Assembly: GCF_947501415.1 (NCBI RefSeq)
Contig: NZ_CANMVL010000022.1
Span: forward strand, 2,873 to 66,872
Source: an uncultured Halomonas sp.
GTDB taxonomy: Bacteria; Pseudomonadota; Gammaproteobacteria; Pseudomonadales; Halomonadaceae
Length of the DNA stretch: 64,000 nucleotides
Direction: 5' to 3'
How positions within the stretch are numbered: position 1 is the first letter of the stretch; each line of letters opens with the position of its first letter. Below are positions 1-64,000 of this stretch, in pieces. The translations under genes were made by a program, and so were the position numbers. Below the pieces are notes generated by a model. That model had not been told where the DNA came from. It did not search any database and saw only the letters and a program-made list of their open reading frames with translations.

Positions 1-788
1 TCTCGCTCCTTCGAGCCCCTCTCGGGTGTCGTGCTCGCATCTTCAGGCGACTCGATGCCGCCGTAGATGGCGTCCAGTGCCTCCTTGTCGAACTCGACGG
101 GCGTGCCATCGAAGATCATGGTGCCATGTCTCAGGCCGACGATGCGGTCGGTGTAGCTCCTGGCCTGGGCCACGTTATGGATATTGATCAATACCGGCAG
201 CGATAGCTCGCTGGCCAGGCTCTGCAGCAGCATCATGATCTGCTCCGAGGTGCGTGGGTCCAGAGACGCCGTGGGCTCGTCGGCCAGCAGCACCTCCGGT
301 TCCTGCATCAGGGCACGCACCACCCCTACCCGCTGGCGCTCACCCCCTGAGAGCTCGTCGGCACGCTTGTTGGCATAGTGAGCGATCCCCACGCGTTCCA
401 TCAGTGCGAAGGCGCGCTCGATATCCTCCGCCGGAAAGCGGCGCGTCACGGCTTGGAAGAGGCTGACGTAGCCCAGCCGGCCGGCCAGCACGTTCTCCAT
501 CACGGTGAGGCGGTCGATCAGATTGAAGCCCTGGAAGACCATGCCGATCTTGCGTCGCACGCGGCGAAGCTCTCGGCGGCGAAGGTTGACGATCTCCGTG
601 CCGTTGAGCTTGATCGACCCTGAGGTGGGCTCCACGAGGCGGTTGATGCAGCGCAGCAGGGTGCTCTTGCCGGCGCCGGAGGCCCCGACGATGGCAACGA
701 CACTATTGCCCTCCACGGCAAGGTCGAGCCCCTTGAGTACGGGCTCGTCCTGACCGTAGCGCTTGATCAGGTTGGTTATCTCTAGCAT
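1..788 (-). CDS. phnC: Phosphonate/phosphate-ester ABC transporter ATP-binding protein, PhnC family (3' end runs off the window)
   Basis: Translated by hand from ATG at 788 (minus): MLEITNLIKRYGQDEPVLKGLDLAVEGNSVVAIVGASGAGKSTLLRCINRLVEPTSG. It has Walker A, an LSGGERQRV signature and LADEPTASLDP, and is open to base 1. Absent from the ORF track because there is no stop in the window. Confidence 0.85.
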   Translation of the reverse strand, partial: MLEITNLIKRYGQDEPVLKGLDLAVEGNSVVAIVGASGAGKSTLLRCINRLVEPTSGSIKLNGTEIVNLRRRELRRVRRKIGMVFQGFNLIDRLTVMENVLAGRLGYVSLFQAVTRRFPAEDIERAFALMERVGIAHYANKRADELSGGERQRVGVVRALMQEPEVLLADEPTASLDPRTSEQIMMLLQSLASELSLPVLINIHNVAQARSYTDRIVGLRHGTMIFDGTPVEFDKEALDAIYGGIESPEDASTTPERGSKER

Positions 789-880
789 GGGGGAGTCCAG
801 ACGGGCGAAAGGGCGAGGGGGTGACAGAGCAGAGACGCCGGCCTTGCCGCATCGGCCGGCGTCATCCCCTGAGGTCAGGG

Positions 881-1885
881 TTACTCGAGGTTATCGGGGG
901 TGTACTCGACCCCGTTGGCACTCTGGATGGTGCGGATCACCTTCCAGTGCTCCTGATAGTTGATGGGGATAAACTTCTCGACCCCCTCGAACTCCTCGCC
1001 CAGCTCGGTACCGGCGAAGTCGAAGCTGAAGAAGGCCTCCTCGATCCTGTCGACCAGGTCCGGGTGCAGGTTATGGGCATAGTTGTATGAGGTGGTCGGG
1101 AAGCTGTCCGACTCATAGAGGATCCTGACGTCATCCGGGTCATACAGACCACGAGCGGCCATGCGCTCGACGACCTCCGAGGCGACCGGGGCGGCATCAT
1201 AGTCCTGCGCCACCACCCCGAGCATGGACTGGTCGTGGCTCCCGGAATAGACCACCTCATAGTCTTCGCCTGGGACGATGCCCATCTCGGGGAACAGGGC
1301 GCGCGGCGCCTGGTTGCCGGAGTTGGAGGTGGGCGAGGTATGGGCGACCCGCTTGCCCTTGAGATCCTCCAGATCGTCGATGCCGGAGTCGACATGAGTA
1401 TAGAGCTGAAGGGTGTAGCCGAAGCGACCGTCGTCGGAGCCCATCAGCGCGAAGGGCACGGCCCCCGCCAGGTTGACGGCAAAGGGGGTGGGGCCGGTGG
1501 AGAAGCCGGCAATATGCAGGCGGCCGCTGCGCATCGCCTCGACCTGAGCAGAGTTGGACTGCACGGCGAAGAAGCGCACATCGCGTCCGGTCACCTCCTC
1601 GAGATGCTCGATGAATGGCTGCCAGATATCGGAATAGATCGCCGGATCTTCCACCGGGGTGTAGGCGAAGATCAGGGTGTCGGGGTCGGCCCACTCGGAC
1701 TCGTCGGTCGGGCGGTCGGCGACCATGTCGCCGTTCTCGTCACAGTAGATGGCATCCAGGGCGCCGCGTTCGCACTCCTCCTGAGCCTGGGCCTGGGTCG
1801 CGACCAGCAGGGAGAGGGGCAGCAGCGAGGAGAGGGCCAGCGTGGCGAGCGGGAGCTTTCGAGACCGGAAAGGATGGTGGATCAT
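881..1885 (-). CDS. phnD: PhnD-family (phosphate/phosphite/phosphonate) ABC substrate-binding protein
   Basis: Signal peptide followed by FAYTPVEDP, QSNSAQVEAMRSGRLHIAGFSTG and TSPTSNSG motifs typical of PhnD-type binding proteins. Start moved to MIHHPF (1885) behind a GAGG SD. Lies upstream of phnC. Confidence 0.8.
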   Translation of the reverse strand: MIHHPFRSRKLPLATLALSSLLPLSLLVATQAQAQEECERGALDAIYCDENGDMVADRPTDESEWADPDTLIFAYTPVEDPAIYSDIWQPFIEHLEEVTGRDVRFFAVQSNSAQVEAMRSGRLHIAGFSTGPTPFAVNLAGAVPFALMGSDDGRFGYTLQLYTHVDSGIDDLEDLKGKRVAHTSPTSNSGNQAPRALFPEMGIVPGEDYEVVYSGSHDQSMLGVVAQDYDAAPVASEVVERMAARGLYDPDDVRILYESDSFPTTSYNYAHNLHPDLVDRIEEAFFSFDFAGTELGEEFEGVEKFIPINYQEHWKVIRTIQSANGVEYTPDNLE

Positions 1886-1988
1886 GGTGTGCCTCGTGAG
1901 ATTATTGTTGTGTGACGCGTTCGGAAATCGACATATGGATGATTGATTCCGAATACCATCAACCCAATCTAGAGTTCGGGATGAAAGC

Positions 1989-2606
1989 ATGTCAACCACT
2001 TTCCCTGCCGTGAAAGGTGCGTGGCAGAACCGTTACCTGCTGATGCGCCATGGCCACAGCCTGGCCAACCAGCAGGGAGTGATCATCAGCTCGCCGGAAC
2101 GCGGACTGGCCGATTACGGCCTCTCCCGCCAGGGTCAACAGCAGCTCGATCGTCTGCTGTCTGTCTGGCACTGGGCGGTCCCCGACCGCATCCTGCATTC
2201 GGACTTTCGGCGTACCAGCGAGACGGCAAAGCGCATCGCAGGGCACTTCGGGCTCGCGCTCGACGCCGACCCGCGCCTGCGTGAACGCCACTTCGGTAGT
2301 CTCGAGGGCGAACAGGATGACCGCTATGCCGAGGTCTGGGCCAGTGATGCCCGCGATCCGGACCATCACCATGCGGGGGTGGAGAGCGTGGTCGAGGTGG
2401 CGGCACGGATGCGTGCGGTGATCGCCGAGCTGGAGCGGCGCCATAACGGGGAGAGCATCCTGCTGGTCAGCCACGGAGATCCGTTGCAGATCCTGCTGAC
2501 CGCCCTGGAGGGGCGTGAGCTGAGCCGGCATCGCGAGCGCGAGCCGCTCAGCCCGGCGAGCATCACCCCCTTGCCGTCGGCGCCTGCTGTTCCGGGTGAT
2601 GGCTGA
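1989..2606 (+). CDS. Histidine phosphatase (phosphoglycerate mutase-like) family protein
   Basis: LMRHGHS catalytic motif, SDFRRTSETA, LRERHFG and LVSHGD. Its 3' end overlaps the 3' end of convergent glpD by 44 bp. Confidence 0.85.
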   Translation: MSTTFPAVKGAWQNRYLLMRHGHSLANQQGVIISSPERGLADYGLSRQGQQQLDRLLSVWHWAVPDRILHSDFRRTSETAKRIAGHFGLALDADPRLRERHFGSLEGEQDDRYAEVWASDARDPDHHHAGVESVVEVAARMRAVIAELERRHNGESILLVSHGDPLQILLTALEGRELSRHREREPLSPASITPLPSAPAVPGDG

Positions 2607-4089
2607 TCCTTCGGGCCAGGTAGTGATCCAGCCGTTGTTGCTGGTCGGCTGTCAGGCTCAGTCCGAGCTTGGTTCGCCGCCACAGGATGTCATCGAGGGA
2701 GCGAGCCCACTCCCGTTCGATAAGGTAGTCCACCTCGGCGGCCGTCAGTCCGGCGCCGAACGCCTCGCCGAGAGCGGCCTGGGAGTCCTTGCCGTCGAGA
2801 AAGGTATGGCACAGGCTGCCATAGGTGCGTGCAAAGCGCCGCGCCTGGGCAGTATCCAGAAAGGGGTAGGTCGTCAGCAGGTGTGCTTCGAAGCCGGCCT
2901 GGTCGCCGAAATCCCCTCCGGGCAGTGGGGTGGCGGCGGTCCAGGCGGCGGCCATCCTTGGTAGATATGGGCTCAGGGCCGTCAGGGCCGCCTCGGCGAG
3001 CTTTCGGTAGGTGGTGATCTTGCCGCCGAATACCGAGAGCAAGGGGGCGCCCCGGGTGTCCAGGTCGAGGGTATAGTCTCGGGTCATGGCCGAAGGATCC
3101 GCCGACTCGTCGTCGCAGAGTGGGCGTACGCCGGAGAAGGTGCGGATAACGTCATCACGGGTAAGCCGGGCGGTGAAGTGAGCATTGATCACCGAGAGCA
3201 GGTAGTCGACCTCCTCCTCGCTGGCTTCGACCTTGGCGGGGTCACCCCGGTAGCGCCGGTCGGTGGTGCCGATCAGGCTGAATTCCTGGTCATAGGGCAG
3301 CACGAAGACGATGCGTCCGTCGGTGTTCTGAAGGATAAACGCCCGCTCATCCTGATTGAGCCGTGGCACCACCAGATGGCTGCCCTGGATCAGGCGCACC
3401 CCGTAGCGTGAAGTCCTTCTGGCCTGGCGACTCACCACCTCTTCCACCCATGGGCCGGCGGCGTTGACCAGGGTGCGGCAACGCCGGGTCAGGCGTCGCC
3501 CCGAGTCACACTCTTCCAGCTCGATCTCCCATTGTCCCTCTGCCTCCTTGATCCCGGTACAGCGTGTGCCGACCATGATCTCGGCGCCGTTGTCGCGGGC
3601 CTGGATGGCATTCAGCACCACCAGGCGGGCGTCATCCACCCAGCAGTCGGAGTATTCGAATCCGCGAGTGATCTCGGGGATTAGGCCCAGGTCTGGAGTA
3701 AGCGTGATGGCCCGTGAGCCAGGCAGTTTCTTGCGCTTGCCGAGATGATCGTAAAGAAACAGTCCGGCACGCAACATCCAGGTCGGGCGCAGGTGAGAGC
3801 GGTGCGGGAGGATGAAGCGCAGTGGCCAGATGATATGCGGGGCCTTGGCGAGCAGCACCTCACGCTCGCGCAGGGCCTCGCGCACCAGGCGAAACTCGTG
3901 ATGCTCCAGATAGCGCAAGCCACCGTGGATCAGCTTGCTGCTGGCCGACGAGGTGGCGCCGGCGAGGTCCCCCTGTTCGCACAGGCCGACCGTCAGGCCA
4001 CGGCCGGCGGCATCGTTGGCAATGCCGCTGCCGTTGATGCCGCCGCCGATCACGAAGAGGTCGAGCACCTCATCGGACGTATCGTACAT
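2563..4089 (-). CDS. glpD: Aerobic glycerol-3-phosphate dehydrogenase
   Basis: DLFVIGGGINGSGIA FAD motif, ATSSASSKLIHGGLRYLE and SVFGGKITTYRKLAE. Start moved to MYDTSDE (4089). Confidence 0.97.
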   Translation of the reverse strand: MYDTSDEVLDLFVIGGGINGSGIANDAAGRGLTVGLCEQGDLAGATSSASSKLIHGGLRYLEHHEFRLVREALREREVLLAKAPHIIWPLRFILPHRSHLRPTWMLRAGLFLYDHLGKRKKLPGSRAITLTPDLGLIPEITRGFEYSDCWVDDARLVVLNAIQARDNGAEIMVGTRCTGIKEAEGQWEIELEECDSGRRLTRRCRTLVNAAGPWVEEVVSRQARRTSRYGVRLIQGSHLVVPRLNQDERAFILQNTDGRIVFVLPYDQEFSLIGTTDRRYRGDPAKVEASEEEVDYLLSVINAHFTARLTRDDVIRTFSGVRPLCDDESADPSAMTRDYTLDLDTRGAPLLSVFGGKITTYRKLAEAALTALSPYLPRMAAAWTAATPLPGGDFGDQAGFEAHLLTTYPFLDTAQARRFARTYGSLCHTFLDGKDSQAALGEAFGAGLTAAEVDYLIEREWARSLDDILWRRTKLGLSLTADQQQRLDHYLARRISHHPEQQAPTARG

Positions 4090-4122
4090 GGGGCTTCCTT
4101 CCGGAGTATCCGGTGTTGCGTG

Positions 4123-4161
4123 ATGTTTGAATTCGAAAATAGATGAAAACAAAACGAACAT
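4123..4161. promoter_or_regulatory. Two tandem GlpR-type operators upstream of glpD
   Basis: ATGTTTGAATTCGAAAAT (4123-4140, imperfect ATGTTCG-N4-CGAACAT palindrome) and AAAACGAACAT ending at 4161. Both match the E. coli GlpR half-site WATGTTCGWT. Confidence 0.7.
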
Positions 4162-4267
4162 CAAGGCGCGGCCTTGCCCCGGGCCCGGCAGGTCAGCGTG
4201 TGTACCTCGGGCAAGGGGTATCGGGCGGGGTCGTCAGGCGAGGGGGTGTCGGGCGAGAGTGCTGGAG

Positions 4268-5026
4268 TCAGGCGATATGCAGCGCTACATCATGCTGCTC
4301 GAGCAGGCGGCAGATGGCGTCGGGGGGTGTTCGGTCGGTAAACAGGGCGTCGAGCTGGGCCAGGTTGCCCTGGCGAACCACCGGGTTGCGCTGGAACTTG
4401 GAGTGGTCGGTGGCCAGAAAGACCTTGCGGGAGTTGCGGATGATGGCCTGAGCCACCCGCACCTCCTGATAGTCGAACTCCAGCAGTGAGCCATCCTCGT
4501 CGATGCCGCTGATGCCGATGATGCCGAAGTCGACCTTGAACTGGTTGATGAAGTCGATGGTCGCCTCGCCGATGATGCCGCCATCGCGGGAGCGAACCTG
4601 TCCGCCGGCGATGATCACGTTGAAGTCCTCCTTGTGCTGGAGAATCGCCGCCACATTGAGGTTGTTGGTGATCACCTCCAGCCCCTGGTGAGCGAGCAGA
4701 GCCTCGGCGATCACCTCGTTGCTGGTGCCGATATTGATGAACAGCGAGGAGTGGTCGGGCACGTGCCGGGCGAGCAGGGCGGCGATACGCTGCTTGGCCT
4801 CGAGATTTAGGGTCTTGCGGGTCGAGTAGGCGGTATTGACGGTGCTCGACTCCAGGCCAGCCCCACCATGGACGCGGCGGATGCGCCCCTCGGCGGAGAG
4901 GGTGTTGAGGTCGCGGCGGATGGTCTGGGGTGTGACCGCGAAGTGTTCGGTGAGCTGCTCGATACTGGCATAGCCCTGGCGACGCACCAGCTCGATGATC
5001 GCGTCCTGGCGTTGCTGTTGATTCAT
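4268..5026 (-). CDS. glpR: DeoR-family glycerol-3-phosphate regulon repressor
   Basis: [18 protein letters not shown]...[10 protein letters not shown] helix-turn-helix plus DeoR sensor domain, located between glpD and glpK. Start moved to 5026. Confidence 0.95.
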
Positions 5027-5138
5027 GGGGTCTCCTCGGCTTCCCGGAGTTTTTTCATCGCCTTCATCGTCACGGCCCTCGCGGGCGGCGTGTCGGCGCA
5101 TTGGCGTTTGAGCGCGGTGATCGACTGGAGTAGTCTGA

Positions 5139-5156
5139 ATGATCATAAACGAACAT
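5139..5156. promoter_or_regulatory. GlpR-type operator in the glpR/glpK divergent region
   Basis: ATGATCATAAACGAACAT; its reverse complement ATGTTCGTTTATGATCAT matches the site at 15442 at 16 of 18 positions. Confidence 0.75.
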
Positions 5157-5210
5157 TGCCGTCAGGGCTTCGCCCAGGCTTGCCGTTAACCCCGTCACAG
5201 GATGCTTGCC

Positions 5211-6695
5211 ATGGCTTCATACCTTCTGGCCATCGACCAGGGCACTACCAGCTCCCGCGCTATCCTCTTCGGCCGCCATGGGGAGTGCGTGGCCTCGGCA
5301 CAGCGTGAGTTTCCCCAGCACTTTCCCCACGATGGCTGGATCGAGCATGACCCCGAGGATATCTGGGAGAGCGTGCTCGCCACCTGTCGCGAGGTGCTGA
5401 CCAAGGCGGGTGTGGCCCCCCAGGCGATCGACGGGGTCGGTATCACCAATCAACGCGAGACGACCCTGGTATGGGATCGGAACACCGGGGAGCCGCTGTA
5501 TAACGCCATCGTCTGGCAGGACCGTCGCACCGACGAGGCGTGCCAGGCCTTGCGCCGGGCGGGTCATCTGGATGATGTTCAGGCGCGGACCGGTTTGCTG
5601 ATCGATCCCTACTTCTCGGCCACCAAGCTGGCCTGGCTGCTCGATGAGGTGCCTGATGCCCGGGCCCGGGCCGAGCGTGGCGAGCTGGCCTTCGGCACCG
5701 TCGATACCTTCCTGGTCTGGCGTCTGACCGGTGGCCGAGTGCATGCCACCGATGCCACCAACGCCTCGCGTACGGCCCTGTTCAATATCCATGAGCAGTG
5801 TTGGGACGAGGCGCTGCTGGCCCTGTTCGATATTCCGGCGAGCCTGCTGCCCGAGGTCAAGGACTCCAGCGACGACTTCGGTGTACTGGAGCGCCAGTGG
5901 CTGGGGCATGAGCCGCCCATCGCCGGGGTGGCGGGCGACCAGCAGGCCGCCCTGGTCGGCCAGGCCTGCTTCTCGCCGGGCATGGGCAAGAGTACCTATG
6001 GCACCGGCTGCTTCATGATCGTCAACACCGGGGAGAGCCCCGAGGTCTCGCGTAACCGCCTGCTGACCACGGTGGCCTATCGGCTGAATGGCAAACCCAC
6101 CTACGCCATGGAGGGCAGCATCTTCGTGGCGGGGGCCACCGTGCAGTGGCTGCGAGACGGCCTGCGGCTGTTTGCCGATGCCGCCGAGACGGAAGCCCTG
6201 GCCTGCCAGACCCGCAGTGGACACAGCGTCTATCTGGTGCCGGCCTTTACCGGTCTCGGAGCACCGCACTGGGACCCCAGGGCGCGAGGTGCCATTCTTG
6301 GTCTGACCCGAGACACCGGGATTGCAGAGATCGTGGCCGCCGGGCTGCAGGCCGTCTGCTATCAGACTCGGGACCTGCAGGAGTGCATGGATGACGACAT
6401 GGCGGCATCCCCGGGCATCCTGCGGGTCGATGGCGGCATGGTCGCCAACAACTGGGTGATGCAGTTTCTCGCCGACATGCTCGGTGTGCCGGTGGACCGA
6501 CCGACGGTGCTGGAGACCACGGCACTCGGCGCCGCCTATCTCGCCGGCCTGCGCCTGGGGTGGTATCGCGACCTCGAGGAGATTGCCGGGCTGTGGCGGT
6601 GTGAAAGGCGATTTTCGCCGCAGATGGACGAGGGGGAGCGTGAGCGCCTCTATGCCGGCTGGAAGGAGGCCGTCGAGCGGGTGCGCACCCAGTAG
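5211..6695 (+). CDS. glpK: Glycerol kinase
   Basis: [40 protein letters not shown] and RVDGGMVAN motifs. Confidence 0.98.
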
Positions 6696-6747
6696 CCCTG
6701 TGCCGGGCCAAGATGCTGATTCCTCGGCCTTGGCGGGAATATTGGGC

Positions 6748-6775
6748 TTGCATTTTCGGAGCGGATGGGTAGAAT
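6748..6775 (+). promoter_or_regulatory. Sigma70 promoter of the tRNA-Val pair
   Basis: TTGCAT (6748-6753), 16-bp spacer, TAGAAT (6770-6775), about 45 bp upstream of the first tRNA. Confidence 0.7.
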
Positions 6776-6819
6776 ACGCATCCGTTGCCACGCATGATGT
6801 CATGCAGCAGGCGAGATGC

Positions 6820-6896
6820 AGGACCATAGCTCAGTTGGTTAGAGCGCCACGTTGACATCGTGGAGGTCGGCGGTTCAAATCCGCCTGGTCCTACCA
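6820..6896 (+). tRNA. tRNA-Val(GAC), copy 1
   Basis: Acceptor stem AGGACCA/TGGTCCT, D arm, anticodon stem CCACG-TTGACAT-CGTGG, GGTTCAAATCC T-loop and encoded CCA; 77 nt. Confidence 0.97.
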
Positions 6897-6921
6897 AGTC
6901 TCACCTCTGGCAGCATTTCTT

Positions 6922-6998
6922 AGGACCATAGCTCAGTTGGTTAGAGCGCCACGTTGACATCGTGGAGGTCGGCGGTTCAAATCCGCCTGGTCCTACCA
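6922..6998 (+). tRNA. tRNA-Val(GAC), copy 2
   Basis: Identical 77-nt copy after a 25-bp spacer. Confidence 0.97.
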
Positions 6999-7005
6999 GA
7001 TTCCG

Positions 7006-7038
7006 AATCACCCCCGCAGCCTCGCTGCGGGGGTGATT
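7006..7038. terminator. Bidirectional intrinsic terminator between the tRNAs and msrC
   Basis: Perfect 15-bp stem AATCACCCCCGCAGC-CTC-GCTGCGGGGGTGATT. Confidence 0.85.
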
Positions 7039-7053
7039 TGCTATGCGAGCGCG

Positions 7054-7512
7054 CTAGGTGAGGTCGGTGCGCTCGATAAAGGTGGCGACCAGGGCCTCGA
7101 CTCCCTCCCGATCGACCGCGCTGAAGCGGCCTTGCCTCGGGCTGTCCAGATCGAGTACGCCCCACAGGTCATCGTTCACGATGACAGGCACGACCAGCTC
7201 GGACCGCGATGCCGCATCGCAGGCGATATGGTCGGCCACGGCATGGACGTCATCCACCCGCTGGGTGGTGCGAGTGCGTGCCGCAGCACCGCACACGCCC
7301 TTGCTGAAGGGGATCGGGTGGCAGGCCGGCTTGCCCTGGAAGGGGCCCAGGGTAAGCAGTTCGGGCTCGCCCTGTAGATAGAAACCGACCCAGTTGAGGT
7401 CGGGTACCTGCTCCATGATGAAGGCGCATGTCTGGGCGCTATTGGTCAGCCAGTCTCGGGTATCCAGCAGCGCTGCCAGTTGGCGGTTCAGCAGCGAGTA
7501 GTCGGGTGTCAT
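7054..7512 (-). CDS. msrC: GAF-domain free methionine-(R)-sulfoxide reductase
   Basis: NWVGFY, LGPFQGKPAC, IPFSKGVCG, HIACDAASRSELVVP and LDLDSP motifs of the fRMsr/YebR family. Start moved to MTPDYSLL. Confidence 0.9.
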   Translation of the reverse strand: MTPDYSLLNRQLAALLDTRDWLTNSAQTCAFIMEQVPDLNWVGFYLQGEPELLTLGPFQGKPACHPIPFSKGVCGAAARTRTTQRVDDVHAVADHIACDAASRSELVVPVIVNDDLWGVLDLDSPRQGRFSAVDREGVEALVATFIERTDLT

Positions 7513-7530
7513 CTTGGCTCCTTGAAACGC

Positions 7531-7556
7531 AAGGGCCGGCCTCGCGGCCGGCCCTT
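7531..7556. terminator. GC-rich hairpin downstream of metQ (possible weak terminator)
   Basis: AAGGGCCGGCC-TCGC-GGCCGGCCCTT, 11-bp perfect stem with a poor U-tract. Confidence 0.5.
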
Positions 7557-7581
7557 TAGCTATCCGAGTCATTTGTCACTC

Positions 7582-7695
7582 GGGGCTGATCCGTCGCCAA
7601 GCCTTCGAGGAGGCGCTGTGAACCCTTCCCTGGGCGCTACCGACGCCGTCCATGGCGTAGGACCTCCTCTTCGGCTTGCCCCCGGTGCCCCTCGC
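7582..7695. repeat. Structured intergenic repeat, copy A
   Basis: Aligns over about 90 nt with 24309-24414; multi-stem inverted-repeat structure with compensatory changes. Confidence 0.85.
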
Positions 7696-7714
7696 GGCAG
7701 GCAATCAAGCTACC

Positions 7715-8509
7715 TTACTTCCAGCCGGGTACCGCCTGGGCGCCAAAGAGCTCCTCGGCCTTGGCCTCGACCGCCTCGGTCTGATAGGCCTTGACCAGCT
7801 GCTGGATCGCCTCACGCTCCTCGTCACCGCCACGCACGGCGATCAGGTTGACATAGGGAGACTCCGGGCCCTCCTTGATCAGGGCGTCATCCAGGGTCAG
7901 GCCGGCGGGCTGGGCGAAGGTGTTGTTGATAAAGGCCATGTCCACATCGGGCAGCACCCGCGGCAGCTGGGCGGCTTCGATCTCGCGGAACTCGAAGTCA
8001 CGCGGATTGGCGGCGATATCCAGCGGGGTGGCCTCGAGGTTCTCGGGATCCGTCAGCTCCAGCAGTCCCAGATTATGCATCAGGATCAGGGAGCGGCCCT
8101 CGTTGGAAGGGTCGTTGGGTAGGGCGATGGTGGCGCCGTCCGGGAGCTCCTCGATGCTGTCGTACTTGTCGGAGTAGGCGCCGATGGGGTAGACGAAGGT
8201 ATAGCCGGCGACGGCGAAGTCGTAGCCACGATCCTCCACCATGGAGCGCATGTAGGGTTCGTGCTGGTAGGCGTTGGCGTCGAGGCTGCCGTCGGCCAGG
8301 GCGGCATTGGGGGTGACGTAGTCGGTGAACTCGATGATCTCCACCTCGAGGCCATACTCGCGCTGGGCGATCTCGGCGGCGACCTCCATCACCTGGGTCT
8401 CGGGGCCGGCGACGGTGCCGACCTTGATGGCGTGATCATCGGCGAGGGCGGCGCCGGCACTCAGGGCCAGGGCGGAGGCGAGGGCGGTAGTGAGCAGTGT
8501 CTTGTGCAT
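7715..8509 (-). CDS. metQ: Methionine ABC transporter substrate-binding protein (MetQ/NlpA family)
   Basis: IKVG, FTDYVTPNAALADGSLDANAYQHEPY, IALPNDPSNEGRSL and SPYVNLIAVR. No lipobox cysteine seen in the signal peptide. Confidence 0.93.
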   Translation of the reverse strand: MHKTLLTTALASALALSAGAALADDHAIKVGTVAGPETQVMEVAAEIAQREYGLEVEIIEFTDYVTPNAALADGSLDANAYQHEPYMRSMVEDRGYDFAVAGYTFVYPIGAYSDKYDSIEELPDGATIALPNDPSNEGRSLILMHNLGLLELTDPENLEATPLDIAANPRDFEFREIEAAQLPRVLPDVDMAFINNTFAQPAGLTLDDALIKEGPESPYVNLIAVRGGDEEREAIQQLVKAYQTEAVEAKAEELFGAQAVPGWK

Positions 8510-8585
8510 GAGGCGGAATCTCCAGGTCTCGAGTCGGTGGAAATGATGATAACGAAATAAGAATAAAGATTTAAATAGCTTTTGG

Positions 8586-9239
8586 CTATTTGTGATCGCT
8601 CTTGCGCACCAGATAATCCCCCAGGCTCTGAAAGCCCTGCACCATGACGACCAGGATCGCCACGGTAATCAGCATGATGGTGGGGTTGAAGCGATTGTAG
8701 CCGTAGCGGATACCCAGGTCGCCCAGGCCGCCGCCGCCAACGGCACCGGCCATGGCCGAGTAGCTCACCAGGGTCACGATGGTAACGGTAAGGGCGGTGA
8801 AGATGCCGCCCCTGGCCTCCGGTAGCAGTACCTTGTGGATGATCTGCCAGGGGGTGGCGCCCATCGACTGGGCGGCCTCGACCAGGCCTGGGTTGATCTC
8901 GTTGAGCGCACCCTCCACCAGGCGTGCGATAAAGGGGATGGCGGCGATGGTCAGTGGCACCGCGGCGGCGTTGGTGCCGATGGAGGTGCCAACGAGCATG
9001 CGCGTGAAGGGGATGATCGCCACCATCAGAATGATAAAGGGGATGGAGCGGCCGATATTGGTGATAATGCCCAGTGCATTATTGAGCACCGGCTGGGCCA
9101 GTACCTGGCCAGGACGGGTGACATATAGCAGCACTCCCAGCGGGATGCCCGCCAGAGCCGAGATCACCCCCGAGATGCCCACCATATAGAGGGTGTCGAG
9201 TGTTGCCTTGAGAATCAGTTCAAGCATCGCGCTGGACAT
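8586..9239 (-). CDS. metI: Methionine ABC transporter permease
   Basis: TLDTLYMV, NIGRSIPFIIL, EAAQSMGA and GAVGGGGLGDLGIRYGYNRF. Confidence 0.95.
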   Translation of the reverse strand: MSSAMLELILKATLDTLYMVGISGVISALAGIPLGVLLYVTRPGQVLAQPVLNNALGIITNIGRSIPFIILMVAIIPFTRMLVGTSIGTNAAAVPLTIAAIPFIARLVEGALNEINPGLVEAAQSMGATPWQIIHKVLLPEARGGIFTALTVTIVTLVSYSAMAGAVGGGGLGDLGIRYGYNRFNPTIMLITVAILVVMVQGFQSLGDYLVRKSDHK

Positions 9240-10281
9240 GGCCGAGCACCTCCACCTGCAGGTCGTGGGATTCGAGATAGTCGAGGGCCTCGCGGGTCTT
9301 GGCCGCGGGACCCATGAGTTCGGCGATCATCAGGCCCAGGGTGCGCTCCTGGATCGATTCCACCTTGGCCTGAAGGATACTGACGTCGACGCCGCACTCC
9401 CTGGCCAGGCGTGATACCAGCGGCGCGGCCACGGCATCGCCACGGAAGGCCAGTCGCACCACAGGATGAGTGTGCGGGCCCGGTGACTCTTCGAGGCGCT
9501 CGATGAGGGCGCGGGGGGGCTCCAGCTTGAGAAAGTCATTGAGGAACTCACGCCCCAGACGCGTGTTGGGTGAGGTGAAGAAGTCGCCCACCTCGGCCTC
9601 TTCCACCAGCTCGCCGTCGGAGATCAGGCTGACCCGATGGCAGATCGACTTGACCACCTCCATCTCATGGGTAATCAGCAGGATGGTCAGGCCGAGCTGC
9701 TGGTTGATATCGCGCAGCAGGGCGAGGATCGAACCGGTGGTCTGGGGGTCGAGGGCCGAGGTCGCCTCGTCGCACAACAGCACCTTGGGGCGGCTGGCCA
9801 GCGCGCGAGCGATGGCCACACGCTGCTTCTGGCCACCGGAGAGCTGGGCCGGGTACTGGCTGGCCTTGTCGGCGAGGCCGACCAGCTCCAGCAGGGGGGT
9901 GACGCGGCTGCGGATCTCGGCCCGCGGCATGCCCATCAGCTCCAGAGGCAGGGCGACGTTGGCGAAGACCGTGCGATTGGTCAGCAGGTTGAAGTGCTGA
10001 AAGATCATGCCCATGCCGTGCCGCGCCTGGTTGAGCGCCTGGCGCGACAGGCCGGTGAGCTCCCGCCCATCGACGGTGACGGTGCCTGTGGTGGGGCGCT
10101 CGAGAAGGTTGACGCAGCGGATCAGCGTCGACTTGCCGGCCCCGGAGAGGCCGATCACACCATGGATCTGGCCCGCGGGCACGTGGAAGTCGACCTGCTT
10201 GAGTGCCTGGACGCTTCGGGCGACGCCATCACGGCGTCCCTTGAGCTGGTAGGTCTTGGAAACGTTGTGGAGTCGGATCAT
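9220..10281 (-). CDS. metN: Methionine ABC transporter ATP-binding protein
   Basis: [53 protein letters not shown] and C-terminal NIL domain. Start moved to MIRLHNV. Confidence 0.95.
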   Translation of the reverse strand: MIRLHNVSKTYQLKGRRDGVARSVQALKQVDFHVPAGQIHGVIGLSGAGKSTLIRCVNLLERPTTGTVTVDGRELTGLSRQALNQARHGMGMIFQHFNLLTNRTVFANVALPLELMGMPRAEIRSRVTPLLELVGLADKASQYPAQLSGGQKQRVAIARALASRPKVLLCDEATSALDPQTTGSILALLRDINQQLGLTILLITHEMEVVKSICHRVSLISDGELVEEAEVGDFFTSPNTRLGREFLNDFLKLEPPRALIERLEESPGPHTHPVVRLAFRGDAVAAPLVSRLARECGVDVSILQAKVESIQERTLGLMIAELMGPAAKTREALDYLESHDLQVEVLGHVQRDA

Positions 10282-10328
10282 GGATGCCACCGCTGGGGGC
10301 GCCGAGGCGGGCGGTGCAGGATGGGGGC

Positions 10329-10355
10329 AAAAAAAGGCCACCCTGGCGGGTGGCC
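10329..10355 (-). terminator. Intrinsic terminator in the metN leader
   Basis: Minus strand reads GGCCACCC-GCCA-GGGTGGCC-TTTTTTT, upstream of the metN start. Confidence 0.85.
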
Positions 10356-10371
10356 ATCAACGCTGGACACA

Positions 10372-10444
10372 CCCTTTTAGCTGCACTTCACGGCTTGATC
10401 GAGTCATGCCGCGGGCGCCCGCAAGCCGGGTTCAAATCGGCGCC
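10372..10444 (-). ncRNA. SAM-II class riboswitch aptamer (long-loop variant)
   Basis: Minus strand reads GGCGCCGAUUUGAACCCGGCUUGCGGGCGCC...AAGUGCAGCUAAAAGGG. This matches the SAM-II hallmarks (P1 stem, GAUUU, UUGC, UGYAGCUAAAA-GGG tail) and lies in the leader of methionine transport genes. Confidence 0.8.
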
Positions 10445-10461
10445 ATTCAATGTAGCCGGCA

Positions 10462-10490
10462 AGGATAGGGGGCGGCCGGGGACCTGTCAA
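10462..10490 (-). promoter_or_regulatory. Sigma70 promoter of metNIQ
   Basis: Minus strand TTGACA, 17-bp spacer, TATCCT, just upstream of the aptamer. Confidence 0.75.
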
Positions 10491-10666
10491 TCCTGCCGCA
10501 TGGCTTCCTGCTGGATGGCGCCTTGCGCCATAACATGCTTTGTCGATGACCTGTTTTCCAGTGGATATTGTGGAACTGCACGGCGATGGACGGGGAGGGG
10601 GAGAATTTCCTACACTCATGCCTCTTTCCGCCCCGGTCCGGGGGCGCCAGCAGCCAAGGAGACGCC

Positions 10667-11299
10667 ATGTTCACTGGCATCGTGCAGGGCACCGCCGAGG
10701 TGGTGGCCATCCAGGAGGCCGAGGCCTTCCGAACCCATGTCGTCCTGCTGCCGGAAGCGCTGCGCAGTGGGCTGGAGATCGGCGCCTCGGTGGCCCATAA
10801 CGGGGTCTGCCTGACGGTAACCGCCATCGCCGAAGAGGGGGTGAGCTTCGATCTGATGCGCGAGACGATGCGGGTCACCAATCTCGGCACCCTGGCGGTG
10901 GGGGATCGCGTCAATATCGAGCGGGCCGCGCGCTTCGGCGACGAGATCGGTGGCCACGCGATGTCGGGACATATCATGGCGCAGGCCGAGCTAGTCGAGC
11001 TCGATGAGGCGCCCAACAACCGCCGGCTATGGTTCGAGCTGCCGCATGCCCTGGGACGCTTCCTTTTCGACAAGGGCTATATCGGCGTGGATGGGGCGAG
11101 CCTCACCATCGGCGAGGTACGCCAGGCCACCGGCAGGCAGGGGCCGCGCTTCTGCGTCGACCTGATTCCCGAGACCCTGCAGCGCACCACCCTGGGGGAG
11201 CGTATGCCGGGTGACCGGGTCAATATCGAGATCGACCCCCAGACCCAGGCGATCGTCGAGACGGTCGAGCGGGTGCTGGCGACAAGGGATACCCAGTAG
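10667..11299 (+). CDS. ribC: Riboflavin synthase (alpha chain)
   Basis: Canonical MFTGIV N-terminus (AAGGAG SD), [19 protein letters not shown] and [11 protein letters not shown]. Confidence 0.95.
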
Positions 11300-11483
11300 C
11301 GACGTCGAGAGGACGTTGGTGGACGGATTGGCGATTGGCCCATGAGTTGCTTATACAGAGTGCAGGATTGAAGACCGCCGAATAGGCGGTCGCCTCGCAT
11401 CAACGGTGGGCTTTGGGTACCATGTGCCGCTTTTCCCGCCCCCCGGAACTCCCATACCGTCCACGCGCGCAGGAACGAGCCCC

Positions 11484-12785
11484 ATGAAGAGCCTGATAGA
11501 CAAGCATTTCAAGCTAGCCGAGCACGGCACCAGCATCAAGACCGAGGTCATCGCGGGAATCACCACCTTCCTGACGATGGCCTATATCATCTTCGTCAAC
11601 CCCAGCATCCTCTCCGAGGCCGGGATGGATTATGGTGCGGTCTTCGTGGCGACCTGCCTGGCCGCGGCACTGGGCTGTCTGGTGATGGGACTGTGGGCCA
11701 ACTATCCCATCGCCCAGGCGCCGGGCATGGGGCTCAACGCCTTCTTCACCTACGGTGTGGTGCTCGGCATGGGCTACACCTGGGAGGCGGCCCTGGGGGC
11801 GGTGTTCTTCTCGGGGTTCATCTTCCTGCTGCTCAGCATCTTCCGGGTGCGTGAGTGGATCATCAACTCGATTCCGCTCTCGCTGCGTCTTGGCATCGCG
11901 GCCGGTATCGGCCTGTTCCTGGCGATGATCGCCATGAAGAATGCCGGCATCGTGGTCGCCAATCCGGCCACCTACGTGTCGGTGGGGGACCTCTCCGAGC
12001 CCTCGGCACTATATGCCTTGCTGGGCTTCTTCGTGATAACCGCTCTCGCCTACATGCGCGTCACCGGCGCGGTGATGATCGGCATCCTCGGTATCACCGT
12101 GCTCTCCATGCTGCTGGGGCATAACGAGTATGGTGGCCTGATGTCCATGCCGCCCTCCATCCTGCCCACCTTCATGGCGCTGGACCTGGCCGGGGCGCTG
12201 GATATCGCCATGCTGAGCGTGATCTTCGCCTTCCTGTTCGTCGACCTCTTCGACACCTCCGGCACCCTGATCGGCGTGGCCCACAAGGGGGGACTGCTGG
12301 ACAAGGAGGGCAAGCTGCCGCGCATCGGTCGCGCCATGATGGCCGACAGTACGGCCTCCATGGCCGGCTCCGTGCTGGGCACTTCCACCACCACCAGTTA
12401 TGTGGAGTCCACCGCCGGCATCGTCTCGGGCGGGCGCACCGGCCTCACCGCCGTGGTGGTGGCCGTGCTGTTCCTGATCAGCCTGTTCTTCGCCCCGCTG
12501 GCGGGTTCCATCCCGGCCTATGCCACCGCCGGTGCACTGCTCTATGTGGCGGTGTTGATGGCCAGCAGCCTGGCTCACGCCAACTGGGATGATCCCACGG
12601 ATGCCGCGCCGGTGTTGATCGCTGCCCTGGCCATGCCGCTGACCTTCTCCATCGCGGAAGGGATTGCGCTGGGCTTCATCAGCTTCGTTGCCATCAAGGC
12701 GCTGTCGGGCCGCTTCCGCGATCTCAACCCCGCGGTGATCGTGCTGGCCCTGCTGTTTGCCGCCAAGTTCCTGTTCCTCGACTGA
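11484..12785 (+). CDS. NCS2/AzgA-family purine nucleobase permease
   Basis: [44 protein letters not shown] and [15 protein letters not shown]. Start moved to MKSLID. Confidence 0.93.
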
Positions 12786-12811
12786 ACGAACACTCACTAC
12801 CGAGAACCGTC

Positions 12812-13357
12812 ATGAGCATCTACGGCGACTATATCAAGTCCGTCATTCGCACCGTTCCCGACTGGCCCAACCCAGGGGTGAACTTCCGCGATATCACCCC
12901 GCTGCTGCAGAACAGTGCGGCCTTTCGCAAACTGATCGACAGTTTCGTGCATCGCTACCAGGAGATGGATATCGATGCCGTGGCGGCCATCGATGCACGC
13001 GGTTTCATCGTCGGTGCACCGCTGGCCTATGAGCTGGGATGCAGCTTCGTGCCGGTGCGCAAGAAGGGCAAGCTGCCGTTTCGTACCATCAGCGAGACCT
13101 ATACCCTGGAGTACGGCGAGGCCGAGGTGGAGCTACACTCCGACGCCTTTCAGAGCGGTGATCGCATCCTGATCGTCGATGATCTGATCGCTACCGGCGG
13201 TACCATGCTGGCCGCGGCCAAGCTGATCAGCCGCAGCGGTGGCCAGGTGGTGGAGACCGCCACCATCGTCGATCTGCCTGATCTCGGTGGGTCGCAGCGC
13301 ATCCGCGAGGCCAAGTACAGCGTCTTCGCCGTCTGCTCCTTCACCGAGGACGAGTAA
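12812..13357 (+). CDS. apt: Adenine phosphoribosyltransferase
   Basis: [31 protein letters not shown] and [15 protein letters not shown] motif. Confidence 0.97.
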
Positions 13358-13361
13358 CGTC

Positions 13362-13841
13362 ATGAGCACCAACCGCTACCACCAACACTTCACCGTCTCC
13401 TGGGATCAGCTGCACCGCGACGTGCGCGAGCTCTGCCGCCGCCTGGTGGAGCGCGACTTCAAGGGAGTCATCGCCATCACGCGCGGCGGCCTGATTCCCG
13501 CGGCGCTGATTGCTCGCGAGCTCAATGTTCGCGTGATCGACACCGTCTGCATCAAGAGCTACGACCATATGGAGCAGGGCGGACTCGATGTCCTGAAGGG
13601 GGTCGACCATGATGGCGACGGCTGGCTGCTGGTCGATGACCTGGTGGATACCGGCAAGACCGCACGCAAGGTGCGCGAGATGCTGCCGCGTGCGCACTTC
13701 GTGACCGTCTACGCCAAGCCCGAGGGCAAGCCCCTGGTCGACCAGTATCTGACCGAGGTGGCTCAGGAGTGCTGGATCCAGTTCCCATGGGATATGGGGG
13801 TGGCCTATGTCGAGCCGCTGGCCGATCAGGTCAAGCGCTAA
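13362..13841 (+). CDS. gpt: Xanthine-guanine phosphoribosyltransferase
   Basis: [31 protein letters not shown] and WIQFPWD. Confidence 0.95.
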
Positions 13842-13858
13842 GGCGAGGAGGGCCGGGG

Positions 13859-14557
13859 ATGGCTGCACCGTTACCCGCCAGCTGGCAGCAGTGGCTCGAA
13901 GAGGAGTTTCAGGCGCCCTACATGCAGGCGCTGCGCGATTTTCTGGCCGCCGAGAAGGCGGCCAGGAAGGTGATCTACCCGCACTCTTCGGAGTGGTTTC
14001 GAGCCTTTGAGCTGACACCGCTGGAGAGGGTCAAGGTCGTGATCCTCGGCCAGGACCCCTATCACGGCCCCGGTCAGGCTCATGGACTTTGCTTCTCGGT
14101 GAAGCCTGGCGTGCGCACGCCGCCCTCCCTTGTCAATATCTACAAGGAGCTCGAGGCAGACGTCGGCTTCACGCCTGTGTCCCACGGTAACCTGGAGCAT
14201 TGGGCGCGCCAGGGCGTGCTGTTGCTCAACACCTCGTTGACGGTGGAGCAGGGCTGCGCCGGCTCGCATCGGGGACGTGGCTGGGAGGCCTTCACCGATC
14301 GTGCGATTGAAACGGTCAGTGCCCACGCCGAGCCCTCGGTATTCCTGCTGTGGGGCAGCCATGCCCGTCAGAAGAGAACGCTGGTGGACCGCTCGCGCCA
14401 TCTGGTGCTGGAGTCACCACACCCTTCGCCGCTCTCGGCCTACCGCGGCTTCTTCGGCAACCATCACTTCTCCCGGGCCAATGCGTTTCTCGCCGAACAC
14501 GGTCGTGAGCCGATCGACTGGCAGCTACCCGAGCGCATCGATGAGAGTACGCCTTAA
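13859..14557 (+). CDS. ung: Uracil-DNA glycosylase, family 1
   Basis: [31 protein letters not shown] and [13 protein letters not shown]. Confidence 0.97.
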
Positions 14558-14673
14558 CCTCAACGCAGGATGCGAGTAGAATGGCGCGCAATTTGTCGCC
14601 CGGGTCCATGCGACCAAGGTCGACGGGTTCCGCCGCCTGCAACTCCCGCTGTACTACCTAAGAGGTCCCGCCC

Positions 14674-15303
14674 ATGAGCGTCCATGCCATCCAGCACCCC
14701 CTGGTCCAGCACAAGCTGGGCCTGATGCGTGAAGCCGGTATCAGCACCAAGAGCTTTCGTGAACTGGCCGGTGAACTGGCCAAGCTGCTCACCTATGAGG
14801 CGACCCAGGATCTGGAGCTTCAGACCCAGGATATCGATGGCTGGAGTGGTGAGAAGATCCCGGTTCAACTGCTCAAGGGCAAGAAGGTCACCATCGTGCC
14901 GATCCTGCGTGCCGGTCTGGGTATGCTTGATGGTGTCACCGACCTGATTCCCAGTGCCCGAATCAGCGTGGTAGGCCTCTATCGGGACGAGGAGACCCTC
15001 GAGCCGGTGCCCTATTTCGCCAAGTTCGCCAAGGGGCTCGACGAACGCATGGCCATCGTCATCGACCCCATGCTGGCCACCGGCGGCACCATGGTGGCAA
15101 CGCTGGACATGCTGCGGGAGCGGGGCTGCAAGCATATGAAGGTGATCGTGCTGGTGGCCGCCCCCGAGGGTATCAAGCGGGTACAGGACGCCTACCCCGA
15201 TATCGAGATCTATACCGCCGGGGTGGATGAGCGCCTCGACGAGAACGGCTATATCGTCCCGGGGCTGGGCGATGCCGGTGACAAGATCTTCGGTACTCGT
15301 TGA
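14674..15303 (+). CDS. upp: Uracil phosphoribosyltransferase
   Basis: [28 protein letters not shown] and [16 protein letters not shown]. Confidence 0.98.
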
Positions 15304-15402
15304 ACGGCCTTACGTCTCTACCGAGTTACCCCTGATGCCGACACCCGTTACCCGGCTGTGGTAGCGGGCGTCGTGTGTGTCGCTTCCCGCCTATTGTGCT
15401 TC

Positions 15403-15436
15403 GCTACGTTCCCGATGCTGCTACGTTCTCGATGCT
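15403..15436. repeat. 17-bp tandem duplication upstream of the glycerol ABC operator
   Basis: GCTACGTTCCCGATGCT followed by GCTACGTTCTCGATGCT (1 mismatch). Confidence 0.85.
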
Positions 15437-15441
15437 GCGAA

Positions 15442-15459
15442 ATGTTCGTTTTCGATCAT
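15442..15459. promoter_or_regulatory. GlpR-type operator upstream of the glycerol ABC operon
   Basis: ATGTTCGTTTTCGATCAT, an imperfect palindrome 16/18 identical to the glpK/glpR site. Confidence 0.75.
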
Positions 15460-15688
15460 GTCGCGAAATCGACGGCCCCGCCTTTTATCCTCCAAACGTC
15501 TATTGGACGAAAGTTCAGTAAATAAAAAAAGCATGCACTAACAGAGTGTTCTTTGTGCGTCCTGGCCTACCGGTGGGGCGGTGGCGTCATTTTCGGTTGG
15601 TGACATTTGTGTTTGAAACCGAATTTCGGCTACGTTGTATTCAGCAGACACTGAAAACAATCGATAACAACGAACGGTCGAGATCTGT

Positions 15689-16777
15689 ATGTCATTGATT
15701 TTAGAAAACATCGATCAGGTAATCGGTGGTGCCACTCATATCTCGGGCGTGAACCTGGAGCTCCAGGCGGGCTCGTTCAATGTTCTGTTGGGACGAACGC
15801 TGGCGGGAAAGACCACACTGATGCGGCTGATGGCCGGGCTGGATACGCCTGCCCGGGGTCGCATCCTGATGAACGGCGAAGACGTGACCGGACGCTCTGT
15901 CCGCAAGCGTAACGTCTCGATGGTCTATCAGCAGTTCATCAACTACCCGACCCTCACTGTCTACGACAATATCGCCTCCCCCCTCAGGCTGGCCAAGGTT
16001 GCCACCGCCGAGATCGATCGGCGAGTGAGGGAAGTCGCCGAGATGTTACATATCGAGCACCTTCTCGATCGCCTGCCTCTCGAGCTCTCCGGCGGTCAGC
16101 AGCAACGGACCGCCATGGGGCGAGCGCTGGCGAAGGATGCCGATGTCGTGCTCTTCGATGAGCCGCTGGTCAACCTCGATTACAAGCTACGAGAGGAATT
16201 TCGCGACGAGCTGCGTTCGGTGTTCAGTGAGCGCAACTGTATAGCGGTATATGCCACGACAGAGCCTGGGGAGGCCCTGGCTCTGGGTGGCAATACCGCT
16301 GTCCTGCATGAAGGACGCCTGGTGCAGTATGGCCGGACAGAAGATGTCTATCATCGTCCACGGGACATCCTGGCCGCAGAGCTGTTTTCCGAGCCCCCGA
16401 TCAATATCGTGAAGGGGGTTATCTCTGGCGGGGAGGTGACCTTCGACAAGACGCTGCATTTTCCCATCAATGATGATCTGCGCGGTCTTGCCCCGGGGGA
16501 GTACCGTTTTGGCGTGCGCGCCTCCCATATCTCTCTCCTGCCTCGGGCCGAGAGTGATATCGAGCTGAAGATGACAGTCGACCTGGCGGAGATCAGCGGG
16601 TCCGAGACCTTTCTTCATGTGCACAACGATCTGTATCACATGACGGCGCACCTCGAGGGGGTTCACGAGTTTCGTGTCGATGCGCCCGTGACGCTCTATT
16701 TTCCTACCCACAAGATCTATGCATTCGATCATGAGGGTGCGGTGGTGCATATACCGAGCCACCTGGGAGGAGTCTGA
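15689..16777 (+). CDS. glpS: Glycerol ABC transporter ATP-binding subunit (GlpS-like)
   Basis: CUT1 ATPase with LLGRTLAGKTTLMRLMAGL and LSGGQQQRTAMGRAL. First gene of a two-ATPase, two-permease, DUF2160, binding-protein operon like Rhizobium glpSTPQUV. Confidence 0.8.
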   Translation: MSLILENIDQVIGGATHISGVNLELQAGSFNVLLGRTLAGKTTLMRLMAGLDTPARGRILMNGEDVTGRSVRKRNVSMVYQQFINYPTLTVYDNIASPLRLAKVATAEIDRRVREVAEMLHIEHLLDRLPLELSGGQQQRTAMGRALAKDADVVLFDEPLVNLDYKLREEFRDELRSVFSERNCIAVYATTEPGEALALGGNTAVLHEGRLVQYGRTEDVYHRPRDILAAELFSEPPINIVKGVISGGEVTFDKTLHFPINDDLRGLAPGEYRFGVRASHISLLPRAESDIELKMTVDLAEISGSETFLHVHNDLYHMTAHLEGVHEFRVDAPVTLYFPTHKIYAFDHEGAVVHIPSHLGGV

Positions 16778-16778
16778 C

Positions 16779-17879
16779 ATGGCCGAGATCACCTTGAAGT
16801 CCCTGGCACATACCTACCTTCCTGACCCTCGCTCGCCGGAGGACTACGCCATCCGCGAGATGGACCATGTGTGGCATCAGGGGGGCGCCTATGCCCTCCT
16901 GGGGCCTTCGGGCTGCGGAAAATCGACGCTTCTCAATATTATTTCGGGCTTGCTGGAGCCCTCCAGCGGCGAGGTTCTCTTCGACGGTGAGGTGGTCAAT
17001 GACCTGCCTCCCGAGGCGCGCAATATCGCTCAGGTTTTCCAGTTTCCCGTGGTCTACGACACCATGACGGTCTACGACAACCTGGCCTTTCCACTGCGCA
17101 ACGTGAAGACACCGGCGCAGCGTATCCATGAGCGTGTCATGGAGGTCGCCGATGTGCTGGAGCTTATGCCCCAGCTCAAGCGCAGGGCCAGGAACCTTAC
17201 CGCGGACGAAAAGCAGAAGGTCTCCATGGGTAGGGGGCTTGTGCGAGAAGATGTCTCCGCCATCCTCTTCGACGAGCCGCTCACCGTTATCGACCCACAG
17301 CTCAAGTGGAAGCTGCGTCGCAAGCTGAAGGAGATCCATCAGCGTTTCGAGATCACCATGGTCTACGTGACCCATGACCAGCTCGAGGCCTCTACCTTTG
17401 CCGACAAGATCGCCGTCATGTACGAGGGTCAGGTCGTGCAGTTTGGTACCCCAAGGGAGCTGTTCGAGAGGCCTAACCATACCTTCGTGGGGTACTTCAT
17501 CGGCAGCCCTGGCATGAACTTTCTGGAGGTTGAGGCCAGGGGCGGGAACGTGATGGCCGGAAGCGTCGAGCTGGCGGTCGAGCAGGCCGTCCATGATGCG
17601 GTGGACCATGCCACGTCCACCAACATCAAGCTTGGTATTCGCCCGGAGTTCATCGAGGTGCATGCCGAGCGGGTCGAGGGGGGGATGGAGGCGAGGGTGA
17701 ATCACGTTCAGGACTTCGGGACCTATTCGATCGTCTACCTGACATTGGGCAGGATAGAGCTGAAGGCGCGTATCGAAGAGGATCAGGTTGCGCCGACCGG
17801 CCAGGCCTGGCTGCGCTTTCCCAATGAGCGACTCGGCCTTTACATCGATGAATACCGCGTGGAGGTCGGCCATGAATAA
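16779..17879 (+). CDS. glpT: Glycerol ABC transporter ATP-binding subunit (GlpT-like)
   Basis: GPSGCGKSTLL with a variant signature LTADEKQKVSMGRGLVR. Start at MAEITLK (GGAGGAG SD). Confidence 0.8.
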   Translation: MAEITLKSLAHTYLPDPRSPEDYAIREMDHVWHQGGAYALLGPSGCGKSTLLNIISGLLEPSSGEVLFDGEVVNDLPPEARNIAQVFQFPVVYDTMTVYDNLAFPLRNVKTPAQRIHERVMEVADVLELMPQLKRRARNLTADEKQKVSMGRGLVREDVSAILFDEPLTVIDPQLKWKLRRKLKEIHQRFEITMVYVTHDQLEASTFADKIAVMYEGQVVQFGTPRELFERPNHTFVGYFIGSPGMNFLEVEARGGNVMAGSVELAVEQAVHDAVDHATSTNIKLGIRPEFIEVHAERVEGGMEARVNHVQDFGTYSIVYLTLGRIELKARIEEDQVAPTGQAWLRFPNERLGLYIDEYRVEVGHE

Positions 17880-18753
17880 GGTTTACAACAACCGCGCCTG
17901 GTGGCTGATTCTGCCGATGCTCCTGCTGGTGGCCTTTTCGGCCGTTATTCCCCTGATGACGGTGGTGAACTACTCGGTACAGGATGTCTTCGACGCCAAT
18001 ACCCGCTTCTTCACGGGCACCGAATGGTTCAGGGAGATGCTCAATGATCCGGCGCTGCAGGCCGCCGTGTTGCGTCAGTTCGCCTTCTCGCTGACCGTGC
18101 TGGCCATCGAGGTGCCACTGGGGATCGGCATCGCCCTGATAATGCCAAGGAAGGGGTGGCAGGCCTCGGCCGTGCTGATCCTGGTGACCATGCCACTACT
18201 GATTCCATGGAACGTGGTCGGCAGCATCTGGCAGATTTTCTCGCGGGGGGATATCGGCCTGCTGGGCTGGAGCCTGCGGGAGCTTGGCTATGGCTACAAC
18301 ATCACCTCGAGTCCGGTAGATGCCTGGGCGACCATCATCCTGATGGATGTCTGGCACTGGACGCCGCTGATCGCACTGCTTTGCTACAGCGGCCTGCGTT
18401 CTATCCCCGATGCCTACTACCAGGCGGCGCGTATCGACCGCGCCTCGAAATGGTCCGTGTTCCGCTACATTCAGCTGCCCAAGCTTACCAATGTGCTGGT
18501 GATCGGCGTGCTGCTGCGTTTCATGCACTCCTTCATGATCTATGCCGAACCCTTTGTGCTTACGGGGGGAGGCCCCGGCAGCTCCACGACCTTCCTGAGC
18601 CAGTCGTTGACGACCATGGCGATCGGTCAGCAGGACCTGGGCCCCTCGGCGGCGTTTTCGCTGATCTATTTCCTGATCATCCTGCTGGTCACCTGGGTGT
18701 TCTATACGGCGATCATGAATATGCAAAAAGATGATAACAATAGGGAGGCATGA
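17872..18753 (+). CDS. glpP: Glycerol ABC transporter permease (GlpP-like)
   Basis: MNKVYNNRAWWLILP; CUT1 permease with YYQAARID EAA loop. Confidence 0.8.
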   Translation: MNKVYNNRAWWLILPMLLLVAFSAVIPLMTVVNYSVQDVFDANTRFFTGTEWFREMLNDPALQAAVLRQFAFSLTVLAIEVPLGIGIALIMPRKGWQASAVLILVTMPLLIPWNVVGSIWQIFSRGDIGLLGWSLRELGYGYNITSSPVDAWATIILMDVWHWTPLIALLCYSGLRSIPDAYYQAARIDRASKWSVFRYIQLPKLTNVLVIGVLLRFMHSFMIYAEPFVLTGGGPGSSTTFLSQSLTTMAIGQQDLGPSAAFSLIYFLIILLVTWVFYTAIMNMQKDDNNREA

Positions 18754-18754
18754 T

Positions 18755-19648
18755 ATGCGTGATTCAGTGCCCACCACTCCGGATGCGGTACGCCAGCAGG
18801 CGGCGGCCGCCAACAACCGTCGGCGTCGCAAGGCGCGTCCGGCCTCTCGCCAGTGGCGCCGTCGGGCGCTGATGACCGCCTATATCATTTTTGTTCTGCT
18901 GCCTATCTACTGGCTACTCAATATGTCCTTTCAGTCCAATACCGAGATCCTTGGTGGACTGACCCTGTGGCCCGACAACTTCACCATCGAGCATTACGCC
19001 AAGATTCTGACCGAATCCAGCTGGTATATGGGCTACGTGAACTCGATCACCTATGTGTTGATGAACATGTTGATCAGCATTGCGGTCGCGCTTCCAGCCG
19101 CCTATGCCTTCAGCCGGTACCGGTTCATCGGCGACAAGCATCTCTTCTTCTGGCTGTTGACTAACCTGATGGCACCACCGGCCGTTTTCCTGTTGCCCTA
19201 TTTTCAGCTCTACTACACGGTCGGGCTGTTCGATACCCATATTGCGGTTGCACTGGCCCATTGCCTGTTCAATATTCCGTTGGCGGTATGGATTCTCGAG
19301 GGCTTCATGAGCGGGGTGCCCAAGGAGATCGACGAAACGGCCTTTATCGATGGCTATAGCTTTCCCAAGTTCTTCGTGAAGATCTTCATCCCCATGATCA
19401 GTTCGGGTATCGGCGTGACCCTGTTCTTCCTGTTCATGTTCTCCTGGGTCGAGCTGCTGCTGGCCAGTACGCTGACCTCCACCGGGGCTCAGCCCATTGC
19501 CTCGGTAATGACCCAGACCAAAGGGGCCTCGGGCATCGACTGGGGGGCTCTGGCGGCGGCCGGTGCGCTGACGATCGTGCCGGGCATCGTGGTGGTCTAT
19601 TTCGTTCGCAACCATATTGCCAAGGGCTTCGCCCTGGGGCGGACCTGA
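18755..19648 (+). CDS. glpQ: Glycerol ABC transporter permease (GlpQ-like)
   Basis: AAYAFSRYRF, EIDETAFIDG and NHIAKGFALGR C-terminus. Confidence 0.8.
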   Translation: MRDSVPTTPDAVRQQAAAANNRRRRKARPASRQWRRRALMTAYIIFVLLPIYWLLNMSFQSNTEILGGLTLWPDNFTIEHYAKILTESSWYMGYVNSITYVLMNMLISIAVALPAAYAFSRYRFIGDKHLFFWLLTNLMAPPAVFLLPYFQLYYTVGLFDTHIAVALAHCLFNIPLAVWILEGFMSGVPKEIDETAFIDGYSFPKFFVKIFIPMISSGIGVTLFFLFMFSWVELLLASTLTSTGAQPIASVMTQTKGASGIDWGALAAAGALTIVPGIVVVYFVRNHIAKGFALGRT

Positions 19649-19660
19649 GAGGGGCGAAAC

Positions 19661-19933
19661 ATGGAGTGGATGGTCTGGACCACGCCAACGACGATCTTCT
19701 TTGCCGTGATTGCCGCCATGCTGGCGGGCATGACGGCCTGGGAGGTCATTTCTCCAACGGTGGAACGGAAGGGGTTCCTGCCCATTTCGACCACACGTGG
19801 AGATCGGCTCTTCATCGGGCTGCTATCGGCGGCCTACATTCATCTGATGGTAGTGGGGTTCACCCCCCTCAGCATCTGGCTGGCACTGGGAGCATCGGTG
19901 CTCTGGGTATTGATCCTGATGCGCTGGGGCTGA
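19661..19933 (+). CDS. glpU: DUF2160-family small membrane protein (GlpU-like)
   Basis: MEWMVWT...ERKGFLPISTTRGDRLFIGLL, located between the permease and the binding protein. Confidence 0.8.
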   Translation: MEWMVWTTPTTIFFAVIAAMLAGMTAWEVISPTVERKGFLPISTTRGDRLFIGLLSAAYIHLMVVGFTPLSIWLALGASVLWVLILMRWG

Positions 19934-19990
19934 CAGAAACGCACGGAGCCGAGTGTCCAGGGACGGACGACGACAACCAAAGAGGTCAAT

Positions 19991-21733
19991 ATGACAGCGA
20001 TAACAATGCGACTCTCTCTTCTGGCTGCCAGCATCACGCTGGCCAGTACGACCTTGCATGCCGATGACCATGATGCACGCGCCATTGCCGAACGCCTTGT
20101 CGATGAGCATTTCCAGAACTCGACGCTATCCCGTGAGGAGCAGATCGAAGAGCTGCTGTGGTTCGCCAAGGCGGCCGAACCCTTCCGTGACATGGAGATC
20201 AACACCGTCGCCGAGGGCCTGACCACCCATATCTACGAGCGGGATGTACTGGCCGAGGCATTCAGCGAGCTGACGGGTATCGAGGTCACCCATAACATCA
20301 TCGGTGAAGGTGATGTGGTCAATAACATGCAGACCCAAATGCAGTCAGGGCGAAATATCTACGATGCCTATGTCAATGACTCCGACGCTATCGGGACGCA
20401 TATTCGTTACGGCACTACCATCAATATCTCCGATGCCATGCAGAATGAGTGGGCCGACTATACTCTGCCGACCCTGGACCTGGACGACTTTATCGGCCTG
20501 CAGTATGGCACTGGTCCAGACGGCAGCATCTACCAGCTACCCACCCAACAGTTCGCCAATCTCTACTGGTTCCGCCATGACTGGTTCCAGCGGGAGGATC
20601 TCCAGGCGCAGTTCCGTGACATCTATGGTTATGACCTGGGGGTGCCGACGAACTGGACCGCCTACGAGGATATCGCCGAGTTCTTTACCGAACATGTCGG
20701 TGAGATAGACGGTACCAAGGTCTATGGGCATATGGATTATGGGCGTCGTGATCCATCGCTTGGCTGGCGCTTCCATGACTCCTGGCTCTCCATGGCGGGC
20801 ATGGGCAGTCCCGGGGTGCCCTTCGGCAATCCCGTGGATGACTGGGGTATTCGCGTCAACGAGGAGAGCCAGCCGGTCGGTGCCAGCGTGTCACGTGGAG
20901 GCGCCACCAACTCGCCGGCATCGGTGTTCGCCGTGACCAAGATGGTGGAGTGGCTCAAGAAGTACGCACCTCCTGAAGCCAGTGGCATGACCTTTGGTGA
21001 AGCGGGGCCGGTGCCTGCTCAAGGCAATGTCGCCCAGCAGATGTTCTGGTACACCGCCTTTACTGCCGATATGACGGACCCGGGGCTGCCGGTCACCGAT
21101 GACGAGGGCAATCCCAAGTGGCGCATGGCACCGTCGCCCACCGGCCCCTACTGGGAGGAGGGCATGAAGGTAGGTTACCAGGATGTGGGCTCCTGGACGT
21201 TCTTCGACTCCACACCGGAGGAGCGTCGCACCGCGGCCTGGCTGTTCGCTCAGTTCACCGTCTCCAAGACGGTGTCGCTGGAGAAACTCATGGAGGGACT
21301 CACGCCAATTCGCGAGTCGGATGTCTTCTCGCAACAGATGACCGAGATGGCGCCCAGGCTTGGAGGTCTGGTGGAGTTCTATCGCAGCCCGAATGAGTCG
21401 AACTGGACGCCTTCTTCCACCAACGTGCCGGATTATCCGCGCATGGCCCCGTTGTGGTGGCAGAATTTGGCACCGGCCGTTAGCGGTGATATCGCGCCTC
21501 AGGAGGCGCTCGACAACCTGGCAGGTGACCTCGATAGCATCATGGCACGCTTGGCGCGAGCCAAGGTCTTCACGACCTATGCTCCCAACCTCAACGATGA
21601 GCAGGACCCGCAGTACTGGCTCGACCAGCCTGGGTCCCCCAAGGCGAAGCTCGACAACGAGATGCCACAGGGTACGACGGTGCCTTACGACGAGATGATG
21701 GAGGCCTGGATGGCCGCGGGGTCTCGCGAGTGA
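19991..21733 (+). CDS. glpV: Glycerol ABC transporter substrate-binding protein (GlpV-like)
   Basis: Signal peptide; 580-aa CUT1 binding protein with STLSREEQIEELLWF, QQFANLYWFR, KVGYQD and NVPDYPRMAPLWW. Confidence 0.8.
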   Translation: MTAITMRLSLLAASITLASTTLHADDHDARAIAERLVDEHFQNSTLSREEQIEELLWFAKAAEPFRDMEINTVAEGLTTHIYERDVLAEAFSELTGIEVTHNIIGEGDVVNNMQTQMQSGRNIYDAYVNDSDAIGTHIRYGTTINISDAMQNEWADYTLPTLDLDDFIGLQYGTGPDGSIYQLPTQQFANLYWFRHDWFQREDLQAQFRDIYGYDLGVPTNWTAYEDIAEFFTEHVGEIDGTKVYGHMDYGRRDPSLGWRFHDSWLSMAGMGSPGVPFGNPVDDWGIRVNEESQPVGASVSRGGATNSPASVFAVTKMVEWLKKYAPPEASGMTFGEAGPVPAQGNVAQQMFWYTAFTADMTDPGLPVTDDEGNPKWRMAPSPTGPYWEEGMKVGYQDVGSWTFFDSTPEERRTAAWLFAQFTVSKTVSLEKLMEGLTPIRESDVFSQQMTEMAPRLGGLVEFYRSPNESNWTPSSTNVPDYPRMAPLWWQNLAPAVSGDIAPQEALDNLAGDLDSIMARLARAKVFTTYAPNLNDEQDPQYWLDQPGSPKAKLDNEMPQGTTVPYDEMMEAWMAAGSRE

Positions 21734-21839
21734 CCAGGGGAGGAGTTGCCTGACGCGAAGTTCGCCTGCGCTGGCCTTGCCTGAGACACCCGGCACCCTG
21801 TCACTGCTTGTCAGCACCCAGGACCTTTCAACCAGGAGC

Positions 21840-21871
21840 GAGCCCGGTTCGGCGTCTGCCGAGTCGGGCTC
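21840..21871 (+). terminator. Hairpin downstream of glpV (probable terminator)
   Basis: GAGCCCGGTTCGGC-GTCT-GCCGAGTCGGGCTC, 14-bp stem with two G-U pairs. Confidence 0.6.
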
Positions 21872-22072
21872 ATTGCCTTTCTTAAGACAACGGCGAGCAA
21901 CAGGCGACAGGCTGGCTCGATACACAGCTTCCGACACATGGCCTCGTCGGGTTCATGGTGGAGGGCCGTGATGCCAATGGGGGATGGCCGGAAATGGTCG
22001 TCCCCCAAGGGGGGACAGCCTGCTAGAATGCCGCGCGAGCTTACGCTAGCCACCCATTCCAGGAGCCTTGTC

Positions 22073-23311
22073 ATGCCAAATCCCGCGGCCTCGCGACCCG
22101 CCACCTCCCTGCCACGTACGTTGCTGACCGGCGTGCAGATGCTGTTTGTTGCCTTTGGCGCCCTGGTGCTGGTGCCCCTGCTCACCGGTCTGGATCCCAG
22201 CGTGGCGCTGTTCACCGCAGGTATCGGGACACTTCTGTTCCACGGTGTGACAAGAGTGACGGTTCCGGTCTTTCTGGCTTCGTCGTTCGCCTTTATTGCG
22301 CCGATCCAGGGCTCGATCGCCAACTTTGGGGTATCGGCGACCCTGGGCGGGCTGATGGCTGCCGGCTTCGTGTATGTGGTCATCTCTCAGGCGGTACGCC
22401 TCAAGGGAACCGCCTGGCTGCATCGGCTGCTGCCGCCGGTGGTGGTGGGGCCGGTGATCATGGTGATCGGTCTGGCCCTGGCGCCGGTGGCGGTGAGCAT
22501 GGCGACCGGCGAGACCAGCGACCATATCGCCTATGGCCCGGCGCTGTTTCTCTCCATGGCCAGCCTGCTGGTGACGCTGGTGCTGGCGGTGTTTGGCCGC
22601 GGGATCGTGCGCCTGATACCGATCATGGGAGGCATCGTCACCGGCTACGGACTGGCACTGCTCATGGGGCTGGTGGACTTCACGCCGGTGCATGAATCGG
22701 CCTGGCTGGCGATTCCCGAATTTACCGCCCCGAGCTTCCACTGGGCGGCGATCCTGTTCATGATTCCGGTGGCGATCGCACCGGCGGTGGAGCATATCGG
22801 TGACATGGTCGCCATCGGGTCGGTGACCCGCAGGAACTACCTGGAGAAACCCGGCCTGCATCGTACCCTGCTGGGCGATGGCCTGGCCACCGTCGCGGCG
22901 GCGCTGTTTGGCGGCCCGCCCAACACCACCTATTCCGAGGTCACCGGAGCGGTGACCCTGACCCGGGCCTTCGACCCGCGCATCATGCTGGTGGCGGCCT
23001 GCACCGCCATCGCCCTGGCCTTCGTCGCCAAGCTGGGGGCGCTGCTCCAGACCATTCCGGGGCCCGTGATGGGGGGCATCATGACCCTGCTGTTCGGCTC
23101 CATCGCCGTGGTAGGGATGAACACCCTGGTGCGCGCGGGTCACTCGCTGACCGCGCCGCGCAACCTGGTGGTGATTTCGCTGATCCTGGTCTTCGGGATC
23201 GGCGGGATGCAGGTGGGAGGCGGTCAGTTCACCCTGCAGGGGGTGAGTCTGGCCGCCCTGGTCGGCATTGTCCTCAACTGGGTGCTGCCCCGCGCCGAGG
23301 AAGATGAATAA
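22073..23311 (+). CDS. uraA: Uracil permease (NCS2, UraA family)
   Basis: GVQMLFVAFGALVLVPLLTG, PVFLASSFAF, EHIGD, GPPNTTYSEVTG and LFGSIA. Start moved to MPNPAA (AGGAG SD). Confidence 0.93.
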   Translation: MPNPAASRPATSLPRTLLTGVQMLFVAFGALVLVPLLTGLDPSVALFTAGIGTLLFHGVTRVTVPVFLASSFAFIAPIQGSIANFGVSATLGGLMAAGFVYVVISQAVRLKGTAWLHRLLPPVVVGPVIMVIGLALAPVAVSMATGETSDHIAYGPALFLSMASLLVTLVLAVFGRGIVRLIPIMGGIVTGYGLALLMGLVDFTPVHESAWLAIPEFTAPSFHWAAILFMIPVAIAPAVEHIGDMVAIGSVTRRNYLEKPGLHRTLLGDGLATVAAALFGGPPNTTYSEVTGAVTLTRAFDPRIMLVAACTAIALAFVAKLGALLQTIPGPVMGGIMTLLFGSIAVVGMNTLVRAGHSLTAPRNLVVISLILVFGIGGMQVGGGQFTLQGVSLAALVGIVLNWVLPRAEEDE

Positions 23312-23431
23312 TCAGTCCCGATAGTGACGGGTGAGATCAACATAGGCGCCAACGCGACGGCCGCGGCAGCCCTAGTCTCGATAGCGACGTGTGAGATCGC
23401 GATAGGCGTCAACGCGACGGTCACGGAGGTA
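23312..23431 (-). repeat. Diverged 60-bp tandem duplication of the aguB 3' end
   Basis: 23312-23371 aligns without gaps to 23372-23431 and both copies end in a stop codon (TGA versus TAG). Confidence 0.9.
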
Positions 23432-24271
23432 TGGCCAGATACGTCTCACCTCCTCGCCGCGCCCCATGTCCAGGGTGACCATCAGGCGTTCGGCCTGGCA
23501 GCCGGCATGAGCCAGCAGTTCCCCCTGGGGGCCGGCGATAAAGCTGCCGCCCCAGAAGTCGATGCCACGACCGACGCCGGAGTGGTCGGGCTCGTGGTCG
23601 ATGCGGTTGGCCACCATGACCGGCACGCCATTGGCGACGGCATGGCTGCGCTGGATCAGTGTCCAGGCATCCTTCTGCCGCTGCTTCTCGTCATCGTCAT
23701 CGGCAGGGTCCCAGCCGATGGCGGTGGGGTAGAGCAGCAGCTCGGCTCCAGCCAGGGCCATCAGTCGCGCCGCTTCCGGATACCACTGATCCCAGCACAC
23801 CAGCACACCGAGCCGGCCGATCGAGGTATCGATGGGCACGAAGCCCTGTCCGTCCCCGTCGGCGTCACCCGGAGTGAAATAGAACTTCTCATAGAAGCCC
23901 GGGTCGTCGGGGATATGCATCTTGCGGTAGTGGCCGACGGCGCCGAGCTTGCGGTCATAGACCACGGCGGTATTGTGGTAGAGACCGGCGGCGCGGCGCT
24001 CGAACAGCGAGCCGACCAGCACGATGTCGAGTTCGGCGGCCAGTGCCGCCAGTCGGCTGCCGGTAGGGCCATCCAGGGGTTCGGCCAGATCGAACAGCTC
24101 GGTCGCCTCGTACTGGCAGAAGTAGTGGGTGGCATGCAGTTCCTGCAGCATCACCAGCTCGGCGCCGGCGGCGGCCAGCTCACGAATGCCGGCCTCGCTC
24201 TCGGCGAGGCTTCTGGCCTTGTCGGGCCAGCCGGGTTGCTGGACCAGGCCGACTTTGAGATGGCGGGACAT
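23372..24271 (-). CDS. aguB: N-carbamoylputrescine amidase (carbon-nitrogen hydrolase family)
   Basis: LQELH (catalytic E), YRKMHIPDDPGFYEKFYFTPGD (K) and VCWDQWYPEAAR (C); adjacent to agmatine deiminase. Confidence 0.9.
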   Translation of the reverse strand: MSRHLKVGLVQQPGWPDKARSLAESEAGIRELAAAGAELVMLQELHATHYFCQYEATELFDLAEPLDGPTGSRLAALAAELDIVLVGSLFERRAAGLYHNTAVVYDRKLGAVGHYRKMHIPDDPGFYEKFYFTPGDADGDGQGFVPIDTSIGRLGVLVCWDQWYPEAARLMALAGAELLLYPTAIGWDPADDDDEKQRQKDAWTLIQRSHAVANGVPVMVANRIDHEPDHSGVGRGIDFWGGSFIAGPQGELLAHAGCQAERLMVTLDMGRGEEVRRIWPYLRDRRVDAYRDLTRRYRD

Positions 24272-24308
24272 GGTGATTTCTCCTCGGTACTTGTTTGTCG
24301 TGGCTTCT

Positions 24309-24414
24309 CCGGTGACAGGTTTCCGAGGGGGGCGCTGTGAATACTTCCCTGTACGCTACCGACGCCATCCCTGGCGTAGGACCCCCTCTTCAACCTGTCC
24401 CCGGCGCCTCTCGC
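24309..24414. repeat. Structured intergenic repeat, copy B
   Basis: Homologous to 7591-7695, same orientation, inside the aguA-aguB spacer. Confidence 0.85.
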
Positions 24415-24415
24415 T

Positions 24416-25471
24416 TCAGCTCTCTACGGTCGCCTGGATGTTTAGGCTCCCGCGGGGCAGCTGCATGGTCAGGCAGTGCAGGCTGCCGTGCTGGCGGATG
24501 ACGCTGCGACAGTCGATGGGCACGATATCGCGGTCCGGAAACGCCTCGGCCAGGGCGGCGAGGGCCCGGGTGTCGGCGGCGTCGGCGTAGGTAGGCACCA
24601 GCACGGCGCCGTTGATGATCAGGAAGTTGGCATAGGTGGCCGGCAACCGATGGCCATCTTCGGGATCCCGGCAGGGGGCCGGCCAGGGCAGGGGCACCAG
24701 CCGGTAGGGCTGGCCGTCGGCGCGCCTGAGTGTCTTGAGTTCAGCCTCCATGGCCGCCAGTGCCGGGTAGTGTGGGTCCTGCTCGTCGTCGCAGCGTACA
24801 TAGGCGATGGTGCCGGGGTCACAGAAGCGTGCCAGGGTGTCGATGTGGCTATCGGTGTCGTCGCCCTCCAGGTGGCCGTTGGATAGCCACAGGACTCGGG
24901 TGACACCGAAGTCCCGATGGAGCCATGTCTCCACGCCGCGCCGGTCGAGACCGGGGTTGCGGTTGGGGTTGAGCAGGCAGGCCTCGGTGGTCAGCAGGGT
25001 GCCTTCTCCATCGCTCTCGATGGCCCCTCCCTCCAGTACCAGGCCGCGTTCGCTGATGGGGCAGGCGAAGATGCCGGCCTCGGCAAGGCGGCGGGTCAGG
25101 GTATTGTCCCGGGTGGCGGGAAACTTGCCCCCCCAGCCGGTGAACTCATAGTCGTGCAGCATCAGCTGGCCTTCGCGCTCCACCGCCAGAGGGCCATGGT
25201 CGCGGGCCCAGGTGTCATCCGCCTCGGCGACCACCAGCCTCAAGTGATCGTCGGGAACACCGAGAAGGGAGAAGCGTCGCGTGAGGTGGCTGCGGGTCTG
25301 GGGGGAGGGTACGCTGATCAGCACCCGCTGATAGCGCGCGATGGCGACCACCATCGCTTCCAGCGTCGCCTCGATACGCTCCAGCATCGAGGCCCAGTCG
25401 CTCTCCGGCCCAGGCCAGGTCAGTTGGATGGCATCCTGAGGGTGCCATTCGGGGAGCAGGCGTGTCGCCAT
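24416..25471 (-). CDS. aguA: Agmatine deiminase (PAD_porph family)
   Basis: LPEWHPQ, DTWARDHGP, LEGGAIESDG, DDTDSHID and QHGSLHCLTMQ catalytic motif. An alternative start lies at 25489. Confidence 0.9.
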   Translation of the reverse strand: MATRLLPEWHPQDAIQLTWPGPESDWASMLERIEATLEAMVVAIARYQRVLISVPSPQTRSHLTRRFSLLGVPDDHLRLVVAEADDTWARDHGPLAVEREGQLMLHDYEFTGWGGKFPATRDNTLTRRLAEAGIFACPISERGLVLEGGAIESDGEGTLLTTEACLLNPNRNPGLDRRGVETWLHRDFGVTRVLWLSNGHLEGDDTDSHIDTLARFCDPGTIAYVRCDDEQDPHYPALAAMEAELKTLRRADGQPYRLVPLPWPAPCRDPEDGHRLPATYANFLIINGAVLVPTYADAADTRALAALAEAFPDRDIVPIDCRSVIRQHGSLHCLTMQLPRGSLNIQATVES

Positions 25472-25622
25472 CGGTAGTGTCCTGGTCATTGGTTGTCAGG
25501 ACGCGAATGTAGGTGGCCCGGTCCCGCTATGCAAGAGCAGCAGAGCCGGCGTTGATACCCTTGTCGTCGAGGGTGGTATCCTTCACTCACCAACAACCGC
25601 TCTCGGGTGGCTAAGGAGTGGC

Positions 25623-26459
25623 ATGCACGCCCATTACTCGTTTTCAGTGATAGTCCTGTCTGGCCTGATTCTCGCCGGCTGTTCAACGCTTCCCGATGGT
25701 GACAGGGTGGCGAGCTCCACCGGTGATTGGCTGACCCGTTCGGGCGAGGCTATCAGTGCCCAGAGTCGGCGCCTGGCAGAGTGGTTCGGGCGCGATGAAG
25801 CCTCGGACGACGAGGCGATACGCTCCGAACTCCTCGAGGAGCGCCAGGCGTTGCTAGATGAGCCCTATATCGATCCGTTGACCCGTTACCTGGAGACCCA
25901 TGCCGAGGACCCTCGTTATGCCGAGGTGCTGACCGAACTCTCCCGGGAGCGAGATCGACGTTGTGCCGCGATCGCCGACAAGTATGCCGAGCGTCCCGCC
26001 AGCCGTGAGAACCTGGCACTCTATCGGCGTGGGTACCTGTACTCCTGTCCTGCCGAGGTCAACGCCTTCTATGCGCGTGTGCGACAGGAGGAGGCGCGCC
26101 GTCCTGTTGCCCGCCCCCGGCCCGAGAGAGCGTCGGATCCCGAAACGGACGATGTCCCCCTGGCAGAGCACGACGAACAGGTTGAAGAGGCGCTGGGCCG
26201 ACGCAAGAGCAATGACTGCTACCTGCTGTTCACCATACGCAACCTGGGTGAGGCAAAAGAGGTCTGTCGCACGCCTGCCGAGGAGGGAGATGCCCGTGCC
26301 CAGCGTCATATGGGCAGCATGGCCGAACTGGAAGACCAGCTGGAGGAAGCGATGCGCTGGTATCGGCGTGCCGCCGATAATGGCGATACTCAGGCCCGCG
26401 AGCGACTCGAGGCGGTCGCGGCCTCGAGGCGTGATGCCGGTGACGAGGATGCCCGATGA
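25623..26459 (+). CDS. Lipoprotein with C-terminal Sel1-like repeat
   Basis: Lipobox LAGC at Cys20; AQRHMG...EAMRWYRRAADNGDTQA Sel1-like repeat; two further Cys pairs. Confidence 0.75.
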   Translation: MHAHYSFSVIVLSGLILAGCSTLPDGDRVASSTGDWLTRSGEAISAQSRRLAEWFGRDEASDDEAIRSELLEERQALLDEPYIDPLTRYLETHAEDPRYAEVLTELSRERDRRCAAIADKYAERPASRENLALYRRGYLYSCPAEVNAFYARVRQEEARRPVARPRPERASDPETDDVPLAEHDEQVEEALGRRKSNDCYLLFTIRNLGEAKEVCRTPAEEGDARAQRHMGSMAELEDQLEEAMRWYRRAADNGDTQARERLEAVAASRRDAGDEDAR

Positions 26460-28753
26460 GGCGTCGGCGCGTCCTCCTTGGGCGCCGGCCCACGATCATG
26501 CTGCTGCTGGCGTTGCTGGTACTGCTCTTCTTTGGCGGCATGTGGCTGCTCTCTTCGCTCAACTTGCGCTACGCCGAGGGGGCCCTCACCGAGCTGCGTG
26601 AGCGGCAGATCGTGGAAACCTTCAATGCCAACCTCGACCGCATCGATGCTCATCATCGACGAATGGAGCAGAATGGCTGGGGGTTGTCCCGGGCCGCCCT
26701 GCTACTGACCGAGATGGAGGCAGGCGAGGCCGAAGTCTCAGGTATCCTTAGGCAGACCCTGGAGGAGTTCACCGACGCCAGTGGGGCTACTCTTTGGCTT
26801 CCTCGGCTGTCACGGCCGATTGCCATGTTTGCTCATCGTGATGGTGAACAGGTGGTCGTCGAGCCCCTGGAGCGAGGCTGGTTGCAGGCGGACGCGCTAC
26901 AGCCCCGTCTCGATATCTGGCGTGAGGGCAGCCGCCACCCCCACTGGACCGGGGCCTACTTCAAGCCGCATATCAACGACGCGGTGGTCAGTGTCAGCGT
27001 GCCGGTACGGGATGGTGCCGGGCGAGTGGTGGGCATGGCGGGCAGCGACTGGATCGCCGACGATATCATCAGCATGGTCAGCGGTGTAAAGGTCACGCCG
27101 AATACCTTCGCCTTCCTGGTGGATAAGGACAATCGAAACCTCTCCAGCCTGGCGGTCGCCGAGGATCTGCAGCGTGCACAGCGACTGATCGAAGAGGTGT
27201 CGGCCCTTGAGTTAAATCGAGAGGTTGATGCCCTGTCGGCGGAAGAGGGCATGAAGCGTCTCGATCTCACCCTGGCGGGGCAGCGCTGGTCGCTCTATCA
27301 CGACGCGACCCGTGCCGGGATGGTGTTCGGCATTGCGGTGCCTCAGGCGGAAATCGATGCCGTTCTGGCGCCCATGCGCGGGGTCAACCTTCGTCTGCTG
27401 GCCGGCATCGGGCTGGCCCTGCTGCTGCTGGCGGGGGTGATCCTCTTCCTGGTGGCGGGACTGCTTCGCCAGTTGCGCACTCTCTATACCGATCCGCTGA
27501 CCGGGCTACCCAACCGAGCACGCCTGTTGACCGATCTCAAGGGGGCGCGCAAGGGCTCACTGATGTTGGTCAATGTCGACGGCTTCAAGCAGATCAATGA
27601 TCTGTTTGGCCATCAGTGTGGCGATCGCGTGATCCAGCGCCTGGCGGCGAGTCTTCAGGAGCTGCTGGAGGCGCACAGCTGTCATCACGGCCAGCTGTAT
27701 CGCATGCCGGGAGATGAGCATGCGGTCTGGTTGCCCGGCACCATGACGGACAGCTCCCTGCGTAGCACCGTTGAGGCTTTGCACCAGGCGCTGAGCGGGC
27801 TGCGGGTCGATTGGCGAGGACAGGAGCTCCCGGTGCAGTTATCCCTCGGGGTGGCCTCGACCTGGCGGCTCGAGGCGGGCCAGGACACCCTGTTGTCCTC
27901 GGCCAGCATCGCCCTCAAGCAAGCGCGTGTCGAATCACGCCCCTATGTGTTCTATGACCCGGCCGTGCAGGTGCGGCGCAACTATGAGCGCAATCTGGCC
28001 TGGGCCAATCGGCTGGGAGAGGCCCTGGATCAGGGCCGGGTCGTATCCTATTTTCAGCCGATCATGGATACGGTGAGCGGGCGTGTCGAAAAGTTCGAAT
28101 GTCTGGTGCGCATGCTGGAACGGGATGGTGAGGTGGTCGGCCCCGGTGCCTTCCTGGAGGTGGCCCGACGCAGCCGACTCTATCATCGCCTGACGCTGAC
28201 CATGGTAGATCGCTGCCTGGTCGCGCTGGACGAGACGCCCCACGAGTTCTCCTTGAACCTCTCAAGCGAGGACATCGTTGATCCGGAAATCAGCGAGGCA
28301 CTGTTGGCGCGGGTGGCCGAGAGTGGCGCCGGCGAACGACTCATCTTCGAGATCCTCGAGTCTGAGGGGATCGACAACTATGCCGCCGTGAGCGCCTTTA
28401 TCGTTCGCGCCAAGGCGCTGGGGGTACGGATCGCCATCGATGACTTCGGCAGTGGGTATTCGAACTTCGAGCATCTGCTGCGTCTCGACGTGGACCTGCT
28501 CAAGATCGACGGTAGCCTGGTGCGTCAGCTCGACACCGACAGCGATGCCGAGACTCTGATCCGGGGTATCGTAAGCTTTGCCCGTGAGATGGGCATCGTT
28601 ACGGTAGCGGAATTCGTTCACAACGCCGCGGTACTGGAAAGGGTGCAGGCATTGGGCGTGGACTTCGCCCAGGGGGCCTGCATCGGCATGCCCGGGGCTA
28701 ACCCGGAGTTCGCGACCCCCATCGGCGGGGTCCGTGCAAATCCTGTGAATTAG
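26456..28753 (+). CDS. Membrane Cache-GGDEF-EAL protein (probable c-di-GMP phosphodiesterase)
   Basis: Two TM segments flank a dCache-like region (HWTGAYF...VSVSVPV...GMAGSD). Then TDPLTGLPNR with a degenerate RMPGDEH, and an EAL domain with FECLVRM, IAIDDFGSGYS, LKIDGS and VAEFV. Confidence 0.88.
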   Translation: MRRRRVLLGRRPTIMLLLALLVLLFFGGMWLLSSLNLRYAEGALTELRERQIVETFNANLDRIDAHHRRMEQNGWGLSRAALLLTEMEAGEAEVSGILRQTLEEFTDASGATLWLPRLSRPIAMFAHRDGEQVVVEPLERGWLQADALQPRLDIWREGSRHPHWTGAYFKPHINDAVVSVSVPVRDGAGRVVGMAGSDWIADDIISMVSGVKVTPNTFAFLVDKDNRNLSSLAVAEDLQRAQRLIEEVSALELNREVDALSAEEGMKRLDLTLAGQRWSLYHDATRAGMVFGIAVPQAEIDAVLAPMRGVNLRLLAGIGLALLLLAGVILFLVAGLLRQLRTLYTDPLTGLPNRARLLTDLKGARKGSLMLVNVDGFKQINDLFGHQCGDRVIQRLAASLQELLEAHSCHHGQLYRMPGDEHAVWLPGTMTDSSLRSTVEALHQALSGLRVDWRGQELPVQLSLGVASTWRLEAGQDTLLSSASIALKQARVESRPYVFYDPAVQVRRNYERNLAWANRLGEALDQGRVVSYFQPIMDTVSGRVEKFECLVRMLERDGEVVGPGAFLEVARRSRLYHRLTLTMVDRCLVALDETPHEFSLNLSSEDIVDPEISEALLARVAESGAGERLIFEILESEGIDNYAAVSAFIVRAKALGVRIAIDDFGSGYSNFEHLLRLDVDLLKIDGSLVRQLDTDSDAETLIRGIVSFAREMGIVTVAEFVHNAAVLERVQALGVDFAQGACIGMPGANPEFATPIGGVRANPVN

Positions 28754-28863
28754 CCCCTGTCGGCGATGCAGGGGCAACGCAAAAGCCTTACCATGAGCGC
28801 CCGCCGCCTTATAGCAGGCTCACCCGCCTTGCCATGAGGCCCTCGCCGACAAGGAATGCCATC

Positions 28864-30105
28864 ATGCTGGATAGACTGCCCTTCCTGATCGGGTTGCGCT
28901 ATGTGCGCGCCAAGCGCCGCAACCACTTTATCTCCTTTATCTCGCTGACCTCCATGCTGGGGCTGATGCTCGGCGTGGCCGTGTTGATCCTGGTGCTATC
29001 GGTAATGAACGGCTTTGATCATGAGTTGCGCACGCGCATCCTGGGCATGGTGCCCCATACCAAGATCGAGTCGCGCACCGGCATGGTGGAGTGGGAAGCG
29101 CTGGCCGAGCGGCTGATGGAGCGCGAACGGGTCATCGGTGCCGCTCCCTACGTGGAGCAGCAGGGGATGTTCTCGGTGGGGGGGCGCAACGAAGGTGCCA
29201 TGGTCAACGGCATCCACCCGGAGTGGGAAGACAGGGTATCGATCATCGGCGAGAACATGCAGCAGGGCAGCCTTGCCGATCTCGAGCCCGGCGAATGGAA
29301 TATCGTGCTCGGCTCCATCCTGGCGCGGCGCCTGGGGGTCGGGGTCGGCGATCGCGTTACCCTGCTGGTGCCCGAGGCCTCGATCACTCCGGCCGGCGTC
29401 TTCCCGAGACTCAAGCGCTTCACCGTCAGCGGTGTCTTCAGCGTCGGGGCCGATCTCGACGCCGCCCTGGCCTATGCCCATATCGAGGATATGCAGACCC
29501 TGGCGCGACTGGGGGATGCCGTGGGCGGGCTGCGCCTGGAGCTCGATGACCTGTTCGCCGCCAGCGCCGAGACGCGGGCGATCGTCAACGAGCTGGGGGC
29601 TGGCTACCGCGGCTACGACTGGACCTTCTCCCACGGCAATCTCTTCCAGGCGATCCAGATGGAGAAGCGCATGATCGCGCTGCTGCTGACGGTGATCATC
29701 GCCGTGGCGGCCTTCAATATCGTCTCGACGCTGGTCATGGTAGTCACCGACAAGCACGCCGATATCGCCATCCTGCGCACCATCGGGGCCACGCCTCGGT
29801 CGATCATGGGCATCTTCGTGGTCCAGGGCCTGGCCATCGGCATCATCGGCATTCTGGTGGGGGTGGGGCTTGGCGTGCTGCTGGCGCTGACCATCTCCGA
29901 CATCATCGACTGGGTCGAGACGGTGTTCGGGATCCAGTTCCTCGACGCCGGTGTCTACTTTATCAGCAACCTCCCTTCGCGACTCCACTGGGATGATGTG
30001 GGCAATATCGTCGCCTCGGCCCTGGTGCTGACCTTCTTCTCCACCCTCTATCCGGCATGGCGGGCTGCCCGCGTGCAGCCGGCGGAGGTGTTGCGCTATG
30101 AGTAA
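28864..30105 (+). CDS. lolE: Lipoprotein-releasing ABC transporter permease (single LolC/E, LolF-like)
   Basis: GLRYVRAKRRNHFISFIS, LSVMNGF, VAAFNIVSTLVMVVTDK and [19 protein letters not shown]. Confidence 0.9.
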   Translation: MLDRLPFLIGLRYVRAKRRNHFISFISLTSMLGLMLGVAVLILVLSVMNGFDHELRTRILGMVPHTKIESRTGMVEWEALAERLMERERVIGAAPYVEQQGMFSVGGRNEGAMVNGIHPEWEDRVSIIGENMQQGSLADLEPGEWNIVLGSILARRLGVGVGDRVTLLVPEASITPAGVFPRLKRFTVSGVFSVGADLDAALAYAHIEDMQTLARLGDAVGGLRLELDDLFAASAETRAIVNELGAGYRGYDWTFSHGNLFQAIQMEKRMIALLLTVIIAVAAFNIVSTLVMVVTDKHADIAILRTIGATPRSIMGIFVVQGLAIGIIGILVGVGLGVLLALTISDIIDWVETVFGIQFLDAGVYFISNLPSRLHWDDVGNIVASALVLTFFSTLYPAWRAARVQPAEVLRYE

Positions 30106-30835
30106 CGCTTCGAGCCTCAATCAGGAGATTTCCATGCAACGTACCTTCGGGCAGACGATGCTGGAGTGTCACGACCTGACGCGTATCTACCGCGAGGGTC
30201 CCCAGGACATTACCGTGCTCGATGGTCTTTCCCTTACCGTCAATGCCGGTGAGCGGGTCGCCGTCGTCGGCAGTTCGGGGTCAGGCAAGACCACCCTGCT
30301 CAACCTGTTGGGGGGGCTGGACCGGCCGAGCCGCGGCGAGGTACGCATCGCCGGAGAGTCACTGTCGAGCCTTGGCGAGGCGGCACTCGGGCGGTTTCGC
30401 AATCAGCATATCGGCTTTGTCTATCAGTTCCACCATCTGCTGGCCGAGTTCACCGCCGTCGAGAATGCGGCCTTGCCCCTGATCGTGCGTGGTCAGCGCA
30501 AGAAGGTTGCCGAGACCGCTGCCATGCAACTGTTGGAGAAGGTCGGCATGGCATCACGCGCCGACCACAAGCCCGGTGAGCTCTCGGGCGGCGAGCGACA
30601 GCGGGTGGCGATCGCCCGGGCGCTTGTCACCGACCCCAGTCTGGTGCTGATGGATGAACCCACCGGCAATCTGGATCAGCACACCGCGGCCGGGATCCTG
30701 GCATTGATGGATGAGTTGGCCCGCACCACCGCCTGCGCCTTTGTCATCGTCACCCACGACCCGGCCCTGGCGGCCCATCAGGACCGGGTCCTGCGTCTCG
30801 ATGATGGACGCCTGAGCGAGCAGCCACGCGGGTAG
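30098..30835 (+). CDS. lolD: Lipoprotein-releasing ABC transporter ATP-binding protein
   Basis: [44 protein letters not shown] and DEPTGNLD. Confidence 0.95.
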
Positions 30836-30945
30836 GCAACCCTGTGGGTCAAGTTTGGCCCGGATTGCGGCGGCCGCCTCTTGAGGCGGCCGCTCGTGTT
30901 GGGGTGCAGAAGGCGGTGACCCCGGGGACTGAGGGGTTTACACCG

Positions 30946-31491
30946 CTAGAGGGTGTCGTCACAGCCGGCCCGGCGCCGGCGCCGATGGCGAGCCTTCCAG
31001 CTTCGCGAGACCTGCCAGCGCCACAGCAGCCGCACCGCCAGGTTGCCGGCGAGGGCCAGCACCACCGCCATGACCACCGAGCCGACCGCCAGGGCGGGCA
31101 GGATATCGCCGAGACGTTCGGCGACCCAGTGGGGTGAGAGGCGCTCGGGGGCCTCCCGGCCGGGGGCGTTCATCAGCCAGGCCCCGAGGCGGTAGTTGGC
31201 ATAGAAGATCAGCGGCATGGTCAGCGGGTTGGTGACCCATACCAGCCCTACCGAGAGGGGCAGATTGCAACGTGCCAGCTTGGCACCACCGGCGGCGATG
31301 GCCATCTGCAGGGGGATCGGCAGCATGGCGCTGAACAGGCCCACCGAGAAGGCATTGGCCACGCTGCGACGGCTCAGCACCCAGAGTGCGGGGTCGCCGA
31401 TCAGGGCACTCATGAAGCGTAGCGAGCGCTGACGCCTCAGGGCGTCCGGGTGTGGCATATAGCGCTGTAGCAGGCGGCGCGGCATGGGCAC
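30946..31491 (-). CDS. DUF2062-family membrane protein
   Basis: MPRRLLQRYMP...LSRRSVANAFSVGLF...NPLTMPLIFY; conserved position between lolD and comEC. Confidence 0.85.
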   Translation of the reverse strand: MPMPRRLLQRYMPHPDALRRQRSLRFMSALIGDPALWVLSRRSVANAFSVGLFSAMLPIPLQMAIAAGGAKLARCNLPLSVGLVWVTNPLTMPLIFYANYRLGAWLMNAPGREAPERLSPHWVAERLGDILPALAVGSVVMAVVLALAGNLAVRLLWRWQVSRSWKARHRRRRRAGCDDTL

Positions 31492-31597
31492 TGGTTCGTG
31501 GCATCGTGACCTGGCCTATTATCCATACAAGACTGCGGGGCCGCACCTGTGGTCTTCCTCGTCATGGGGCCTCGGCCCCGATTGCCGGAGCCGGGCA

Positions 31598-33880
31598 ATG
31601 CCAAGAGGATGGGCCCTTCCCCTGGCCCTTGCCGCGCTGTCGGGTATCGGGCTGGGGGCCAATCCGCCGCCGGGTCTCGCCGAAGGGTTGGGGCTGGCGC
31701 TGCTGGTGGCGCTGGCCCTGCGCTGGCGAGGTGCGGTGGCGGGTGTGTTGGTGGTCGCCTGGATGGCGAGCGCCGTGCTGATCTTGCAGGGCGGGCAGCT
31801 TCCCTCCGGGCTCGGCGGGGTCGACCTGATGCTGGAGGGTCGACTCGAGTCGGTGGTCGAGCGGGGCAGGGTGACACGACTCGGCGTCAGCGTGGAGCGT
31901 TGCCAACCCCTTCACTCACACCGGCTGCCCTGTCGGCGCCTGAATCGGGTTCGTCTCAACGCCTATGCCCCGCCTCCCATGATGGCCGGTGAACGCTGGC
32001 GGTTCACCGTCAGGCTGAGGCCGCCCGGCGGGCTCGCCAATCCCGGCGCCTTCGACTATCGCGCCTGGTTATGGCGCGAAGGCATCCAGGCCACCGGCTA
32101 TGTTCGTCAATCCCCGGCGCCGCAGCGACTCGCGGCAGCCACTGCAGATCCGCGGCAGATGGCGCTGACGCTGCTCGATCACCAGGAGCTTCCTTCTCGG
32201 GCGGGTCGCTGGCTGGCCGCCCTGACCCTGGGAGCCAGCGAGCGACTCTCCGATGGCGATTGGGCGCTGCTTAATGCCAGTGGCACCACCCACTTGATGG
32301 TGATCTCCGGGCTTCATGTGAGCCTGGTGGCGGGTGTCGTGCTGCTGCTGGGGCGAGGCGTGGCACGCCTGCTGACACCGGGGCGCTGGCGTCTGGCGGT
32401 ATGGCCCTGGTGGCTGGCGGCGCTGGGGGCAAGCGGCTACGCGCTGCTGGCCGGGCTCGAGCCGCCGGCGCTGCGAGCCCTGGTCATGGCTTTGGTGGGC
32501 CTCTGGGTGGCGAGCGGGCGTCATGCACCGGGGCCCTGGCAGGGGTGGTGGCTGGCACTCGCCGTGGTGCTGCTGCTCGACCCACTCGGTGCCTGGCGAC
32601 CGGGACTGTGGCTCTCCTTCGCTGCGGTGGCCATGCTGATTCTTCTCTGGCAGGGCAGGCCGCGCCCGCGGGGAGTACGTGGCTGGTTGTGGGGGCTGGT
32701 GCGCACTCAGCTGATGCTGGCACCGGCAATGGCGGGTGCTGTGTTGCTGGCCTTCGACCGCCTGGCGCCGGCCGCGCCGCTGGTCAACCTCATCGCGGTG
32801 CCGCTGATAAGCAGCCTGTTGGTTCCTCTGGGGCTTCTGGGCTGGCTGTTGGCGCCCCTGCCGGGCGTGATGGCTGCCTGCTGGTGGCTGTTTGCCCGGC
32901 TGACGGATGGCCTGGCCCGGCTGCTGGAGGCGATGGTCGCATGGCTGCCGCTCTGGTATCCCGAACCGGGGCAGACATTGCCGGTGGCGCTGTCGCTGCT
33001 GGTGTTGGCCATGCTGTGGGGAGTGCCCGGCCTCGACAGGCGCCTGCGCATTGTCGCCACCCTGCTGCTGGGGCTGGTTCCGCTGCTCTGGCAAGCCCCA
33101 CGCCTGCCGCCAGGGGAGGTGGAGGTCAGGGTCCATGACGTGGGTCAGGGGCTGCTGGTGGAGCTGCGAACTCGGGACTATCGACTGCTCTATGATACCG
33201 GGCCACGTTTCGCGTCGGGGTTCACACCGCTGGAGACCCTGTGGCCTGGAGCGCAAGCCTTCGACATGGTGATCCTCAGCCATGACGACAACGACCATGT
33301 CGGCGGGGTGGCGACTCTCCACGCCCTGCACGACGTCGAGCGCTACCTGGGACCGCCCGCCGCGCTGCCGGGGGAGTGGGTCGAGCCCTGTCAGGCCGGA
33401 CGTCAGTGGCGGCGTGATGACGTCGATTTCCGTCTGCTGTGGCCACCGGCCTCAGCCCGGGGGCTTGCGGACAATGAGCGCTCCTGCGTGCTGGAGGTCA
33501 CGGCGGGTGATCATCGCCTGCTGCTCAGCGGCGACCTGGGCAGGGAGTACGAGCTTCGGTTGCTTAACCAGGTAAGCGGCCCCGTAAGCGTGCTGTTGGC
33601 CGGCCATCATGGCAGCGCAACCAGTTCCGGAACGGCGCTGGTCAACGCGCTCGTGCCTCTCCATCTGGTGTACAGCGTGGGGCGGCACAACCCCTTCGGC
33701 CATCCCGCTCCCGAGGTGGTCAGGCGCTTTCGGCGTGCCGGGGCCTGCCAGTGGAGTACCGGCCTTGACGGCGCCCTCACGTTTCGTCTCGGAGGGAGAG
33801 AGCTGGTGGGGCCGAGTGCGGCACGCGCCGGCATCCGGCCCGGTGTCGATTGCGGGCAGCTTGCGTTAGAATCGCCGTAA
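31598..33880 (+). CDS. comEC: DNA internalization competence protein ComEC/Rec2
   Basis: OB-like region with NPGAFDY, SGTTHLMVISGLH competence domain, and metallo-beta-lactamase domain DVGQG, SHDDNDHVGG, GHHGS, HPAPEVV. Confidence 0.9.
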   Translation: MPRGWALPLALAALSGIGLGANPPPGLAEGLGLALLVALALRWRGAVAGVLVVAWMASAVLILQGGQLPSGLGGVDLMLEGRLESVVERGRVTRLGVSVERCQPLHSHRLPCRRLNRVRLNAYAPPPMMAGERWRFTVRLRPPGGLANPGAFDYRAWLWREGIQATGYVRQSPAPQRLAAATADPRQMALTLLDHQELPSRAGRWLAALTLGASERLSDGDWALLNASGTTHLMVISGLHVSLVAGVVLLLGRGVARLLTPGRWRLAVWPWWLAALGASGYALLAGLEPPALRALVMALVGLWVASGRHAPGPWQGWWLALAVVLLLDPLGAWRPGLWLSFAAVAMLILLWQGRPRPRGVRGWLWGLVRTQLMLAPAMAGAVLLAFDRLAPAAPLVNLIAVPLISSLLVPLGLLGWLLAPLPGVMAACWWLFARLTDGLARLLEAMVAWLPLWYPEPGQTLPVALSLLVLAMLWGVPGLDRRLRIVATLLLGLVPLLWQAPRLPPGEVEVRVHDVGQGLLVELRTRDYRLLYDTGPRFASGFTPLETLWPGAQAFDMVILSHDDNDHVGGVATLHALHDVERYLGPPAALPGEWVEPCQAGRQWRRDDVDFRLLWPPASARGLADNERSCVLEVTAGDHRLLLSGDLGREYELRLLNQVSGPVSVLLAGHHGSATSSGTALVNALVPLHLVYSVGRHNPFGHPAPEVVRRFRRAGACQWSTGLDGALTFRLGGRELVGPSAARAGIRPGVDCGQLALESP

Positions 33881-33920
33881 ACGCGGTGGGATGACCGCGG
33901 CTACCGGAGAGGATGTGCGC

Positions 33921-34619
33921 ATGGACATGATGGAGGCCCTGATCGCCGGGGGCTGGCTGATGCTGCCGCTGCTGGGCTGCTCGTTGCTGGCTACGGTCAT
34001 CATCATCGAGCGTCTGTGGACCCTGCGCTCCGGGCGCATTGCCCCGCATGGGTTGGGCCAGGAGGTGTGCAGCCTGATTACCCGTGGCCAGGTCAACCTC
34101 TACTGGTTGGAGAGTCACTCACCCCTGGGTGGCGTGCTTGCCGCCGGCCTGCGCAACGCCGGACTCGGCCATGAACAGGTCAGGTCGCGACTGACCGAAG
34201 CCGCCACCGCGGTGATTCACGATATGGAGCGTTTCCTCAACCCGCTGGGTACCATCGCGGCCATCGCTCCGTTGATCGGCCTGCTCGGTACCGTGGTCGG
34301 CATGATCGAGGTCTTTGCGGTGATCGTTGCGGGTGATGGGGCGAGTCGTACCGCCGATCTGGCCGGTGGCATCTCCCAGGCGCTGGTGACCACCGCCGCG
34401 GGCCTTACCGTGGCGATCCCCGCGCTGATGTTTCACCGCTATTTCCAGCGCCGGGTCGAGGACATCACCGTTCGCATGGAGGAGCAGGCAGGCCAGGTGG
34501 TGGAGTTCCTGGCCCACCATGGCGGCGCCATCAGCCTGGCCGAAGGCCAGACCCCGGCCCGTGATGCCGAGCGCGTGGAGGCCGATGGTCGCCTGGCGCC
34601 AGAGGTGAGGCACTCGTGA
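33921..34619 (+). CDS. exbB: MotA/TolQ/ExbB proton channel protein
   Basis: GGWLMLPL, LGTIAAIAPLIGLLGTVVGMI and GGISQALVTTAAGL. Confidence 0.9.
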   Translation: MDMMEALIAGGWLMLPLLGCSLLATVIIIERLWTLRSGRIAPHGLGQEVCSLITRGQVNLYWLESHSPLGGVLAAGLRNAGLGHEQVRSRLTEAATAVIHDMERFLNPLGTIAAIAPLIGLLGTVVGMIEVFAVIVAGDGASRTADLAGGISQALVTTAAGLTVAIPALMFHRYFQRRVEDITVRMEEQAGQVVEFLAHHGGAISLAEGQTPARDAERVEADGRLAPEVRHS

Positions 34620-35053
34620 GGTTTCCGCGACGACGGCGTGACCCGGTGGAGGTGAACCTCACCCCACTGATCGATGTGGTGTTTCTGCTGCTCATCTTCT
34701 TCATGGTATCGACGACCTTCGAGACGCGCCAGGCGCTCGAGCTCACCCTGCCGGAGTCGCTCTCCGGCAGTGCCGCCGAGCCTTCGCCGTTGACGCTGGT
34801 GGTCACCGCCGAGGGGAACTATCGGCTGGGCGCGCGCGTCCTGGACGCCGACTCCCTGGGATCGGCCCTGGCCGACGAGGCGGATCAGGGACGCGAGCAT
34901 GGCCTGGTAATAGAGGCGGATGCCCAGGCCCGCCATGCCGACGTGGTGCGAGCCCTCGACCAGGCTGGCCTGAACGGCATTCAGCGTGTACGTATCGCCA
35001 CCACGGAGCGTGCAGCGCACAACACCTCACCCAGACCAGCGGAGACACCGTGA
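34616..35053 (+). CDS. exbD: ExbD/TolR biopolymer transport protein
   Basis: EVNLTPLIDVVFLLLIFFMVSTTF and IEADAQARH. Confidence 0.92.
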   Translation: MRFPRRRRDPVEVNLTPLIDVVFLLLIFFMVSTTFETRQALELTLPESLSGSAAEPSPLTLVVTAEGNYRLGARVLDADSLGSALADEADQGREHGLVIEADAQARHADVVRALDQAGLNGIQRVRIATTERAAHNTSPRPAETP

Positions 35054-36822
35054 CTCCCACCGGGACTACTCAACACGCCTCCCAGCAGTCGAGCCTGACG
35101 CTCTATCGCCGTCTGCTGCGCTATGTGCGCCCCTACTGGCGCTCCTTTGCCCTGGCCATCTTCGGCTATGCCATCTATGCCGCCTCCAGTACTGCCCTGG
35201 CGGAGATGATGAAGCGTCTGATCGACGGGATTCAGGAACCAGATGCCGCCTTTCGGCTGTTCCTGCCGCTCTTCGTGGTGGGGATGTTTGCCGCACGAGG
35301 GCTGGGGACCTTCCTCGGTACCTACTTCATGAGCAATGTGGCACGCAACGTCGTGCATGTATTGCGCTGCGATGTCTTCAATCACATGTTGCACCTGCCG
35401 GGTCGTTTCTTCGATAGCCACTCCAGCGGACATCTCATCTCGCGGGTGACCTACCACGTCGAGCAGGTCACCGGCGCGGCCACCAAGGCGGTGACCATAC
35501 TGCTTCGCGAGGGGCTCTTCGTGATCGGCCTGGTCATCTATCTGCTGTGGACCAACTGGATGCTGACCCTGCTGTTTCTGGCGGTGACGCCATTGATCGG
35601 TGGGGTGGTGAGCTATACCAGCAAGCGCTTCCGACGCCTCTCGGGGCGTATCCAGGCCTCCATGGGCGAGGTGACCCATGTGGCGTCAGAGGCGCTCTCG
35701 GGTTACCGGGTGGTGCGTACCCATGGCGCCGAGGCCTATGAGAAGGCCCGCTTCGCCAAGGTGAGTGACTACAATCGTCAGCAGAGCCTCAAGGAGGCAC
35801 TGACCAAGGCGGTCAGCACCCCGGTGATCCAGCTGCTGGTGGCCCTGGCCCTGGCGGTGCTGGTGTGGCTGGCCATGTCACCGGCGCTGATGGCCAACAT
35901 GACCGCCGGCGAGTTCGTGGCCTTTATTACTGCCGCCTCGCTGATGGCCAAGCCGGTGAGACAGCTCACCGAGATCAACAGCGAGATCCAGAAGGGGCTG
36001 GCCGCCTCGTCGGAGCTGTTCGGCCTGCTCGAGGAGCCGGCCGAGCCCGACGAGGGGACCCATGAGCCCGCAAGGCTTGCCGGCCGAGTCACGCTGGAAG
36101 GGGTGACCTTTCGCTACGCCGAGGGGCAGCCGGAGGTGTTGAAGGGCATCGATCTCGAGGTGGCCGAAGGCGAGATGGTGGCGATCGTTGGGCGCTCGGG
36201 CAGCGGCAAGTCGACCCTGGTGGGGTTGCTGCCGCGGTTCTATCGCCCGAGTGCCGGCCGGGTCCTGATCGATGATGTTCCCCTGGATGCGTACCGCCTG
36301 GCGCCGTTGCGCCGCCAGATCGCGCTGGTCTCTCAGCAGGTGACACTGTTCAACTCAAGCATCGCCGCGAATATCGCCTATGGGGTGGAAAACCCCGATC
36401 CGGCGGCCATCGAGGCGGCGGCACGCTCTGCCCATGCCCATGAATTTATCGAGCGCCTGCCCCAGGGATATGCAACGGTCGTCGGCGACAACGGCGTGAT
36501 GCTCTCCGGCGGGCAGCGCCAACGGCTGGCCATCGCCCGGGCGATCTTCAAGGATGCGCCGCTGCTGATCCTCGATGAGGCCACCTCGGCGCTGGATACC
36601 GAGTCCGAGCGTCATATCCAGGCGGCACTGGAAGAGGTCTGCAAGGGGCGCACGACGCTGGTGATCGCCCATCGTCTCTCCACCATCGAGCGCGCCGACC
36701 GTATCCTGGTCATGGAGCAGGGCGAGATCATTGAGCAGGGCAGTCATGCCGAACTGCTGGCGCGTGACGGAGCCTATGCGGCCCTGCATCGCCTGCAGTT
36801 TCAGGACGCCGATCCGGCATGA
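35050..36822 (+). CDS. msbA: Lipid A export ATP-binding/permease protein
   Basis: ABC TMD plus NBD (GRSGSGKSTL, LSGGQRQRLAIARA, LDEATSALDTESE), upstream of lpxK. Confidence 0.95.
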   Translation: MTPTGTTQHASQQSSLTLYRRLLRYVRPYWRSFALAIFGYAIYAASSTALAEMMKRLIDGIQEPDAAFRLFLPLFVVGMFAARGLGTFLGTYFMSNVARNVVHVLRCDVFNHMLHLPGRFFDSHSSGHLISRVTYHVEQVTGAATKAVTILLREGLFVIGLVIYLLWTNWMLTLLFLAVTPLIGGVVSYTSKRFRRLSGRIQASMGEVTHVASEALSGYRVVRTHGAEAYEKARFAKVSDYNRQQSLKEALTKAVSTPVIQLLVALALAVLVWLAMSPALMANMTAGEFVAFITAASLMAKPVRQLTEINSEIQKGLAASSELFGLLEEPAEPDEGTHEPARLAGRVTLEGVTFRYAEGQPEVLKGIDLEVAEGEMVAIVGRSGSGKSTLVGLLPRFYRPSAGRVLIDDVPLDAYRLAPLRRQIALVSQQVTLFNSSIAANIAYGVENPDPAAIEAAARSAHAHEFIERLPQGYATVVGDNGVMLSGGQRQRLAIARAIFKDAPLLILDEATSALDTESERHIQAALEEVCKGRTTLVIAHRLSTIERADRILVMEQGEIIEQGSHAELLARDGAYAALHRLQFQDADPA

Positions 36823-37886
36823 GCCAGCTTGGCGAGCGCTGGCTCAGGGCCGCCTACCGTGGAGACGCCTGGCTGGCGGCATTGAGGCCACTGGAGGTGC
36901 TGTATCGCTGGGGGGTGCGTCGGCGTGCCGCCGCCTATGCCTGCGGTCGCAAGCCGGTCTGGCGGGCACCGGTGCCGGTGGTCGTGGTGGGCAACCTGAC
37001 CCTGGGTGGTACCGGCAAGTCGCCGCTGGTGGCCTGGCTGGTGGAGCACCTGAACGGCCAGGGCTGGCGGCCGGGTATCCTGTCGCGGGGCTATGGCGGG
37101 CAAGGGGCGGTGTATCCGCAGCTGGTCGAAGCAACGACGCCCGCCGCCGTCTGCGGAGATGAGCCGCGCATGCTGGCCGACCAGACCGGGGTGCCGGTGG
37201 TCGTTGACCCCGAGCGTCCCCGCGGTGCCCGACGCCTGCTCGAGGCCGGCTGCGATATTCTGGTCAGCGATGATGGCCTGCAGCACCTGGCCCTGGGACG
37301 TGATCTGGAGCTGGTGGTGGTGGATGGGGTGCGCGGCTTCGGCAACGGTCGCTGCCTGCCGGCGGGGCCGCTGCGCGAGCCGCTGTCGCGACTGGAGAGC
37401 ATCGATGCGATGCTGGTCAATGGTGAGCCTCGGGTAGCGTTGCCCCGGGATGGCCGGCGCATGACGCTGGTGCCATCCGGCTGGCGCCGACTCGCCGATG
37501 GCAGTCGCTACCCCATCGACGAGACGCCCTTTACGGGGCCGGTCCATGCGGTGGCCGGCATCGGTCGGCCGGCGCGCTTCTTCGACACCCTGAGGGGGCT
37601 TGGCGTCGCGGTGATCCCGCACCCATTCGGCGATCATCATCGTTTCCGCGCCGATGAACTCCATTTCGAGGATGGCCGCCCGCTGGTGATGACCGCCAAG
37701 GATGCCGTCAAGTGCCGCGACCTGGCGCCCGATGAGAGCTGGGTGCTGGAAGTCGAGGCCCTGCCCGAGTCAGGCTTCGTGGACTGGTTCGACGACTGGC
37801 TGGCCGGTGCGGGAGCCATGCCGCTCCGGCAGCCGGGGAGTCATGAATTCGCGAGACGAGTCGATGTCGGCTCGCCACAACAGTGA
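36819..37886 (+). CDS. lpxK: Tetraacyldisaccharide 4'-kinase
   Basis: VVGNLTLGGTGKSP, ILSRGYGG, GDEP, SDDGLQH and GPLREP. Confidence 0.95.
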   Translation: MSQLGERWLRAAYRGDAWLAALRPLEVLYRWGVRRRAAAYACGRKPVWRAPVPVVVVGNLTLGGTGKSPLVAWLVEHLNGQGWRPGILSRGYGGQGAVYPQLVEATTPAAVCGDEPRMLADQTGVPVVVDPERPRGARRLLEAGCDILVSDDGLQHLALGRDLELVVVDGVRGFGNGRCLPAGPLREPLSRLESIDAMLVNGEPRVALPRDGRRMTLVPSGWRRLADGSRYPIDETPFTGPVHAVAGIGRPARFFDTLRGLGVAVIPHPFGDHHRFRADELHFEDGRPLVMTAKDAVKCRDLAPDESWVLEVEALPESGFVDWFDDWLAGAGAMPLRQPGSHEFARRVDVGSPQQ

Positions 37887-37894
37887 AGGGGAAG

Positions 37895-38107
37895 ATGATG
37901 GACAAGGAGCTGCTGGCTTTGCTGGTCTGCCCGATGTGCAAGGGCAAGCTCAAGTTTCGTCGCGAAGAGGACGAGCTGCACTGCCTCTATGATGGCCTGG
38001 CCTATCCGGTCCGCGACGGCATTCCGGTCATGCTGCCCGAGGAGGCGCGACAGCTCTCCGTCGACGAAAAGCTGCATGACTCTCCCGGACGCACGGGAGA
38101 GCGCTGA
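37895..38107 (+). CDS. ycaR: Trm112-like protein (YcaR)
   Basis: [14 protein letters not shown]...[13 protein letters not shown]. Confidence 0.92.
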
Positions 38108-38955
38108 TGGCCGAGGCCAGGAGCAAGGCTGACCGAGAGTTCATTGCGGTCATCCCGGCACGCTATGCCTCATCACGATTGCCCGGCAAGCCGCTGGCCG
38201 AGATCGCGGGGGAACCGATGGTCGTGCATGTCTGGCGGCGTGCCTGTCAGAGTGGTGCCAGCCGGGTCGTGGTGGCGACCGACGATCCGCGCATCGCCCA
38301 GGCCATGGCGCCGCTGGGTGCGGAGGTGGTGATGACGCGGGCGGACCACCCCTCCGGTACCGACCGGCTTGCCGAGGTGGCCGAGCAGCTGCGGCTCGAT
38401 GGGGATGCCGTGCTGGTCAATGTTCAGGGCGATGAGCCGCTGATCCCGCCGGCATTGATCGACCAGGTCGCCGAACGGCTGTTCGACGATCCGGGTGCCT
38501 CGATCGCCACGCTGGCCGAGCCGATCACCGAGGCGACGGTCCTGTTCAATCCCAATGTGGTGAAGGTGGTGCATGGCCAGGATGGTCGCGCGCTCTACTT
38601 CTCGCGCTCCCCTATCCCCTGGGATAGAGAGTCCTGGGGCAGGGAGTTTTGGGATAGCGAATCCGGGGATCGCGAGGCCATCGCGGGGAGTCCCGAGGCG
38701 CTAGAGGGTGGCGCCTGGTTGCGCCATATTGGCCTCTATGCCTACCGGGCCGCCTTCCTCGCCGAGTATGGTGACTGGCTACCGTCGCCTCTGGAGCGTC
38801 TCGAGCAGCTGGAGCAGCTGCGAGCACTACATCATGGGCATGCCATCCAGGTGGCGCTGGCCCGTGAATCCCACCCTGCCGGTGTCGATACCGCAGAGGA
38901 TCTGGCCCGGGTACGGGCACTGCTGGAGCAGGAAAAGCCCCAAGGAGGAGTCTGA
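38107..38955 (+). CDS. kdsB: CMP-KDO synthetase
   Basis: [44 protein letters not shown] and EQLEQLRAL; carries a pentapeptide-repeat insertion. Confidence 0.96.
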
Positions 38956-39431
38956 TGCGCGTCTTGTTCGTTTGTCTGGGCAATATCTGTCGTTCGCCTA
39001 CCGCCGAAGGGGTGTTTCGGCGCCAGCTCGAGGCTCGGGGCCTGGGCCAGCGTGTCGACGTCGACTCCTGTGGCATCGCCTCCTGGCACGAGGGCAAGGC
39101 GCCGGATCTCCGTTCTCAGGAAGCGGCGGCAAGACGCGGCATCGACCTCTCCTCACTGCGTGCCCGGCAGCTGAGAGGCGACGATTTCCACGCCTTCGAT
39201 TATCTGCTGGCCATGGATCATGACAACCTGCGAGCCATGCGTGAGCAGGCGCCCGAGGGGCTCGATGCTCATATGGGGCTCTTCCTCGAGTTTGCGGGTC
39301 ATCCGGATGTTGCCGTCCCGGACCCCTACTATGGCGGCGAGGATGGCTTCGAGGAGGTGCTTGATCTGGTCGAGCGCGCCGCCGATGGCTTGCTCGAAGA
39401 CATCATTGCGCGCCTGGAGTCACGCCCTTGA
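38955..39431 (+). CDS. ptpA: Low-molecular-weight protein tyrosine phosphatase
   Basis: VLFVCLGNICRSPTAE P-loop and VPDPYYG. Confidence 0.92.
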   Translation: MRVLFVCLGNICRSPTAEGVFRRQLEARGLGQRVDVDSCGIASWHEGKAPDLRSQEAAARRGIDLSSLRARQLRGDDFHAFDYLLAMDHDNLRAMREQAPEGLDAHMGLFLEFAGHPDVAVPDPYYGGEDGFEEVLDLVERAADGLLEDIIARLESRP

Positions 39432-40441
39432 TGTCGAGCATCAGGAGACAATGGGACCTGAGTCATGCCAATACGCTGGGTCTGCCCTGTATCGCCGAAC
39501 GCTTCGCGGCACCCGACAGCGTCGAGGCGCTCAGAGAGGCGCTGGCCAGGGCGCGTGAGCTGGGTTGGCCGGTGACGTTGCTGGGTGGGGGAAGCAATCT
39601 GATCCTGCCTGAGCATCTGCCGGGCCTGGTGGTGCAGCCTGCCATGGCCGACTGGTGGCAGGAGGAGGGTAGTAATGGGCGCGTGCGAATCCATGCCGAG
39701 GCCGGGGTCAACTGGCATCGGCTGGTGATGGCGCTGGCCGCTCGTGGCCTCTGGGGCATCGAGAACCTGGCGTTGATTCCCGGTCACTGTGGTGCCGCGC
39801 CGATCCAGAACATCGGCGCCTACGGGGTCGAGCTGGCCGATGTGCTCGAGGCCGTGGAAGTGCTTCATCTGGCGGATGGCAGCCTGACCTGGCTTTCCCC
39901 CGAGGCGTGCGAGTTTGGCTACCGCGAGAGCATCTTCAAGGGGGCGCTGGCAGGGCGAGTGGTGATCACGCGCCTGGTGCTGGGCCTGTCGCGTCAGGCA
40001 GGGCCTCGCCTGGGCTATGGTGACCTGTCGAGCCGTGTCGGGGTATCGCCCTCGCCCCAGGAGGTGGCCGAGGCGGTGTGTGCCATTCGCCGTGAAAAAC
40101 TGCCCGACCCCGCAGAGCTTTGCAATGCCGGCAGCTTCTTCAAGAATCCACAGGTAGCGGCCGAGAAAGCCGAGCGCCTGCTGGGCGAATACCCCGAGAT
40201 GCCACACTTTCCTCAGTCGGATGGCCGGGTCAAGCTGGCCGCCGGCTGGTTGATCGACCGCTGTGGTCTCAAGGGGTGGCGCGATGGCCATTTCGGCGTT
40301 CACCAGCGCCAGGCGCTGGTACTCGTCCACTTCGGTGGTGGCAGCGCTCGAGAGCTGCTCGACTTCGCGGCCCGGGTGGCGGGTAGCGTTCGCGAGCGGT
40401 TCGGTGTCGAGCTCCAGCGTGAGCCGCGACTGGCTGGCTGA
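39431..40441 (+). CDS. murB: UDP-N-acetylenolpyruvoylglucosamine reductase
   Basis: LGGGSNL, GIENLALIPG, APIQNIGAYG, FGYRESIFK and NAGSFFKNP. Confidence 0.96.
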   Translation: MSSIRRQWDLSHANTLGLPCIAERFAAPDSVEALREALARARELGWPVTLLGGGSNLILPEHLPGLVVQPAMADWWQEEGSNGRVRIHAEAGVNWHRLVMALAARGLWGIENLALIPGHCGAAPIQNIGAYGVELADVLEAVEVLHLADGSLTWLSPEACEFGYRESIFKGALAGRVVITRLVLGLSRQAGPRLGYGDLSSRVGVSPSPQEVAEAVCAIRREKLPDPAELCNAGSFFKNPQVAAEKAERLLGEYPEMPHFPQSDGRVKLAAGWLIDRCGLKGWRDGHFGVHQRQALVLVHFGGGSARELLDFAARVAGSVRERFGVELQREPRLAG

Positions 40442-40466
40442 GCCTCAGTTTCAAGCCGAATAAACG

Positions 40467-40498
40467 ACAGCGCCCGCAGCCAAGGCTGCGGGCGCTGT
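40467..40498. terminator. Hairpin between convergent murB and rne
   Basis: ACAGCGCCCGCAGCC-AA-GGCTGCGGGCGCTGT. Confidence 0.75.
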
Positions 40499-40520
40499 TC
40501 GTCAGGCCTGAGAGTAGGCG

Positions 40521-43500
40521 TTAACCCTGCTTGCCCTCCTGTGCCTTGGCCTCCTGCTCGCGACGCCGGATCTCGCGCGGGTCATTGTGGGCACGGCGAC
40601 GACGGCGGCTGGCACAATCTGCTGCTGCGCTCTCCTTGGCCTCGGCCTTGACGGGCTCCTTCTCAGCCGACTCATCGCTGGCCTTGGCGGCCGGCCGCTT
40701 GGCTACTACCGGCTCGGCTTCTGCCGGCTTGGTGTCGGCCTTGGCGTTCGGCTTCTCGGCGGACTGGCTCCTGGCCGGCTGGCTGTCGCCCGTTGCCTCG
40801 GCGGCCGGTTGCTTGGCGGCTACCGGCTCGGCCTCTGCCGGCTTGGTATCGGCCTTGGCGTTCGGCTTCTCGGCAGGCTGGCTCCTGGCCGACTGGCTGT
40901 CGCCCGCTGCCTCGGCGGCCGGTTGCTTGGCCGCTACTGGCTCGGCTTCTGCCGGCTTGGTATCGGCCTTGGCGTTCGGCTTCTCGGCGGACTGGCTCTT
41001 GGCCGACTGGCTCCTGGCGGGTTGGCGGTCGCCCGCTGCCTCGGTGGCCGGCTGCTTGGCTTCTGCCGGCTTGGTGCCGGCCTTGGCGTTCGGCGTCTCG
41101 GCAGGCTGACTCCTGGCCGACTGGCTGTCGCCCACTGCCTCGGCGGCCGGCTGCTTGGCCGCTACCGGCTCGGCCTCTGCCGGCTTGGTGTCGACCTTGG
41201 CATTCGGCTTCTCGGCAGGCTGGCTCTTGGCCGACTGGCTGTCGCCCGCTGCCTCGGCGGCCGGCTGCTTGGCGGCTACCGGTTCGGCCTCTGCCGGCTT
41301 GGTGTCGGCCTTGGCATTCGGCGTCTCGGCAGGCTGACTCTTGGCCGACTGGCTGTCGCCCGCTGCCTCGGCGGCCGGCTGCTTGGCGGCTACCGGCTCG
41401 GCCTCTGCCGGCTTGGTGTCGGCCTTGTCGCTAGCCTTGCCCTGGGCGGTCGGCTGGGCCTCGGCTTCGGTAGTGGTCGGGTTGGCTTCCTCGGCCTTGG
41501 CGGCCTCGGCCTGCAGGCGCTGCTGCTCTTCTAGCGCCTTGGGGCTGATGGCGTGCTGACGGCTACGCTTGCGCGGATTGTTGCGGGTGCGCTTGGGCTT
41601 GCCATCATCCACCGGTGCCTGCGCGCCAGTCTTGGCCGGCTGCTGCTTTTCGGCTGACTTCTGAGGCTCGCCTTGCTTCTGAGACTCGCCTTGTTTCTGA
41701 GCCTCGCCTTGCTTACGGGGCTCGGCCGGCTTCTGGGTCGCACGCGGGTCGCGCTTATCACCGCTGCTCTGGCGGCGGTTGTCATCGCGCCCCTTGCCGC
41801 CATCCTGCTGGCGACCCTTGGTGGTCTCCTGCTGACGGCGATCCTCCTGACGACTGCTCTCCTGACGGTTACGTCCGCGGTTCCCGCGATTGTTGCGGTT
41901 GTCGGCGTTGTCGCTGTCGCTCGCCTTGCGGTCGTTCCGGTCGCTCTCCTGACGTGATGCATCACGCCGCTCGTCGTTGCGCTGGCGACGCTGCCGACTA
42001 TTGCGTCCACCGCGCTCCTCTTCGCGACTGGCAGTCTTGCGCTCGCCCTTGTCACTGCCCGAGGGTGTGGCGCCGCTGCTCGACTTGCTGCTGGAGGCAT
42101 CGCTCGATGGGACCTCGTCGCCCCCCAGCAGCTTGCTCAAGCCCTTGACCAGGCGGCCGAACACGCCACTCTGGGACTCCACGCTTACCGGTGGGGTGCT
42201 GCGAGCGGGAGCGCTGGCCTTGCGGGAGACAGGGGCCTCCTTCTGTGCCGCCGCGGGCTCCTGCTGCAGTGAGGCGGGTGCCGGTTCGTGGTGAATCACG
42301 GTCTTGACGGCAGCTTCGGCACGCTGTGCCGGCTTGCCGAAGGAGGCCTCGGGCTCCTTGCCGACATCGGTCTCCAGGGAGAGCTCGAAACTGGACTTCT
42401 TGCTGCCGTCCTCCTCGACATGGTCGTCGCGCAGGCGCTGGACGTCGTAGTGTGGCGTGTCCATATCGGGGCTGGGCAGCAGGACGACACGCACATCCTG
42501 GCGGCGTTCGATGTCGGCCAGCACCCTGCGCTTCTCGTTGAGCAGGTAGGTGGCCACCGGTACCGGCAGGATGGCGCGGATCTGGGCGCTACGCTCCTTC
42601 ATCGCCTCCTCTTCGATGAGGCGCATGATGGAGAGCGAGATGGAGCGCACGTCACGAATCGTTCCCTGGCCCTTGCAGCGCGGACAGACCACGCCGCTGG
42701 TTTCCCCCAGCGAGGGACGCAGACGCTGACGCGACATCTCCATCAGGCCGAAGCGCGAGATTCGACCGATCTGTACACGGGCGCGATCGAGCTTTAGGGC
42801 ATCGCGCATGCGATTCTCGACTTCGCGCTGGTTGCGCGCAGGGCTCATGTCGATGAAGTCGATCACCACCAGACCACCGATATCACGCAGGCGAAGCTGG
42901 CGAGCAGTCTCGTCGGCCGCCTCCAGGTTGGTCTGCAGAGCGGTCTCCTCGATATCGCTGCCGCGAGTCGCACGCGCGGAGTTGATGTCGATGGAGACCA
43001 GTGCCTCGGTATGGTCGATGACGATGGAACCACCGGAGGGTAGCTTGACCTCGCGCTCGTAGGCGGTCTCGATCTGTGACTCGATCTGGAAGCGCGAGAA
43101 CAGCGGCACCTCGTCGACGTAGAGCTTGATCTTCTGCTGGTAGGAGGGCATCACCTGACGAATGAAGGCGAGGGCTTCCTCGTGCACCGCGGGGCTGTCG
43201 ATCAGCACCTCGCCGATATCCTGGCGCAGGTAGTCGCGCATGGCGCGGATGATGACATTGGATTCACGGTAGATCAGGAAGGGAGCGGAGCGCTTGCTGG
43301 CCTCGGTGGTGATCGATTCCCACACCTGTACCAGATAGTCCAGGTCCCACTGAAGCTCCTCGGGGCTGCGGCCGATACCGGCGGTGCGCACGATCAGGCC
43401 CATGCGGTCCGGCACGCTGAGCTGATTCATGGCCTCCTTGAGCTGGCTGCGCTCCTCGCCCTCGATACGGCGCGAGATTCCGCCGGCCTTGGGGTTGTTG

Positions 43501-43886
43501 GGCATCAGCACCAGGAAGCGTCCGGCCAGGGAGATAAAGGTGGTCAGGGCCGCGCCCTTGTTGCCACGCTCCTCCTTGTCGACCTGGACGATCACTTCCT
43601 GGCCTTCCTTCAGCACCTCCTTGATGCTGGGACGCCCGTCCGGGTCCTTGACGAAGTAGTCGCGGGAGACCTCCTTGAGGGGCAGGAAGCCGTGGCGGTC
43701 GGCGCCAAAGTCGACGAAGGCGGCTTCGAGGGAGGGTTCTATGCGGGTGATCTTGCCGCGATAGATGTTGGCTTTCTTCTGTTCTCGGGCGCCGGATTCG
43801 ATATCCAGGTCGTAGAGGCGTTGTCCATCGACCAGCGCGACGCGCAGCTCTTCGGGCTGGGTCGCATTGATGAGCATCCGTTTCAT
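40521..43886 (-). CDS. rne: Ribonuclease E
   Basis: [31 protein letters not shown]-terminus, [15 protein letters not shown] and CPRCKGQG zinc link, then a long low-complexity C-terminal half. Start moved to 43886. Confidence 0.98.
40680..41426 (-). repeat. 114-bp (38-aa) coding tandem array in the RNase E C-terminal region, 6 units plus a partial seventh
   Basis: [38 protein letters not shown]-type units; DNA period checked at 114 bp (40741 versus 40855). Confidence 0.95.
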
Positions 43887-44230
43887 GTTGACTCGCACTG
43901 ATAAAGTGCCGGCGAGCGCGACGTGGCGAACCGCTGTGTGCTGCGTGCCTGTGCTCAGCGCATGTCGCGGATGCGCAGCTGCGTCCGACCGCGTCGCTCC
44001 CGATGGGGCAGCGCCGCGGCATGAGCCTGTTGAGTACGGGGCGGGGGCAGAACGTGTCTCGGTGGGTGTCACCCATCCGGCCCTGCGGTCACCGCCAACA
44101 CCTGGCATTCATCGATTCGCCAACGCCGGCCTCCGGCACGCTGTTGAACGTGTCCCGTGGCCTGCCGCCGCTCCGTGACTGAGGACGCGGTGGGGGATAC
44201 GGGCGTGGCGCGGTTATCGCGATATCACTT
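43887..44230 (-). promoter_or_regulatory. Long rne 5' leader (putative autoregulatory structured UTR)
   Basis: The rne-rluC intergenic region is about 570 bp, with a TTGCAA promoter-like element near 44244-44249 on the minus strand. Long structured rne leaders are established in E. coli and Pseudomonas. Boundaries are approximate. Confidence 0.45.
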
Positions 44231-44455
44231 GTCTATTGCATTCTTGCAACCGGCGGCGAGACGCACTGGCGTCATCGCGGCCTGATGTCTCGCTCCGGCC
44301 TGCGTGTCTGTCGGGCAGGCGCTGTGGGGCACGATTTTGCCCATTGGAGCGATTTCGCAATATAACAGCAAGCGCTATAAGCAGCAATTGGCGCGGCGGG
44401 GCGAACACTGCGTTAGAATGCGCCTTTCGCAGGTTCAGAGCAGTGGAGTCTCGGC

Positions 44456-45403
44456 ATGGCCGAAGGGCGCGACGTACAGTGGGTTGAGGTAACGGAAGGG
44501 CAGGACGGCCAGCGGGTCGATAACTTCCTGATGACGCGTATCAAGGGAGCGCCTCGGGCGTTGATCTATCGCATCGTGCGCAAGGGTGAGGTGCGCGTGA
44601 ACAAGAAGCGCGTCAAGCCCGACACCCGGCTGGCGACGGGGGATCTGGTGCGGATCCCGCCATTGAAGCTGACACCCCGGGAGGCGGTGCGTGAGGTGAG
44701 TGACAACCTTCGCAACCTGCTGGCCGGCAGCGTGCTGGTAGAGGGGCGCGACTGGTTGGTGATCAACAAGCCATCGGGACTGGCCGTTCACGGTGGCAGC
44801 GGCGTCAAGATCGGGTTGATCGAGGCGTTGCGTCAGGTGCGTGAGGATCTCGACTTCCTGGAGCTGGTGCATCGGTTGGATCGCGACACCTCGGGCTGTT
44901 TGCTGCTGGCCAAGTCGCGTCCGGCCTTGCTGGCGCTCAATGCGTCGTTGAAGCAGCAGCAGATGGACAAGCGTTACCTGGCGCTGGTGGCAGGGCGCTG
45001 GCCCGTGCGCCGCGACTTTGTGGCGGCTCGCCTGGATCGCTACACCCTGGGCAACGGTGAGCGTCGGGTGCGTGTCGATGCCGAGGGCAAGGTGGCTCGC
45101 ACGCGTTTCGCGGTGCGTGAGGCGCTGCCGAAGGTAACATTGCTGGAGGCCGAGCCGGTTACCGGTCGCACCCACCAGATCCGTGTGCACGCGGCCCACG
45201 CTGGGCACCCGTTACTGGGCGACGACAAGTATGGCTCCCGCGAGAGCCAGCAGCTCGCCGCTCGGCTGGGCCTCTCGCGGCTCTTTCTGCACGCCGAGTC
45301 GCTGGCCTTTCCCGAGCCGACCAGCGGTCGCGAGGTACGGATTCGCGCGCCGCTTCCCGATGATCTTGAGGCGGTGCTGAGTCGCGCACGCCAGGGCAAT
45401 TGA
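44456..45403 (+). CDS. rluC: 23S rRNA pseudouridine 955/2504/2580 synthase
   Basis: S4 domain GQRVDNFL...IYRIVRKGEVRVNKKR, NKPSGLAVHGG, HRLDRDTSGCLL and TGRTHQIRVH. Confidence 0.96.
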   Translation: MAEGRDVQWVEVTEGQDGQRVDNFLMTRIKGAPRALIYRIVRKGEVRVNKKRVKPDTRLATGDLVRIPPLKLTPREAVREVSDNLRNLLAGSVLVEGRDWLVINKPSGLAVHGGSGVKIGLIEALRQVREDLDFLELVHRLDRDTSGCLLLAKSRPALLALNASLKQQQMDKRYLALVAGRWPVRRDFVAARLDRYTLGNGERRVRVDAEGKVARTRFAVREALPKVTLLEAEPVTGRTHQIRVHAAHAGHPLLGDDKYGSRESQQLAARLGLSRLFLHAESLAFPEPTSGREVRIRAPLPDDLEAVLSRARQGN

Positions 45404-45412
45404 GGAGAGGAC

Positions 45413-46066
45413 ATGCGCTATCGACTGGTGATCTTCGACTGGGATGGAACCCTGATGGACTCCGTGGCGCGAATCGTCGCCTGCATGCAGGCGGCGTCCC
45501 ATGACGCAGGGTGGGGGCATCTGGAAGAGGAGGCTATACGCAATATCATCGGCCTGGGGCTTCCTGAAGCCATCGCCACCCTGTGTCCGGGGATCGATCC
45601 CGAGCGGGCCGAGCTGCTGCGCAGTCGTTATGCCTGGCACTTTGTCGAAGGCAATGACACGCCCATGCGCTTCTTTCCCGATGTAAGAAGTGGGTTGTCC
45701 GAGCTGCATGTCAGGCCTGGGCAGCGCCTGGCGGTGGCCACTGGAAAGAGTCGGCGTGGGCTCGACCGTGTGTTCCATGAGAGCAACAGCGGGCACTGGT
45801 TTCATGCCAGCCGCACGGCCGACGAGACCCGCTCCAAGCCCCATCCGCTGATGCTCGAGCAACTGCTGGCGGAGCTCGCCGTGCCGGTAACCGAGGCCGT
45901 GATGGTGGGGGATACCGAGTATGATCTCGAAATGGCGCGGGCCATCGGCATGGATCGCGTGGCGGTGACCTGGGGGGTGCATGCGCCCGCCAGGCTGGCG
46001 TCGAGCCGGCCCGCCTTTACCGCGCAGACGGTGCCCCAGCTGTTCGACTGGTTACAGGGAGGGTAG
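45413..46066 (+). CDS. HAD-superfamily hydrolase (phosphoglycolate phosphatase-like)
   Basis: IFDWDGTLMDS, ATGKSRRGL, SKPHP and MVGDTEYD. Confidence 0.9.
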   Translation: MRYRLVIFDWDGTLMDSVARIVACMQAASHDAGWGHLEEEAIRNIIGLGLPEAIATLCPGIDPERAELLRSRYAWHFVEGNDTPMRFFPDVRSGLSELHVRPGQRLAVATGKSRRGLDRVFHESNSGHWFHASRTADETRSKPHPLMLEQLLAELAVPVTEAVMVGDTEYDLEMARAIGMDRVAVTWGVHAPARLASSRPAFTAQTVPQLFDWLQGG

Positions 46067-46069
46067 GCA

Positions 46070-47167
46070 ATGACCGATAAGCGCAATGAGCACGGTGCAG
46101 ATCTGGACCCCTGGACCCAGGGTCCGGAGCTAAGTCGCGACGAGGCGAAGGCGCCGCGTCAGCAGAGCGATCCGGGCGCGCTGTCGCCTGGAGAGGATGC
46201 CGAGACCCTGCGTGAGCGCCAGCGACTCGAACAGATGGCGATGATGGGGCGCTGGATAGATGGCGTGCTGGTGGAGCAGCGTCGTTCACGGCGCTGGAAG
46301 CTGTTCTTCCGTTTCCTGTTCGCGGCGCTGGTCGCCGCCTCGCTGTCGGTGACCCTCTATGGTCTGCTGTCTGGCCCTGCCGCGGTCGGTGGGGCGGATG
46401 CTCCGCACCTCGGGGTGGTCAAGGTAGAGGGCGTGATCGAGGCCGAGGGTAACGCCAGTGCGGAGCGCATCAATGCCGGGCTAAGGCGAGCCTGGGAGTC
46501 GGAAGCGAGCGAGGCGGTGGTGCTGCATATCAACAGTCCCGGTGGCAGTCCGGTGCAGTCCCAGCGCATCTTCGACGAGGTCATGCGACTGCGCAGCGAA
46601 GGCGACAAGCCGATTATCGCAGTGATCGAGGATATCGGTGCCAGTGGTGCCTACTATATCGCCGCGGGTGCCGATGAGATCATCGCCGCACCGGCGAGCC
46701 TGGTGGGCTCCATCGGGGTCATCTACTCCAGCTTCGGCTTTCAGGAGGCCATCGATCAGCTGGGCGTCGAGCGGCGCGTCTATACCGCCGGCGACAACAA
46801 GGCGTTCCTCGACCCCTTTTCCGAGGTGGCCCCGCAGCAACGCGAGTTCTGGCAGTCGGTACTGGACAGCACCCACGAGCAGTTTATCGCGGCGGTGCGC
46901 AAGGGGCGTGGCGAGCGCCTCGGCGATGACGATGCCCTGTTCAGCGGGCTTGTCTGGAGCGGTGAGCAGGCGCTGGAGCTGGGGCTGGTGGACTCCCTGG
47001 GGAGCCTCGACACCTTGGCGCGGGAGCGGCTTTCTGAGCGTAGGCTGCATGATTACACGCCGCGACTGGACCCCTTCGAGCGGCTATCTCGTCAGTTCGG
47101 TCGTGTGGCCATGGAGTGGCTGGGGCTGCCCCGGGCCGACTCTCCGGTGCGCTATCAGCTTCGCTAG
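46070..47167 (+). CDS. sppA: S49-family peptidase (SppA-like)
   Basis: INSPGGSP, GASGAYYIA, SLVGSIGV and FSGLVWSGEQALELGLVD. Confidence 0.9.
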   Translation: MTDKRNEHGADLDPWTQGPELSRDEAKAPRQQSDPGALSPGEDAETLRERQRLEQMAMMGRWIDGVLVEQRRSRRWKLFFRFLFAALVAASLSVTLYGLLSGPAAVGGADAPHLGVVKVEGVIEAEGNASAERINAGLRRAWESEASEAVVLHINSPGGSPVQSQRIFDEVMRLRSEGDKPIIAVIEDIGASGAYYIAAGADEIIAAPASLVGSIGVIYSSFGFQEAIDQLGVERRVYTAGDNKAFLDPFSEVAPQQREFWQSVLDSTHEQFIAAVRKGRGERLGDDDALFSGLVWSGEQALELGLVDSLGSLDTLARERLSERRLHDYTPRLDPFERLSRQFGRVAMEWLGLPRADSPVRYQLR

Positions 47168-47327
47168 CTTGAAGTTGGAAGAGCGCCGCTTCGCGGCTGG
47201 AAGCTAGAAGAAACACCTTGGTACATCGATAGGTGGTGAGATGCTGTCTTCCAGCTTCCAGCTTCCAGCTTCCAGCTTCCAGCTTCCAGCTTCCAGCTTC
47301 CAGCTTCCAGCTTCCAGCTTCCAGCTT
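47168..47327. repeat. Heptamer inverted-repeat element with (CTTCCAG)x11 array
   Basis: 11 perfect CTTCCAG units at 47248-47324 plus CTT; four degenerate inverse heptamers at 47168-47210. Confidence 0.95.
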
Positions 47328-47913
47328 ACGGCTTGCCCAGCGGATCCAGGCCCGCCTCGCGCAGCAGCGCGCACAGACGGATCAGCGGTAGCCCGATCAG
47401 GGTGTTGGGGTCGTCGCCCTCGAGTCGCTCGAACAGGGTGATGCCCAGCCCCTCCATGCGAAAGCTTCCCGCGCACTCCAGTGGCTGCTCCCGTTCGATA
47501 TAGTGGGCGATCTCGTTCTCGGTCAGCGTGCGAAACACCACATCGTAGGTCTCGTGGCAGACGCGGTGGCGGCCGCTGCGAGTATCCAGCAGCGCCAGAC
47601 CAGTGAGAAAGCGCACCCGGTTGCCCGAGAAGCGCGCCAGCTGCTGGCGGGCGGCGGTCGGGTCGGCTGGCTTGCCGAGGGCCTCGCCATCAAACTGCGC
47701 CACCTGGTCGGAGCCGATGATCAGGTGGTCGGGCCACTGGTCTGCGAGCTGCTGTGCCTTGCCGAGTGCCAGTCGGTGTACCAGGGCGCTGGGCGACTCG
47801 CCAGGGCGGGGTGTCTCGTCGATGTCGGGGCTCTGCCAGGCATAGGGAAGTTCCAGGCGGTCGAGAAGCTGGCGCCGCGAGCGTGATCCGGAGGCGAGAA
47901 CGAGGCGTGGCAT
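47326..47913 (-). CDS. yceF: Maf-family nucleotide pyrophosphatase (YceF-like)
   Basis: LVLASGSRSRRQLL, PDIDE, IIGSDQV, PLECAGSFRMEGLG and DPNTLIGLPLI. Confidence 0.93.
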   Translation of the reverse strand: MPRLVLASGSRSRRQLLDRLELPYAWQSPDIDETPRPGESPSALVHRLALGKAQQLADQWPDHLIIGSDQVAQFDGEALGKPADPTAARQQLARFSGNRVRFLTGLALLDTRSGRHRVCHETYDVVFRTLTENEIAHYIEREQPLECAGSFRMEGLGITLFERLEGDDPNTLIGLPLIRLCALLREAGLDPLGKP

Positions 47914-47977
47914 ATGGGATCCCCAGGTTGTTGATGGAGGCGCAGGGTATCACGCGGCCTGGTGTGCGTCGGCGGCT

Positions 47978-48006
47978 TTGACAGGCGCAGAGGGAGTGCC
48001 TATCAT
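47978..48006 (+). promoter_or_regulatory. Sigma70 promoter of yceD-rpmF
   Basis: TTGACA (47978-47983), 17-bp spacer, TATCAT (48001-48006). Confidence 0.8.
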
Positions 48007-48015
48007 TGCGCGCCT

Positions 48016-48546
48016 ATGTTGACCACACGACTCCCTGGCAGGGTTGAGCCCTACAAGCTCGCCGCCCGTGCCGAGCATATGGAAGGGCTGATGGCCCTGG
48101 ACGCCTTCACGCGATTGACCGAAGAGGTCGGTCCGCAGCAGGGTGATGTCGAGGTGTGGCTGGATTTCACCATCGATCCCCAGAGGCGCCACGAGATTCA
48201 TGGCCGTCTGCGTGCGACGCTACAGCTGCCTTGTCGGCGTTGTCTGCGTCCCATGGCCCAGGAGGTCGAAAGCGAGTTTCTGCTCGGCATGGTCTCCAGC
48301 GACGCCCTGGCCGCCGAGTTGCCCAGCACCCACGAGCCGGTACTGGTGGAAGACGAACAGCTGAACCTGCTGACGATGGTCGAGGATGAGTTGATCCTCA
48401 GCCTTCCTCAGGCGGTTTACCACGATGAGGCCGACTGTGCGGTCTCTCGCGACCAGCTGACCAGCGGGGAGGATGTCGCGGCATCCCGCGAGCCCGCAGC
48501 CAGCCCCTTCGATGTGCTTCGGCATCTCAAGGGCAAAAAAAACTGA
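48016..48546 (+). CDS. yceD: YceD/DUF177 family protein
   Basis: LPCRRCLRPM and EDELILSLP, C-terminal SPFDVLRHLK, upstream of rpmF. Confidence 0.92.
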   Translation: MLTTRLPGRVEPYKLAARAEHMEGLMALDAFTRLTEEVGPQQGDVEVWLDFTIDPQRRHEIHGRLRATLQLPCRRCLRPMAQEVESEFLLGMVSSDALAAELPSTHEPVLVEDEQLNLLTMVEDELILSLPQAVYHDEADCAVSRDQLTSGEDVAASREPAASPFDVLRHLKGKKN

Positions 48547-48578
48547 TTTATCATCGATTCACTCTGGAGTGACATCCC

Positions 48579-48749
48579 ATGGCAGTTCAAAAGAACCGCA
48601 AGACACGTTCCAAGCGCGGCATGCGTCGCAGCCATGACGCCTTGAGCGCCCCGACCCTCTCTCAGGACAAGGAGACCGGTGCCACTCATCTGCGTCACCA
48701 CGTCTCTCCGGACGGCTTCTACCGTGGCCGCAAGGTCGTCGACGTCTAA
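48579..48749 (+). CDS. rpmF: 50S ribosomal protein L32 (zinc-free form)
   Basis: Hand-translated [56 protein letters not shown] (56 aa, below the ORF-track cutoff); GGAG SD; no cysteines. Confidence 0.97.
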
Positions 48750-48794
48750 GTCGACGACGCGACCTGCGGTGATCCCCGGCCCCTGATCTCACTC

Positions 48795-49856
48795 ATGCGA
48801 ATCGCCATCGATGCGATGGGAGGAGATCTCGGGCCACGCGCGACGGTGCGTGGTGCCGCCGGGGCGGCCCTCCAGGATTCTCGTCTCACGCTGCAGCTGT
48901 TTGGTCCGCGGGCCTGCCTGGAGCGTGAGATTGCCAGCCTGCCGCGGCGTCTCGCCGCGGCGGGTTCGCGTATGGAGGTTGTCGACGCCCCGGGCGAGAT
49001 CGCTCCGGGGGTGCGTCCCTCCGACGCCCTGCGCCATGGTGGCGATAGCAGCATGGCGCTTATGCTCAACTGCCTGGCGTCGGGGCGCGCGTGCGCCGGC
49101 GTCAGCGGCGGCAATACCGGGGCCCTGATGGCCCTGGGACGGCGTGCCATGGGCACCGTGGGCGGTATCCCCCGCCCGGCCATCAGTACCGCGATCCCGA
49201 CCCGTGAACAGGGGCGTTGCTATCTACTCGACCTGGGCGCCAATATCGAGGCCTCCAGCGATCGCCTCGTGGATTTCGCGCGGATTGGAGAGGTCATGGC
49301 TCGTCATGTCGACGGTCTGTCGCGACCGCGGATCGCCCTGCTCAATGTGGGGGCCGAGGGGATCAAGGGGACCGCCAGCGTCCGCCAGGCGGATGCCCGG
49401 TTGCGTGAGCTGCCAGGGCTCAACTACTGCGGCTATGTCGAAGGGGATGGCATCTTCGCCGGCAGCGTCGACGTGGTGGTCTGCGATGGCTTCGTCGGCA
49501 ATGCCGTGTTGAAGGCCAGTGAAGGGTTGGCACGCATGCTGGTGGCCCGTGTGCAGGCCACCTTCGAGGCCCACTGGGGGAGTCGTCTGGTAGGACTGCT
49601 TGCCAGGCCGGCCCTTCGACGCCTGCGTGGCGAGCTTGACCCGGTCCGGTACAACGGCGCCAGTCTGCTGGGGCTGGCCGGTATCGTGGTGAAGAGCCAT
49701 GGCGGCTCCGATGCCGATGGCTTTCGCTACGCCGTGCTGCGTGCCGTGCAGGAAGTGGAGCACGACCTGCCGCGACAGTTGGCGCGGGAGCTGGGCGAGG
49801 CTCGAATGGATTCAATATCTCGCGTCGGCGCGACCGGCGGTGATGACAGGCAATAA
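48795..49856 (+). CDS. plsX: Phosphate acyltransferase
   Basis: [45 protein letters not shown] and VVKSHG. Confidence 0.95.
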
Positions 49857-49873
49857 AAGCAAAGGTGACCAAT

Positions 49874-50833
49874 ATGACTCAACCGCTCGCCCTCGTGTTT
49901 CCCGGGCAGGGCTCCCAGCAGGTCGGCATGCTGCGGGAGCTGGCCGAGCGCTACAGCGTCGTGGGTGCGACCTTCGAGGAGGCCTCGGAGGCGCTCGGCT
50001 ACGATCTCTGGAAGGTGGTCCAGGAGGGGCCCGCCGAAGCGCTCAACGCGACCGCCTGCACACAGCCCGCGCTGCTTGCCGCCAGCGTGGCGATCTGGCG
50101 TGTCTGGCAGGAGCTCGAGGGGCCGCGACCAGGCGCCATGGCCGGGCACAGCCTCGGAGAGTACAGTGCCATGGTCTGTGCCGGGGTGATGCCCTTCGCC
50201 GAGGGGGTCAGGCTGGTCAAGCTGCGTGGTGAGGCCATGCAGGAGGCGGTGCCGGCGGGGCAGGGGGGCATGGCGGCCATCCTGGGCCTCGATGATGCCG
50301 TGGTGGAACAGGCCTGTGCCGAGGCGGCCCAGGGCGATGTGGTCTCGGCGGTGAACTACAATGCCCCGGGTCAGGTCGTGATTGCCGGTAGCAAGGCCGC
50401 CGTCGAGCGCGCCATCGCCGCCTGTCAGGCGGCGGGTGCCAAGCGTGCCATGCCGCTTCCGGTCTCCGTGCCTTCACACTGTGCCCTGATGGAGCCCGCC
50501 GCCGAGCGGCTGTCCGCGGCCATGGACGAGGTGACACTCAAGGCGCCGCGTTATACCGTGATCCAGAATGTCGACGCCCAGGCCCATGCCGATGTCGAAA
50601 CGCTGCGCACCCGGTTGATCGAGCAGCTCTATCGTCCGGTACGCTGGACCTCCTGCATCGAGGCCATTGGCGAGCGTGGCGCAGAGGTGTTCATCGAGTG
50701 CGGGCCGGGCAAGGTGCTGACCGGGCTGGGCAAGCGCATCGTTCGGGGCAGCAAGGGGCTGGCGGTCAACGACCCCGACAGCCTCGATGCGGCCCTGGAG
50801 CTGGCACGCGGCGTGACTTCCCGCAACGGTTGA
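49874..50833 (+). CDS. fabD: Malonyl-CoA:ACP transacylase
   Basis: VFPGQGSQ, TQPALL, AGHSLGEYSA, LPVSVPSHC and ECGPGKVLTGL. Confidence 0.97.
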   Translation: MTQPLALVFPGQGSQQVGMLRELAERYSVVGATFEEASEALGYDLWKVVQEGPAEALNATACTQPALLAASVAIWRVWQELEGPRPGAMAGHSLGEYSAMVCAGVMPFAEGVRLVKLRGEAMQEAVPAGQGGMAAILGLDDAVVEQACAEAAQGDVVSAVNYNAPGQVVIAGSKAAVERAIAACQAAGAKRAMPLPVSVPSHCALMEPAAERLSAAMDEVTLKAPRYTVIQNVDAQAHADVETLRTRLIEQLYRPVRWTSCIEAIGERGAEVFIECGPGKVLTGLGKRIVRGSKGLAVNDPDSLDAALELARGVTSRNG

Positions 50834-50864
50834 TCTCTTTCCAAAGAACGAAGGCATACTTTTC

Positions 50865-51608
50865 ATGACTAGCGAAACCAGAGTTGCCCTGGTCACCGGG
50901 GCCAGTCGCGGCATCGGTCGGGCCATCGCCCATGAGCTGGGTCGCCAGGGGCGCATCGTGATCGGCACCGCGACAAGCGATGCCGGCGCCGAGAGGATCG
51001 ATGCCGACCTCAGGGCTCAGGGTATCCAGGGTGCCGGTCGGCGCCTGGATGTCACCGATCAGGCCAGCGTCGACGAGGTGGTCAAGGCGATCGGCGAGGA
51101 GTTCGGTGCCCCGACCATTCTGGTCAACAATGCCGGCATCACGCGTGACAACCTGTTGATGCGCATGAAGGAAGGGGAGTGGGATGACGTCGTCGATACC
51201 AACCTCAAGTCGGTCTATCGTGTCAGCAAGGCCTGTCTGCGTGGCATGACGCGGGCGCGCTTCGGTCGCATCGTCAGCATCAGTTCGGTGGTGGCGAGCA
51301 TGGGCAATCTGGGTCAGACCAACTATGCTGCCGCGAAGGCGGGCATGGAAGGCTTCACCCGTGCGCTGGCCCGGGAGGTGGCGTCTCGCGCCATTACCGT
51401 CAATGCCGTGGCGCCCGGCTTTATCGCCACCGACATGACCGAGGCGCTGCCCGAGGAGCAGCACAAGGCGCTGCTCGGGCAGATTCCGCTTTCGCGCCTC
51501 GGCCAGCCCGAGGAGATCGCCGCGGCGGTAGGGTTCCTTACCGGCGAGACGGCCAGTTATATTACCGGCGAGATTTTGCATGTTAACGGTGGCATGAACA
51601 TGCGTTGA
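50865..51608 (+). CDS. fabG: 3-oxoacyl-ACP reductase
   Basis: [34 protein letters not shown] and VNGGMNM. Confidence 0.97.
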
Positions 51609-51627
51609 GAGGTGCCGGGTCCGGTGG

Positions 51628-51656
51628 TTGCGCCGGCCCCGGGGGCTCTATACACT
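51628..51656 (+). promoter_or_regulatory. Putative sigma70 promoter of acpP
   Basis: TTGCGC, 17-bp spacer, TACACT. Confidence 0.55.
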
Positions 51657-51741
51657 ACCCCGCAGCTTCCGGCTTGCGGATCTGGAACCCCAAACGGCTG
51701 GTCTTCTGGACGGCCAATGTGAACGACTGGAGTACGTCATA

Positions 51742-51975
51742 ATGAGCACCATCGAAGAGCGCGTTAAGAAGGTTGTGGCCGAGCGCCTGAACGTCAAGGA
51801 AGAGGACATCCAGAACAGCTCCTCCTTCACCGAGGACCTGGGCGCCGACTCCCTGGACACCGTCGAGCTGGTCATGGCGCTTGAGGAGGAGTTCGATACC
51901 GAAATTCCCGACGAGGAAGCCGAGAAGATCACCACCGTCCAGGAAGCCATCGACTACGTGAACGCCCACCAGTAA
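51742..51975 (+). CDS. acpP: Acyl carrier protein
   Basis: [10 protein letters not shown]...[20 protein letters not shown]; start at 51742 (GGAG SD). Confidence 0.98.
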
Positions 51976-52039
51976 GCCTGGTGGCGGTCGATACCGCTTG
52001 CTGATGCTCGGGGCCGCCTTCGCCGGAACGGCCCCCAGG

Positions 52040-52065
52040 AAAGCCGCCCACAAGGGCGGCTTTTT
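52040..52065 (+). terminator. Intrinsic terminator after acpP
   Basis: AAAGCCGCCC-ACAA-GGGCGGCTTTTT. Confidence 0.85.
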
Positions 52066-52190
52066 CGCACCCGAACGACATGCGAATACCCTCTCGGGGC
52101 GGCATGTCGAAGGGAGAGCCGTTATAATGCGCCTGATATAGGCGGCCCGCATGAGGGTCGCGATCATCCTGGACGCCTGGAGGAACGCTG

Positions 52191-53429
52191 ATGACACGTA
52201 GACGAGTAGTGGTGACGGGCCTGGGCCTGGTCACGCCGGTGGGAAATACCGTGGAAGAGAGCTGGCGCAATATCGTGGCCGGCAACAGCGGCATTGCTCC
52301 CATCGAGCACTTCGATGTCAGCGGCTTCAACACGCGCTTCGGCGGTTCGGTAAAGGACTTCGACATCAGTCCCTATCTGAACCCCAAGGATGCGCGCAAG
52401 ATGGATCTGTTCATCCAGTACGGCATGGCGGCCGGGGCTCAGGCGATCCAGGATGCCGGCCTCGAGTGCAGCGACGAGAATGCTCACCGCATCGGCGTAG
52501 CCATCGGCTCGGGAATCGGCGGGCTGCCGATGATCGAGCACAATCACAATGCCCTGATCAAGAGCGGACCGCGGCGTATCTCGCCGTTCTTCGTGCCCGG
52601 TTCGATCATCAACATGATCTCCGGCAACCTGGCGATTCGCCACGGCTTCCGTGGCCCCAATATCGCGATCACCACGGCCTGCACCACCGGCACCCACAAC
52701 ATCGGCTACAGTGCGCGGACCATCGCCTACGGAGATGCCGACGTGATGGTGTGCGGCGGTGCCGAAATGGCCACCACTCCGCTGGGGCTGGGTGGCTTCT
52801 CGGCGGCGCGCGCGCTCTCCACCCGCAATGAGGACCCCGAGGCGGCCAGTCGCCCCTGGGATCGCGATCGTGACGGCTTCGTGCTCTCCGACGGTGCCGG
52901 TGTGCTGGTGTTGGAGGAGTACGAGCACGCCAAGGCACGCGGGGCCACCATCTATGCCGAGATGGCAGGTTTCGGCATGAGCGATGACGCCTACCACATG
53001 ACCGCCCCCCCCGAGGACGGCAGCGGCGCCGCCCAGTCCATGGCAAATGCCGTGCATGACGCGGGGCTCGAGCCGGCAGCGATCGACTATATCAACGCCC
53101 ACGGCACCTCGACTCCCGCAGGGGATCTCGCCGAGAGCCGCGCCGTACAGCGTGTGATGGGTGAAGCGGCAAGGTCGGTGGCGGTCAGCTCAACCAAGTC
53201 GATGATCGGCCATCTGCTGGGTGCCGCGGGAGCCGTCGAAGCGGTGTTCTCGATTCTCGCGATTCGCGACCAGGTCGCGCCGCCCACCATCAACCTGGAC
53301 AACCTCCAGGAGGGTTGCGAGCTCGACTATGTGCCGCATACGGCCCGCGAGATGAAGATTGACGTGGCGCTGTCGAACTCCTTCGGCTTCGGTGGTACCA
53401 ACGGCACCCTGATCTTCACCCGGGTCTGA
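52191..53429 (+). CDS. fabF: 3-oxoacyl-ACP synthase II
   Basis: [44 protein letters not shown] and [10 protein letters not shown]. Confidence 0.97.
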
Positions 53430-53445
53430 GCATGGCGGTAGGCGA

Positions 53446-54258
53446 GTGAGGGAGCAGGCCAGCTGGCCGCTGGATGATCGCGGCGCCGCCTACGGCGACG
53501 GTCTCTTCGAGACCATCCTGCTCAGGGACGGGCGTCCGCTGTTGTGGGATGAGCATCTGGCGCGGCTGGCCCGAGGCTGTCATGTGCTGGGTATCCCGAT
53601 GCCTGCGGAGCATGACCTGGCGCTTCCGCTGGCGGAGGCGGGGAGTGGGCTCGAGGTGCTCAAGCTGACCCTGACCCGTGGCAGTGGCGGGCGAGGCTAT
53701 CGCCCGCCGGCGACCCCCGAGCCGCGCCTGCGCTGGCAGCTTGCCTCCTTTACCCCTGCCGAGTCGCGCTGGCGCAAGGGCGTCAGGATTCGCCACTGTC
53801 GGCTCCGCCTCGCCTGCCAGCCAGTGCTGGCGGGAATCAAGCACCTTAATCGTCTGGAAAATGTGCTGGCGCGCGCCGAGTGGGATGACGACGCCATCGC
53901 CGAAGGCGTGCTCAGCGACGACTCCGGGCGTCTGATCGAGGCTACCGCCATGAACCTCTTCTGGCTCCGCGCCGGCCGCCTCGAGACGCCGTCACTCGCC
54001 CGTTGCGGGGTGGCGGGGACACTGCGGGAGGCGCTGATATCCCGCGGCGAGATTCAAGAGGTCGAGGCAGGAGAAGAGGCGCTGGCCCAGGCTGATGCGG
54101 TCTGGTTAGGCAACTCCGTACAGGGGGTCTGGCCGGTTGTCCGCCTGGATGATGTGATGGGCAGGGTCCGTCGTCGCTGGACGCTTGGAAGGCAGCATCG
54201 TAGCTTTCAGGCCGAGGCCCACGGCCTGTTGGGTTACGACTACCCTTCAACCTACTGA
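53446..54258 (+). CDS. pabC: Aminodeoxychorismate lyase
   Basis: DRGAAYGDGLFET, KLTLTRGSGGRGY, GIKHLNRLENVL and IEATAMNLF. Confidence 0.93.
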   Translation: MREQASWPLDDRGAAYGDGLFETILLRDGRPLLWDEHLARLARGCHVLGIPMPAEHDLALPLAEAGSGLEVLKLTLTRGSGGRGYRPPATPEPRLRWQLASFTPAESRWRKGVRIRHCRLRLACQPVLAGIKHLNRLENVLARAEWDDDAIAEGVLSDDSGRLIEATAMNLFWLRAGRLETPSLARCGVAGTLREALISRGEIQEVEAGEEALAQADAVWLGNSVQGVWPVVRLDDVMGRVRRRWTLGRQHRSFQAEAHGLLGYDYPSTY

Positions 54259-54273
54259 ATCAAGAGGATCCCA

Positions 54274-56977
<2,704 letters not shown>

Positions 56978-57010
56978 CGTGTCCCCCGCAAGCACATCGA
57001 GGAGAGAACC

Positions 57011-57346
57011 ATGGTCGCTCAGAAGGCGTTGTCGCTGAATATCCAGGATACCCAGACCCTGTTGTCGGCCTATATGCCGGTGCTCGAGCGGGGTGGCATC
57101 TTCGTTCCCACACGTGAGCGCTACGAGCTGGGCCAGCAGATCTATCTGCTGCTGACGCTGCCCGGCGAAACCGAACGGGTGCCGGTCACCGGTCAGGTCG
57201 TCTGGGTCTCGCCGGAAGGTGTCAGCGGCCGGCGCATTCCCGGGGTCGGTATCCACTTCAGCGCCGCCGACCAGGTCGTCCGCGACCGTATCGAGAGCCT
57301 GCTTGCCGGTCATCTCGACAAGGGCACGCCGACCTATACGCTCTGA
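57011..57346 (+). CDS. pilZ: PilZ-domain type IV pilus assembly protein
   Basis: AYMPVLERGGIFVPT, VTGQVVWVSP and GVGIHF; canonical position after holB. Confidence 0.92.
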   Translation: MVAQKALSLNIQDTQTLLSAYMPVLERGGIFVPTRERYELGQQIYLLLTLPGETERVPVTGQVVWVSPEGVSGRRIPGVGIHFSAADQVVRDRIESLLAGHLDKGTPTYTL

Positions 57347-57353
57347 CGCGATT

Positions 57354-57400
57354 GGTACCATCCACTCTATCGGCACCATTCACTCTATCGGTAATTCACT
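57354..57400. repeat. 18-bp tandem repeat (about 2.5 units) between pilZ and tatD
   Basis: GGTACCATCCACTCTATC / GGCACCATTCACTCTATC / GGTAATTCACT. Confidence 0.8.
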
Positions 57401-57402
57401 TC

Positions 57403-58251
57403 ATGTTCGTTGATTCTCACTGCCATCTCGACCGCCTCGATCCCGCCACCCATGGTGGAGATCTCGCTGCGACGCTGGACGCCGCCCGAGCCCGTGGGGT
57501 GAAACAGTTCCTGGCCATCGGCGTTACCCTCGATGAGGTACCCGGCGTTGCCGCCATCGCCCGCGAGCATGACGACGTGGTGATCTCTGCCGGGGTTCAT
57601 CCGCTGCACCGGGTGGCCGAAGAGCCGACCGTCGAGGCCATCAAGGAGACCGCCGACCGCTATGGTGCGGTGGCCATCGGCGAGTGTGGCCTGGACTATC
57701 ATTACCTGGAGAAGGCCCCCGACAAGGTACCGTCACGAGAGGTTCAGCGCGAACGCTTCCGCCGCCAGCTGATCGCTGCCACCGAGCTTGCGTTGCCGGT
57801 GATCATCCATACCCGCGAGGCGCGGGACGAGACACTGGCACTGATCCGTGAGCATACCAACCCGGAGGTCGGAGGCGTGCTGCACTGTTTCACCGAGGAT
57901 CTCGAGATGGCTCGGGAGGCGGTGCGCCACGGCTTCTATATCTCACTCTCCGGGATCGTGACCTTCCATAGCGCCAAATCACTGCGTGAGGTAGCCCGGC
58001 AGGTGCCGCTTGACCGGTTGCTGATCGAGACGGATAGCCCCTACCTGGCCCCGGTGCCTCATCGTGGCAAGCCCAATGAGCCGGCCTGGGTGGTCGAAGT
58101 GGCCGAATGCATCGCCGCCGAGCGCGGAATCAGCGTGGAGGAGGTCGCCATGCAGACCACCGCCAACTTCTACCAGCTGTTTCGTGCCGCAAGCCCCGAG
58201 GTCTCCGAGGAGATGCGTGGCATCCTGCAGGGTGCCGGCCTGGTCAAGTAG
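57403..58251 (+). CDS. ycfH: TatD-family DNase (YcfH)
   Basis: MFVDSHCHLD, GVHP, IGECGLDY, IIHTR, LHCFTE, ETDSPYLAP and NEP. Confidence 0.93.
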   Translation: MFVDSHCHLDRLDPATHGGDLAATLDAARARGVKQFLAIGVTLDEVPGVAAIAREHDDVVISAGVHPLHRVAEEPTVEAIKETADRYGAVAIGECGLDYHYLEKAPDKVPSREVQRERFRRQLIAATELALPVIIHTREARDETLALIREHTNPEVGGVLHCFTEDLEMAREAVRHGFYISLSGIVTFHSAKSLREVARQVPLDRLLIETDSPYLAPVPHRGKPNEPAWVVEVAECIAAERGISVEEVAMQTTANFYQLFRAASPEVSEEMRGILQGAGLVK

Positions 58252-58258
58252 GAGCACC

Positions 58259-58822
58259 ATGATGGATCTGGAACCGCTGGTGGCAAGGCTAGACCCCGAG
58301 GGGGATATCCCCCCGGTGGATGACTGGCATCCCGAGCGCGCGGGAGAGATGGACCTGGTGATCGCGGCCGATGGTCGCTGGATTCATGAGGGCACCGTCA
58401 TGTCACGGCCGCGGCTGGTTCGGCTGCTCTCCACCATCCTGCGACGTGAAGCCGATGGCCGTCATGCACTGGTCACGCCGGCCGAGAAGCAGCTGATTCG
58501 GGTCGAGGATTGCCCCTTCCTGATCGTTGACGCCGAATATGGCGACGACGGTCTCTGGTGGCTGACCACCAATATGGGGGACCGGCTGACGCTGGATGCT
58601 CAGCATGTCTTTACCCTCAGCGAGACCCCCGCCGGCGAGTGTGTGCCCGAGGTCACAGTACGCTTCGGCCTGGCCGCCCGGCTGGGGCGCAATGTCTTCT
58701 ACCGCCTGGTCGAAGAGGCGAGCCCCTTCACATTGGAGGATGGTCGCGAGGCAGTGGGGCTGCGCAGTGGGGGCGCCTGGCATCCGCTGGGCCTGGTAGA
58801 CGGCGAGGCGGCGTGCGGCTGA
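58259..58822 (+). CDS. DUF1285-family protein
   Basis: PPVDDWHP...MDLVIAADGRWIHEGT...LVTPAEKQLIRVEDCPF...LAARLGRNVFYRL. Confidence 0.85.
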   Translation: MMDLEPLVARLDPEGDIPPVDDWHPERAGEMDLVIAADGRWIHEGTVMSRPRLVRLLSTILRREADGRHALVTPAEKQLIRVEDCPFLIVDAEYGDDGLWWLTTNMGDRLTLDAQHVFTLSETPAGECVPEVTVRFGLAARLGRNVFYRLVEEASPFTLEDGREAVGLRSGGAWHPLGLVDGEAACG

Positions 58823-61032
58823 CCGCGGAACAGCGTGCCGTGGTCGAACACGGCGCCGGGCACGCGCGTGTGGCCGCGGTCGCTGGCTCCGGCAAGACCA
58901 CGACCATGGTGGCGAGGGTGCTCCGGCTCCTCGAGCGTGGGGTTCCCCCTCAGCGTATTCTGGTGCTGATGTTCAACCGTTCGGCACGAGCGGACTTCCA
59001 GGCCCGCCTGGCGGCCATGGCCCCAGCAGGCCAGCGGCTGCCCGATGTTCGCACCTTCCACTCCCTTGGGCATCGATTGACTGGCAGCCTGACACGCTGG
59101 GGGGCACTGGTGCCCCGTCAGCTGCTGACCGCCGACTGGCAACTCGAGCGCCTGCTGCGTCAGGCCACCCAGCTCGCGCTCGGTGATCAGGACACCGAGG
59201 CGCGTGAGTCGGCGCTGGATGCCGAGCGTCTCGAGGCGCTGGCGCACTTCTGTGGCCTGGTTAAGGCCGAGATGGTGAGTGCCGACGAGTTGCTTGAGCG
59301 GCTGGATTACGGCGAGGAGACCCGTTACTTCCCGGCCGCCTTCGAGCAGGTCGAGGCACTGCTGGAGCAGCATGGCCTGATGGGTTACGCCGATCTGCTG
59401 TATCGCCCCCTGAAAGCCCTGGAAGCCGATGCTGGCCTGCGCGGCCGTATCCAGGGATATCTCGACCACGTTATCATCGACGAGTATCAGGACATCAATG
59501 TTGCCCAGCAGCGTCTGTTGGCGCTGCTCGCCGGCGAGCATGCCGAGGTGATGGCGGTGGGGGATGCCAACCAGTGCATCTACGAGTGGCGTGGAGCACA
59601 TCCGGAGACCATGCTCCAGCGTTTCACCGCCACCTTCGGTGTAGCGGTGGACTATCCACTCTCCACCACCTTTCGCCATGGCCATGCCCTGGCACTGGCC
59701 GCCAATCACGTCATCGACGCCAACCGGCGGCGCCCCGACCAGCAGTGCCTGGCGGCTCCCGGCAACCCGCAGACCCGGATCGGGGCGGGCCAGGGGTGTC
59801 GTGGCCTGCTGGAGGGCCTGGTCGCGTGGCGGCGACAGGGGAGGGCACTCGACGAAGCCTGTGTGCTGGTACGTAGCTGGGCCCTGTCGGTGCCGCTGCA
59901 GCTCGCGCTGCTGCGCGAAGGAGTGGCGTTTCGTCTGGCGCGGGAGGACCGTTTCGTCTTTCGCCTGCCCCTGGTGCAGGCACTGGCCGGCTACCTGAGG
60001 CTGGCATGTACTCCCGAGCTTCTGCGCGACCCTGGTCACCTGGCTCTGCTGTTCGCCCAGCCGACACCCTTCGTGGCCCGAGAGCGACTCGAGGCGCTGG
60101 CGCGCCGGTTGGCGGAGGATCCGCGCTGGCCAGCGCCTCAAGACCCGCTGCTGGCATCCCTCAAGCCACATCAGAAACGTACCCTCAAGAAGCGTTGGGC
60201 GCTGCTCTGTGAGTTGCCGCGGTTGACGACCCGTTCGCCGGCCGAGCTGCTCGACCATGTGGTGACCGAGGTCGATGCGGAGAGGGTCCTCAAGCGTGCC
60301 GCGGCGCGGCGTGACAAGGGCGAGGAGGATGTTCGCCTGCTGGACGTGCTCAAGGAGCAGGCCGCAGAGCTTGGCAATGACACCGAGGCCTTTGTCGAGC
60401 TGCTCAGTCGGCCGGTGGAGAGCCGTGATGACGGGGTGTTGATCAACACCGTGCACGGCGCCAAGGGGCTGGAGTGGCCCCTGGTGGTGCTTGCCGGTGT
60501 CAACGAGCAGGACTTTCCCCACTACACCCGCGACAACCCGCTATCCCCCCAGCGTCTCGAGGAGGAGCGCAGGCTCTTCTATGTGGCCATCACGCGTGCC
60601 CGAGAGCGGCTGCTGCTGCTCCATGACGGTGGCGATCATCGTCCCAGCCGGTTTCTCGCCGAGAGTGCCTGGCAGGAGTGCGATCGCCTGGCCAAGCGAC
60701 TCGAAGAGGATGACGCTAACGCTGCCGCCGACGCAGGGAAAGCGCCACTGGCGGTATCGCGCCCGGACCTGGTGAAGCGCTATCTGGACGCCCTGGGGCG
60801 TGAGTTGTCGCTGACGCCTGTCACGCCTGAGGCGACCGATCAGATGGCTCCCTCGCAGGCCTTCGGCGTCGGGCAGCGCCTGCGTCATGCCGTTTTTGGC
60901 GAGGGCGAGATCGATCTGGTGGAGGGGGACCCCGACAATCCCGTGATCGAGGTGCGTTTCCGGCATGCCGGGCGACGACGCCTGATCGCTCGACGAGCGC
61001 CCATCGAACTGCTGCAAGGAGGTCATGCATGA
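58813..61032 (+). CDS. UvrD/PcrA-family SF1A helicase
   Basis: GTG start; AVAGSGKTT, MFNRSA, IDEYQD, VGDANQCIYEWRG, TVHGAKGLEW and EERRLFYVAITRA; C-terminal GVGQRLRHAVFGEG Tudor-like segment. Confidence 0.9.
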   Translation: MRLTAEQRAVVEHGAGHARVAAVAGSGKTTTMVARVLRLLERGVPPQRILVLMFNRSARADFQARLAAMAPAGQRLPDVRTFHSLGHRLTGSLTRWGALVPRQLLTADWQLERLLRQATQLALGDQDTEARESALDAERLEALAHFCGLVKAEMVSADELLERLDYGEETRYFPAAFEQVEALLEQHGLMGYADLLYRPLKALEADAGLRGRIQGYLDHVIIDEYQDINVAQQRLLALLAGEHAEVMAVGDANQCIYEWRGAHPETMLQRFTATFGVAVDYPLSTTFRHGHALALAANHVIDANRRRPDQQCLAAPGNPQTRIGAGQGCRGLLEGLVAWRRQGRALDEACVLVRSWALSVPLQLALLREGVAFRLAREDRFVFRLPLVQALAGYLRLACTPELLRDPGHLALLFAQPTPFVARERLEALARRLAEDPRWPAPQDPLLASLKPHQKRTLKKRWALLCELPRLTTRSPAELLDHVVTEVDAERVLKRAAARRDKGEEDVRLLDVLKEQAAELGNDTEAFVELLSRPVESRDDGVLINTVHGAKGLEWPLVVLAGVNEQDFPHYTRDNPLSPQRLEEERRLFYVAITRARERLLLLHDGGDHRPSRFLAESAWQECDRLAKRLEEDDANAAADAGKAPLAVSRPDLVKRYLDALGRELSLTPVTPEATDQMAPSQAFGVGQRLRHAVFGEGEIDLVEGDPDNPVIEVRFRHAGRRRLIARRAPIELLQGGHA

Positions 61033-61853
61033 ATCAGCCCCTGATCACCGCCGGGGAGTTGGAAGACGCCCTGGAGGGCACCCGGCCACCGCGTCTGCTG
61101 GATTGTCGAGCGCGTCTTGGTGATCCCGACGCCGGCCATGGCCTATGGTGGAAGGCGCATCTGCCGAACAGTCGACACCTCGACCTGGATCGTGACCTGG
61201 CGGGTCCCCCGGGGACAGGGGGACGGCATCCGTTGCCGGACCGGCAGCGGTTCACCGAGGTGCTTCAGCGCCTTGGCGTGACGCCGGACATGCCGGTGGT
61301 GATCTATGACGATATGGGCGGCCAGCTGGCCGCCGCCCGCGCCTGGTGGATGCTCGCCTGCTGGGCCGGCCACCCCGAGGTGCGGGTACTGGACGGCGGC
61401 ATCCAGGCCTGGTTGGCCCATGGTGGCGAGCTGCATGAGGGAGATGACGTGGCATCGAGCCCTTCCGGCTGGTGCCCGGATTATCGTGACGACACCTGGA
61501 CCACGGCGGATGCGCTGCAGTCGAGCAGCGTGCTGAGGGTGGACGCTCGCAGCCGCGAACGCTTCCGCGGTGACGTCGAGCCCATCGACCCGGTGGCGGG
61601 TCATATCCCGGGTGCGCTATGTCGCCCCAGTGCCGACAACCTGGAGGAGGGCGGGCGCTTCAAGAGCCCCGGACGTCTGGCCGAGGAGCTACCACAGGCC
61701 GACGAGCTGGTGGCCTACTGTGGTTCTGGGGTCACCGCGTGCCATAACATCCTTGCCTATGCGATAGCCGGCAAGCCGCTGCCCAGGCTCTACCCAGGCT
61801 CCTGGAGCGAATGGATACAAGACCCGGCCCGCCCGGTGGCAACCGGAGGTTAA
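61029..61853 (+). CDS. sseA: Rhodanese-family sulfurtransferase (3-mercaptopyruvate sulfurtransferase-like)
   Basis: GRHPLPD, AARAWW, VLDGG, DPVAGHIPGA, YCGSGVTAC and LYPGSWSEW. Confidence 0.92.
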   Translation: MNQPLITAGELEDALEGTRPPRLLDCRARLGDPDAGHGLWWKAHLPNSRHLDLDRDLAGPPGTGGRHPLPDRQRFTEVLQRLGVTPDMPVVIYDDMGGQLAAARAWWMLACWAGHPEVRVLDGGIQAWLAHGGELHEGDDVASSPSGWCPDYRDDTWTTADALQSSSVLRVDARSRERFRGDVEPIDPVAGHIPGALCRPSADNLEEGGRFKSPGRLAEELPQADELVAYCGSGVTACHNILAYAIAGKPLPRLYPGSWSEWIQDPARPVATGG

Positions 61854-61878
61854 TCGCCGTTAGCAGCCGATAGAAAGT

Positions 61879-61913
61879 AAAACGCCTCCGCGAGTCTGTC
61901 GCGGAGGCGTTTT
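61879..61913. terminator. Bidirectional intrinsic terminator
   Basis: AAAACGCCTCCGCGA-GTCTG-TCGCGGAGGCGTTTT between convergent sseA and ETF-QO. Confidence 0.88.
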
Positions 61914-61932
61914 CATGAAGCGGCGAGGCTTC

Positions 61933-63600
61933 TTACATATTCGGATAGTTCGGTCCGCCACCACCTTCGGGTGCCACCCAGGTGATGTTCTGGGCCGGGT
62001 CCTTGATGTCACAGGTCTTGCAGTGCACGCAGTTCTGGAAGTTGATCTGGAACATCGGCTTGCCGTCTTCGCCCTCGACCACTTCGTAGACCCCGGCCGG
62101 GCAGTAGCGCTGAGCCGGCTCGGCATACTCCGGCAGGTTCTCGCGGATCGGCAGCTCCGGGTCACTCAGCTTCAGGTGACAGGGCTGATCCTCCTCATGA
62201 TTGGTATTGGAGAGGAAGACCGAGGAGGGCTTGTCGAAGGAGAGCTTGCCGTCGGGCTTCGGGTACTCGATCTTCTCGAACTCGCCGGCCGGCTTGAGTG
62301 CGGCATGGTCCGGGGTGGTGTCGTGCACATTGGGCAGCTTGCCACCCAGCAGCTGGTTGACGAAGTTGTAGGCGCCGCCGCCGACGGTGCCGTACTTGTG
62401 GATTGCCGGGCCAAAGCTGGCGCTCTCCTTGAGCTCGGCGTATGCCCAGCTCGCTTCCCACTTCTCGTTGAAGGCGGTTAGCTCCTGGCCACCCTCGTCG
62501 CCCTTGGCGACCGCCTCGAATACCGCCTCGGCGGCCACCAGGCCGGACTTCATGGCGGTGTGCAGCCCCTTGATCTTGGCGAAGTTCAGGGTGCCGGCAT
62601 CGCAGCCGATCAGCAGGCCGCCGGGGAAGGTCATCTTCGGCAGGCAGTTCAGTCCGCCCTTGGCGATAGCGCGGGCCCCGTAGGCGACACGCTTGCCGCC
62701 CTCGAGATGCCTGGCCAGCACCGGGTGGTGCTTCATGCGCTGGAATTCGTCGAAGGGGGAGAGCCAGGGGTTCTGGTAGGAGAGGTCCATGATCAGCCCC
62801 ACGACCACTTGCTGGTTGTCGCCGTGATAGAGGAACCAGCCACCGTGGGTGTGCTTGTCCAGCGGCCAGCCGGATCCGTGCAGAACCAGGCCGGGCTCGT
62901 GCTGCTCGGCGGGAACGTCCCACAGCTCCTTGAGACCGATGCCATAATGCTGGGGATCCTTGCCGGCGTCGAGGTCATACTCCTGGATCAGGCGCTTGCC
63001 CAGGTGACCTCGGGCGCCTTCGGCAAACAGCGTGTACTTGGCGCGAAGCTCCATGCCCGGCATATGGCCATCCTTGGGGGTGCCATCCGCGGCCACTCCC
63101 ATGTCGCCGATCAGGATCCCCTTGACCACGCCCTCCTCGATGATGGTTTCCTGAGCGGCAAACCCCGGAAAGATCTCCACGCCCAGCGTCTCGGCCTGCT
63201 CGGCCAGCCAGCGGCACAGGTTGCCGGCGCTGATCACATAGCGGGTCAGATCACCACCGGTGTTGTGCATGGACCGGGGCACCAGGGCATTGGGTAGCTT
63301 CTGGCTCTTCTCCGCGTCCTTGAGCAGGTAGACCTCGTCGCGGCTGGCCGGGGTGGTCAGCGGTGCGCCACGCTCCTCCCAGTCGGGAAACAGCTCCTGC
63401 AACGCGCGCGGCTCGAAGATGGCGCCGGAGAGGATATGGGCGCCCACCTCGGAGCCCTTTTCCACCACGCACACCGTCAACTCCTGCTCCGCCTCGTTGG
63501 CCTGCTGCATCAACCGGCACGCGGCGGCCAGACCCGAGGGGCCGGCGCCCACGATAACAACATCGAACTCCATGGAATCGCGTTCGACTTGTTCTTCCAT
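61933..63600 (-). CDS. etfD: Electron transfer flavoprotein-ubiquinone oxidoreductase
   Basis: DVVIVGAGPSGL, HILSGA, GCDAGTLN, KGLHTAMKSG and 4Fe-4S motifs YCPAGVYE / NCVHCKTCDIKDP. Confidence 0.96.
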   Translation of the reverse strand: MEEQVERDSMEFDVVIVGAGPSGLAAACRLMQQANEAEQELTVCVVEKGSEVGAHILSGAIFEPRALQELFPDWEERGAPLTTPASRDEVYLLKDAEKSQKLPNALVPRSMHNTGGDLTRYVISAGNLCRWLAEQAETLGVEIFPGFAAQETIIEEGVVKGILIGDMGVAADGTPKDGHMPGMELRAKYTLFAEGARGHLGKRLIQEYDLDAGKDPQHYGIGLKELWDVPAEQHEPGLVLHGSGWPLDKHTHGGWFLYHGDNQQVVVGLIMDLSYQNPWLSPFDEFQRMKHHPVLARHLEGGKRVAYGARAIAKGGLNCLPKMTFPGGLLIGCDAGTLNFAKIKGLHTAMKSGLVAAEAVFEAVAKGDEGGQELTAFNEKWEASWAYAELKESASFGPAIHKYGTVGGGAYNFVNQLLGGKLPNVHDTTPDHAALKPAGEFEKIEYPKPDGKLSFDKPSSVFLSNTNHEEDQPCHLKLSDPELPIRENLPEYAEPAQRYCPAGVYEVVEGEDGKPMFQINFQNCVHCKTCDIKDPAQNITWVAPEGGGGPNYPNM

Positions 63601-63682
63601 CTGCTCTCTCCTCACTGCCCGTGTCGACGTTGAGCGCCACTACACTAACATCGATAAGTTCCACTAACGTCGATAAGATTTA

Positions 63683-63695
63683 AAACGGTCGTTTG
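63683..63695. promoter_or_regulatory. PsrA-like (TetR family) palindrome in the ETF-QO/etfB divergent region
   Basis: AAAC-GGTC-GTTTG matches the Pseudomonas PsrA consensus (G/C)AAAC-N2-4-GTTT(G/C) except at its first base; a second imperfect site CAAAC-GCTC-GCATG lies at 63866-63879. Confidence 0.55.
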
Positions 63696-63995
63696 CTTCT
63701 AGCCTGCCCTCATGATAGGCATAATAGAACAACAAGGTCACCCCCTGCGATCATGCGACTTTGGCGCCATGAGGTTCAGGTGTCTCGCCCAAGGGGCAAT
63801 AATGGGATTGTTGCCGTGTGCATGGGTGTGGCACATTGAGACAGTTTTTTCGATGTGGCACCTATCAAACGCTCGCATGAAATTGATAAGAGCATGCCAC
63901 GCCGTTCCAGACGGCCAGTTACAGGAAGGTGCTGACGGCAGTGTCGCACCATTGGATTCAAGACGGTTCAACACCGAGAACCAAGCGAGGAAATC

Positions 63996-64000
63996 ATGAA
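63996..64000 (+). CDS. Start of the next gene, probably ETF beta subunit
   Basis: GAGGA SD then ATG AA at the window edge, divergent from ETF-QO. The identity is inferred from the common etf-qo/etfBA arrangement only. Confidence 0.4.

Follow-up and report, generated by a model that had tools for sequence, protein, structure and literature searches.

We found that two intergenic segments of the window (the whole 64,000-nt stretch of Halomonas DNA analysed here) belong to a family of folded intergenic repeats that is apparently new to the literature. With moderate confidence, we regard the family as a non-coding, non-autonomous, REP/MITE-like mobile element of about 110 nt, a single strand of which is read by a trans-acting factor. 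Encoded by the host or by an element, this factor would be responsible for both spread and maintenance, and it would recognize the fold as a single strand, reading sequence in the loops and the junction and shape in the stems. A dependence on such a factor is suggested by the lack of any open reading frame within the element, of an autonomous parent (a longer form with an ORF) among the pattern or model matches, and of a target-site duplication. The last two absences, together with that of a transposase from the sampled loci, also count against mobility, which would be deduced solely from comparative presence and absence. If the reading holds, Halomonadaceae, including industrial Halomonas strains, own a long-lived family of small structured repeats and a factor for which a three-way junction in single-stranded form is the signal. 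In each genome the repeats would then mark dozens of sites, at operon junctions and in 3' UTRs, where mRNA stability, and possibly CsrA control, may be altered, which would be relevant to expression engineering in Halomonas.

The two copies and their fold

Both copies are found where the preliminary description had placed them, in the same orientation and with 84% column identity over 160 nt (Table 1). The window contains exactly two matches to each of the core patterns (30 nt and 21 nt), whereas shuffles give an expectation of 0.00 to 0.01. Copy A is bordered by conserved flanks, CTC at 7579-7581 and TCGC at 7692-7695. The paired differences reported earlier are present: CAAGCC/GGCTTG in copy A versus CAGGTT/AACCTG in copy B for the outer stem, GAGGAGG/CCTCCTC versus GAGGGGG/CCCCCTC for the middle stem, and CCC..GGG versus TAC..GTA for the side hairpin. 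The ACGCC..GGCGT stem is unchanged between the copies and GCGCTGTGAA is likewise invariant. The orthologue of copy B in Halomonas mongoliensis (L004 1624-1748) is four double stem changes apart.

As also described before, each copy lies behind the stop codon of a gene on the minus strand. The distance is 23 nt between metQ and copy A, and 5 nt between aguA and the P0 stem of copy B. Both copies are in the GGA sense relative to transcription. The rho-independent terminator of the met operon lies downstream of copy A and outside the element, and is also conserved in orthologous loci without it; copy A is thus part of the metQ 3' UTR. Copy B is located inside the aguA-aguB operon, between the aguA stop codon and the aguB ribosome-binding site, and a search for promoter-like or terminator-like sites near it found none.

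The fold common to the 90 aligned copies is a long interrupted hairpin, P0-P1-P2, carrying on top a three-way junction from which two small hairpins (H1 and H2) branch. From the base upward it consists of P0, a bulge of 4 nt, P1 (interrupted by a C.C mismatch), a 3x3 internal loop (UNC/UNC) and P2; the bulges and the C.C mismatch are conserved and never "corrected" across the aligned copies. At the apex, the junction strands (J1 and J2) are near-invariant and each short hairpin has a 6-nt ANGGAN loop on the folding strand, which is the complement of the window's plus strand, as DNA or as transcript. On this strand, the apical loops of copy A are AGGGAA and AUGGAC. The folding energy of copy A is -55.1 kcal/mol for the minus-strand RNA and -45.5 kcal/mol for the plus-strand RNA, both senses being stable. 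By analogy with REP and ERIC, such a hairpin of -45 to -55 kcal/mol, formed in mRNA in either sense, would probably act as a 3'-exonuclease barrier or a processing site; this would affect the 3'-end stability of metQ (copy A) and the aguA:aguB ratio (copy B).

Table 1. Positions of the element copies, their parts and the neighbouring genes in the window
Feature	Positions	Strand	Details
Copy A, whole element, P0 to P0	7582..7691	(-)	R1 covariance model 126.1 bits, E 1.6e-30
Copy A, 5' arm (as on +)	7582..7613	(-)	P0 GGGGC 7582-7586; bulge TGAT 7587-7590; P1 7591-7603 (single C.C mismatch); internal loop TTC 7604-7606; P2 GAGGAGG 7607-7613
Copy A, apex (three-way junction)	7614..7662	(-)	J1 CGCTGTGAA 7614-7622; H1 CCC/TTCCCT/GGG 7623-7634; J2 CGCTA 7635-7639; H2 CCGACGCC/GTCCAT/GGCGTAGG 7640-7661; A 7662
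Copy A, 3' arm (as on +)	7663..7691	(-)	P2 CCTCCTC 7663-7669; internal loop TTC 7670-7672; P1 7673-7685; T 7686; P0 GCCCC 7687-7691
Rho-independent terminator of met operon	7530..7557	(-)	
metQ (MetQ/NlpA lipoprotein), stop codon precedes copy A	7715..8509	(-)	TIGR00363, 262 bits, above cut-off
Copy B, whole element	24300..24410	(-)	R1 covariance model 127.6 bits, E 6.4e-31; TCGC flank 24411-24414
Copy B, stems			P0 GTGGC/GCCTC, one mismatch; P1 24309-24321/24392-24404; P2 24325-24332/24382-24388
Copy B, hairpins			H1 TAC/TTCCCT/GTA 24342-24353; H2 24359-24380
aguA-like agmatine deiminase, stop codon precedes copy B	24416..25489	(-)	TIGR03380, E 6.5e-66, below equivalog cut-off
aguB-like, after copy B	23372-24271	(-)	TIGR03381, E 1.3e-77, below equivalog cut-off

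Covariation and strand asymmetry

Across the 90 copies, 92.7% of the cells are paired in the fold, versus 36 to 53% when the partners are slid. Double changes that keep pairing were detected at 29 of the 35 pairs (476 cells), and none of 500 shuffles gave equally high values. This supports selection on the fold, a multi-way junction, as proposed earlier, or else some other strong constraint on it. The double changes affect 5/5 pairs of P0, 12/12 of P1 and 4/7 of P2; the H2 stem covaries in 6/7 pairs, while the loop it closes shows no variation in columns T80, C82 and T84 and a conservation of at least 90% in C81. There are 57 distinct P2/H1/H2 combinations among the 90 copies, hence the helices vary nearly independently. 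Since the search pattern behind most copies leaves no freedom in J1, J2 and part of H1, and the "canonical" filter needs a perfect 5-nt P2 arm, the conservation of these parts is overstated; J1 and J2 do vary in the approximately 14 copies caught by the covariance model alone.

The constraint is different on the two strands. Mismatches compatible with wobble pairing number 69 on the complementary strand versus 20 on the plus strand (90 copies), and a count from the per-pair table gave 17 pair positions leaning to complementary-strand wobble and 3 leaning the opposite way. A hand count over 15 independent long-form copies revealed the same bias (about 30 versus 6), and the minimum free energy is lower on the minus strand in 89/90 copies. 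The wobble bias is independent of the direction of the neighbouring gene and is also seen in copies transcribed in the plus sense (9 versus 1). The RNA of these copies tolerates A.C rather than G.U, which argues that selection there is not on the transcript.

Distribution and turnover

About 138 covariance-model matches were collected in approximately 1.16 Mb of Halomonadaceae DNA, a sample chosen for containing the element (its 8-kb loci are labelled L001 and so on). The exact search pattern, which missed about 14 of these matches, occurs at at least 119 loci, so that "two-copy", as the element had first been called, is correct for this window and wrong for the family. Among the matches listed, all are from Halomonadaceae save two loci of one metagenome-assembled genome named "Pseudomonadota bacterium", and the family is confined to Halomonadaceae in everything recovered. 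One 1.83-Mb Halomonas replicon, unannotated and the sole Halomonas megareplicon in the plasmid collection, carries the element at seven places. RNA-seq assemblies of a related organism have 18 to 28 contigs with the element each, with one copy inside an 8.3-kb contig, and in Logan contigs from related organisms, which carry no strand or end information, it is found within transcripts at high repeat depth. None of the RNA-seq runs contains the window's own organism, the best RNA run sharing 10% of words. Genomes probably hold tens of copies each. All pattern matches are 104 to 222 nt long.

Searches beyond the family itself were negative. At the gathering threshold of Rfam only two tRNAs were matched, and at E<=10 no match that overlaps the element scores more than 17 bits; it is therefore without an Rfam family. 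Comparison of copy A by blastn (word size 11) with 5,426 Escherichia coli genomes, which carry ERIC and REP, was negative at E 0.1, and so was scanning viral contigs with the pattern. The literature on small repeats of Halomonas (REP, MITE, REPIN, RAYT) and on CsrA with REP yielded no description of the family. A covariance model would be of use in annotation, masking a recurrent source of false short ORFs and of breaks in assemblies.

Single copies are dispersed among housekeeping genes, in either orientation. The median distance from the stop codon is 25 nt (40 nt or less in 60/85 copies), and divergent promoter regions are under-represented. Family-wide, 50 copies are in the GGA sense versus 29 in the other (28 versus 17 by site cluster), a bias that is not significant with orthologues collapsed. 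In tandem gene contexts about 37% of the copies face the opposite way and are equally well paired, and at some orthologous sites the orientation of the element is flipped.

Filled and empty orthologous sites were found at hom-thrC, at four further sites and at copy A itself, although divergence at the empty sites prevents exact junctions from being read. The covariance model matches two of the 54 metQ-orthologous loci, and the element lies directly behind metQ only in L123 (96% identity); in six other aligned metQ orthologues (84 to 92% identity) the stop codon leads straight to the terminator. The simplest reading of these sequences is that copy A would be a recent gain, with precise loss as the alternative. 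This polymorphism and the number of loci bear out the initial classification as a dispersed REP/MITE-like intergenic repeat.

Copies are also replaced at the same site. At a flank identity of 93%, double changes affect 14 of the 35 pairs. Some are arranged as tandem or inverted doublets (L081 2934-3176, L119), others have nested modules inserted in the H2 loop, and there is an arms-only derivative (L031 1640-1711). The idea that the apex was inserted into an older hairpin, leaving "TTC" direct repeats around the P2 domain, was rejected (18 versus 13.6 expected, not significant). With 29 covarying pairs, and with copies that are often replaced or flipped where they stand, the family would, if the reading holds, provide a clean natural data set on the persistence of such elements.

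Double changes exceed single ones (134 versus 85) even where orthologous copies have flanks that diverge little, a sign of copying and not of compensation in steps. Pairing could thus be kept mechanically, as in quasi-palindromes, by intra-strand template switching, arm-to-arm conversion or conversion of one copy by another. Compensatory changes would then be by-products, with no selection on the fold; the arms-only derivative and an inverted doublet with a palindromic centre (L081, around 3050) are in line with this. Template switching accounts neither for the strand-asymmetric tolerance of wobble nor for an invariant asymmetric apex, uncorrected bulges and C.C mismatch, and five nearly independent helices, and we consider the mechanical reading very improbable.

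Syntenic copies in several genera keep their pairing at 20 to 30% flank divergence, and those at a recB-like locus (L001, L082 and L112) have a rare GAC/GTC closing variant in common. That old copies still fold well fits better with host-level selection or concerted evolution than with a purely selfish element. The element might then be an RNA hairpin kept for the host irrespective of sense, as a 3'-exonuclease barrier, intercistronic stabilizer, attenuator or RNase III site in operons and 3' UTRs, its mobility being incidental or ancient. The persistence of these copies, the stable folding of both senses, the equally intact structure in both orientations, and the location of nearly all copies in transcribed intergenic DNA behind stop codons and within long RNA-seq contigs would agree with this. 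However, a plain barrier needs no invariant loops or junction strands, the metQ orthologues aligned, at 92% identity or less, do well without copy A, and the tolerance of A.C instead of G.U in plus-sense transcripts also argues against it, making a host hairpin of this kind unlikely. The preliminary description had itself offered a structured RNA acting in the host mRNA, an option weakened by the reversed but well-paired copies in tandem contexts and by the flips between orthologous sites.

Relation to known repeats and candidate CsrA sites

The preferred reading, a mobile element recognized through one strand, places the family near several known groups. It resembles the REP/BIME of Enterobacteriaceae and the REPIN of Pseudomonas in being extragenic, palindromic, present in many copies and in either orientation, in its location behind stop codons in transcribed DNA, in the occurrence of singlets, inverted doublets and tandem clusters, and in the lack of target-site duplication, the persistence in the lineage and a GTAG where one of the hairpins starts. 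REP sequences, though, are simple hairpins of 20 to 40 nt, while the Halomonadaceae element has 110 nt and a three-way junction. It also differs from REPINs, which have conserved arms and a variable spacer; here the arms are variable and covarying and the apex is conserved.

Target-site duplication had been suggested as a check, and we found none of 2 to 9 nt: there is no excess of 3- to 9-nt direct repeats at any offset, and a 2-nt TC/TC excess vanishes in P0-intact copies without TC on both sides (5/41 match). A linked RAYT or IS200-type gene, proposed in the same place, was not found either, and no tnpA or tnpB lies near the element copies. The E. coli RayT gave a single tblastn match in the 1.16 Mb (L092 1663-2097, E 7e-9), in a gene 2.8 kb from an element copy and flanked by arrays of an unrelated REP. 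A strict REP, mobilized by a cognate single-copy RAYT (an HUH Y1 transposase) that binds single-stranded DNA, is decidedly unlikely, although RAYT-like genes do occur in Halomonas genomes, as L092 demonstrates, and the absence of duplication is as with HUH enzymes. The J2-H1 segment of the folding strand reads as GUAG plus an imperfect hairpin (GTAG-CGC-CCAGGGAAGGG-TTCACA-GCG), like GTAG-tagged REPs, but this GTAG, which directly precedes the H1 domain, lies inside the 110-nt branched unit rather than at its end and is possibly due to chance. The family is persistent and seemingly lineage-restricted, as reported of REPIN-RAYT systems (bioRxiv 10.1101/2021.07.10.451892). Against a strict REP stand the size of the unit, the reversal of the REPIN pattern and the unrelated REP arrays beside the only RAYT-like gene in a sample selected for the element; by our own estimate about six loci with a RAYT flanked by copies were expected among 138 copies, and none was seen.

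ERIC/IRU, YPAL of Yersinia, Correia/NEMIS of Neisseria and RUP/BOX of pneumococcus are similar in size (about 100 to 170 nt) and in forming a hairpin over the whole element, and they are also intergenic, co-transcribed, polymorphic in presence and provided with modular inserts. MITE-like repeats have terminal inverted repeats and a target-site duplication, usually TA, and simple rod-like folds. The arms of the Halomonadaceae element are inverted repeats, but unlike ERIC- or Correia-type MITEs it has no duplication and possesses a branched apex, invariant loops and strand-specific wobble. Effects on mRNA stability have been proposed for MITE-like repeats, among which YPAL is classed (PMC3733652).

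The absence of duplication and the one-strand hairpin asymmetry agree with an IS200/IS605-type element. PATEs derived from that group also lack DDE-type terminal inverted repeats and have weakly conserved short flanks. They differ in having two subterminal hairpins instead of one whole-element fold, and the Halomonadaceae element has neither tnpA/tnpB nearby nor an orientation bias by GC skew. The sign of GC skew in the element-oriented 8-kb loci, a proxy for replication strand with the origin unmapped, was negative in 59 and positive in 59. Wobble asymmetry without a tie to replication direction, by this proxy, argues against an IS200/IS605-like lagging-strand mechanism. An integron attC site was also rejected: the ends are GGGGC...GCCCC and not an R''/R' core (RYYYAAC/GTTRRRY), and the copies are single and scattered instead of forming arrays beside intI. 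With its branched apex, invariant loops, covarying stems, strand-specific fold and lack of duplication, the element fits none of the described REP, REPIN and MITE families compared.

The apical loops raise another option, a portable module for binding CsrA (RsmA), kept because its candidate hairpins would bring an mRNA under Csr control or, with many transcribed copies, form a distributed CsrA sponge; we regard this as unlikely. It is similarly unlikely that the element is a mobile carrier of candidate CsrA sites, one that would seed Csr control or titration by spreading a structurally insulated pair of consensus hairpins (more in the long form) into transcripts of the right sense. If true, the post-transcriptional regulon of Halomonadaceae would be rewired through transposition and not by point mutation. 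The folding-strand RNA has two hexaloops of the CsrA/RsmE consensus, C-ANGGAN-G, whose starts are 22 nt apart (7626 and 7648), with three to four sites in the long form, and one CsrA dimer could bridge two sites at such spacing. The TAC variant gives GUACAGGGAAGU, which agrees at 11/12 positions with the SELEX consensus RUACARGGAUGU. The preferred ligands of CsrA have 6-nt loops and stems of 4 bp or less, with a C-ANGGAN-G-type consensus (PMC7652899), and a CsrA of Halomonas shares 86% identity with its E. coli counterpart (PMC12889724). In H2 an invariant loop sits on a covarying stem, the GGA strand is the one picked out by wobble asymmetry and folding energies, orientation leans to the GGA sense, and the GGA strand of the X1 insert contributes GGCC-AUGGAU-GGCC and GC-AGGAUG...GC. 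However, the lean is insignificant once orthologues are collapsed, orientation flips between orthologous sites, and the reversed copies in tandem contexts would be transcribed in the UCC sense, yet show equal pairing and the same wobble asymmetry. In addition, the X2 insert has its GGA motifs on the opposite strand, and the same conservation is expected from any loop-reading protein.

The likeness to CsrB/RsmY/RsmZ and to CsrA sites in mRNA leaders consists of GGA in 6-nt loops, short hairpins closed by C-G, at least two spaced sites and CANGGANG. Those RNAs are dedicated sRNA genes or 5' leaders of fixed orientation, whereas the Halomonadaceae element is dispersed in both orientations, has its sites inside a long helix and matches no Csr/Rsm model of Rfam. 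A cluster of CANGGANG motifs at about 43.4 to 43.7 kb of the window was considered as a Csr sRNA and rejected, as it corresponds to Lys-Glu codons in a 1195-aa ORF (40521-44108) that we read as a putative RNase E.

A dispersed structured repeat of the Halomonadaceae

The two window copies (A and B) belong to a genuine structured repeat that is under strong constraint and extends across the family. The positions and alignment of both stretches in the preliminary description were confirmed, and every paired substitution listed there is present. The window contains exactly two instances of each of two long core patterns (about zero expected from shuffles). However, what had been described as a two-copy element is a dispersed family, with at least 119 loci when one genome per species was scanned for the exact pattern. 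The matches listed include the genera Halomonas, Billgrantia, Vreelandella, Onishia, Salinicola, and Modicisalibacter, and all are labeled Halomonadaceae save two loci of one MAG labeled only "Pseudomonadota bacterium." In 1.16 Mb of sequence, a covariance model trained on 90 canonical (aligned) copies detected about 138, of which about 14 do not match the search pattern. Flanking sequence yields roughly one additional copy per 60 kb (the window has two in 64 kb), a distant BLAST search against plasmids located seven places in a single 1.83-Mb Halomonas replicon, and 18 to 28 element-bearing contigs are present in RNA-seq assemblies of a related organism; a fair estimate, though not a count, is tens of copies per genome. 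At locus L067 (4132-4323), assembler word depth over the element in runs X54 to X56 exceeds the depth of the flanks by a factor of about 8 to 80, and each run gives hundreds of different contigs, which suggests that the element is present in many copies in that organism or community. The element matched no Rfam family, nor was a match found in E. coli genomes and viral contigs or a published description in a literature search.

Written on the + strand, the consensus fold consists of an outermost 5-bp helix (P0), separated by a 4-nt bulge from a 12-bp helix with a conserved C opposite C (P1), a symmetric 3x3 internal loop (UNC/UNC), and a 7-bp helix with a purine-rich 5' arm (P2). There follows a three-way junction with the strand CGCUGUGAA (J1), a hairpin of 3 bp with the 6-nt loop NUCCNU (H1), the strand CGCUA (J2), and a hairpin of 8 bp with the 6-nt loop WUCCMU (H2), then one A. 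The paired fraction of cells across the 90 copies is 92.7%, versus 36 to 53% after sliding partners by 1 to 3 columns. The compensatory changes first noticed between two copies hold in this larger alignment, since 29 of the 35 pairs show two-sided changes that keep pairing (476 cells) and none of 500 shuffles reached any of the five measures. The covariation is not the product of a few subfamilies, considering that 57 distinct P2/H1/H2 combinations exist among the 90 copies and that linkage between helices is only slightly above permutation. Because J1, J2, and part of H1 were prescribed in the search pattern, and a perfect 5-nt P2 arm in the canonical filter, the constancy of J1 and J2 and the complete (100%) pairing in P2 result in part from the way copies were chosen. 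In copies found by the model only, J1 and J2 vary (GCGCTGTAAA, GCGCTATGAA, CGCCAC, and others) and the H2 loop is intact.

Some copies carry a module nested in the H2 loop. X1, about 80 nt long and forming hairpins of its own (among them GGCC-ATCCAT-GGCC), is found in L017, L019, L021, L024, L033, L037, L038, L041, L043, L090, L105, L111, L115, and others, and its presence differs between orthologous copies (L024 with, L016 without). A form longer than the X1 insert occurs in L017, L047, L094, and L118. X2, a different module of about 55 nt at the same site, is seemingly found mainly in Vreelandella copies (L020, L023, L030, L064, L084, and L103); three of these six loci lie between convergent genes by our own gene calls. 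A further variant has an extra small hairpin in one arm, and an arms-only derivative (L031, 1640-1711) retains both arms of P0 and P1 around an unrelated 15-nt center, the whole apex being absent.

Features of the window around the two copies and elsewhere
Feature	Position	Strand	Remarks
Two tRNA-Val(GAC) genes	6820-6896, 6922-6998	+	Equal Rfam score; 26 nt apart
GAF-domain protein ORF	7054-7572	-	Pfam PF01590; downstream of copy A
Rho-independent terminator	7530-7557		
Copy A	7582-7691		Mapped onto family alignment; flanks CTC 7579-7581, TCGC 7692-7695
MetQ	7715-8509	-	
MetI	8586-9239	-	
AguB-like gene	23372-24271	-	
Copy B	24300-24410		Mapped onto family alignment; TCGC at 24411-24414
AguA-like gene	24416-25489	-	
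1195-aa ORF	40521-44108	-	

Gene identification matched the neighbors guessed previously, metQ and aguA. Copy A occupies the gap separating the metQ stop codon from the terminator. Copy B lies between aguA and aguB, and no promoter-like or terminator-like site was found near it. Given this placement by minus-strand genes, transcription of both copies should yield the complement of the + strand, as had been expected. The mechanical start of the GAF-domain gene (7572) reads through the met terminator; the true start is probably the ATG at 7512, behind the ribosome-binding site AAGGAG. Orthologues of the protein align from this ATG onward. The tRNA-Val pair immediately precedes the region of the GAF-domain gene and the met operon.

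Strand asymmetry, placement, and turnover

Mismatches that count as G.U (or G.T) wobbles number 69 when read on the complement and 20 when read on the + strand, with 17 pair positions leaning to the complement versus 3 to the opposite (counted from the per-pair table). A hand count in 15 long-form copies outside the first alignment gave about 30 versus 6, and the predicted fold is more stable for the complementary strand in 89 of the 90 copies (mean, -62.5 versus -55.7 kcal/mol). The asymmetry is unchanged (9 versus 1) at copies whose neighboring genes would give transcripts of the opposite strand, and it is unrelated to local GC skew (59 versus 59). Hence, it is explained neither by mutation bias coupled to transcription or replication nor by selection on a host transcript. 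One particular single strand of the element is read by something.

Gene orientation was taken from a crude GC-frame gene finder, spot-checked on leuB, thrC, holC, metQ, and aguA. The folding strand (the complement) is the sense strand in 50 copies and the opposite in 29 (28 versus 17 after collapse to 94 site clusters), while 18 copies lie between convergent and 9 between divergent genes. The median distance after the upstream stop codon is 25 nt (40 nt or less in 60 of 85).

Empty orthologous sites, a lead of the preliminary description, do exist. The hom-thrC junction is filled in L081 and L076, holds a remnant in L085, and only a 4-nt spacer in L108, and there are four further filled/empty cases besides the metQ site of copy A. 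The covariance model matched 2 of 54 metQ-orthologous metagenomic loci. The element stands directly behind metQ in L123 (MetQ 96% identity) and about 580 nt further downstream in L157; in six other aligned orthologues (84 to 92% identity), the stop codon leads to the conserved terminator without an element. The simplest reading is that copy A would be a recent gain, precise loss in the other orthologues being the alternative.

Orientation is opposite at the orthologous sites L002/L022, L072/L044, L067/L113, and L098/L066. Same-orientation orthologues show 134 double versus 85 single stem changes overall; with flanks 93% identical, as many as 14 of the 35 pairs differ. These double changes far exceed what flank divergence allows; therefore, copies at a site get replaced. 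Two doublets, one head-to-head and inverted, with two P0 arms abutting around a CTC center (L081, 2934-3176), and one tandem and direct, about 10 nt apart (L119, 805-1052), are plausible intermediates of flips or replacements. A few sites look truly old: in L001, L082, and L112, the copies that follow a recB-like gene have a rare GAC/GTC closing variant in common and differ in single compensated pairs.

Proposed mobilization and candidate CsrA sites

The element works like small mobile DNA of the REP/MITE type. It nevertheless departs from each class in defining features: from REP/REPIN in size and symmetry and in that no RAYT flanked by the element was found in the 1.16 Mb, from MITEs in that neither a target duplication nor a parent IS was found, and from IS200-derived elements in showing no replication bias by GC skew. 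On the folding strand, a GTAG lies at the foot of H1, reminiscent of GTAG-tagged REPs, which we take as a lead only. Flank conservation is weak (C before and T after P0), and no ORF within the element, or long form with a gene, was found. Two hallmarks suggested earlier did not turn up: there is no target-site duplication at 2 to 9 nt, and the sole RAYT-like gene in the 1.16 Mb (L092, 1663-2097; tblastn with E. coli RayT, 35% identity over 83 residues, HVH motif) is flanked by arrays of another REP. Since duplications are absent, folding is strand specific, and gene direction is indifferent, the simplest way to combine the findings is a factor acting on single-stranded DNA. The element would be mobilized in trans via a single-stranded intermediate, and might affect mRNA stability.

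The L092 genome has a second, classical REP-RAYT-type system beside the element, with REP arrays (...GGAGCCCAGCTCCCACCAGTAGC...) on both sides of the gene (1300-2500) and tandem units of about 60 nt at 2100-2330.

The folding strand could instead be read as carrying CsrA sites. Both apical loops on this strand are 6-nt ANGGAN loops with a closing C-G pair, H1 in its TAC variant reads GUACAGGGAAGU, and the loop starts (7626 and 7648) are 22 nt apart, within reach of one CsrA dimer. The SELEX consensus for CsrA is RUACARGGAUGU, with a preference for six-nt loops and short stems (PMC7652899); X1 supplies further such sites on the same strand, and the CsrA protein of Halomonas shares 86% identity with its E. 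coli counterpart (PMC12889724). However, at least one third of the copies face the wrong way and are equally well preserved, orientation flips at fixed orthologous sites, and X2 contains CCGCC-ATGGAT-GGCGG, which places its GGA loops on the other strand. CsrA binding is the most novel of the readings considered, but seems unlikely to us. A CsrA-type motif cluster is also mimicked at about 43.4 to 43.7 kb by a run of CAAGGAGG (Lys-Glu) codons, which is not an sRNA but coding sequence of the 1195-aa ORF, read from its sequence as a putative RNase E.
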